Virus record (IMG/VR): IMGVR_UViG_3300010396_000044
DNA from: an uncultured virus (IMG/VR IMGVR_UViG_3300010396_000044)
Taxonomy: Duplodnaviria; Heunggongvirae; Uroviricota; Caudoviricetes
Reading direction: 5' to 3' (one strand)
DNA: 32,487 nt
Below are positions 1 through 32,487 of this stretch, one piece after another (positions within the stretch are counted from its first letter, which is position 1; each line of letters starts with the position of its first letter). The position numbers and the translations under genes were made by a program. The notes under the pieces were generated by a model, which saw only the letters and a list, made by a program, of their open reading frames with translations, searched no databases and was not told where the DNA came from.

Positions 1-357
1 GCAAACCGAGCCGTCACCACCATCATCGGCAACAGCCGACCACCGTCAATTCGCAAAAGCCTCACCCAGCGAGCCGAAATGCTCCTCAACCAAGGAATCC
101 ACGGAACCGACCTCACCTCAGGTCTCGTCGAATGGCGAAACACCCCAAACGCCCGCGTCACCTGGCTCGACTACAAAGTGAGTGACGCTATAAGCCGACG
201 CGAAGCCAAAGAACGGCCCCCGCATCTCGCGCCGGTCACCGAGCTCGCCACCTCGGACCAACGGTTCCAGCGGGGCAGGCAGATCGCCGAGGCTCGCCGC
301 GCTCGCCGGCTCGCCGCCGAACAACAACCACCCGCGCTGCCAGGAGCAGCATCATGA
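1..357 (+). CDS. Partial CDS (5' end outside window), probable C-terminus of a phage replication initiator
   Basis: Frame is open from base 1 to TGA 355-357; ATGA overlap with the loader gene; occupies the initiator position in an initiator-loader-DnaB layout. Confidence 0.55.
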   Translation, partial: ANRAVTTIIGNSRPPSIRKSLTQRAEMLLNQGIHGTDLTSGLVEWRNTPNARVTWLDYKVSDAISRREAKERPPHLAPVTELATSDQRFQRGRQIAEARRARRLAAEQQPPALPGAAS

Positions 358-755
358 CTTCCAACCAAACCATCACCGATGACCAAATCGCCGACCTCCT
401 GTCCATGGCCGCCGTTATCGATTACCGCAAAATCGGTGACGCCGAGGTCGATTTGTGGCATGCGATCGCTGTCACCCACAACTGGACATGGCCCCTCGCC
501 CGGCGTGCCCTGATTGACCACTACGCGGAGTCCCGGGATCGGATCATGCCCGCGGACATCACCCGCCGGATCGCTGAAGCGCGGAGGGCGGTGTATGCGG
601 CATTCCAGATTCCGCCGCATTCGGCTGAGCTTGCGGATGATGGGCGGGCGTTTGTGGCGTGGGCGAAGGAACGCGCCGCAGAGCACATGGCGGTTGGGCT
701 TGGCGAGTGGGCCGCTTATGGGCGGCTACCGCAGCCTCTCGAGTTGGAAGCCTGA
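354..755 (+). CDS. Replicative helicase loader/inhibitor-like protein
   Basis: D.R....EV..W...A..A...HY....RIMPADI pattern typical of actinophage loaders; GGAG RBS; directly upstream of dnaB. Confidence 0.65.
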   Translation: MTSNQTITDDQIADLLSMAAVIDYRKIGDAEVDLWHAIAVTHNWTWPLARRALIDHYAESRDRIMPADITRRIAEARRAVYAAFQIPPHSAELADDGRAFVAWAKERAAEHMAVGLGEWAAYGRLPQPLELEA

Positions 756-758
756 CCA

Positions 759-2087
759 ATGGCCAACCGCGAAGCCACCGAGCCGTTGCCGCCGTGCGAT
801 CTGGATGCTGAACGGGCCGTGTTGGGCGCGATCCTCATCTCGCCAGCCGCGCTCGACCAAATCATCGACACTCTCACCGTCGCCGAGTTCTACCGACCTG
901 CGCACCAAACCATCTACGCCACCGCCCTCGACCTTTACGCCGCGGGTGACCCGGTTGACCCGATCACGATCTCCGCGCGGCTCGCCGCCGCTGGTGATCT
1001 CGTCCGTATCGGGGGTGCGCCCTATTTGCAGGATTTGGCGCATGATGTGCCCACCGCCCGGAACATTGGCTACTACGCCGAGATTGTCGCCCGCCAGGCC
1101 GTTAAGCGGCGTGCTGTGGAAACCGGGCAACGCATCGCTCAGCTCGGTCACGCCTGGGCCGCGGACGAGGACGGTCTCACCGACCGGATCGAGCAACTCA
1201 CCACCACCCTCACCACCGGCCGGCGCGATGACGATGGGTTGATTGATCTCGACACTGCGGTAGCCCAAGCCTTCGAGCGGCTCACCGGCCCTGTTCCCTC
1301 CACGATCCCCACCGGATTGCACGATCTCGACGCGATCCTCAACGGCGGTTTGCGTAACGGAGCTGTTTACGCAATCGGGGCCAGGCCCGGATCTGGCAAA
1401 AGTTTATGCGGAAGTGGTATCGGGCTCAACGTCGCGCAGTCAGGTATCGGAGTCCTCATCAATTCCTTGGAGATGGGCCGTGAGGAGATCACTAACCGGA
1501 TCCTCTCGAACATGTCCGGGGTCGAGTTAGCCGCGATCAACACTCACAAACTCAATGACTTCGACTGGGCGCGTCTACGGAAAGCTCAGGCACAGTTCCT
1601 CGGCGCGCCGCTGTTGATCCGGGACACCCCCAGCCTCACCTCCGTTGGTTTGCGTCGTCAAGCCGAGAAACTCGCCCGCAAAGCCACCGGGCTTGGGCTC
1701 GTCATCGTTGACTACACGCAGCGAATGACCCCCGCCGACGCCAAGGCCCCCCGGGAACTCCAAGTCAGCGAATTCACCCGCGACTTCAAACTCCTGGCGA
1801 TGCTCCTCAACATTCCCATCATCGCGCTCTACCAAACTAATCGGAAATCAACCGAACGGCAAACACCCGACATGAGCGACTTCCGCGAGTCAGGCTCTAT
1901 CGAGGCCGACTGTGATGTGGGAATCATTCTGAAACTCCCCACCGAACCCGAACGAGCCGGCGAACTTGACGCCCATGTGGTCAAAAACCGGCACGGCCGC
2001 TGCGGTGTTGTGACTTTGGCGTGGTCGCCGCATTACGCCCGGATCCGCTCCCTCGCCCCCGAGGATGCGTGGCAGGACGCCTCATGA
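759..2087 (+). CDS. dnaB: DnaB-like replicative DNA helicase
   Basis: N-terminal PP.DLDAERAVLGAIL and FYRPAHQ; Walker A GARPGSGKS; SLEM; Walker B IVDY; DFRESGSIE; KNRHG. Confidence 0.95.
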   Translation: MANREATEPLPPCDLDAERAVLGAILISPAALDQIIDTLTVAEFYRPAHQTIYATALDLYAAGDPVDPITISARLAAAGDLVRIGGAPYLQDLAHDVPTARNIGYYAEIVARQAVKRRAVETGQRIAQLGHAWAADEDGLTDRIEQLTTTLTTGRRDDDGLIDLDTAVAQAFERLTGPVPSTIPTGLHDLDAILNGGLRNGAVYAIGARPGSGKSLCGSGIGLNVAQSGIGVLINSLEMGREEITNRILSNMSGVELAAINTHKLNDFDWARLRKAQAQFLGAPLLIRDTPSLTSVGLRRQAEKLARKATGLGLVIVDYTQRMTPADAKAPRELQVSEFTRDFKLLAMLLNIPIIALYQTNRKSTERQTPDMSDFRESGSIEADCDVGIILKLPTEPERAGELDAHVVKNRHGRCGVVTLAWSPHYARIRSLAPEDAWQDAS

Positions 2088-3490
2088 TCACCACGGATGC
2101 CACGGGCCGTGGCGATGCCCTGGGTCTACCAGCGGAAACACACCCTGTGGAGATCCACACCCGGCCGTCCTCCGACCGGGACACCGCCACGAACCCCGGA
2201 AACGGGCCTGAGAGCCACCCTGCCGAATCGACCCTAGCCGCGCACCAGGATGGGGGCGCCAACGCCGCCACGACCGATCTGGGCGGCGAAACGGGGCAAC
2301 GCGGCGTGACCACACCACGCGTCGGAGGCCTCTTCGCTGGGGCCGGGATGCTCGACCACGCCGTCCACCACACCCTCGGCGCCACCCCAGCCTGGTTCGT
2401 GGAGAACGACCCCGCCGCCAGGAAGGTGCTCGCCCACCACTGGCCGCACGTGCCCAACCACGGCGACATCACCCACGTGAACTGGGCAGACGTCGAGCCC
2501 GTGGACGTGCTGTGCGGCGGATTTCCTTGCCAGGACATTTCATCGGCCGGCCTTCGAACTGGGCTGCGTCCAGGAACGCGATCCGGGTTGTGGTCCCACA
2601 TGGCCTACGCGATCTCTCAACTCAAACCGAAATTGGTGATCATCGAAAATGTTCGAGGACTCTTATCGGCCGACGCGAATTGCGACCTGGAACCCTGCCC
2701 GTGGTGTTTGGGAGACAACGAGGGTCGCCCTTTGCGGGCACTCGGAGCCGTACTCGGAGACCTGGCCAGCATCGGGTATGTGGGTCAATGGCGTGGCTTA
2801 CGAGCTTCCGATGCCGGCGCCCCCCACGGACGATTCCGGGTCTTCATCACCGCATGGCCTGTTAGCGACTCCCGCGGCGTCAATCGCGAGGGGTGGCCGT
2901 CCGCAGGACTCAAAAGGCGAACGCGATCTACGGCTGGACCTGCTGCCGACACCGACGGCCTCGGATCGGTTCGGGGCTGGGGAACACGGGGACGGTGGGA
3001 CGGACTTGCGAACCACAGTGAGTTTGCTGCCGACCCCTGCGGCGCGGGATGCGGGCCGAGGAGCGGGCTGGGGAGACCAGCCGGGGCGACCGTTGAGCGA
3101 AACGGTGCACCGACTGCTGCCGACGCCACGGGCATCGGACGGGGAGAAGGGTGGCCCGAATCAGCGGGGTTCGTCGGGGGATCAGATGCTGTCCTCAGCG
3201 GTGATGGAGCTTCTGCCCGATGGGGATCGTATGAGCCCGCTATCCGACGGTGGGAACTGATCCTCGGCCGCCCGGTACCCGCACCAACTCAAATCGGGCA
3301 GCGCGGCGGCCAGCAACTGTCGCCACGGTTCACCGAATGGTTGATGGGCTGGCCCGACGGCTGGGTCACCAGCATTCCCGGGCTGTCCCGCAATGATCAG
3401 CTGAAGATTTGCGGTAATGGTGTCGTGCCGCAACAGTGCGCCGCTGCGTTGCGGTTGTTGCTCGCGGATGTTGTAGAGCGTGCTGCATGA
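2084..3490 (+). CDS. DNA (cytosine-5)-methyltransferase, phage type
   Basis: Motif I LFAGAG, IV GGFPCQD, VI IIENV, VIII HGRFRVF, IX-like LSPRFTEWLMGWP, X GNGVVP; ATG 2084 overlaps dnaB stop; alternative GTG start at 2306. Confidence 0.93.
   Translation: MITTDATGRGDALGLPAETHPVEIHTRPSSDRDTATNPGNGPESHPAESTLAAHQDGGANAATTDLGGETGQRGVTTPRVGGLFAGAGMLDHAVHHTLGATPAWFVENDPAARKVLAHHWPHVPNHGDITHVNWADVEPVDVLCGGFPCQDISSAGLRTGLRPGTRSGLWSHMAYAISQLKPKLVIIENVRGLLSADANCDLEPCPWCLGDNEGRPLRALGAVLGDLASIGYVGQWRGLRASDAGAPHGRFRVFITAWPVSDSRGVNREGWPSAGLKRRTRSTAGPAADTDGLGSVRGWGTRGRWDGLANHSEFAADPCGAGCGPRSGLGRPAGATVERNGAPTAADATGIGRGEGWPESAGFVGGSDAVLSGDGASARWGSYEPAIRRWELILGRPVPAPTQIGQRGGQQLSPRFTEWLMGWPDGWVTSIPGLSRNDQLKICGNGVVPQQCAAALRLLLADVVERAA
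2649..3260 (+). CDS. Overprinted (+1 frame) ORF nested in the MTase gene; putative MTase partner subunit with tandem LL(P/A)TPxA modules
   Basis: 203-aa ORF with ETWPASGM motif and four in-frame repeats; GGTGA at 2635-2639 upstream of ATG. Confidence 0.7.
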   Translation: MFEDSYRPTRIATWNPARGVWETTRVALCGHSEPYSETWPASGMWVNGVAYELPMPAPPTDDSGSSSPHGLLATPAASIARGGRPQDSKGERDLRLDLLPTPTASDRFGAGEHGDGGTDLRTTVSLLPTPAARDAGRGAGWGDQPGRPLSETVHRLLPTPRASDGEKGGPNQRGSSGDQMLSSAVMELLPDGDRMSPLSDGGN

Positions 3491-3957
3491 CCAGCCTCCG
3501 CATTCTGATCACCGGGTCGCGTTCCTGGGCCGACAAGCGCGCCATCACCGACGCGCTCCGCTGGGCCATCACCAGCCACCACCCCCAACCCGCGAAACAG
3601 CACGTCACCATCGTCCACGGCGCCGCCCGAGGCGCTGACACTCTGGCTGGGGAGATCGCCGCCAGTTGGGGTGTTCACGTCGAGCCGCATGCCGTGACCA
3701 GCGTGGATTGGAACGGCCCCTGCGTCCCGCAATGCCCACCCGGCCACCGGCTGCAACGGCGGGATGGCAGCACCTTCTGCCCGGCTGTCGCTAAGCGCCG
3801 GAATCAGCGCATGGTGGATCTTGGTGCGGATATTTGTTTAGCATTCCCACTATCCGCCGGCTGGTCGGGGACGAGGGATTGCATGACCCGAGCGGATGCG
3901 GCGGGTATCCGTGTCGTGGACTGGCCAAATGAGCAGCCCACCGGCGGTGCGCGATGA
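3487..3957 (+). CDS. SLOG-family (DUF2493/YspA-like) protein
   Basis: RILITGSRSW, IVHGAARGAD, RRNQRMV, ICLAFP, GTRDC; ATGA coupling at 3487. Confidence 0.85.
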   Translation: MTSLRILITGSRSWADKRAITDALRWAITSHHPQPAKQHVTIVHGAARGADTLAGEIAASWGVHVEPHAVTSVDWNGPCVPQCPPGHRLQRRDGSTFCPAVAKRRNQRMVDLGADICLAFPLSAGWSGTRDCMTRADAAGIRVVDWPNEQPTGGAR

Positions 3958-4475
3958 CCGCTACCGCCTTCTGTCAACATTGCGGCGCCGTGGTGCCCCA
4001 ACCGCAGAGCAGTATCAACCGGGCGATCCGCGAAGGTAAACCGCTCTACTGCAACCGTACCTGCGCCGGTCTTGCGCGGCGCGTCCCGCCAGATCGGAAG
4101 AAGGAGGCGAAACGCGCCTACGACGCTCAACGTCGGGTCGAGCTGGCCGCCGAGATCAGTGCAAAGAAAGCCGCGTATTACCAGCGCACCCGCGACCCGG
4201 CCAAAGAACGCGAACGCCGACTACAAAACATGGACCGGCACGTCGAGTATTGCCGACGGCCAGAGTACGTGGCGTACAAGCAGGATTACGACCGGCAGTA
4301 CCGCGCCGAGGAATACGGCGAATACGCCGAAGCGTATCTACTGCTTCTGGACCTTGAGCGGGAGATCCGCGCCCGTTCCACATGGTACGAACGCGCCAAA
4401 ACGCGCGGCTACTTCACACGAGCAGCTCAACAACGAAGGAGAGAACTATGGCAAGCAACAACGGTAAGGAACTGA
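3954..4475 (+). CDS. Hypothetical protein with N-terminal CxxC...CxxxC zinc finger and charged helical tail
   Basis: CQHCG and YCNRTC; coupled to the upstream gene. Confidence 0.7.
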   Translation: MTATAFCQHCGAVVPQPQSSINRAIREGKPLYCNRTCAGLARRVPPDRKKEAKRAYDAQRRVELAAEISAKKAAYYQRTRDPAKERERRLQNMDRHVEYCRRPEYVAYKQDYDRQYRAEEYGEYAEAYLLLLDLEREIRARSTWYERAKTRGYFTRAAQQRRRELWQATTVRN

Positions 4476-4669
4476 CCGCTACCAACCTAAAGGATGTTTT
4501 GTGGACCACCATGAACGATCTTCAGAGTGGCGCAATCCAGCCGGGTCAAGGTGACGCGATCGCCGCGCAAGCCCGGGAAATCCTTCGAACAGTGCGAACA
4601 CAGCTGATGGTTACGAGCCAAGCTAAGCGCAGCGTCCCAGCTGACGTGATTTCATTCGCGGAAAAGTGA
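4448..4669 (+). CDS. Hypothetical phage protein
   Basis: AAGGAG RBS before ATG 4448; GTGA overlap downstream. Confidence 0.7.
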   Translation: MASNNGKELTATNLKDVLWTTMNDLQSGAIQPGQGDAIAAQAREILRTVRTQLMVTSQAKRSVPADVISFAEK

Positions 4670-5043
4670 GCCGCAACGAAATGACCGAGCGGGTCCAAAA
4701 AGAGCTCACCGTGTTGCGACGGATGTTCGCCGCCGCCACCCGAACGCGGAAACCGGACGGCTGGGTCCGCGACATCCCGCGTAAAGGCGAACTCGCCGTG
4801 CTCCAGGGCGGACCGCGCTGGCACGATGGGTCCTGGTGGTGGCGACGCGAGCTCGAGAACTACCAGGCCGCGTGCTGGAACGCGCACCGCGACTGGCACA
4901 CCACCGCGCCCAACCCGATCTGCGGCTACCAACCCACCGAGCAGCGGGTGGACCACCCCTGCGAAATCCACCCCGACACCCGGTCGCCGGTTCAGGGGCG
5001 GTTGTGGTCCTGGGAATCCGCTGGCTCGGCGGTCGCGTCGTGA
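4666..5043 (+). CDS. Hypothetical protein
   Basis: Coupled start; high-GC codon usage. Confidence 0.55.
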   Translation: MSRNEMTERVQKELTVLRRMFAAATRTRKPDGWVRDIPRKGELAVLQGGPRWHDGSWWWRRELENYQAACWNAHRDWHTTAPNPICGYQPTEQRVDHPCEIHPDTRSPVQGRLWSWESAGSAVAS

Positions 5044-5543
5044 GCGGCTGCCTTGAGAGGCTGGGGGCGCTTCGCTCCCGATTCATAAAACTGCTTCAGA
5101 TCAGCAAGAAAAAGCCGCAGCTCTTTAGCCGCTTTCCGCGCAACTGTAGCTTGATGTGCTGGGTCTCCGCACGCCCGAAGAGTTTGCATCACGTCGTATC
5201 GAGCGCTTTCGATCTCGGAAATCGCTTGGAACATGCAGTCGTCGTAGTCGTCCCCTACGGCATAATCCAATGGCATCGGGCCTCTCGATCGGATGTTATT
5301 CACGGGGCGCTCCTCGCATATTGCTGTTCTCTCGGCAGCCAGAACCGACGCCCTGTCGGCGTGATGTTCCAACTTGATGGTGGCTACGTCGGACCACCAC
5401 GGCTTGTTGCGCTTGTGGCTTTTGAATCTGGTCGAGAGGTCGAGCGTGATTCCGACGTACAGCAGCCGGTCGTTTCGATCGAACATCCGATACAGCACAT
5501 GGTGTTGTTCGTGTTCAGGTTCTACCTTGACCGGCTCGCTCAC
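4992..5543 (-). CDS. GIY-YIG nuclease-family protein
   Basis: VLYRMFD...LLYVGIT...RF..H....PWW...AE..AI..E.P..N. Confidence 0.85.
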   Translation of the reverse strand: MSEPVKVEPEHEQHHVLYRMFDRNDRLLYVGITLDLSTRFKSHKRNKPWWSDVATIKLEHHADRASVLAAERTAICEERPVNNIRSRGPMPLDYAVGDDYDDCMFQAISEIESARYDVMQTLRACGDPAHQATVARKAAKELRLFLADLKQFYESGAKRPQPLKAAAHDATAEPADSQDHNRP

Positions 5544-5800
5544 GCTGGGCCTCGCTTGTGGCGGTTGACGTACCGGCGTAGCTCGCCGAGCACCACACGC
5601 CGCATCGTCTCGCCCTGCTCATCGGCGGTCTTTCGTACGGCGATCCACAGCTCCGGGTCGGCGTTCGTCCAGTCGATGATTTCGCGGAGCACGTCAGCGC
5701 GGGCTGTGCCTGCTGCCTCGGTGTTCTCGCCGAACCGCTGCCATGGTTCGTCGTCGACCTGGAGGGTGCGTAGGGGTGTCTTTCGTCTGCTTCCTGGCAC
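5540..5800 (-). CDS. Ribbon-helix-helix-like DNA-binding protein (likely leaderless GTG 5800; track start 5824)
   Basis: KTPLRTLQVDDEPWQRFG...RADVLREII pattern; -10-like TAGCGT 7 nt upstream of GTG. Confidence 0.65.
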   Translation of the reverse strand: MPGSRRKTPLRTLQVDDEPWQRFGENTEAAGTARADVLREIIDWTNADPELWIAVRKTADEQGETMRRVVLGELRRYVNRHKRGPA

Positions 5801-5816
5801 GTCAGCAACGCTAGCC

Positions 5817-5830
5817 GGTGACATGTCACC
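5817..5830. promoter_or_regulatory. Perfect 14-bp palindrome GGTGACATGTCACC, candidate operator
   Basis: Lies in the divergent intergenic gap beside the RHH gene -10 element. Confidence 0.5.
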
Positions 5831-5922
5831 TCCACAAGATCGTTCGATGTTGGCACTTGCGCGTGAGCCCTCATGTGACTACGCTAGTTACTATACAGCA
5901 GAGACGACCTGAGGAGCCACCG

Positions 5923-6333
5923 ATGAGCACCACCGACGTCCGCAAGGCATACAGGATCCTCGGCACCACCGATGACGTGACCGAGTGCGAACTCTGCGGC
6001 CGGACCGAACTCAAGGGCTCGATCGTCCTCGCTGTTCTCGACGCTGACAGTAACGAGGCCGGGATCGTGTACTACGGCGCCAGCTGCGGTGCCCGCGCCG
6101 CTGGTTGGATCACCAAAGATGTCCGGACCAAAGCTAAGGCTGCCGATGACGCTAAGCGGGAAGCTGCTCGACTGGCGGCTGAGGAAGAATCCCGGAAGTT
6201 CTGCGAAGCTCGTGATGGTTGGATTGCCGCGAATATCGCCCCCGACGCTCTGAGTAATCCTCGCAAGTACGGGTACCGGTCCTCGTACGCCATGGTGGTG
6301 GCTTTTGAGCAAGCGACAGGCCGCCGGGCGTGA
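5923..6333 (+). CDS. Hypothetical Zn-binding phage protein
   Basis: GAGGAG RBS; CELCGR...YYGASC. Confidence 0.75.
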   Translation: MSTTDVRKAYRILGTTDDVTECELCGRTELKGSIVLAVLDADSNEAGIVYYGASCGARAAGWITKDVRTKAKAADDAKREAARLAAEEESRKFCEARDGWIAANIAPDALSNPRKYGYRSSYAMVVAFEQATGRRA

Positions 6334-6611
6334 ACGCCACGATCGTTGCCGGGCAGGCCGCCACGGTGGTCCGGTTGAACGGGATACCCGACAAGCTGCG
6401 TATCCCCTGCATTGTGGACGCTGGCCCGCTCCCCACCGTTGCGACCGAGAAATGCGCGGACGATTCGGCGCACGGTTGGGGCACCTGCTACGCCCCTGAC
6501 CTCGACGGGGCCTGCCCCGACTGCGCCATCAACTACCTCCGCTGGGTGCTCGTCGCTGGCGCGCACGTGGCCCTCGACGTGCTCCAAACACCCACCGACC
6601 AGAAAGCCTGA
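6330..6611 (+). CDS. Hypothetical Cys-rich protein
   Basis: GTGA coupling; CPDC. Confidence 0.6.
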   Translation: MNATIVAGQAATVVRLNGIPDKLRIPCIVDAGPLPTVATEKCADDSAHGWGTCYAPDLDGACPDCAINYLRWVLVAGAHVALDVLQTPTDQKA

Positions 6612-6616
6612 CCACA

Positions 6617-6802
6617 ATGGATGCAACTCAGCTTCGCTGGCACCAGGACTTTGATAATTGCGCTGCGGCTATCCCTGCCGAGTGGCTAATCACAGTAGAG
6701 GACGGATCCCGATGGATCCTCCCGCAGTATTCAGCTAATCCGGTCGTGCGGCACTACCTGAGCTTGGCCAGAGTTGGCTACGCACGCGGCTGGATGCCCT
6801 GA
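6617..6802 (+). CDS. Hypothetical protein
   Basis: Fills the gap in the operon. Confidence 0.45.
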   Translation: MDATQLRWHQDFDNCAAAIPAEWLITVEDGSRWILPQYSANPVVRHYLSLARVGYARGWMP

Positions 6803-6831
6803 TGCGCCGATCAGAAAGAGACAACAAAACC

Positions 6832-7182
6832 ATGACCGCCATGTATGTGAAGTTCACCGAGGACAACGAGTGGGAAGGCGAAACCTGGCACTTCTACATT
6901 CCCATGACCGGGAATGAGGCGGCGTTGGCGCGGCTTGCTGATGCGCTCAAGAACCGCAACGAGGACGAGCAGTACCGGCTGGATCTAGATTCGTTGGTTC
7001 CGGAGTTTGAGGTTGATGTGCTGGTGAAACACAGCGATGTCGGCTACCTGCACTACCGCAACAAGCTCACCGGCACGCTCGTGCTCACTGACGAGGACCT
7101 TGACCGGATCCGCAACGTGGAAGACCACGATCCCTTGTATAAGGGTGGGATTCGGGATCTCATGTGCGAGCGGAAAGCCTGA
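6832..7182 (+). CDS. Hypothetical phage protein (acidic)
   Basis: MTAMYVKFTEDNEWEGETWHFYIP...LYKGGI; GAAAGAG upstream of ATG 6832. Confidence 0.7.
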   Translation: MTAMYVKFTEDNEWEGETWHFYIPMTGNEAALARLADALKNRNEDEQYRLDLDSLVPEFEVDVLVKHSDVGYLHYRNKLTGTLVLTDEDLDRIRNVEDHDPLYKGGIRDLMCERKA

Positions 7183-7186
7183 ACCG

Positions 7187-7495
7187 ATGAGCTACGACGT
7201 CAGCCTTTACAACGATGACGGAGAAGAGATCACGTGGCGGAACATGACCAGCAAGGTGTCCTGCATGTGGCGACACGCTGGCGCGAATCTCGCCGAATTT
7301 GACGGCAAGAAAGCAGGCGAGGTTTACAAGCAACTCGTCGAAGCGCTCGCCGCCATGTTGAAAGACCCGGATACGTACCGTGCCATGAACCCACCCAACG
7401 GCTGGGGTTCCTACGAAACCTGTGTTGAGTTCCTGCTCGATCTCGCTGTGGATTTCGGCGCACACCCGAACTTGACCGTGAGAGTGAGCCGATGA
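7187..7495 (+). CDS. Conserved hypothetical phage protein (NPxNGWG motif)
   Basis: MSYDVSL...NMTS.V..MW..AG...NPPNGWGSYE. Confidence 0.75.
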   Translation: MSYDVSLYNDDGEEITWRNMTSKVSCMWRHAGANLAEFDGKKAGEVYKQLVEALAAMLKDPDTYRAMNPPNGWGSYETCVEFLLDLAVDFGAHPNLTVRVSR

Positions 7496-7671
7496 TGGGC
7501 GAATATTGCGACTATTGCGGTACTAGCTGTTTCGTTGATCGGATCCTGTCGGATGACAGGTGGGCACATTTGCACACGTGTTGGGGTGGCATGGCCCACG
7601 ACCAGCGCATGTGGGGGCAGGACTACCTGTCGGCCACCAATCCCTACGCCTACGGAGCACGCCATGGCTGA
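7492..7671 (+). CDS. Small Cys/His-rich protein (59 aa, absent from ORF track)
   Basis: MMGEYCDYCGTSCF...HLHTC...; ATGA overlap upstream and 8-bp overlap downstream. Confidence 0.6.
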   Translation: MMGEYCDYCGTSCFVDRILSDDRWAHLHTCWGGMAHDQRMWGQDYLSATNPYAYGARHG

Positions 7672-8242
7672 AACGCAAGAACGAGTGATCGCGATCACCC
7701 AGGATTACGAATTTGATGAAGACTGCGGGCTCGGCGGCCCCATGCTCTCATTCTGGGCGGCTGGCCACGGACACGATCCGGAGCAGTTCATCCGCGCAGT
7801 CATTGATCACACGCTCGAATACCACGGATCAGTTCCCCGTATTGAACCTGACGACAAGCCCGTAGAGATGTGGCAGCGCACCATCGACCACCAAGACGGT
7901 GTTGAGTACTCGCGGCACCTCGCCGAATCAGATGATACGCGTGGACGAGGAGCCAAGCCGATCACCGTACTGGACCTTGAGCGCCGCGGGAGAGGTGGCA
8001 CCAAGTGTGGTGTTACTGGCTGCGATAAACCGTGGTCGAGCGGCAAACCGGCCATCGTTCGAGTTGAAGCCGATGATCGTGGGCCAACGGTGAATAACCC
8101 GTACATGTCGGTGCGGATGTGGTTCTGCCGTGAGCACAGCCGCCAGTTCCCGGAGCCATCTTACCGGGTTTGTATGGTGCCGGTTGGTGCCACGATCATG
8201 TTGCCCGCTCCCGCTGATGAAGACGGATCACGCCATGGCTGA
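7664..8242 (+). CDS. Hypothetical protein with C-x4-C...CxxH motif
   Basis: GGAG RBS before ATG 7664. Confidence 0.65.
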   Translation: MAETQERVIAITQDYEFDEDCGLGGPMLSFWAAGHGHDPEQFIRAVIDHTLEYHGSVPRIEPDDKPVEMWQRTIDHQDGVEYSRHLAESDDTRGRGAKPITVLDLERRGRGGTKCGVTGCDKPWSSGKPAIVRVEADDRGPTVNNPYMSVRMWFCREHSRQFPEPSYRVCMVPVGATIMLPAPADEDGSRHG

Positions 8243-8759
8243 CGACTTGCGAGACCGTCTCGCTGACTACTGCACCCGAATAAAAGCCGGCCCTGTTGCT
8301 GTTCCGGCTGATGGGGTACTAGCTATCAACGCTGAGTCACTAGCAGATGCGCTACTGCCGTTCATAAAGATCGAGACATCTGAAAAGTCACCTTCAACTG
8401 CGGCGATGTTGGCCGAGTTCCATCATGCGCTTGGTGATAAACCGAGCCGAGGTAACGCGCCACTAAGGATCACCCTCCACGCCGAGGAACACGCCGAGCT
8501 TGTCGAGGCATTAGCGGAAGAAGACCGGGCACACATTGCGCGGGAGCTGGCTGATGTCGTGTACGTCGCTTACGGGACGGCGCATGCCTTTGATATCGAC
8601 TTGGACGCTGCGTTGACTGAGGTGCACCGAGCGTCGATGAGCAAGCTTGTCGGCCCTGGTCTTCCCTTGGTGCGCGGCGACGGGAAAATACTTAAGCCGC
8701 CCGGGTTTGTCCCACCGGACATGACAGCAGCCTTGAAGGACGGGGCGCGCCATGGCTGA
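8235..8759 (+). CDS. MazG-like / PRA-PH-like nucleotide pyrophosphohydrolase
   Basis: EEHAEL...ELADVVYVAYG...EVHRASMSK...DGKILKPPGF. Confidence 0.9.
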   Translation: MADDLRDRLADYCTRIKAGPVAVPADGVLAINAESLADALLPFIKIETSEKSPSTAAMLAEFHHALGDKPSRGNAPLRITLHAEEHAELVEALAEEDRAHIARELADVVYVAYGTAHAFDIDLDAALTEVHRASMSKLVGPGLPLVRGDGKILKPPGFVPPDMTAALKDGARHG

Positions 8760-9015
8760 GCTCGAAATACCTGAAGCGGCTAAAGACGCCGCAGTAAGTG
8801 CCTTAGCGGCGGTCATGGCGGATAAGAGGACCGGAGGGACCGAGCATGCGGCGGTGTGCGTAGCTAGTGCTGCTGCTCCGATCATCGTGGCCGCCGAACT
8901 GAGGCGGTTGGCGGACGAACTCTATGACGGGCCACAGCGTTGGCCTGCCTCGAAAGTGCAACTGCTACGCGATCGAGCTGATGAGCTTGACGCGTCAGGA
9001 GACGAACCACAATGA
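8752..9015 (+). CDS. Hypothetical protein
   Basis: Coupled ORF; AAELRRLAD...LRDRADEL phage-type motif. Confidence 0.65.
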   Translation: MAELEIPEAAKDAAVSALAAVMADKRTGGTEHAAVCVASAAAPIIVAAELRRLADELYDGPQRWPASKVQLLRDRADELDASGDEPQ

Positions 9016-9233
9016 CCACTAGAACTGAACATCTCGCGTGGGCTAAAGAACGCGCCCTGAAAGAACTAGACGCAGGCCGCCCAGTCGCTGCGATCACGTC
9101 GTTACTCTCTGATCTCAGGAAACACCCTGAAACTAGAGAGCACAGCGGGATTGAACTAACGGGGATGCTTGCGTTGGGTGGATTTTTGACCGATTCATCT
9201 GAGGTTCGCCGGTGGATTGAGGGATTCCAGTGA
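9012..9233 (+). CDS. Hypothetical phage protein
   Basis: TRTEHLAWAKERAL...SDLRKHPET...WIEGF. Confidence 0.7.
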   Translation: MTTRTEHLAWAKERALKELDAGRPVAAITSLLSDLRKHPETREHSGIELTGMLALGGFLTDSSEVRRWIEGFQ

Positions 9234-9616
9234 GTGATGTTCGTGTGCGGCGCCACACCGACGGGCGCGTAGCGGTCAAGCTGGCGGCCGGTCCATGGCA
9301 CATGGTGTACGGCTGGCTTTCCGAACAGTATCCGTCCCAGGATGAAATCAACGGATCTGGTGAGTGGTCTGAGTTGCTGGTCGCGGAACTACCCGAACCA
9401 GACGGCTGGACCAATGAAGTCGGTGACAAGGGCCAGGATGTTGTCACCCCCTACTGGCAACCAGGCTATGGCAGCCCGATAACAGCGCGGATTGACGGAG
9501 TTGAGACAGAAGAAATCGGACTGGAGCCCGAAGTAGAGCAGCTCCGCTCGGATGCGTTGAAGATGTTGGCCGCTGTCGCCGCCTGCGAACGCTACCGCGC
9601 CGAACAGGAGACATGA
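9230..9616 (+). CDS. Hypothetical protein
   Basis: GTGA/ATGA coupling on both sides. Confidence 0.65.
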   Translation: MSDVRVRRHTDGRVAVKLAAGPWHMVYGWLSEQYPSQDEINGSGEWSELLVAELPEPDGWTNEVGDKGQDVVTPYWQPGYGSPITARIDGVETEEIGLEPEVEQLRSDALKMLAAVAACERYRAEQET

Positions 9617-9966
9617 TGCCTAAGCGGATTCAACTGCGCCGCACCAAAGGCTGGCGCAAACCAGAAGACGCCGTGATCGTGGCCCGGCCATCCAAGTGGG
9701 GAAACCCGTTCACGATCGCCATGGCGATCGAAGCTGAATATGACAATCCCCGCCGGGCATGTGTCTCGCACTTCACCGCATGGATTGAAGGTCACGACTC
9801 CTACCAAGACGTCTACCAGCTCGGTAGCTGTAGTTTCGACCGCCGATGGATGAGAGCGCATCTCCGTGACCTCACTGGACGTGATCTCGCTTGCTGGTGC
9901 CCGCTGACCGAGCCGTGTCATGCGTCAGTTCTTTTGGAACTCGCGAATCAGGAGGCTGCGTCGTGA
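9613..9966 (+). CDS. DUF4326 family protein
   Basis: PKRIQLRRTKGWRKP, RPSKWGNPF, LACWC, PCHA. Confidence 0.9.
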   Translation: MMPKRIQLRRTKGWRKPEDAVIVARPSKWGNPFTIAMAIEAEYDNPRRACVSHFTAWIEGHDSYQDVYQLGSCSFDRRWMRAHLRDLTGRDLACWCPLTEPCHASVLLELANQEAAS

Positions 9967-10385
9967 ATGTGACTTCTGATGCGGTGTTCCGCACCACCCA
10001 AGGCCAGCCGATCACCGCCCGCTGGGCATACGACCCTGCCGATCCGCACGCGATCCAGCTGCGACTTAACGGGACGGTATGGGAGTTCGGCCGCGAACTC
10101 CTCGAACTCGCGCTGTCTCGCCGCTGCCGTCTCGTCGGGGACGGTGATATTCAGCTGCACGCTGGCTTGCCGGGCCCCCGACTGTGGGTAACCCTGCGCC
10201 CACCCGGCGGGGTGCTGCGCGTGTCCTGCCCGCTCGCCGCGGTGGAGAGCTTTGTGGACACGGTGTGCTGCTGTGTCCCCGCCTGCGATGTCCTGGACTG
10301 TGGGGATCCGGTTTGCGCCCAATGCGCACCCGTCGCGGCCGAGCTCGATGCGGTGCTGGCGGGGATTTTTGAGGAGACAGCATGA
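9963..10385 (+). CDS. SsgA-like (SALP) sporulation/cell-division protein with Cys-rich C-terminal insert
   Basis: YDPADPHAI, WEFGRELL, GDGDI, L..P.G, V..F, VP, ELDAVL; GTG 9963 coupled; GGAGG RBS. Confidence 0.85.
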   Translation: MNVTSDAVFRTTQGQPITARWAYDPADPHAIQLRLNGTVWEFGRELLELALSRRCRLVGDGDIQLHAGLPGPRLWVTLRPPGGVLRVSCPLAAVESFVDTVCCCVPACDVLDCGDPVCAQCAPVAAELDAVLAGIFEETA

Positions 10386-10726
10386 CAGAGCCAACCTCAG
10401 CGGCCGACATATTGACGTTTTACAAGGCAGAAGCGGTGTATTGGCGTGGCGAAGCTGAGCGGCTCCGAGCAACGCTGCGGAGCATCGAACGGGCGCTCCG
10501 CGATACACAACCCTGGTTGCCTCCAGAGCCCCCGGAGGGGACGCGGTTCGTGGTGGATGGGGAACTCGCATGGACCAGGACATCGCAAGGCTGGATTTGC
10601 TGCCGTGAATCTTGCGCTAACTGCCCAACCATCTGGCACGAGGTCCACGACCGCATCGGCGACAGCGTTGAGAACATCACCCGACTGTTGCCGCCGCTGG
10701 CGGGTATCCGTGAGGACGCCTCATGA
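10382..10726 (+). CDS. Hypothetical protein
   Basis: GAGGAG RBS; PPEPPEGT motif. Confidence 0.65.
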   Translation: MTEPTSAADILTFYKAEAVYWRGEAERLRATLRSIERALRDTQPWLPPEPPEGTRFVVDGELAWTRTSQGWICCRESCANCPTIWHEVHDRIGDSVENITRLLPPLAGIREDAS

Positions 10727-11055
10727 CCGAGGATGAGTTTGAAGCGGTCGCGCAGCGGGTCGTGATTGACGCCGAGTTGCAGACGACAGCCGCTAGCATC
10801 GCCAACTGTCTCCCCCAATGGTTCCGCGACCTGTGCGCCGCGCACGCCGCCGAAACACAACGCCTGACCAACGCCGGCCACCTCGCTGCTGCGGCTGTGC
10901 ACGCCGCTCACGGGCCAATGCTCGACGACTTCGGTGAGGGCTACGCCGCGGCCTGTCGAGACGCGCATACGGCCGCGGACGGATTCGAGGACCCGCAGGT
11001 GTACCCATGCGCCACGTTGCGGGCGCTGGCCGAGATCCTGGAAGACGCCCGGTGA
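10723..11055 (+). CDS. Hypothetical protein
   Basis: Coupled; C-terminal YPCATLRALA motif. Confidence 0.7.
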   Translation: MTEDEFEAVAQRVVIDAELQTTAASIANCLPQWFRDLCAAHAAETQRLTNAGHLAAAAVHAAHGPMLDDFGEGYAAACRDAHTAADGFEDPQVYPCATLRALAEILEDAR

Positions 11056-12125
11056 CGTCCCAGCGAGACGCGCGCTGGATGGAGCAGCTGTTCACCGATC
11101 ACCACGCGTGGATCCTGGGCTGGCTCACCACGAAAACCCGCAACCCGGCCCTCGCTGAGGACCTGACCGCCGCAACCTTCGAACGCGCCTTGATGTACGC
11201 CGACCGGTTTGACGGGCGGAACCCGGGCGGCTGGCTGCGTGTGATCGCCCGCAACCTCCTCCTCGACCACCGCAAGGCCGCTGCGACGCAGCGTGAGACG
11301 GCGGTAGCCGAGTTCCCCATCGATCCCTCCGTCGGCCCGGGCCCCGACAGTCAGATCATCGACCGGGAACACACCCACCTAGCGTCCCTCGCCGCCAGCG
11401 AACTTGCCCAGCGCATCACAAACCTGCCCGGCCGCCGGCAAGCCGAAGTGCTCCACATGCGGCTTGTGCAGGGCCGGTCGATTCCCCAAACCGCCCGAAT
11501 CTTGGGGATCAGCGAGGGCTCAGTGAAAACCGCGCAGCACCACGGAACAACGCGTCTCCTCGAATCGGTCGCAGCGCGCCCCATCCTGATCCACCGCACC
11601 AAACCCCACCGGACCCGGCCGGGGCGCTGCCAGTGGAAAGCCGGATGCCCCCTGGCCGCCACCGCCCGAAACCACTGCGCGCGCCACTACGCGAAACTGC
11701 ACCGCACCGGCCGCCTACCCGCCAGCGCATTCACCGACCCGAAACCAGCCCGGGACCACATCCGCCAATACCTGGCCAACGACGGCGCGATCCGTGAACT
11801 CGCCCGCGCGGCGGGGTTGTCTCACGCGACGATCCGCCGTATCGCCACCGGGGAGGCCACCCGCATTCGCCGCGACATCAGCGAACGCATCCGCGCGACC
11901 CCGATGCGGCCGTCCCACGATGACTGCGCCCGCTACGTCCGCGAGCTTCGGGCCGCGGGGATGACCGGTGACGCTATCGCGCGTGCGGCGGGGTGTGACA
12001 GCGGCGCGGGCCGCCCTGGTGGGGTGCTGTACGCGGCTCTGGCGGGTGGCCGGTTCACCGCCCCGGTAGCGCTGGGGCTACGCCACGCATTCGAGGCTTT
12101 CGTGACCGGTAGGCGAGCGGCGTGA
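11052..12125 (+). CDS. ECF-type sigma70 factor fused to a Zn finger and HTH domains
   Basis: Region 2 AEDLTAATFERA...WLRVIARNLLLDH; region 4 SIPQTARILGISEGSVKT; then C-x5-C...CxxHY and IRELARAAGLSHATIRRI. Confidence 0.85.
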   Translation: MTSQRDARWMEQLFTDHHAWILGWLTTKTRNPALAEDLTAATFERALMYADRFDGRNPGGWLRVIARNLLLDHRKAAATQRETAVAEFPIDPSVGPGPDSQIIDREHTHLASLAASELAQRITNLPGRRQAEVLHMRLVQGRSIPQTARILGISEGSVKTAQHHGTTRLLESVAARPILIHRTKPHRTRPGRCQWKAGCPLAATARNHCARHYAKLHRTGRLPASAFTDPKPARDHIRQYLANDGAIRELARAAGLSHATIRRIATGEATRIRRDISERIRATPMRPSHDDCARYVRELRAAGMTGDAIARAAGCDSGAGRPGGVLYAALAGGRFTAPVALGLRHAFEAFVTGRRAA

Positions 12126-12355
12126 GCAACCTTCGGTGGGTGGAGTTCGTCGGCGGCCCCGCGCATGGTCGTCGCATCAAGGTCGGGACTTTGCGTGGTG
12201 TGCCAGCGGAATGGATGGACTACGGGCAGCGTCGAGGTGGCATCGTGACGGCTTGTGTGCGGTATCGACGTAAGAATCTCCGGGAAGATGACCACGTGTG
12301 GGTGTACGAGTTCGCCCCGGATGAGCCGCCGATAGATTTATGGACAGAATGGTGA
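12122..12355 (+). CDS. Hypothetical protein (FVGGPAHG motif)
   Basis: GTGA coupling. Confidence 0.65.
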   Translation: MSNLRWVEFVGGPAHGRRIKVGTLRGVPAEWMDYGQRRGGIVTACVRYRRKNLREDDHVWVYEFAPDEPPIDLWTEW

Positions 12356-12552
12356 GCCGCGCGGTGGCGATGCTGATTGAGCGGGCCACCCGGGCGCGTG
12401 AACACATTTGGGCATGGCGGCCGGCGCCGTGCTGGCAATGCGGTAAGCCAACCCACTGGGTCGAGGTCAACTTCGAGGCCCGGCTACACCGAGGACGATG
12501 CACCCGCAACAAGGACGCCGAGTTCCACGCCGCATTGAGGAGGACCGGATGA
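12352..12552 (+). CDS. Hypothetical Zn-ribbon protein
   Basis: PCWQCGKPT...H..C; start ambiguous (12340/12349/12352). Confidence 0.6.
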   Translation: MSRAVAMLIERATRAREHIWAWRPAPCWQCGKPTHWVEVNFEARLHRGRCTRNKDAEFHAALRRTG

Positions 12553-12615
12553 CCCTTCCTTTCCAACTGTCCACCGACAACGGTGACACCAGCGAAAACG
12601 ACAGAAAATGAGCCG

Positions 12616-12705
12616 ATGCTGCATCTGATTGTCGGGATCATCGGGGGGCTAGTCGCCCTGGTCCTCGCCGCAACAATCATCGCCAGCTACTGGCCACGAA
12701 ACTAG
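12616..12705 (+). CDS. Possible 29-aa single-TM peptide
   Basis: MLHLIVGIIGGLVALVLAATIIASYWPRN; fills the gap. Confidence 0.4.
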   Translation: MLHLIVGIIGGLVALVLAATIIASYWPRN

Positions 12706-12722
12706 GAGAGTCAAGACCATGA

Positions 12723-13019
12723 GTGAGACCCGCCGTGATCCATGAGCTGAAAGTGTGGCCCGAATACTATGAGCGGCTGGCCGATGGGACTAAGACGTTC
12801 GAGGTCCGTAAAGATGACCGCGGCTACCAGACCGGGGACACACTGATCCTCAAGGAATGGGCACCTCGCGGCACCGGCTCCGTGTGGTCGGGAATCGGCA
12901 GCTACACCGGCCGGTCGATGCAGCGCACCGTTGGGTTCATCTTCAAGCAAGGCTTCGGGTGCGACCTCGGAGAGTACGTGGTGATGTCTTTACTCCTCCA
13001 AGAGGGCGGCGACGAATGA
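12723..13019 (+). CDS. DUF3850 (ASCH/PUA-like) protein
   Basis: HELKVWPEYY...GTKTFEVRKDDRGYQTGD.L.L.EW. Confidence 0.9.
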   Translation: MRPAVIHELKVWPEYYERLADGTKTFEVRKDDRGYQTGDTLILKEWAPRGTGSVWSGIGSYTGRSMQRTVGFIFKQGFGCDLGEYVVMSLLLQEGGDE

Positions 13020-13270
13020 TCCACCAGCAGGGCATCTACCGCCACTGGAAAGGTGACCGCTACCTTCTCCTGTTCCTCGCCCGCGACTCCAACAACACCG
13101 CTAACCGCGAAGACGTGGTGGTGTACATGTCCCTGTCCGCGCCGCATGCGGGGGCGGTGAACGTGCGCCGGGTCACGGAGTTCACCGAAGAGGTGGTGTT
13201 GCTGGACGGTTCCCGCGCCCCACGGTTCGCGTACATGGGGCCAGCACCAACAGGAACGGACCCGAGATGA
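13016..13270 (+). CDS. DUF1653 family protein
   Basis: GIYRHWKG..Y...VVVY...VR...F...PRF; ATGA coupling. Confidence 0.85.
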   Translation: MIHQQGIYRHWKGDRYLLLFLARDSNNTANREDVVVYMSLSAPHAGAVNVRRVTEFTEEVVLLDGSRAPRFAYMGPAPTGTDPR

Positions 13271-13446
13271 CCGATCCGCTCGTTTGCGTCAGCGCGATAC
13301 CTGGAATAGGGCACCAGACCGCCCGGTGGCTCTGGAGCAAGAACGGCACACATACGTACTTGTGTGACCTGTGCCTAGAGCAGCTATGCGAAGAGGTGGA
13401 GAGTGATCCGGACCTCGCGCCAGCGTACTTCCAGCAGATCGTGTGA
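13267..13446 (+). CDS. Small Cys-rich protein (59 aa, absent from track)
   Basis: MTDPLVC...YLCDLC...; ATGA coupling. Confidence 0.5.
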   Translation: MTDPLVCVSAIPGIGHQTARWLWSKNGTHTYLCDLCLEQLCEEVESDPDLAPAYFQQIV

Positions 13447-13457
13447 CTGACCTTTAG

Positions 13458-13483
13458 CTCCCGATAAGATAACTTGCCGGGAG
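13458..13483. repeat. Imperfect inverted repeat CTCCCGATAA-N6-TTGCCGGGAG, secondary recombinase-binding site
   Basis: Same CGATAA-N6-TT..CG core as the site at 13521. Confidence 0.6.
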
Positions 13484-13520
13484 TCAACGTCGATCTTCGT
13501 CGCCTGTGATTCGTCTGAGA

Positions 13521-13554
13521 GTAACCGTCGATAACATGTCTTATCGACGGTTAC
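13521..13554. other. loxP-like recombination site GTAACCGTCGATAA-CATGTC-TTATCGACGGTTAC
   Basis: Perfect 14-bp arms with a 6-bp spacer (34 bp total) upstream of the Cre-like recombinase operon. Confidence 0.8.
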
Positions 13555-13571
13555 CGTGCTAAGCTTTTGGC

Positions 13572-13829
13572 ATGACAGCGACCGAGGTAGCCAAGGACAT
13601 CCGCACCGAGCTGAAGGCGGCCGGCATCAAGGCCAGTTGCCGCGTGCAGCCCGGCACCCGCAACGTCGTACAGATCTCCGTCCCCAAATATGGGCTCCGT
13701 TTCACCGACGATGAGCAGCGCACCATCCGCACCATGGCAGTAGAGCGCGGCCTGACTTGGGTTCGCGGACTACCGATCGACGTGGACCGCATGACGGACC
13801 CGCACGAGATGAACTTCTACCTGCGGTGA
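13572..13829 (+). CDS. Hypothetical protein, probably leaderless, co-transcribed with the recombinase
   Basis: TAAGCT -10 at 13560-13565, 6 nt before ATG; GTGA overlap with the recombinase. Confidence 0.7.
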   Translation: MTATEVAKDIRTELKAAGIKASCRVQPGTRNVVQISVPKYGLRFTDDEQRTIRTMAVERGLTWVRGLPIDVDRMTDPHEMNFYLR

Positions 13830-14836
13830 CCGAACTCGTCACCACCACCGCGCCCGCGCCGGCGTGCTGCAGCGATGTGGTGCTGCCCGGCACGGCCGAA
13901 CGCATCATCACCGGCATCCCCGAAAATACCCGCCGCTCCTACACCGAAGCGTGGCGCCAATTCACCGACTGGTGCGCCACCACCGGCCGACAACCCCTCC
14001 CCACCACCGCAGCAACCCTCGCCGATTTCACCGCGCACCTATGCGACCTCGGCAAAGCCCCATCCACCATCTCGCACCGCATGGCCGTCGTCAGCGCACA
14101 AAACCAGATCAACGGCTACCCGCCGCTCGGCAAACAAACCAGGAAAGCCGCGAACCTTGTCCTCCGCGGCTACCGTCGCGACCGGGCCAGCACAGCGCAA
14201 CGCACCAAACAAGCACCACCCATCACCCGCGAACGCCTACGCATGATGTCCGCAGCCTGCGACCCAAACACCCTCACCGGGAAACGCGACCGGCTCCTGC
14301 TCGTCATCGGCTGGGCACTCGCCGGCCGCCGCTCCGAGCTCGCCGCGCTGCGTATCGAGGATGTGCGGATCGCTGACGATGAGCTCGAGATCCTGATCCG
14401 CTCATCCAAAACCGACAAAGACTCCGAAGGCGAAATGGTGGACGTTCCCGCTGGTGAGCACGTCGACACCGACCCCGTTGGTTTACTCAACGACTGGCTC
14501 ACCGCACTCGCGGACGCCGGCGTAGACAACACCAGCGGGCCGCTGTTCCGGGCCATCACCCAACACGACCGCCTCTACCGCTACGGAAGCCTCTCCCCCG
14601 CCGCGATCAACGGAATAGTGCGCCGGGCCGCTATCCGCGCTGGCCTGCCGAACGCGCACCTCTACACCGCGCACTCGCTACGGGCCGGGTTCGCCACCCA
14701 AGCCAGCGCCGACGGCATCCCCATGTCCATCTGGGCTGAACACGGAAGATGGGAGAAAACCTCACCCGTGCCAGCGAAATACGTGCGACGCGCAGACCGG
14801 AAACGCGACAACCCACTGCGCAAGATGGGGCTATGA
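13826..14836 (+). CDS. Cre-like tyrosine recombinase (resolvase type)
   Basis: SAM-like N-terminus NTRRSY...F..WC; RD.LL...GRRSEL, SKTD, HSLRAGF, GRW, catalytic Y in AKYVR. Confidence 0.95.
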   Translation: MTELVTTTAPAPACCSDVVLPGTAERIITGIPENTRRSYTEAWRQFTDWCATTGRQPLPTTAATLADFTAHLCDLGKAPSTISHRMAVVSAQNQINGYPPLGKQTRKAANLVLRGYRRDRASTAQRTKQAPPITRERLRMMSAACDPNTLTGKRDRLLLVIGWALAGRRSELAALRIEDVRIADDELEILIRSSKTDKDSEGEMVDVPAGEHVDTDPVGLLNDWLTALADAGVDNTSGPLFRAITQHDRLYRYGSLSPAAINGIVRRAAIRAGLPNAHLYTAHSLRAGFATQASADGIPMSIWAEHGRWEKTSPVPAKYVRRADRKRDNPLRKMGL

Positions 14837-15138
14837 CCTGCATATAGGTCCGTTGAGAGGACGGTAAAGTCATCGATCCAGGCGAGGACGTGGATGCGTT
14901 CGGCGTCAAGGAGGTGCACCCCGGCGTGGTGGCACCAGTTCAGCCAGGCTTGCCCGTTGCGGGTGGTGGCGTAGCCGCGCCAGGTTCCGTCGGGTCGGTA
15001 GGGCCAGCCGATGCCGCTTGAGTAGGCGGCGCGGGTGTTCCCGGACTGCTCCATCAACCACGCCTCGACGAGCTTGAGCCCAGCAGCCCAGCGTTCCCCA
15101 TCAGGGTCGGTTACGGAGGCAGCGACAAGTGCGGTCAC
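14662..15138 (-). pseudogene. Truncated integrase N-terminal (SAM-like/core-binding) domain running antisense into the Cre-like gene
   Basis: EAWL...SGNTRAAY...AWLNWC...DAERIHVLAWID, then no catalytic motifs; last 175 bp overlap the + strand recombinase. Confidence 0.6.
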
Positions 15139-15314
15139 AGATGCAGGTCCGGCCAGTCGCCGGGAGCGTCCGGGTGGATCGGGCAGCGGCCGAGGTCTGG
15201 GTGCACGTGGGGTTCGCCGGACAGTGAGCACGCGGTTGGAGGGTGCTCGGCACAGTCAACAACACATGCGCATTCGGCTATGTCAGCGTAGCTGATACAT
15301 GCGCGATCGTTCAT
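15135..15314 (-). CDS. Small Cys/His-rich protein
   Basis: CACVVDCAEH...C...HVH...CPIHP; coupled on both sides. Confidence 0.55.
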   Translation of the reverse strand: MNDRACISYADIAECACVVDCAEHPPTACSLSGEPHVHPDLGRCPIHPDAPGDWPDLHL

Positions 15315-15418
15315 AATGATCTCCAGGTGGGCTCGTAACAGTCTCCGTTGATCGCGAGCGCTTCCGCTACTGTGATGCCGTTGCACTTCAGCTTCGGTGC
15401 CCACTCATGCTTGCTCAA
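15311..15418 (-). CDS. Possible 35-aa protein
   Basis: TTGA coupling upstream and ATGA coupling downstream. Confidence 0.35.
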   Translation of the reverse strand: MSKHEWAPKLKCNGITVAEALAINGDCYEPTWRSL

Positions 15419-15693
15419 TTGTCGGTCCATACGCGGGGCAGCGGCTCGGGTCCGTCGTAGGACAGGCAGGGGCACGGCACCCAGTCGTAGGTACTGGTGC
15501 ATCCATCTCTTAACCGACGGACCTCCGCTCGGCACACATTGCCGTTTTCGTGGGAGCCGTAGCCGTGGTTGCAGGAGCATATGGTGTCTAGCTTGGGCGG
15601 TTCTAGCTTGGGCGGTTTGCGATTGGTTCGGCCGACGAGCCATCCCGTCGCGATAAGCCCACCACCCGCGAGCAGGCTTAGCGGGTCAAACAT
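15415..15693 (-). CDS. Membrane-anchored Cys/His-rich protein
   Basis: GAGGAG RBS; N-terminal hydrophobic segment; CSCNH...H...C...CPC..YDGPEP. Confidence 0.75.
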   Translation of the reverse strand: MFDPLSLLAGGGLIATGWLVGRTNRKPPKLEPPKLDTICSCNHGYGSHENGNVCRAEVRRLRDGCTSTYDWVPCPCLSYDGPEPLPRVWTDN

Positions 15694-15764
15694 GCCAGTC
15701 TCCTCATTGGTTGTCTCCGTGATCGTTTGCGCGGACAGGTGTTCGGTCCGCCACCTCGGGTCGC

Positions 15765-15932
15765 TCAAAGCATCCCTTGGCCCTGGTCACCACCCGGGGA
15801 GTCCTGACAAACCCCACAACAATGCGGCAACCGGTCATCGTTCTGATCCTGATCCCGCTGGGTCCACAAATCCCGCCGAATGCGGTGATGGCGGTCACGG
15901 TCTGACGTGTTGCCACCGGTACGTCTAGCCAT
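15765..15932 (-). CDS. Small hypothetical protein
   Basis: GGAGG RBS. Confidence 0.45.
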   Translation of the reverse strand: MARRTGGNTSDRDRHHRIRRDLWTQRDQDQNDDRLPHCCGVCQDSPGGDQGQGML

Positions 15933-15934
15933 AG

Positions 15935-16135
15935 TTATCCCCGCCTCCTCGCCCACCGCGCTAACACGAACAAACCACCCATCACCGCTAAACAGATCCC
16001 CAACTCCACCAACGACTGCTCACCCCAGGTCCGGCCCGGCACCGGAGCTACCGTCGGTGGGGCGTTCCACTCCACCACCAGCCACACAAAACCCACAGCC
16101 AAAGCCAGCCAACCCGGCCACGCCCGCCCGCTCAC
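15935..16135 (-). CDS. Small two-TM membrane protein
   Basis: Two hydrophobic segments; coupled start. Confidence 0.6.
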   Translation of the reverse strand: MSGRAWPGWLALAVGFVWLVVEWNAPPTVAPVPGRTWGEQSLVELGICLAVMGGLFVLARWARRRG

Positions 16136-16392
16136 CGCCCAGGCTCCTTCGACGGATCCACCTTCGCCGCCCGCCCATAATTCTTGTGGTCATGATCACG
16201 GAAACCGCAGCCGCAACACGACAACCCGTTCCGGCGGTGCCACCGGCCGTCCGCGCCCCGCAACCGCACCATGTTCCCGATAACCTGCGGTTTCTCCCCC
16301 GCGGCGATCCGCCGATCAAAATGATCCGTCCACTCCGGGTTCGACTGCTCACGATCCCGGATCTCCTTACCGAAATTCCACCGTGACATCAC
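16132..16392 (-). CDS. Hypothetical protein
   Basis: GAGGAG RBS; CCGCG motif. Confidence 0.6.
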   Translation of the reverse strand: MMSRWNFGKEIRDREQSNPEWTDHFDRRIAAGEKPQVIGNMVRLRGADGRWHRRNGLSCCGCGFRDHDHKNYGRAAKVDPSKEPGR

Positions 16393-16467
16393 ACGCCACT
16401 CCTCACTTTTTTCGTATCACTCTGCGCTGATCTCGGGCCGCTCCGCGCGGGCCGTCCGCTTCCCCCC

Positions 16468-16656
16468 TTAGTTGAGCGGCGGCATGGCACGTTCCGCTGC
16501 ACACCGCAGTAACGTTTCAGTATGAAACTTCCTGAACACTTTCATCCAGCCAGTCCAGTCGGAATCAGGCGATCCATGGAACACAGCGGGACTTCCGTCT
16601 GGAAGCCAGAACGCCACATGATGCGGGTAGCGACAATGCGCCAGGTTACATTTCAT
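16468..16656 (-). CDS. Hypothetical protein
   Basis: ATGA coupling to the PH-domain gene. Confidence 0.5.
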   Translation of the reverse strand: MKCNLAHCRYPHHVAFWLPDGSPAVFHGSPDSDWTGWMKVFRKFHTETLLRCAAERAMPPLN

Positions 16657-17252
16657 GGCGAGCTCTCCTCGCCCGCAGGCCATTCCGCTGACTCCTGCTC
16701 AATCGACGGCACCGGCCCCGTCTGCTCCTCACCAGAAGCCGGAGGAGGCAAGCCCGCTTTCGACGTCAACTTCGCGATCGCCTCAAACATTGTCATCGGC
16801 TTCGGCACGAACCGTAATTTTTGCAGTGACTCATGACCCGCCGTCTTGATCTCGATCGTCCCGTAGCCGAGGAAATTCCCGATGACCGAATGCTTGATGT
16901 CCCGCTCAGTGAGCTTCGGTAGCGGTGTGTCCTTCATCCGCGACGCGAACAACCCCGTCACATTCAAAAGCCGCTCATCGGTGACCATAATCAGGTCATC
17001 CCACCAGTCCGCTATCACCAAAGCCAACCAGATCAGCATCCCAACCTGGATGTACCACAACACCGTGTGAACAAACCTTATCGCGCCGCCACTACCGGCC
17101 GCGGACAACAGCGCATTCACACCCACCAACGCGACCAACACGACAATCGTCAGTAGAATGTTGGGTACGAGGATCGCCCAATGCCGGCGCCCCCGCCACA
17201 CCCGCCGCTCATGCGGCAACAAATAACGTCCCGGCGGTGGATACGCGAACAT
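16653..17252 (-). CDS. Membrane-flanked bacterial PH-domain (bPH_2) protein
   Basis: YLLPHE...RRHW, two TMs, VTDERL...G, LGYGTIEI.TAG, FVPKP. Confidence 0.85.
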   Translation of the reverse strand: MFAYPPPGRYLLPHERRVWRGRRHWAILVPNILLTIVVLVALVGVNALLSAAGSGGAIRFVHTVLWYIQVGMLIWLALVIADWWDDLIMVTDERLLNVTGLFASRMKDTPLPKLTERDIKHSVIGNFLGYGTIEIKTAGHESLQKLRFVPKPMTMFEAIAKLTSKAGLPPPASGEEQTGPVPSIEQESAEWPAGEESSP

Positions 17253-17264
17253 AATGTGAACCAC

Positions 17265-17522
17265 CTACCCATTCCGGTTGAAGATACGGCGCCCGACGCT
17301 TCGGCGGATTCCTTTACCGTCACACGCCTTGTGTAGCCTGAATTTGCGGGTCAACCTGCTCCGGATCTTTCCGCCATCGCACCAGCACGGCTCGTTATCG
17401 TGGGTCGCGTCGTCAATAGCGTAGATCACGATGCCGATTAGCGCGGCGAGCGCGGCCCAGCCGTAGTAGCCGCCCAACGCGATCACCACAACCCCCACCA
17501 AGATCCACCCGCCTAGGCCCAC
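17265..17522 (-). CDS. Small membrane protein with C-terminal Cys/His motif
   Basis: AGGAG RBS before GTG 17522; TM hairpin then CWC.GG...H..CDG.G. Confidence 0.7.
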   Translation of the reverse strand: MGLGGWILVGVVVIALGGYYGWAALAALIGIVIYAIDDATHDNEPCWCDGGKIRSRLTRKFRLHKACDGKGIRRSVGRRIFNRNG

Positions 17523-17533
17523 GGCCGGTCTCC

Positions 17534-17612
17534 TGTCGCATCGTTTGTCGCACGCTGTGTCGCGTGTCGTGTCGCAGGTTTGTCGCATGTCGCACCAGGT
17601 CTGGGTGTCGCA
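17534..17612. repeat. Cluster of TGTCGCA direct repeats
   Basis: Exact copies at 17534, 17546, 17570, 17581, 17588, 17606; variants at 17558, 17565. Confidence 0.85.
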
Positions 17613-17655
17613 CAGGTTGCCGTGCAACACCGGCCCGAGTTGGGCGCATGTGGGG

Positions 17656-17862
17656 TCATGAGTGGTGCCTCGATGGGGGGCCTAGTTCCTCGGTTAGGGC
17701 TGCAACGATGGCGTCCCTGTGGATGGTCCATTCAACGGTGCCATCGGGGCGTGTGTGGACTATCCGGTTGGCGTCACCCATGACGTCAAGGACGTCTTCA
17801 AGGAACTGTCGGCGGGTAACTCCAGGAGGCTTGCGAAGTTCTGCCATAGCCGTTGGACTCAC
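17656..17862 (-). CDS. Hypothetical protein
   Basis: ORF between the two repeat clusters. Confidence 0.55.
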   Translation of the reverse strand: MSPTAMAELRKPPGVTRRQFLEDVLDVMGDANRIVHTRPDGTVEWTIHRDAIVAALTEELGPPSRHHS

Positions 17863-17917
17863 TTTCGGTAGCCTGTCAATACGCTGTGTTAGCGATCTTC
17901 GATCGGTCGTGATCGTT

Positions 17918-18084
17918 CAGGGAGGCGCGGGGACAGTCAGGGAGTTCTCCCTGACGCCTCCCTGACCCTGCCTCCCTGCCCTGACCTGCGGCGATGCCGC
18001 ATCAGGGAGGCAGGGAGGCACCCTGCGGAACGCTCTGAAACCCCCCGAAAAACAGCCTCTCCGGGGGGTCCCCCAGCCTCCCTG
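17918..18084. repeat. clt-like locus: 8-bp CAGGGAGG/CCTCCCTG repeats downstream of traB
   Basis: Exact copies at 17918, 18003, 18011 (+) and 17957, 17971, 18077 (-); near copies at 17938, 17946. Confidence 0.75.
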
Positions 18085-18089
18085 ATCGA

Positions 18090-20321
18090 TCATGCTCCCG
18101 GGTACTCCTCGTCCACGCCGTCCTCCTGACGGTCACGCTTAGCGAGCGCCTCCGTCACGTCATCGGCGAACACAGTCATCAACCCATCGGACTTCCGCAC
18201 CGGCACCTTGGCTTCGTCCAAGACCTTCTTCAACTCACCGAACCCCCACGTCTCGTACTCCCGCGGGTCCAGCTCCGACAGCCGCTTGAGGACCACATGC
18301 GTCCGCGCCCGCTTCACCCCATCCAGCACCTTCGCGATGTTCGCCAGATGGTCCGGTGCCTCAATCGGCTCCTCCTCAACGTCGCCCACAGTGCGACCCG
18401 CGCGATGCAACAGATCCATCGCCCGAGCGATCACCCCGTAGGCCTGTTTCGTTGCGACATAGTGGCTACGGACGATGGTGAACGCCTGCCCCTTGGGGAT
18501 GTCCTCAACAGCGCCCGTCGCGACCACAGTGCCCGCATCGTCGTTGAGCCGAAGATCCTGTGGCCGTGCCCCACGGTCCGCCGCATCCGCCAAAATCATT
18601 TTCGCGGCCTCGTAATTCGGCACATTCAAAGCGCACCGAACATGCGCTCCCTCACGAACCCGAGCCGGCAACGTCCGGTCATCCGGCCGCTGCGTCGCCT
18701 GAATCAAATGAACATTCACCGCGCGGGCCTGATCGTGCAAGTTCTTCGCCGCACGCCACGCACGAGCATCATCCTTCGTGCCACCGATCGGATGCGGCGC
18801 CGCGTAAAGCACCTGGCACTCATCCACGACCAGGTAGATTGGGTGAAAACCCGATCCCTTGCGGCGTGACACTTCCCGCGGGATGGGGCCGACGATCCCT
18901 TGCTTCTGCTTCTTCTCGTACCTGCGGGCGACCTCGGCGACACCCCACTCCAACATCTCACACGTGGCTTCCGCTTTCTCATTTGAGCTGCCCTCAATGA
19001 GAGTGACCGCGCGAGGCGCGAACATCGACCAGTCCCCGTCACCCTTCAAGTCCGCGATGTGCAACTCGACGGTGACGTCCAGTGACAGGCCGAGCGCGAG
19101 GATCCTCACTGTGGCCGTTTTACCTTGATTTGAGGTGGCACCGAACAGCCAATGTTTCTGCAACATGCCGACCGCGATCTGCTCGGACCGCATGGTGACA
19201 CCCCACGGCAGCCTGTCCCGGAACACATCAAACGAGCCCTCGGTAAGCAGCGGCCACGGGGGCGCCGGCTTATCCATCGTGCCCTTATCGGCGATCCACA
19301 GATCCAGCACGCGTGCGTCGGTGTCTTTCTGCCGCTGCGGCCATGTTTCGTGGCGGTGCCGCCCGAGGTTCCCAGCTAGCAACTCAACTTTGGGGCCAGT
19401 AAGGAACTCCGCCGCGGCCACACCCATGGGCAGCCGGATCTGAGTGTAGGTGCCGCCACCTTGCTCGCGAGGGCTGACCACAAACTCCAGCCGACCACCA
19501 CCATCAAGGTACTTCCGCAGCGCAGAGATTTTCATGTGCCGCAACGCTTCGGTCAGCAGATCAGGAGTGATCTCCGACATCTGCTCGGCGAGCTCATCAT
19601 CAGACACCATCCAGCGTGGTGGATTCCCGGCTCGACGACCCTCCCGCCACGCCGCGATACCCACCGCTGGGATTGCCAATACCGCAACAATGCGGATAGT
19701 GATACTGACGGCGGTGAAGGTGCCGTCAGTGATGCCGCCGATGTCGGCCCAGTAGCCATCCCAGCCTGTGACACCCGAGTGGAATATGGACCACACCCCA
19801 CCAACGATCAACAGGGCGGCGAGTACACAGCCCACCATGAACGCCGCATGAAACGCGGATAGTACCGTTGCGGGGAGGTTTTGCAGCCGCTTGTGGCGGT
19901 GGTTTTTGAGGTCGTTAAGTCGCTCGGACCACTCAGCCAGCGCAACAGCGTCACCAATTAATCGGGCTAGCCGGACCTGTTCTCGTGTAGCGCCGTGCGT
20001 CAGAGCGGACATGGCGCGGTTCCACCAGCTGACGAGCCCGTGGCCAGTAATCCAGAGGGTGCGCGCGGCTACTCGTACTGGCTTCGGCACTCGTCCCGTG
20101 GCCTGGGTGATCTGCTCGCGGTCTGTGCGGGTAGCGGCAACGGTGATCCGCCGACGAAGCCCGCGCAGGAACGTGTTCTCCTGATCGGTGATCAGTTCCC
20201 CGTCGATGGGCCGATCGGCTAACTCGGTGGCGGCGGCCGACGCTGGGGTTACAGACATAGCGGGATGAGCCGGGAACGGAATCAACCGGCCCGACTCATC
20301 CCCGCTTGGTTCGATCGTCAT
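18090..20321 (-). CDS. traB: TraB-like FtsK/SpoIIIE conjugative DNA translocase
   Basis: N-terminal TMs; Walker A GATSNQGKT; DLKG; Walker B YLVVDE; ATQRP; C-terminal wHTH-like region. Confidence 0.88.
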   Translation of the reverse strand: MTIEPSGDESGRLIPFPAHPAMSVTPASAAATELADRPIDGELITDQENTFLRGLRRRITVAATRTDREQITQATGRVPKPVRVAARTLWITGHGLVSWWNRAMSALTHGATREQVRLARLIGDAVALAEWSERLNDLKNHRHKRLQNLPATVLSAFHAAFMVGCVLAALLIVGGVWSIFHSGVTGWDGYWADIGGITDGTFTAVSITIRIVAVLAIPAVGIAAWREGRRAGNPPRWMVSDDELAEQMSEITPDLLTEALRHMKISALRKYLDGGGRLEFVVSPREQGGGTYTQIRLPMGVAAAEFLTGPKVELLAGNLGRHRHETWPQRQKDTDARVLDLWIADKGTMDKPAPPWPLLTEGSFDVFRDRLPWGVTMRSEQIAVGMLQKHWLFGATSNQGKTATVRILALGLSLDVTVELHIADLKGDGDWSMFAPRAVTLIEGSSNEKAEATCEMLEWGVAEVARRYEKKQKQGIVGPIPREVSRRKGSGFHPIYLVVDECQVLYAAPHPIGGTKDDARAWRAAKNLHDQARAVNVHLIQATQRPDDRTLPARVREGAHVRCALNVPNYEAAKMILADAADRGARPQDLRLNDDAGTVVATGAVEDIPKGQAFTIVRSHYVATKQAYGVIARAMDLLHRAGRTVGDVEEEPIEAPDHLANIAKVLDGVKRARTHVVLKRLSELDPREYETWGFGELKKVLDEAKVPVRKSDGLMTVFADDVTEALAKRDRQEDGVDEEYPGA

Positions 20322-20626
20322 GGGCGACCGTCCCGTGTCAGGGTTGCCACGTCCCCGCCAGCACCCGCGTACAACCGCCTGATCTGGTCGAATGTCTCCT
20401 CGTGCTCATGCTCTAATTTGACGCCGATCCAGCTTGTCATCAGTCCCGCCAGCGCGGCGACGGTCGTGACGAACACGGCGAGAGATGTCGGCAAGAAATG
20501 GATCGACAGCGGCACGTCTACAAGGACGCTCAGAAACCCTAACCCTTGCCACATTCCGGCGCGTTCGTGCTGTTTGCGGGTCTCGTTCCAATAGTCTTCG
20601 AGGTTTTCGATTTCAGTCTTATTCAC
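20318..20626 (-). CDS. Small two-TM membrane protein (Spd-like)
   Basis: Hydrophobic hairpin; coupled to traB. Confidence 0.7.
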   Translation of the reverse strand: MNKTEIENLEDYWNETRKQHERAGMWQGLGFLSVLVDVPLSIHFLPTSLAVFVTTVAALAGLMTSWIGVKLEHEHEETFDQIRRLYAGAGGDVATLTRDGRP

Positions 20627-20927
20627 AGATTTCTCCTTCGATCGCTTGGATTGGGTAGCTGTTGGTGGCTGGCGGCTGCGGCCAGATCGGCTGGCCGGGT
20701 GGTAGGTGTAGGTGGATCACCGGAGCGACCTGCTCTGGTGTGGGGTTGATGCGGTGGGCGTCGACGTGCGGCAGTGTGGCCATGCGCTCGTCCAGTGACC
20801 GGTTCGCTAACGCCCGTAGTCGGCTCTCGGCGTATTTACGGTTTTCGTGGCCGCGGGCGATCCAGCCGATGGCGAACCACCCCATCGCGAGCAGGATCGC
20901 GCCGATGGCGAGTAGCCCGGTCAGCAT
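20619..20927 (-). CDS. Membrane-anchored protein
   Basis: GAGGAGG RBS; N-terminal TM. Confidence 0.7.
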   Translation of the reverse strand: MLTGLLAIGAILLAMGWFAIGWIARGHENRKYAESRLRALANRSLDERMATLPHVDAHRINPTPEQVAPVIHLHLPPGQPIWPQPPATNSYPIQAIEGEICE

Positions 20928-21886
20928 GGCGCCTCCTCATTGACGAATTTGGCGAGTTCGGCGTCGATCTCGTCCTCAACCTGCTTGATGAGTCGGGCTT
21001 CGTTGCCGCGGCGGATGCCGGCGAATTCGACGACCTGGGCGGTGGTGACCGCTTGGCCGTCGGCGCGTTGGGCGCGGATCCAGCCGCGGATCTCCTCCGC
21101 CGACTTCGGCTGCGTTTTCCGAGCTGGCTTGGGCCGTTGCGCTGGCGCCGGTTTCCGTTCAGCGACCACCTGGGCGGCGACCTTGACGGCTTCTTGGGCG
21201 GCTTGTTCGGCGGCTTGCCGCTGTTGCCGTTCGAGGCGCAGCGCCTCGAGTTCCCTCAGCGCCTGCTGCTCGGCCCGCTTCTCGAGCTCGGCTTGGCGGC
21301 GTAGTTCGGTCGCGCGGTTGAGGTAGTCGCTGGCGTCGACGAGGACACCTTTGGCGCGGTCGATCTCTTTACGCTCGCGCTCGCGTTGTTGCGCGTCCAA
21401 CTCGGCCCGCCGCTTGGCGTCCTGGGCGTCGCGCTCGGCCTTTTCGGCCGCTTCCCGCTCTCGACGAGCCCGCAGCACCCGCAACTGATTAGCCGAACCG
21501 GCCTCCGTCAACACCACCATCAGCAAGGGTGGGAATGCGTGGAGCAACGCCAGCGCCCATTTCTGCTCCACCACGTCCGCGCCAGCGTTCAGCGCGAGTG
21601 TCATCAGCCCGGTTAGCCACATCAGGGCGGTGCCCCACGTGCTGTTGGGGATTCCGAGGGCTCGTAGGCGTTGGTTGACGACTAGTGCGGAGGCGAGGGC
21701 GAGGTCCACGCCGAGCGCGATGACGGCTCCGATGACGGGGTGTTCGCCGAGTTGCCCGAAGGTTGACCAGGCGGACATGGCGGATCCGACCATGACAACA
21801 GCGGCGACGCCCCATTGGGCGATGGTGATGACTTGCCCGACCCGGTTCACGTCATCGGCTGCCGACTTGGCGACGGGTGCGGTCAT
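20921..21886 (-). CDS. SpdB2/DUF2637-like spread protein (4 TM, coiled coil, C-terminal HTH-like region)
   Basis: GVD...TLALN...HAFPP.L...EA membrane domain followed by an E/R/A coiled coil. Confidence 0.75.
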   Translation of the reverse strand: MTAPVAKSAADDVNRVGQVITIAQWGVAAVVMVGSAMSAWSTFGQLGEHPVIGAVIALGVDLALASALVVNQRLRALGIPNSTWGTALMWLTGLMTLALNAGADVVEQKWALALLHAFPPLLMVVLTEAGSANQLRVLRARREREAAEKAERDAQDAKRRAELDAQQRERERKEIDRAKGVLVDASDYLNRATELRRQAELEKRAEQQALRELEALRLERQQRQAAEQAAQEAVKVAAQVVAERKPAPAQRPKPARKTQPKSAEEIRGWIRAQRADGQAVTTAQVVEFAGIRRGNEARLIKQVEDEIDAELAKFVNEEAPC

Positions 21887-22344
21887 CGGCGCCCGCTCAG
21901 GATCCCCCGGGCGGTATCGCCGTCGACCCATCCCGTGTCCAGGAGGGCGTCAGCGAGGCGATCCATCCGTCTGCTGTAACCGTTCAACAGGCGCTCGGTC
22001 CTGCGGATCCACCGGCTCAGAGGGTCACCGTTGAGCAGAGCCCAGACCCGGTCCCCGTCCAAGCCTCGGTCACCGTTGCGGCTGGTTTGCTGATGGAGGA
22101 TGTCCTCAACGCTGTCCCGGCAAGCCCAGGACTCCGCGAGGGGGCCTGAGATGGCCGCGAGCAGGAAGTCCTCTCGACCGCGCAGTTCACCGACGAACAT
22201 TTTCCAGCCCCAGCTGTTGCTGACGCGGGTCAGTCCGCTGCCGTGTGCGCCGATCTCCACAGGGCCGTTGGGGGCGCTCAGGTTCATCACGGCCACGGCG
22301 TGGCCGGCTTCGTGGACAGCGGCCAGTTCTCTCTGCGAGGGCAT
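21883..22344 (-). CDS. Standalone M41/FtsH-like zinc metallopeptidase domain
   Basis: AVHEAGHAV, ISGPLAE, D...LADALL. Confidence 0.75.
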   Translation of the reverse strand: MPSQRELAAVHEAGHAVAVMNLSAPNGPVEIGAHGSGLTRVSNSWGWKMFVGELRGREDFLLAAISGPLAESWACRDSVEDILHQQTSRNGDRGLDGDRVWALLNGDPLSRWIRRTERLLNGYSRRMDRLADALLDTGWVDGDTARGILSGRR

Positions 22345-22514
22345 CAGAGCCGCCATTCCACGAAGCACCGCTGGCAGGTGCGCCAGCCCTTGAGCGAGTC
22401 GGGAGGCTGCGGGAGCGCGAGATCCGCGCAGCATGGCGGGCAGTGATTGGTCGCCTTGGCTGCTGCCGTGAACTCCTCCAGCGCATGCATGAGGCCGGGC
22501 TGCTTTTTGGGCAT
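22344..22514 (-). CDS. Small Zn-ribbon protein
   Basis: GGAGG RBS; CPPCC...CQRC. Confidence 0.6.
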   Translation of the reverse strand: MPKKQPGLMHALEEFTAAAKATNHCPPCCADLALPQPPDSLKGWRTCQRCFVEWRL

Positions 22515-22536
22515 CACGCCCCTCCAATCTGTTCGC

Positions 22537-22704
22537 TCATTCGCCGTCCCCGTGCGGGAAATGCTCGATCGGCACGAAGCCGCGACATAGCCCGCAGTAG
22601 TACTCACCGGGCCCGGGTTCGCCTCGGTGCTTGCCGGCGACGTTGTGCACGTTCGGCATTAATGGCCGGTCACGCACAGGGCGCGCATCTTCCGGCTTGC
22701 TCAT
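22537..22704 (-). CDS. Small protein, 55 aa (absent from track)
   Basis: GGAGGTGA RBS; YYCGLC...H..H. Confidence 0.6.
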   Translation of the reverse strand: MSKPEDARPVRDRPLMPNVHNVAGKHRGEPGPGEYYCGLCRGFVPIEHFPHGDGE

Positions 22705-22711
22705 TTCCGGC

Positions 22712-22960
22712 TCACCTCCACCTGCGCCGCATTTTCGTGTCCTGCCGTGCCGGGTCCTCGTCGTCCACGGCGTAGAAGTGGATTTCGGTGCGCCGGTCAG
22801 TAAACGTTCCGTCCCCTGTGTCGTACCCGTCTCCGCCGTTGGCGGGGTTGTTGGGACAGCGTGACATTTTCGCCCGGATCTGGTGCGCTTCGCGCCAGTC
22901 GGCGTCCCAATTCAGGTCGTATTGCTCGTTCCAGCGGTCAGCGCCGGTCTTCCTGTTCAT
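22712..22960 (-). CDS. Hypothetical protein
   Basis: TAATG overlap; AAGGA RBS. Confidence 0.55.
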   Translation of the reverse strand: MNRKTGADRWNEQYDLNWDADWREAHQIRAKMSRCPNNPANGGDGYDTGDGTFTDRRTEIHFYAVDDEDPARQDTKMRRRWR

Positions 22961-23145
22961 TAGTTGTTGTCCTTGTCGGCGAGGAGCGCGTGGCGGGCTT
23001 GGACTTCGGCTAGCGGCGCGTGGAGCAGCGCAGCGGTTTGTTCCAACGAAAGCCACGCGGGCAGATCGCCGTCCCAAACCCACGCGTCGTCCACCCACAG
23101 ATCATCGAGGTCGATGCCGTCGAGGTTGATTGTTGCCGTGCTCAA
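22960..23145 (-). CDS. Hypothetical protein
   Basis: TTG start with AGGGG upstream. Confidence 0.5.
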   Translation of the reverse strand: MSTATINLDGIDLDDLWVDDAWVWDGDLPAWLSLEQTAALLHAPLAEVQARHALLADKDNN

Positions 23146-23173
23146 TGTTTTTCCCCTACTCGTTAGCTTGTAA

Positions 23174-23374
23174 CTAGGAATTTGACTGGTTTAAGACGTC
23201 ATGCAAAAGTGCCGTAGGGATAGTCTCTGAATTTATGACGGCGTTTAGTTCCGTTTGGGTCATCCCTGGAATGTTGCTGGGGTCAGCCGCGAGTTCGGCC
23301 CTTCGGTGACGCTGTTTCATGTCGGCCAGCAACCTGCTAGTCCGTTCTTGCTGTTCCCTTTTCCGCAATCCCAT
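23174..23374 (-). CDS. Hypothetical protein (lower GC)
   Basis: AGGGAG RBS before ATG 23374. Confidence 0.55.
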   Translation of the reverse strand: MGLRKREQQERTSRLLADMKQRHRRAELAADPSNIPGMTQTELNAVINSETIPTALLHDVLNQSNS

Positions 23375-23407
23375 AGTGGGGCTCCCTACTCGTTTGTTGG
23401 TTTGGGT

Positions 23408-23446
23408 CCGCTGGCCGGGCGCTGGTGGTATCGACCCGGCCAGCGG
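23408..23446. terminator. Intergenic hairpin with 12-bp stem
   Basis: CCGCTGGCCGGG ... CCCGGCCAGCGG. Confidence 0.55.
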
Positions 23447-23459
23447 GGAATCTCTCTGG

Positions 23460-23666
23460 TTACGCGTAGTGCCACGCGTGGTTGATCCGCTTGTATCCCT
23501 TACCTGGATCCATCTCGTCAGCCAAGTGCGTGCACCCACATCCGGGGGTGATACAGACGTAGGCCTCTTCTGCCGTGTTAATGTCTGTGCCGTCCTTGAG
23601 TACATGCCACGCGACGCACCCGCAGTCCCGACACTTGTCTGGGGTTCCTTTAAACGCCTTACCCAT
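23460..23666 (-). CDS. Small Cys/His-rich protein
   Basis: GAAGGTG RBS; CRDCGC..H...C..GCGC. Confidence 0.65.
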   Translation of the reverse strand: MGKAFKGTPDKCRDCGCVAWHVLKDGTDINTAEEAYVCITPGCGCTHLADEMDPGKGYKRINHAWHYA

Positions 23667-23719
23667 GGTTCACCTTCCCTGTTCGTGGCGTGAGTGCGCC
23701 GATCCCGTCACCGGCAGCG

Positions 23720-23863
23720 TCAGGCGGGCTGGTCACCGCGGTCCGTTTTCTTGTCGAAGAATCCACGGCGTTCAAGATCGCGCTGGATAGCTTCGCCGTG
23801 CGCGCGCCTAATTTCCCGCGATTCGCGTCTTGACGCGTCGGAGTGAATGTTCTCCGTCTGCAT
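23720..23863 (-). CDS. Small hypothetical protein
   Basis: GAAAGG RBS. Confidence 0.55.
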   Translation of the reverse strand: MQTENIHSDASRRESREIRRAHGEAIQRDLERRGFFDKKTDRGDQPA

Positions 23864-23880
23864 TGCGTGCCTTTCTGTCG

Positions 23881-24057
23881 TTAGCTGTTGCAGGGTTCTG
23901 TGAGGCCAGCGGTGCACTTCGGGTTGCCGCAGGCCGGGCAGGGGACCGCGTACCCATGCCGGTCGATCCAGCCGGTGTAGCCCGACTCCCGCAGATCGAA
24001 AAACCTGCGGTCCTCATCGGTTTCAGGCTGGTCGTCGAAGCGTCGAGACTTAGCCAC
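23881..24057 (-). CDS. Small hypothetical protein
   Basis: RFFDLRESGYTGWID motif; CPAC; GGAG RBS. Confidence 0.6.
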   Translation of the reverse strand: MAKSRRFDDQPETDEDRRFFDLRESGYTGWIDRHGYAVPCPACGNPKCTAGLTEPCNS

Positions 24058-24058
24058 G

Positions 24059-24271
24059 TCAGTTCTCCGTTTTGCAGCGCTCGATGAGTCGGCGTTGCAC
24101 ACTGGGGCGGCGTGCTGCTTTTTCCGCCAGCCGCCGTAACTCGGGCGGCAGCAGCCCCGCGTCATTACGGATCGCGTGCACTATCGCCGCCAGCAGCTCG
24201 CCCTGTTCACGGAGCTCTTCCAGCGCGGACGAGTGAGTGAGCAGGTCCGGGCAATCCACAATCGCTGCCAT
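24059..24271 (-). CDS. Hypothetical protein
   Basis: Fills the gap in the minus-strand array. Confidence 0.5.
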   Translation of the reverse strand: MAAIVDCPDLLTHSSALEELREQGELLAAIVHAIRNDAGLLPPELRRLAEKAARRPSVQRRLIERCKTEN

Positions 24272-24277
24272 TCGTGG

Positions 24278-24445
24278 TCAGCGTCCGGCGTCGTAGCCAG
24301 CGGCCCACGCCGGATGATTACGGTAAAGATCCGCCGCTGTCTTGCACGGCTTGTGACCCTCGCAGAACTCGGCGCTAGCACTGACGTTGCCATGCGCGTC
24401 CATCGTCATGTGACACGTTCCCTTGTCGGTGGTGAATAACCCCAT
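24278..24445 (-). CDS. Small protein, 55 aa (absent from track)
   Basis: MGLFTTDKGTC...; GAAAGAAG upstream. Confidence 0.55.
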   Translation of the reverse strand: MGLFTTDKGTCHMTMDAHGNVSASAEFCEGHKPCKTAADLYRNHPAWAAGYDAGR

Positions 24446-24467
24446 CGTTTGCTTCTTTCTTGCCGTA

Positions 24468-24493
24468 CCGCGCCGCTGGTTAGTGCGGCGCGG
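24468..24493. repeat. Intergenic hairpin with 9-bp stem
   Basis: CCGCGCCGC-N8-GCGGCGCGG. Confidence 0.5.
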
Positions 24494-24564
24494 AGTTGTT
24501 TGGGATGTTTACTGTGCTGGTTGTCGGGTTCGTTGCTGCGGGTGTTGCTGTTTCGTGCGGCCTC

Positions 24565-24732
24565 CTACCGCCCGGGGTCGCCGGGGCGCCACGACGAATA
24601 CACCGTCACACGACGCCCATTCACCACACCCCCGTACATGTTCAACGGGCGACCGTCACGAGCGGAAACCGGCCGATCACCGTCAGCGTGCGTATCGTCT
24701 GACTCGCCTAACAAAAACTCTCGCAGTTTCAT
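24565..24732 (-). CDS. Small hypothetical protein
   Basis: AGGAGG RBS. Confidence 0.6.
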   Translation of the reverse strand: MKLREFLLGESDDTHADGDRPVSARDGRPLNMYGGVVNGRRVTVYSSWRPGDPGR

Positions 24733-24771
24733 GGTTCCTCCTAGGAATCCTTGCAATGAGGCATGCCGCGC

Positions 24772-24963
24772 CTACCGCCGGGATACGATCATGTACGGGC
24801 GGCCGCTGTCCTGACTGCCGAAGTGCACGTTGCAGCTGCCGCATACCGGTGCGCCGTCAACCCGTTGGATCGCTGGATTCCCGCAGGTGTTGTAGTTGGT
24901 GCACTGTTCACCGGTCGGGCTTCCGAGCGAACGCTCCTCGGCGGGGGAATTGTTTCCGAACAT
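24772..24963 (-). CDS. Small Zn-finger-like protein
   Basis: C....CG.PA...VCGSC; GAAAGAAG upstream. Confidence 0.6.
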   Translation of the reverse strand: MFGNNSPAEERSLGSPTGEQCTNYNTCGNPAIQRVDGAPVCGSCNVHFGSQDSGRPYMIVSRR

Positions 24964-25000
24964 TTGTTGTTTCTTCTTTCTTGTTGTACCGGGCGGTTGT

Positions 25001-25126
25001 TTAGTTGGTTACGGTGACCGTAGTCGGGGTCGTCATCGCGGGTGGCGGGGTTTGGTGCGGGAGCAGATGCAAAACACCCACCCCCGCAACCAACAACACA
25101 ACACTCACCACCAACTGCCGGATCAC
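25001..25126 (-). CDS. Small single-TM peptide, 41 aa
   Basis: GTGA coupling; hydrophobic N-terminus. Confidence 0.45.
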   Translation of the reverse strand: MIRQLVVSVVLLVAGVGVLHLLPHQTPPPAMTTPTTVTVTN

Positions 25127-25263
25127 GACACCCACGGCGGCAGACTCGACGCCTGCCGCCGTGGGTTAAACCGCGGATCCCACACACCCCGCCGCTTCAG
25201 CTCCCTCTCCTCCTGGCGGCGGGTTCTCTCTTCCTGCTGGTAGTCCTTGTACTGGTCGAACAT
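25123..25263 (-). CDS. Small protein, 46 aa
   Basis: TGATG coupling. Confidence 0.5.
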   Translation of the reverse strand: MFDQYKDYQQEERTRRQEERELKRRGVWDPRFNPRRQASSLPPWVS

Positions 25264-25424
25264 CACCCCACCAACCGTTCCCACAAGGTGGGTGGCCGCG
25301 CCTCATCGTGCTTGCATTGCATTTCAACCCACTCGGTGGCGTCGAAATCACGGTGACCGTTCGCGCACTGGTACTCGTAGGAGTTCATCTTGGCGCGGGT
25401 CCACCCCTTGTGATCCTTGGGCAT
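25263..25424 (-). CDS. Small protein, 53 aa
   Basis: GAAAGAAGG RBS; CANGH...C. Confidence 0.55.
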   Translation of the reverse strand: MPKDHKGWTRAKMNSYEYQCANGHRDFDATEWVEMQCKHDEARPPTLWERLVG

Positions 25425-25540
25425 GATTGGTTACCTTCTTTCGGTTTTGGTTTGGTTACGGTTAGTTTGGGTTCGCTGGGCGCGGCGGTAGTCATCGACT
25501 GCGGACGGGTCACCGACCATGCGGTCTAACAGGGCGCTGG

Positions 25541-25693
25541 TCACCGGTCGACCCCGTTCCACCGGGACGGCTCCTCGTAGCGGCGGCCGGTGTTGAGGGC
25601 CTTCTCCCAATTCGCCCGCCGGTCAGCGGACTGCTTCGGCTCCCACGCCCGGTACGGCTCTTTCCCAGGATTAACATCACTGCGCGTACTCAT
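25541..25693 (-). CDS. Small protein, 50 aa
   Basis: AGGA RBS. Confidence 0.5.
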   Translation of the reverse strand: MSTRSDVNPGKEPYRAWEPKQSADRRANWEKALNTGRRYEEPSRWNGVDR

Positions 25694-25727
25694 TGGGTTT
25701 GTTCCTGTTCTCAAGTCAGGGTTGGGT

Positions 25728-25907
25728 TTATTCGCTGGTCTGGTAGTGCGCCAGGAACTCGGTCACGGTCGCCACATCCGACTCGGACGGATCGGGGAGA
25801 CACAACATGGCGAGCTGGACACCAGAAATTGTTTCCAAGTCAGCGGGGTCAACGTGGCGTTCCACAACGTGACCGGTTTCGGTGTCGGTGAGGGTGACGC
25901 GCATCAT
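25728..25907 (-). CDS. Small protein, 59 aa
   Basis: GGAGG RBS; ATGA coupling. Confidence 0.55.
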   Translation of the reverse strand: MMRVTLTDTETGHVVERHVDPADLETISGVQLAMLCLPDPSESDVATVTEFLAHYQTSE

Positions 25908-26071
25908 CGCGACCGCCTCCGTCCCGCGTGATGACGATCCACCGCGTCGTAATACGACTGGAGATCAGGACGATGCCGCGCCGCTTCGCTTTCCCAGCAG
26001 CGACAACTCCACTGCTTACTGGTGCCGCACTGCTCGCACTCGTAGGCGTCGCTAGGGTCCACGTGGCTCAT
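25904..26071 (-). CDS. Small Cys-rich protein, 55 aa
   Basis: CEQCG...CRC; ATGA coupling. Confidence 0.5.
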   Translation of the reverse strand: MSHVDPSDAYECEQCGTSKQWSCRCWESEAARHRPDLQSYYDAVDRHHAGRRRSR

Positions 26072-26172
26072 CGCGACCGCCCCGATTCCCGTTCCCGCTG
26101 CTCAACCCAGCGGTCCCATTTCTCTTGGCGTTCCCGACGGCGGGCGGCGTCATCGGCTGTTTGCTGGCTCAT
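26068..26172 (-). CDS. Small charged peptide, 34 aa
   Basis: ATGA coupling at both ends; GGAG RBS. Confidence 0.45.
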   Translation of the reverse strand: MSQQTADDAARRRERQEKWDRWVEQRERESGRSR

Positions 26173-26378
26173 GCCGCGGCTCCGATCGCCTCATCCACCG
26201 CGACCTGCACCCGCTGCTGAACCGACCCGCCGCAGTACAAGCACAGGCGGGCGATCTCATCGGAGTCGTCCACGCTGACCGTGGAACCGTGCGAGTGCTG
26301 CCGCTGCCACACCACGACGAACCACTCCGTGGTGTCCTGCCGGCAACGCTCACAGGGCAGAGTGATTGAGGCGCTCAT
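26169..26378 (-). CDS. Zn-ribbon protein
   Basis: CERC...CLYC. Confidence 0.65.
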   Translation of the reverse strand: MSASITLPCERCRQDTTEWFVVVWQRQHSHGSTVSVDDSDEIARLCLYCGGSVQQRVQVAVDEAIGAAA

Positions 26379-26725
26379 GACGCCACCCCCAGCGCCGGGG
26401 TGGACAGCAGCTTCGCCTTGTGGTGCAACTCCACCAACGCGGCCACCAACGGCAACAGATCACCAGCGGGCCACTCATGCTGCGCCTCAGGCCCCTCAAA
26501 CGCCGTGTTCGTCGAATCCACCAGGGTTTCGACCACCCCCGGCTCTGGGTCGCCGACGTAGATGGTTTGGGTGAGCCGGAAGGTGAGCAGCTCACCACCG
26601 ACCTGCACCACGGTCGGGGCGGAGCAGTGGGTGACACCAACATCATCGGAGATGCAATGCTCGGGCGAACACCACCCCGGGTGAGGGATAGACGCCGGGG
26701 GGGCTTCAAGGGTTAGAGTCGTCAT
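26375..26725 (-). CDS. DUF6907-like protein
   Basis: HPGWC...HC.....H.S motif; GAGG RBS. Confidence 0.6.
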   Translation of the reverse strand: MTTLTLEAPPASIPHPGWCSPEHCISDDVGVTHCSAPTVVQVGGELLTFRLTQTIYVGDPEPGVVETLVDSTNTAFEGPEAQHEWPAGDLLPLVAALVELHHKAKLLSTPALGVAS

Positions 26726-26812
26726 CGTTGATTTCCTCTCTGGGATCGACAGGCCCGGGTTGGCATCGTGAGTGCCGCCCGGGCACCTTCAGTGGTTTGG
26801 ATGTAGTTGGGG

Positions 26813-26995
26813 CTACTTATCGCGGTCACGCCGGCACCGATAGGTGGCTGGGGAAAGCTCCTGCTTCCAAACATCTCCGCCGTCATCGACCTCATATGCT
26901 GTGATCGTGCGTGAATCGTCGTCGCCGATCTCAACGGAAACGGTTCCGTGGCGGCCATCTTCCATGACGATCTGGCCTAGCCGCTTCTTGCTCAT
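26813..26995 (-). CDS. Small hypothetical protein
   Basis: GAAGG RBS before ATG 26995. Confidence 0.55.
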   Translation of the reverse strand: MSKKRLGQIVMEDGRHGTVSVEIGDDDSRTITAYEVDDGGDVWKQELSPATYRCRRDRDK

Positions 26996-27036
26996 ATTCT
27001 TTACCTTCTTCTCTGGGTCGGAGCTGTCTGAACTGC

Positions 27037-27243
27037 TTAGGACCAGCGCCCATGCGGGTACCTGGCCGCGTGGCGTGATTGCCGCCATGACACACCGTGC
27101 GCGATATGCACGGTCCAGCCGAGTTTGCTGTTCCACGTCGCCAAACCGAAATCCACCGACGTGGACGTGTAACCATGCTTTGACCAGTTAGTCCATACGA
27201 GACCGGGAATGACATACAGTCGCTCGCGCACGATAAGAGGCAT
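27037..27243 (-). CDS. DUF4236-like small protein
   Basis: R.R..VIPG.V..N.SK.G..S pattern; TGATG coupling. Confidence 0.5.
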   Translation of the reverse strand: MPLIVRERLYVIPGLVWTNWSKHGYTSTSVDFGLATWNSKLGWTVHIAHGVSWRQSRHAARYPHGRWS

Positions 27244-27407
27244 CACGCATCGCCCCGTTCGTGCCGCGCCGCCTCATCCAGATAGTTGTGGATTTTGGTT
27301 GCTTTCCACCGGGCGTGCTGACGGATCACTTCGTGATACCCGTCATCGTTCGCTACTTTCTGGAGGTGGCTCAGCTCATCACGCCACTGATCCACAATGT
27401 TGCTCAT
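27243..27407 (-). CDS. Small protein, 54 aa (absent from track)
   Basis: TGATG coupling at both ends. Confidence 0.55.
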   Translation of the reverse strand: MSNIVDQWRDELSHLQKVANDDGYHEVIRQHARWKATKIHNYLDEAARHERGDA

Positions 27408-27607
27408 CACGCCACTGCCTTATCGATAGCGGCCGGCCGTAGATAGGTGACCGCGGCAGCGTCGGCCCGTTGAGGCAGGCTGGCCGTGCGGCGTTCAACC
27501 ACCGTGGCGACCTGGCCGAGCAGCAAACCCATCCCGATCGCAGTCTGCGACAGCCCAAACAACAGCAACACCCACGGCGACATATGGTCAGACACGACGC
27601 GGTTCAT
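27407..27607 (-). CDS. Small membrane protein
   Basis: One TM; ATGA coupling. Confidence 0.55.
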   Translation of the reverse strand: MNRVVSDHMSPWVLLLFGLSQTAIGMGLLLGQVATVVERRTASLPQRADAAAVTYLRPAAIDKAVA

Positions 27608-27789
27608 GCCCGGTCCCTATTCGCGCGGTTAAACCTCACCCGGTTCACCAAGCCACGAGCCGTAACAGTCACGTCGCTGCCATGTTCACCGTCGCTCGCG
27701 TTCTTAGCGATGTCGTAAGCCTCACGCGGGTCATCAGTCGACCCGACCGCAACATCACATCCGCGGCAGTCAATCTTGTACCTCGCCAT
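27604..27789 (-). CDS. Small Zn-binding protein
   Basis: GAGGAG RBS; CRGC...H. Confidence 0.65.
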   Translation of the reverse strand: MARYKIDCRGCDVAVGSTDDPREAYDIAKNASDGEHGSDVTVTARGLVNRVRFNRANRDRA

Positions 27790-27795
27790 TACTCC

Positions 27796-27891
27796 TCAGT
27801 CCTTTTCGCTCTGCTCGACCATCGCATCCCATTCGATGCCGATGATGAGATCCTCGATGGGTGTATCGATCTGCCATTCATCCGTGGTCAT
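27796..27891 (-). CDS. Small acidic peptide, 31 aa
   Basis: AGGA RBS. Confidence 0.4.
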   Translation of the reverse strand: MTTDEWQIDTPIEDLIIGIEWDAMVEQSEKD

Positions 27892-27919
27892 GCGAGGTTC
27901 CTGTCGTTTATCATGTTGC

Positions 27920-28096
27920 TTACCACCGTGCCCTAGCTTCTGGCCCTGGCGGATAATCCCTGGCCGAACGGCGCCTCGCGCACCGTTCACAAATAGGCAT
28001 TGTGGGCAATGCGTCGCTAGGCCGTTGGTACGCGAAAGGCGCAGGGGCATTGCAATCCGCGCAGGTGTCGCCGAGGTCGGGAATACGTATCCTCAT
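27920..28096 (-). CDS. Small Zn-finger protein
   Basis: AGGAGG RBS; CADC...CERC. Confidence 0.65.
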   Translation of the reverse strand: MRIRIPDLGDTCADCNAPAPFAYQRPSDALPTMPICERCARRRSARDYPPGPEARARW

Positions 28097-28195
28097 TGCT
28101 GTGCTACCTCCTGAAAGTGCAGTTCGGGTTTGGGTGGGGGTCCGGGTCTCCCGCTCCAGACCCACCACGGTTCGGGCCCCCTTTCGTTGTGGTGG

Positions 28196-28462
28196 TCATG
28201 CCACCGCTCGGGCGCGGTAGCGGAACTTCAACAACTCCCGACGGTGACTAGCAGGCTGACCACCAACCACGCCGTGCTGCTCATCAACCGGAAAGGTCAA
28301 GGCATCAGCGACGCATTCGGCCCGCACCGGACACCCAGCGCAAATCGCGAGAGCACGCCGCTCCCACCCGTACAGTCGCTCGTCAGGCTTCGAGTCGACG
28401 GGACCGAAAAACAAATCGCCGTCCAGGCCCCGGCACTTCGCCGAGTCACGCCAATCGTTCAC
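28196..28462 (-). CDS. whiB: WhiB-family Fe-S transcription regulator
   Basis: W...AKC...LFF...AICAGCPVRAEC...GVVGG; GGAGG RBS. Confidence 0.92.
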   Translation of the reverse strand: MNDWRDSAKCRGLDGDLFFGPVDSKPDERLYGWERRALAICAGCPVRAECVADALTFPVDEQHGVVGGQPASHRRELLKFRYRARAVA

Positions 28463-28575
28463 TTCCGGTCACCGCCTCCCTGTTTTTGGGCGCACTAAAT
28501 ACGCCGCACGTGTCCCTCTCGGTGAATCGTTACCGGGCCCACTCGAAGCGGGATGTCTAACGCGGACCCTGTTGC

Positions 28576-28631
28576 CGTCTAGCCCCTATACGGTAGCATT
28601 CAGACGACGGCTCGTCTACCCCCTATACGGT
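28576..28631. promoter_or_regulatory. Paired 19-bp operator-like repeats CGTCTA(G/C)CCCCTATACGGT
   Basis: Copies at 28576-28594 and 28613-28631 with one mismatch; each is quasi-palindromic; lie between divergent whiB and HTH genes. Confidence 0.7.
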
Positions 28632-28697
28632 CCCGAACGAAGGCGAACCGGCCAGGGGGCTTTACAGGGAGGACTGAATGCGCCTTACAGTGCACAA

Positions 28698-29030
28698 GTG
28701 GCCCACACACATGATCTTCAACAAGTGATCGAGACAACCCTCGCTGAGGTCGACGCCGCCTACGTCCGGGCGCTAGCAGCGATCAACGCCGAACCAGCCG
28801 CGGGAGACGCTGCCAAGGCCGCACACGCCCTGGCAGCTCACCTACGCAAACTCGCCGACGCAAGTGCTCAACTCCGAACACGCCTCGCCGGTCGCATCAA
28901 GGAAGACGAGGGCTTATCCCTCGCCAAACTCGCCGACCGCATCGGCATGTCCAAGGCACGCGCGCAGCAGATCATCGACAGCATCGCAGCGCAAAAACTC
29001 AAAGAAGGAGGTTCGGACGATGTTCAGTGA
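28698..29030 (+). CDS. HTH transcriptional repressor, likely leaderless
   Basis: LSLAKLADRIGMSKARAQQI; TACAGT -10 at 28686-28691, 6 nt before GTG; TTTACA at 28661. Confidence 0.8.
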   Translation: MAHTHDLQQVIETTLAEVDAAYVRALAAINAEPAAGDAAKAAHALAAHLRKLADASAQLRTRLAGRIKEDEGLSLAKLADRIGMSKARAQQIIDSIAAQKLKEGGSDDVQ

Positions 29031-29529
29031 GCACATGGGTTTATCCGTTGAGGTGTGGCCCGTCGCCGCAGACGAGGTCGGTATCTGGCTACTGTCCGGG
29101 GACGACGCTTGGCGCTCACCCCGGATCCCCGCCGATAGCGAGCCCCATTTCGAAGTCGAACTCCTGCTCGCTGGGCACGAGATGCCCACGCCGGCGCTGC
29201 TGCACAGCACGAGCTGGCGACCTGACGGTCCTAACGTGGTCTTGACCTACGTCGCCGTGATCCCTGTAGTTGAGGTGGCCCGGGCGCAGTGGCCTTCCGC
29301 GCGACCGGTGACTGCGGGATTGCTTCCCGCAGTGGGGAACCCGCCGCCACACGGCCCAGCTGACGTGCCTGTGCCTCGGTACATCGACGTGCTGTTCCAC
29401 GGGCTGCGGCATCTGCGGTTCCTCACCGACACCGACGCCAGCGCCCGGACCGTGCTAACCGGGCATTGGGCGACATGGCTAGACGAGATGCAACCAGCGC
29501 TGGCCGGCATGTACGAAACCACGCCTTAA
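29020..29529 (+). CDS. Conserved actinobacterial protein, possibly a degenerate NUDIX fold
   Basis: AAGGAGG RBS; HSTSWR...VVLTYVAV...HGLRHL; no canonical Nudix box. Confidence 0.55.
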   Translation: MFSEHMGLSVEVWPVAADEVGIWLLSGDDAWRSPRIPADSEPHFEVELLLAGHEMPTPALLHSTSWRPDGPNVVLTYVAVIPVVEVARAQWPSARPVTAGLLPAVGNPPPHGPADVPVPRYIDVLFHGLRHLRFLTDTDASARTVLTGHWATWLDEMQPALAGMYETTP

Positions 29530-29562
29530 CCGGGTCATACCTCAACAGGGAAGGATTCGCTT

Positions 29563-29910
29563 GTGATCGCGTGGTGGTGGCTACTCGTCATGCTCGCCGT
29601 ACTAATCGCCGTCGCGGCTGTTCTGCACCGCGACGTGCGCGAAGCATTGAGCATCATCGCCTGCGCGGTCGCAGGCTTGGTACTGGCGCCGCTGGTGCTG
29701 CTCCTGGACCGCGTTCTGGGCTGTGGCGCGATCCCCATCAAAGCCCGCACAGTGGAAGCGTTCGCCCGGCAACGGTCCGCCGCAGGTGAACCCGCATGGC
29801 TGTTCTTCACCCGAGGACGCGGCGTGCTGCTCCTAAGGAAATGGGACCTCGGAAGTAACCGCGTCCGAGTCCAGGTCGGCGTAAGCCCAGAGTGGCGCCG
29901 CGACCGCTAA
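29563..29910 (+). CDS. Two-TM membrane protein
   Basis: Hydrophobic N-terminus; GAAGGA RBS. Confidence 0.65.
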   Translation: MIAWWWLLVMLAVLIAVAAVLHRDVREALSIIACAVAGLVLAPLVLLLDRVLGCGAIPIKARTVEAFARQRSAAGEPAWLFFTRGRGVLLLRKWDLGSNRVRVQVGVSPEWRRDR

Positions 29911-29950
29911 CCGGGCTACCCCGAGTGGGATGATGCCCTAACAAAGATCA

Positions 29951-29977
29951 AGGCCCGGGGCTGCTACTCCCGGGCCT
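29951..29977. terminator. Hairpin AGGCCCGGG-N9-CCCGGGCCT
   Basis: Perfect 9-bp stem after the operon end. Confidence 0.5.
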
Positions 29978-30117
29978 CAACCACAACTCAACACGTAGGA
30001 CGCGGACATTCTAACGTCCCAACCCTGACCAATCCATCTGAGAGTGTAACCCACTCTCGCTAGGGAGCGTTAGGAGCCTCCTCGTCCACCGTGTTCAACA
30101 AGACACGAAGGACTCAA

Positions 30118-31008
30118 GTGGCTAACCGCGCACGACAACCAGGCACCTACATCGAACTCGACGACGCCTGGAATGACCCCGGATGGACCCGGGTCCCCAA
30201 CGGCATCGCCCGCTGCACCACGATCAGCCGCCGTGTCAAAGGCTGGATCCTGGAAGTCGCCTCTCACGCGCCAGGGCGCAGGCTCACGGTCACCGAGATG
30301 TTGAAGTGCAGCACCGACGGCCGCGACGCCACCTACGCCACGATCAAGGAAGCAGTCGCCGCCGGGTTCGTCACACGACGCCAAGAACGCGGCGAACACG
30401 GGCGCATGGGGCCCGTCATCTACACCGTCCACGTCAAGCGGCAAAACCCCAGCTCACAGCCGCTTACGGATTTTCCGGATGCGGCTGAGCCGGATACGGC
30501 AAACCCGGAGTCCAAAAGACATAAGACTAGAACTGCAGAAGATAAAGATCTAAAACAAGACGCCGCCGCGGCGTCATCTCCTACGGAGACGGCGCTCGAA
30601 GATCAAAACAATGCGGGCTCTGCGAGCGCGCCATCACCGCGCTGCCGCGGCGACGAGCCGCCGCACCCACAAGATCCTCAACCCGAATCAGCACCCGAAC
30701 CCCAACCCGACATGTGGGACACCGGCAACTACCCCACCAGCCCCACCGAAGCCCTCCACAACCTCACCCCCGGACACCTCACCCAGTACGGCCGGTACGA
30801 GAAACTCGCCCGACACCTCGACCTCTACGACCGTTGGGTCCCCAATGGCCTCGAACCCAACGACTACAACGCCATCGAGGCCATGGTCGACCGGGGCGAG
30901 TACTGGAAGAAGATCCTCCGCTATCTGCTGAACGAGCGCGGCTACGGTAAGGACGAGATCACCCGCTACATCACACAAATCGTGACTTGCTTGAAGGCTG
31001 CCGCGTGA
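30118..31008 (+). CDS. Phage/plasmid replication initiator-like wHTH protein
   Basis: WTRVPN...IS...KG...S...DGRDA...E...GFV.R...R...G; P.D..P linker; AAGGA RBS before GTG 30118. Confidence 0.75.
   Translation: MANRARQPGTYIELDDAWNDPGWTRVPNGIARCTTISRRVKGWILEVASHAPGRRLTVTEMLKCSTDGRDATYATIKEAVAAGFVTRRQERGEHGRMGPVIYTVHVKRQNPSSQPLTDFPDAAEPDTANPESKRHKTRTAEDKDLKQDAAAASSPTETALEDQNNAGSASAPSPRCRGDEPPHPQDPQPESAPEPQPDMWDTGNYPTSPTEALHNLTPGHLTQYGRYEKLARHLDLYDRWVPNGLEPNDYNAIEAMVDRGEYWKKILRYLLNERGYGKDEITRYITQIVTCLKAAA
30460..30560. repeat. Candidate origin: iterons at 15-bp period plus A-rich tract inside the initiator gene
   Basis: CCGCTTACGG 30460, CCGGATGCGG 30475, CCGGATACGG 30490, partial CCGGA 30505; A-rich 30514-30560. 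Confidence 0.6.
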
Positions 31009-31147
31009 GCCGCCGGCTAGGTGGCGGCTCTCAGCATCTTCACATAAAACCAACAGTAAACACGCGCAACGAACTAACGCTGTCGACCGTTCATAAACCG
31101 ACAGTTACGCAAACTGTCCACGCCTTCACGGAACGGATGAACATCAG

Positions 31148-31732
31148 ATGAGTGGCGCCACTACCACATGGGCGATGTCCAGGTCAAACGCAGCATCAGT
31201 CGATCGCATGGCATTCATCGCGCTTAGCGAATGCAGCGGAAGCGGAGACGACTATTCGGGAATACTCCGTAGCTACCAAGCAGCAGCCGACTTCGCCGAC
31301 ACAGACTCGGAGGCAATCCGACAATCAGTCGCGAACATAGTTGCACTCGGCGAGATGGACATCATCGAACAAGACGACGGATCTATCCGTTGGATGATAC
31401 CGGCGCTCGTCCCAGTAGAGCACCCAGAACACGAAGAGGCACGATCGAAACCTAAGAAGTTAGCCCCCAGCGAAGTCGTCTATGTCATCGGTTCTACAGC
31501 GTCACCTCTTGTGAAGATCGGCAGATCGGTTGACGTCGATACGCGACTTCGATCGATCCAGAACATGTCCCCTGCTCCGTTGACCGTCTTATGGACTACT
31601 CGCGGAGGTCGCGAACTAGAAGCTCAACTCCACGCCGCCTTCGCGAAGTACCGAGTTCACGGTGAGTGGTTCAACTTCGGCACGAACGATCCCGTCAACC
31701 TCATCTCAGCCGAGGTCGCTAGCCGCGCATAG
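31148..31732 (+). CDS. T5orf172/MUG113-type GIY-YIG protein with N-terminal wHTH-like domain
   Basis: VYVIG...VKIGRS...RL..IQ...P...E..LH..F...RVHGEWF. Confidence 0.85.
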   Translation: MSGATTTWAMSRSNAASVDRMAFIALSECSGSGDDYSGILRSYQAAADFADTDSEAIRQSVANIVALGEMDIIEQDDGSIRWMIPALVPVEHPEHEEARSKPKKLAPSEVVYVIGSTASPLVKIGRSVDVDTRLRSIQNMSPAPLTVLWTTRGGRELEAQLHAAFAKYRVHGEWFNFGTNDPVNLISAEVASRA

Positions 31733-31804
31733 GCGCGCGGCGTGAGTGCTGGCTAGGCTTGTTCGGGCCCGCTCCCCCCTTCTGGCTGGTGAGTTTGGGT
31801 TCGC

Positions 31805-31845
31805 TGGCGGCGGGGCTGGCACGGCACTCCTCAGCCCCGCCGCCA
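31805..31845. terminator. Hairpin between convergent genes, 14-bp stem
   Basis: TGGCGGCGGGGCTG ... CAGCCCCGCCGCCA. Confidence 0.65.
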
Positions 31846-31849
31846 AGCC

Positions 31850-32023
31850 TCACGTTTCCGCGCGGTCGCGTGTCTGTTCCCAGCGGTCTAGGCCTTCTTC
31901 GATCAGGAGGTTGATGGCTGCGTTGAGGCTGTGGCGGGTGCGGTGGCGGTACTGGTCGAGGCGTGGCCGGAGTTCTGGGTCGATGCGGATTGTGGTGTTG
32001 GACGGGGTTGGTGGTTTCGGCAT
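31850..32023 (-). CDS. Arc/RHH DNA-binding protein, likely leaderless
   Basis: TTIRIDPELRPRL...SLNAAINLLIEEGL; TACGAT -10 six nt before ATG. Confidence 0.8.
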   Translation of the reverse strand: MPKPPTPSNTTIRIDPELRPRLDQYRHRTRHSLNAAINLLIEEGLDRWEQTRDRAET

Positions 32024-32131
32024 GGCGTCATCGTAGAGCCACGCCACACTGACGCCGATGTAACGCCGAAACGGCTCACAACGATGTACTGTGTGTAAGG
32101 CACAGGAACAAACCGGAAGGGAGGCGACACG

Positions 32132-32434
32132 GTGACCACCACCAGCAGCCGGGACTACAGGAACACGGCAGTCCAGACCGCACCAACCACAACAGAGGCC
32201 AGCGTTGTCGCCTCCCTCACCGACGCAGACCGGAAAGGAGGCGCAACGGTGAGCACCCGGATCCACTACAGGACCAAGCCCGAGCGTGACGACTACGGGC
32301 GGCGGGTGTGGCGCGTTGAGGCCACCCAAAACGGCAACTGCCGGGTCCTCACCCGCTGCTACTCCCTGTCGGACGCCTACCGGGCGATCCGGTGGCGCCG
32401 CACCCACCCACTCAGCGAGTGGATCGGCATCTAA
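32132..32434 (+). CDS. Hypothetical protein (alternative in-frame start at 32249)
   Basis: GGAGG RBS before both GTG 32132 and GTG 32249. Confidence 0.6.
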   Translation: MTTTSSRDYRNTAVQTAPTTTEASVVASLTDADRKGGATVSTRIHYRTKPERDDYGRRVWRVEATQNGNCRVLTRCYSLSDAYRAIRWRRTHPLSEWIGI

Positions 32435-32472
32435 CACCCCACTCCAACACTCCCAGAAAGGAGACCACCGTC

Positions 32473-32487
32473 ATGAGCGCCAGGACA
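32473..32487 (+). CDS. Start of a CDS truncated by the window end
   Basis: GAAAGGAG RBS followed by ATG. Confidence 0.5.

Follow-up and report, generated by a model that had tools for sequence, protein, structure and literature searches.

The stretch of viral DNA analysed here (32,487 nucleotides from an uncultured virus, hereafter the window) carries a C5 cytosine methyltransferase gene that probably encodes two proteins, one inside the other. We propose, with a probability of roughly 0.7, that a two-chain C5 methyltransferase is produced from this gene within a gene, and that the variable (target-recognition) region comes in trans from the inner product, beta. The outer chain, alpha, would contribute motifs I-VIII, then about 120 codons of meaningless, stop-free linker, then motifs IX-X. 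Beta would initiate in the +1 frame at an ATG formed at the ENV Asn codon, and would have at its N-terminus a small beta-sheet domain and, after it, four cassettes of the LLPTP type. In single-chain enzymes, the variable region is flanked by motifs VIII and IX, and beta would fill this place in trans; since beta takes that place, the enzyme would require both chains to function. Translation of beta, its binding to alpha and its reading of DNA are what we infer from the comparisons of sequences described below. The features are collected in Table 1.

The assignment of alpha to the C5 cytosine DNA methyltransferases comes from two family models, both matched above their curated cutoffs, namely PF00145 (E 2.8e-34; 119.5 bits, cutoff 22; residues 103-279) and TIGR00675 (107.2 bits, cutoff 100.65). 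Motifs I (FxGxG), IV (PCQ), VI (ENV), VIII, IX and X (GNGV), named after what we take to be the family consensus, all lie in a single frame. As the earlier note had stated of the frame that carries motifs I-VIII and IX-X, no stop codon interrupts it; it is open from 2021 to 3490. Counted from GTG 2021, as in the ORF list, the product would have 489 aa. The record's own call, P0123, has 468 aa, is 100% identical and fits the ATG at 2084, which overlaps the stop codon of a DnaB-like helicase gene (ATGA). The impression that the variable region of this frame reads as low-complexity text is borne out by its composition: over about 2858-3214, G, A, R, S, D and P make up 69% of 118 residues versus 48% elsewhere, and hydrophobic residues 17% versus 33%.

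Table 1. Features of the nested methyltransferase locus (positions in the window; type letters and Bn are our labels).
Feature	Position	Strand	Remark
Alpha ORF, C5 cytosine methyltransferase main chain	2084..3490	+	468 aa from ATG 2084
Alpha motif I, LFAGAGML	2330..2353	+	
Alpha motif IV, GGFPCQDIS	2516..2542	+	contains the catalytic Cys
GGTGATC, SD-like	2635..2641	+	7 nt 5' of the beta ATG
Alpha motif VI, IIENVRGLL	2639..2665	+	Asn codon AAT gives the beta ATG
Beta ORF, entirely within alpha	2649..3260	+	203 aa, +1 frame; phrog_1008 positions 71-210, E 3e-28
Beta N-terminal domain Bn, ..IATWNPARGVWET..CGHSEPYSETWPASGMWVNGVAYELP..SGSSSP	2649..2858	+	dual-coded with alpha motifs VI-VIII
Alpha motif VIII, GAPHGRFRVFITA	2816..2854	+	
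Alpha linker, out-of-frame reading of the beta modules	2858..3220	+	G/A/R-rich, stop-free
Beta module 1, LLATPAAS..GGRPQDSKGERDLRLD	2859..2939	+	type d
Beta module 2, LLPTPTASD..HGDGGTDLRT	2940..3023	+	type a
Beta module 3, LLPTPAARD..GRPLSETV	3024..3113	+	type b
Beta module 4, LLPTPRASDGEKGGPNQRGSSGDQMLSSAV	3114..3203	+	type c
Beta tail, ..SPLSDGGN	3204..3260	+	stop TGA 3258-3260; overlaps alpha WGSYEPAIRRWE
Alpha WGSYEPAIRRWE	3221..3256	+	return of conserved protein in the alpha frame
Alpha motif IX, LSPRFTEWLMGWPDGWVT	3317..3370	+	phrog_1008 positions 202-324
Alpha motif X, CGNGVVPQQ	3410..3436	+	

Within this gene, the 203-aa +1 ORF that had been seen to start in the ENV codons does so, its ATG lying in GAA AAT GTT with a GGTGA at 2635-2639, and the four LLPTP-type modules described in it are all present. 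The spacings of 81, 84 and 90 nt reported for the module repeats stand, the starts themselves falling one base before the earlier figures. A repeat search recovers modules 2-4 as a 26-nt family with 73-81% identity, and fails to recover module 1 (LLATP), which is too degenerate at the DNA level. Both frames match phrog_1008, a family of C-terminal halves annotated 'DNA methyltransferase', alpha doing so through residues 364-487 (E 1.4e-39). Since beta and the alpha C-terminus span the profile stretches given in Table 1, one profile is covered by two frames.

The layout was surveyed in 80 viral loci, 73 of which could be classified. A nested arrangement is found in 66 of these, 50 being like the window and 16 having at least one cassette in the alpha frame; motifs IX-X lie in the beta frame in five loci, and two are irregular. 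All 75 loci with both matches have the N-terminal domain of beta in the +1 frame. The 0/+1/0 layout is also shared by L003 and L004, which match alpha at 54% and 51% identity in their best tblastn segments. The best 120 alpha homologues, counting the protein of the window, comprise 111 in which both landmarks were located, and 105 of these have no L[LMF]PTP in frame. Lton gp60 and prophi91-4 gp24 are single chains with the cassettes in the enzyme frame, after motif VIII and before motif IX. Type c, the commonest module type and that of beta module 4, is found in Gordonia phage Lton in frame within the enzyme, directly before motif IX. In the Arthrobacter phages Orcanus and DrYang, alpha ends after motif VIII and a +1 ORF spans the cassettes and motifs IX and X; in proteobacterial relatives, e.g. 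L018 and L031, motif IX is in the +1 frame. Since some relatives hold the modules in the enzyme frame, between VIII and IX, and some hold IX-X in the nested frame, the layout of the window appears as one point on a continuum. Judged from these arrangements, the cassettes belong to the enzyme. In the window itself, motifs IX-X do remain in the main chain, as the earlier note held, motif IX lying downstream of the beta stop. Its expectation that modules change while both frames stay open also agrees with the relatives, in which the number and order of modules differ and both frames are open; at least 12 cassette types occur, and 121 proteins show 98 different orders of them.

The searches run here with beta, by profile, by PDB sequence and by fold, tied it to no known target-recognition domain. 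Beta matches no Pfam or NCBIfam family, and its sole PHROG match is the methyltransferase family; the cassettes are left uncovered by Pfam even in single-chain relatives. The best hit of a PDB sequence profile search had an E-value of 0.73, and the ESM Atlas returned solely clusters of 'hypothetical protein'. AlphaFold2 predicted beta alone with a mean pLDDT of 62.1 (cassettes about 50-60), and the longer beta of a relative, P0055, with a mean of 64.4 (cassettes 35-60). The confident parts of these models are the N-terminal domain and motifs IX-X only, the domain equivalent to Bn folding at pLDDT 83-94 in a relative. Foldseek comparison of the beta and P0055 models with the PDB gave nothing at E <= 0.001, and VIA-align against 48,161 chains gave nothing meaningful (best Z 3.0 over 38 residues). 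Blank searches of this kind are no evidence for a new fold, and the modules would be TRD-like by their position in relatives only. It can be asked whether beta, although real and translated, is something other than the DNA-reading part of the enzyme, with a role, for instance, in regulation or as a scaffold, or whether it is a phage protein unrelated to the enzyme that shares the DNA. The lack of profile and fold matches and the low confidence over most of beta fit such a protein. However, the single-chain relatives have these same cassettes in the enzyme frame, flanked by VIII and IX, the split forms fuse beta to motifs IX-X, and alpha of the window has just stop-free filler where a recognition domain is expected. 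We thus consider a beta without a reading role unlikely.

Selection on the two frames was assessed by codon resampling in place of dN/dS, since megablast gave no close relatives (best match 71.6% identity over 29% of the gene). The alpha protein of each homologue was held fixed, synonymous codons were redrawn, and the real +1 frame was scored against this null. Over motifs VI-VIII, the +1 frame scores above the null in eight of eight homologues (z 3.7-7.1), versus z of -0.6 to 2.0 in a control of 66 codons upstream and -1.2 to 2.7 in the C-terminal part. Thus, the first 70 or so codons of beta are conserved well beyond what the conservation of alpha accounts for. The reverse test, on the alpha frame, gives z of 5.1-9.8. 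A mild excess of conservation in the alpha reading of the linker between the window and L004 (z 3.3) is tentatively attributed to residual synonymous similarity. A G+C frame plot could not separate the frames over 2650-2860, its signal being too weak at 62% G+C. All of the 67 related viral loci have an alpha frame without stops across the stretch encoding beta, versus 10.9 expected; in the window alone, the linker would be open by chance with a probability of 0.095.

The start of beta offers a further signature. In 14 loci, the ENV Asn codon is AAT, which yields an ATG in the +1 frame, in six; the other eight have AAC together with an Arg AGA or AGG and a Ser AGT, yielding GAGAGGA and a GTG. 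The two designs are perfectly exclusive across these loci. Among 73 further viral loci, AAT is used in 30 (background 12/152). In the 43 AAC loci, AGT occurs in 31 (background 19/447) and AGA or AGG in 21 (background 28/506), whereas AGT is found in just three of the 30 AAT loci; 12 of the 73 loci have neither design. The beta start thus appears to be built from rare synonymous codons of alpha, either AAT for the ATG, or AGA/AGG with AGT for an SD-like site and a GTG, and these codon counts show it to be selected. The GGTGATC ahead of the window's ATG is weak evidence by itself, since it is composed of ordinary Val and Ile codons, and carries no sign of selection on its own.

Codon resampling, the start-codon design and the openness of both frames across relatives together place the two-frame pattern beyond chance, and show, at the level of codons, that each frame is under its own selection. 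The claim of overprinted modules has to be amended in one respect: the +1 gene and its module array are real, and the overprinting does not extend over the modules, dual coding being that of the first 70 or so beta codons, over motifs VI-VIII. Over the modules, unlike over these codons, the alpha frame appears merely to be kept open.

Alternatively, the ribosome could change frame twice, by +1 after motif VIII and by -1 ahead of WGSYEPAIRRWE, and so make a single chimeric protein in which motifs I-VIII, the cassettes and motifs IX-X are linked in a chain resembling the single-chain Lton gp60 and prophi91-4 gp24. We rejected programmed frameshifting, and give such a chimera very little chance: it would omit the N-terminal domain of beta although this domain is selected, beta has a selected start of its own, a shifting ribosome has no need of an open filler in alpha, relatives differ in where the alpha frame is resumed, and no X XXY YYZ heptamer is seen in the junction 3195-3230. 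Equally improbable is gene decay or faulty assembly, in which two compensating frameshifts hit a former single-chain methyltransferase and the +1 ORF is unexpressed. In its favour, G+C-rich DNA often has long ORFs by chance, the openness of alpha in the window alone could be accidental at the level given above, and a few relatives have a broken look (the GigiOuiOui alpha, L044, L046, L123 and L137). Against it stand the identical 0/+1/0 layout of 50 classifiable loci and of L003 and L004, and the selection signatures in both frames. Beta is, on the comparative evidence, a real gene, and neither a chance ORF, a sequencing error nor a decayed frame.

Returning to the two-chain enzyme, it is tempting, though doubtful, to see in the LLPTP cassettes interchangeable target readers, each type adding one more methylation target, in a combinatorial two-frame anti-restriction system. 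The cassettes could then sit in either open frame, hence in either chain, and recombination or a change of frame would re-deal the protection spectrum of the phage while leaving the enzyme intact. Should the two-chain reading be true, a very large phage and prophage methyltransferase family that is annotated as one gene would encode two proteins. The family counts at least 1144 beta-like predicted proteins (111-356 aa, matching beta at E <= 0.001) and at least 6885 alpha-like ones, with 288 confirmed viral loci in one scan. The roughly 200 bases per gene that appear selected in two frames make it a natural, well-replicated case for the origin and persistence of overlapping genes. Methyltransferases already split by nature, with cassettes that can be swapped, would also become available under the two-chain reading, as would a testable route to how phages alter their methylation spectrum against host restriction.

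To our knowledge, a layout with catalytic and DNA-reading parts in two frames has so far been proven for only one bacterial enzyme. No description of a cassette-bearing nested methyltransferase gene was found in a literature search to which most subscription journals were external, and a search of PMC9957025 by term finds no mention of frames or cytosine methylation. M.EcoHK31I and M.AquI come nearest to the gene of the window. According to published descriptions, M.EcoHK31I of E. coli (YGGCCR) is a heterodimeric C5 methyltransferase that needs both alpha and beta, beta being encoded in another frame inside alpha (PMC2836561); its alpha has motifs I-VIII plus X, and is said to hold the recognition domain, and its beta has motif IX (PMC2836561, PMC3404938). 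The likeness, which is one of layout as described, is that beta of the window lies wholly inside alpha in a different frame (+1). In contrast to M.EcoHK31I, motif IX of the window is in the alpha frame, downstream of the beta stop, and beta is made of an N-terminal domain dual-coded with VI-VIII and of four cassettes that stand where the variable region would be. If the two-chain reading holds, M.EcoHK31I would turn from a curiosity into a widespread design. M.AquI (CYCGRG) is described as a two-polypeptide C5 methyltransferase split within the variable region (PMC3404938). A split of this kind (alpha with I-VIII; beta with the rest of the variable region and IX-X) is seen in Orcanus, DrYang and the five viral loci with IX-X in the beta frame, whereas alpha of the window continues to IX-X, beta is variable region only, and the overlap covers the full length of beta.

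The multispecific C5 methyltransferases of Bacillus phages (SPR, phi3T and rho11s type) carry tandem modules in one chain, each with a proven target. The window resembles them, again by layout, in having several short tandem modules in the variable region, in sets that differ among relatives; unlike theirs, its four modules are in a second chain and not between motifs VIII and IX of one. Beta does not look like an out-of-frame insertion of a homing endonuclease, matching no HNH or other nuclease domain in Pfam, NCBIfam or PHROG. Such insertions are known from the ShiLan type, described as an out-of-frame mobile homing-nuclease insertion in a phage methylase gene, with a patchy distribution (PMC11855218). 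As in that description, the inner ORF of the window is in another frame of a phage methylase gene, the host frame is stop-free across it, and it has likewise to be asked how translation of the inner ORF comes about (PMC11855218). Unlike the ShiLan insertion as described there, beta of the window is without nuclease motif or family match, and it is a constant part of its gene family.

The alpha frame, which encodes the C5 cytosine methyltransferase of the window, is free of stops from 2021 to 3490, and the record's own protein (P0123, 468 aa) agrees with a start at the ATG at 2084. In a profile search, alpha matches PF00145 (E = 2.8e-34), and its match to TIGR00675 exceeds the cutoff of that profile. 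Motifs I, IV, VI, VIII, IX and X all lie in the same frame; from about 2858 to about 3214, this frame reads as a filler rich in G, A, R, S, D and P. The extension ahead of motif I, rich in T, P, G, A and D, matched no family in the profile search. Beta, the +1 ORF, starts at the ATG within the GAA AAT GTT of the ENV motif and carries four LLPTP-type modules. The earlier note had described this nested arrangement, and its statements on the sequence were all borne out, the modules starting 1 base earlier than it had placed them.

Features of the methyltransferase locus and of its surroundings
Feature	Position	Remark
DnaB-like helicase gene	759-2087	directly before the methyltransferase gene
Alpha ORF	2084-3490	C5 cytosine methyltransferase
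ATGA overlap	2084-2087	ATG of alpha with stop of DnaB-like helicase gene
Alpha N-terminal extension	2084-2329	about 80 residues
SD-like GGTGATC	2635-2641	
Beta ORF	2649-3260	+1 frame, 203 aa
Beta N-terminal domain	2649-2858	overlaps alpha motifs VI-VIII
Module 1	start 2859	LLPTP type
Module 2	start 2940	LLPTP type
Module 3	start 3024	LLPTP type
Module 4	start 3114	LLPTP type
phrog_289-like 'GTP-binding domain' protein gene	ATG at 3487	next after alpha
ATGA overlap	3487-3490	stop of alpha with ATG of phrog_289-like gene
Integrase	13757-14836	downstream of the methyltransferase gene
FtsK-like gene		downstream of the methyltransferase gene

The window has a G+C content of 62.5% and resembles an actinobacterial temperate phage or integrative element. 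The ATGA overlaps at both ends of alpha suggest a translationally coupled replication-module operon. No close relative was found in the collections searched (megablast maximum 71.6% identity, covering 29% of the methyltransferase gene), and best-segment identity is 51-59% in the best protein-level relatives.

The N-terminal ~70 codons of beta, read ..IATWNPARGVWET..CGHSEPYSETWP.SGM..NG.AYELP..SGSSSP, overlap alpha motifs VI-VIII, and all actinobacterial relatives that were translated show this sequence again in +1. Dual coding was tested by keeping the alpha protein of a homologue fixed, redrawing its synonymous codons 600 times and scoring the +1 translation against that of the window. Eight homologous loci were used (L001-L006, L042, L043), leaving aside those with frame changes within the region (L007, L044, L046), one with a shorter VI-VIII region (L045) and those too distant or partial (L008-L015). 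Over motifs VI-VIII, the real +1 frame stands 3.7-7.1 z units above the null, as compared with -0.6 to 2.0 in the 66 codons ahead of ENV and -1.2 to 2.7 in the C-terminal part. The +2 frame of the overlap is raised too (z 1.5-4.0), as expected under constrained synonymous sites. In the reverse test, where beta is fixed and codons are redrawn, alpha scores z = 5.1-9.8. Since z is raised in both directions, each frame is under its own selection, and the stretch is truly dual-coding. Beta matched no Pfam or NCBIfam family; it is matched by 1144 predicted proteins of 111-356 aa (E <= 0.001), nearly all unnamed or 'hypothetical'.

Two mutually exclusive designs were found in the ENV region of 14 loci. 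In 6 of them, including the window, the Asn codon is AAT, which yields ATG in +1. In the other 8, Asn AAC is combined with Arg AGA/AGG and Ser AGT, codons that spell GAGAGGA, followed 7 nt on by GTG in +1. Upstream in these genes, the background frequency is 9% for AGR, 4.5% for AGT and 2/28 for AAT. Among 73 further viral loci, AAT occurs in 30 (background 12/152); AGT and AGR occur in 31 and 21 of the 43 AAC loci (backgrounds 19/447 and 28/506), only 3 of the 30 loci with AAT have AGT as well, and 12 of the 73 show neither design. Such codon choices argue that the start of beta is under selection. The SD-like element of the window, composed of ordinary Val/Ile codons, is weak evidence for the start.

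Openness of alpha downstream of motif VIII was evaluated by resampling the codons of the beta protein. For the window, the probability that alpha is open by chance is 0.095. All 67 viral loci that have motifs IX-X in the alpha frame lack an alpha stop where beta is encoded, against 10.9 expected to be open; this sample is unselected for an open alpha because the loci were retrieved via a beta-frame pattern. These counts indicate that the open frame through the filler is maintained. The filler amino acids of the window and L004 show a mild excess of similarity (z 3.3).

A scan matched 584 viral stretches, of which 288 were confirmed and the best 80 inspected. The layout of the window, nested with no module in the alpha frame, accounts for 50 of these 80, and 16 nested loci have at least one module in the alpha frame. 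Motifs IX-X are read in the beta frame of 5 loci, alpha being interrupted by stops; in 1 locus they fall in the third frame, 1 has an alpha with a stop, 2 are cut before IX-X, and 5 gave no hit for alpha or for the N-terminal domain. Wherever both were hit (75/75 loci), the beta N-terminal domain is at +1. Among the best 120 alpha homologues, counting the window's own protein, both landmarks were located in 111, and 105 of these have no in-frame L[LMF]PTP.

Several odd variants were also observed. In L007 (~2900) and the predicted protein P0016, motifs I-VI are followed in the same frame by the beta N-terminal domain and the modules, the switch occurring at the CPWC..WET point and motif VIII being left in another frame; these fused forms are either natural variants or assembly indels. 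Two Streptomyces genomes (L044 2700-2760, L046 2720-2740) change frame immediately past the catalytic PCQ motif of alpha, either because prophage copies share an inactivating frameshift or because of a further frame hop. P0020 contains the beta N-terminal domain followed by two modules, an out-of-frame type-c cassette, then WG.Y, IX and X; it seems that a frame change upstream of the cassette was tolerated or that the assembly is in error. The methyltransferase match of three Mycobacterium phages (ArcusAngelus, Tweety, Chevrolet) is split across ~2.4 kb, and the annotation places 2 or 3 'hypothetical' genes between two genes named 'DNA methyltransferase'. The gene has probably been interrupted by an insertion, which may be of the homing-nuclease type reported in PMC11855218.

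In some relatives, the same modules are found inside the enzyme. Gordonia phage Lton gp60 has a single module, of the same type as module 4 of the window (LLPTPRASDG.KGGPNQRGSSGD.ML.SAV), in frame directly ahead of WG.YE and motif IX. In Mycobacterium prophage prophi91-4 gp24, four in-frame modules separate motif VIII from motif IX. Alpha of the Arthrobacter phages Orcanus and DrYang terminates just past motif VIII, and the modules, WG.YE, motif IX and motif X are all read there from one +1 ORF that extends from near ENV. Beta of the window matches positions 71-210 of phrog_1008, a phage 'DNA methyltransferase' family, and the C-terminus of alpha positions 202-324; one protein family is therefore spread across two frames here. 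These matches indicate that the modules belong to the methyltransferase.

Module content was surveyed in 121 beta proteins, using strict motif counts and 12 hand-made signatures for types. The strict motif occurs 0-7 times per protein (mode 4). The signatures give 98 different orders, 225 of the 482 modules being unclassified, so that the type set is incomplete. The order in the window is d-a-b-c; type c, with 95 modules, is the most frequent. Compared across relatives, the arrays show that conserved cassettes are shuffled. In AlphaFold2 models, mean pLDDT is 62.1 for beta (120 sequences) and 64.4 for P0055, a relative with beta fused to IX-X, where it reaches 83-94 in the four-stranded N-terminal domain, 72-89 in the IX-X part and 35-60 in the modules. 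Structure searches with both models gave no meaningful match to a solved structure.

Taken on sequence grounds, alpha and beta are read as a two-chain enzyme. Alpha would supply the catalytic domain and motifs IX-X, linked by the stop-free filler, and beta the variable region, in trans; beta would be translated, bind alpha and act in DNA recognition. Such an enzyme would explain the dual coding, the selected start, the open filler and the fused or in-frame variants of relatives. Two ribosomal frameshifts, yielding one chain, are less likely. Less likely too is an unrelated function of beta. Decay or an artefact is a less likely account of a locus with two selected frames.

A cassette-bearing nested methyltransferase gene of this kind was not found described in the literature searched. 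According to PMC2836561 and PMC3404938, the beta chain of M.EcoHK31I is nested in another frame of alpha and carries motif IX, whereas beta of the window contains the variable region in full and nothing beyond it. The M.EcoHK31I layout is shared by proteobacterial relatives (L018, L031, L056, others), where the +1 frame holds W.TP-type (W[AP]TP) modules and motif IX, motif X being back in the alpha frame. The same arrangement, motif X included, was also observed in L015, which has an actinobacterial type-c cassette too, and in ~40 other proteobacterial or viral loci. M.AquI is split inside the variable region (PMC3404938). In the ShiLan element (PMC11855218), an ORF likewise lies out of frame in an actinophage methylase gene, yet it is a mobile HNH nuclease there. 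As far as sequence can tell, three features set the window apart from these systems: a beta that is the entire variable region alone, a beta N-terminus dual-coded with motifs VI-VIII, and a shuffled cassette array within beta.
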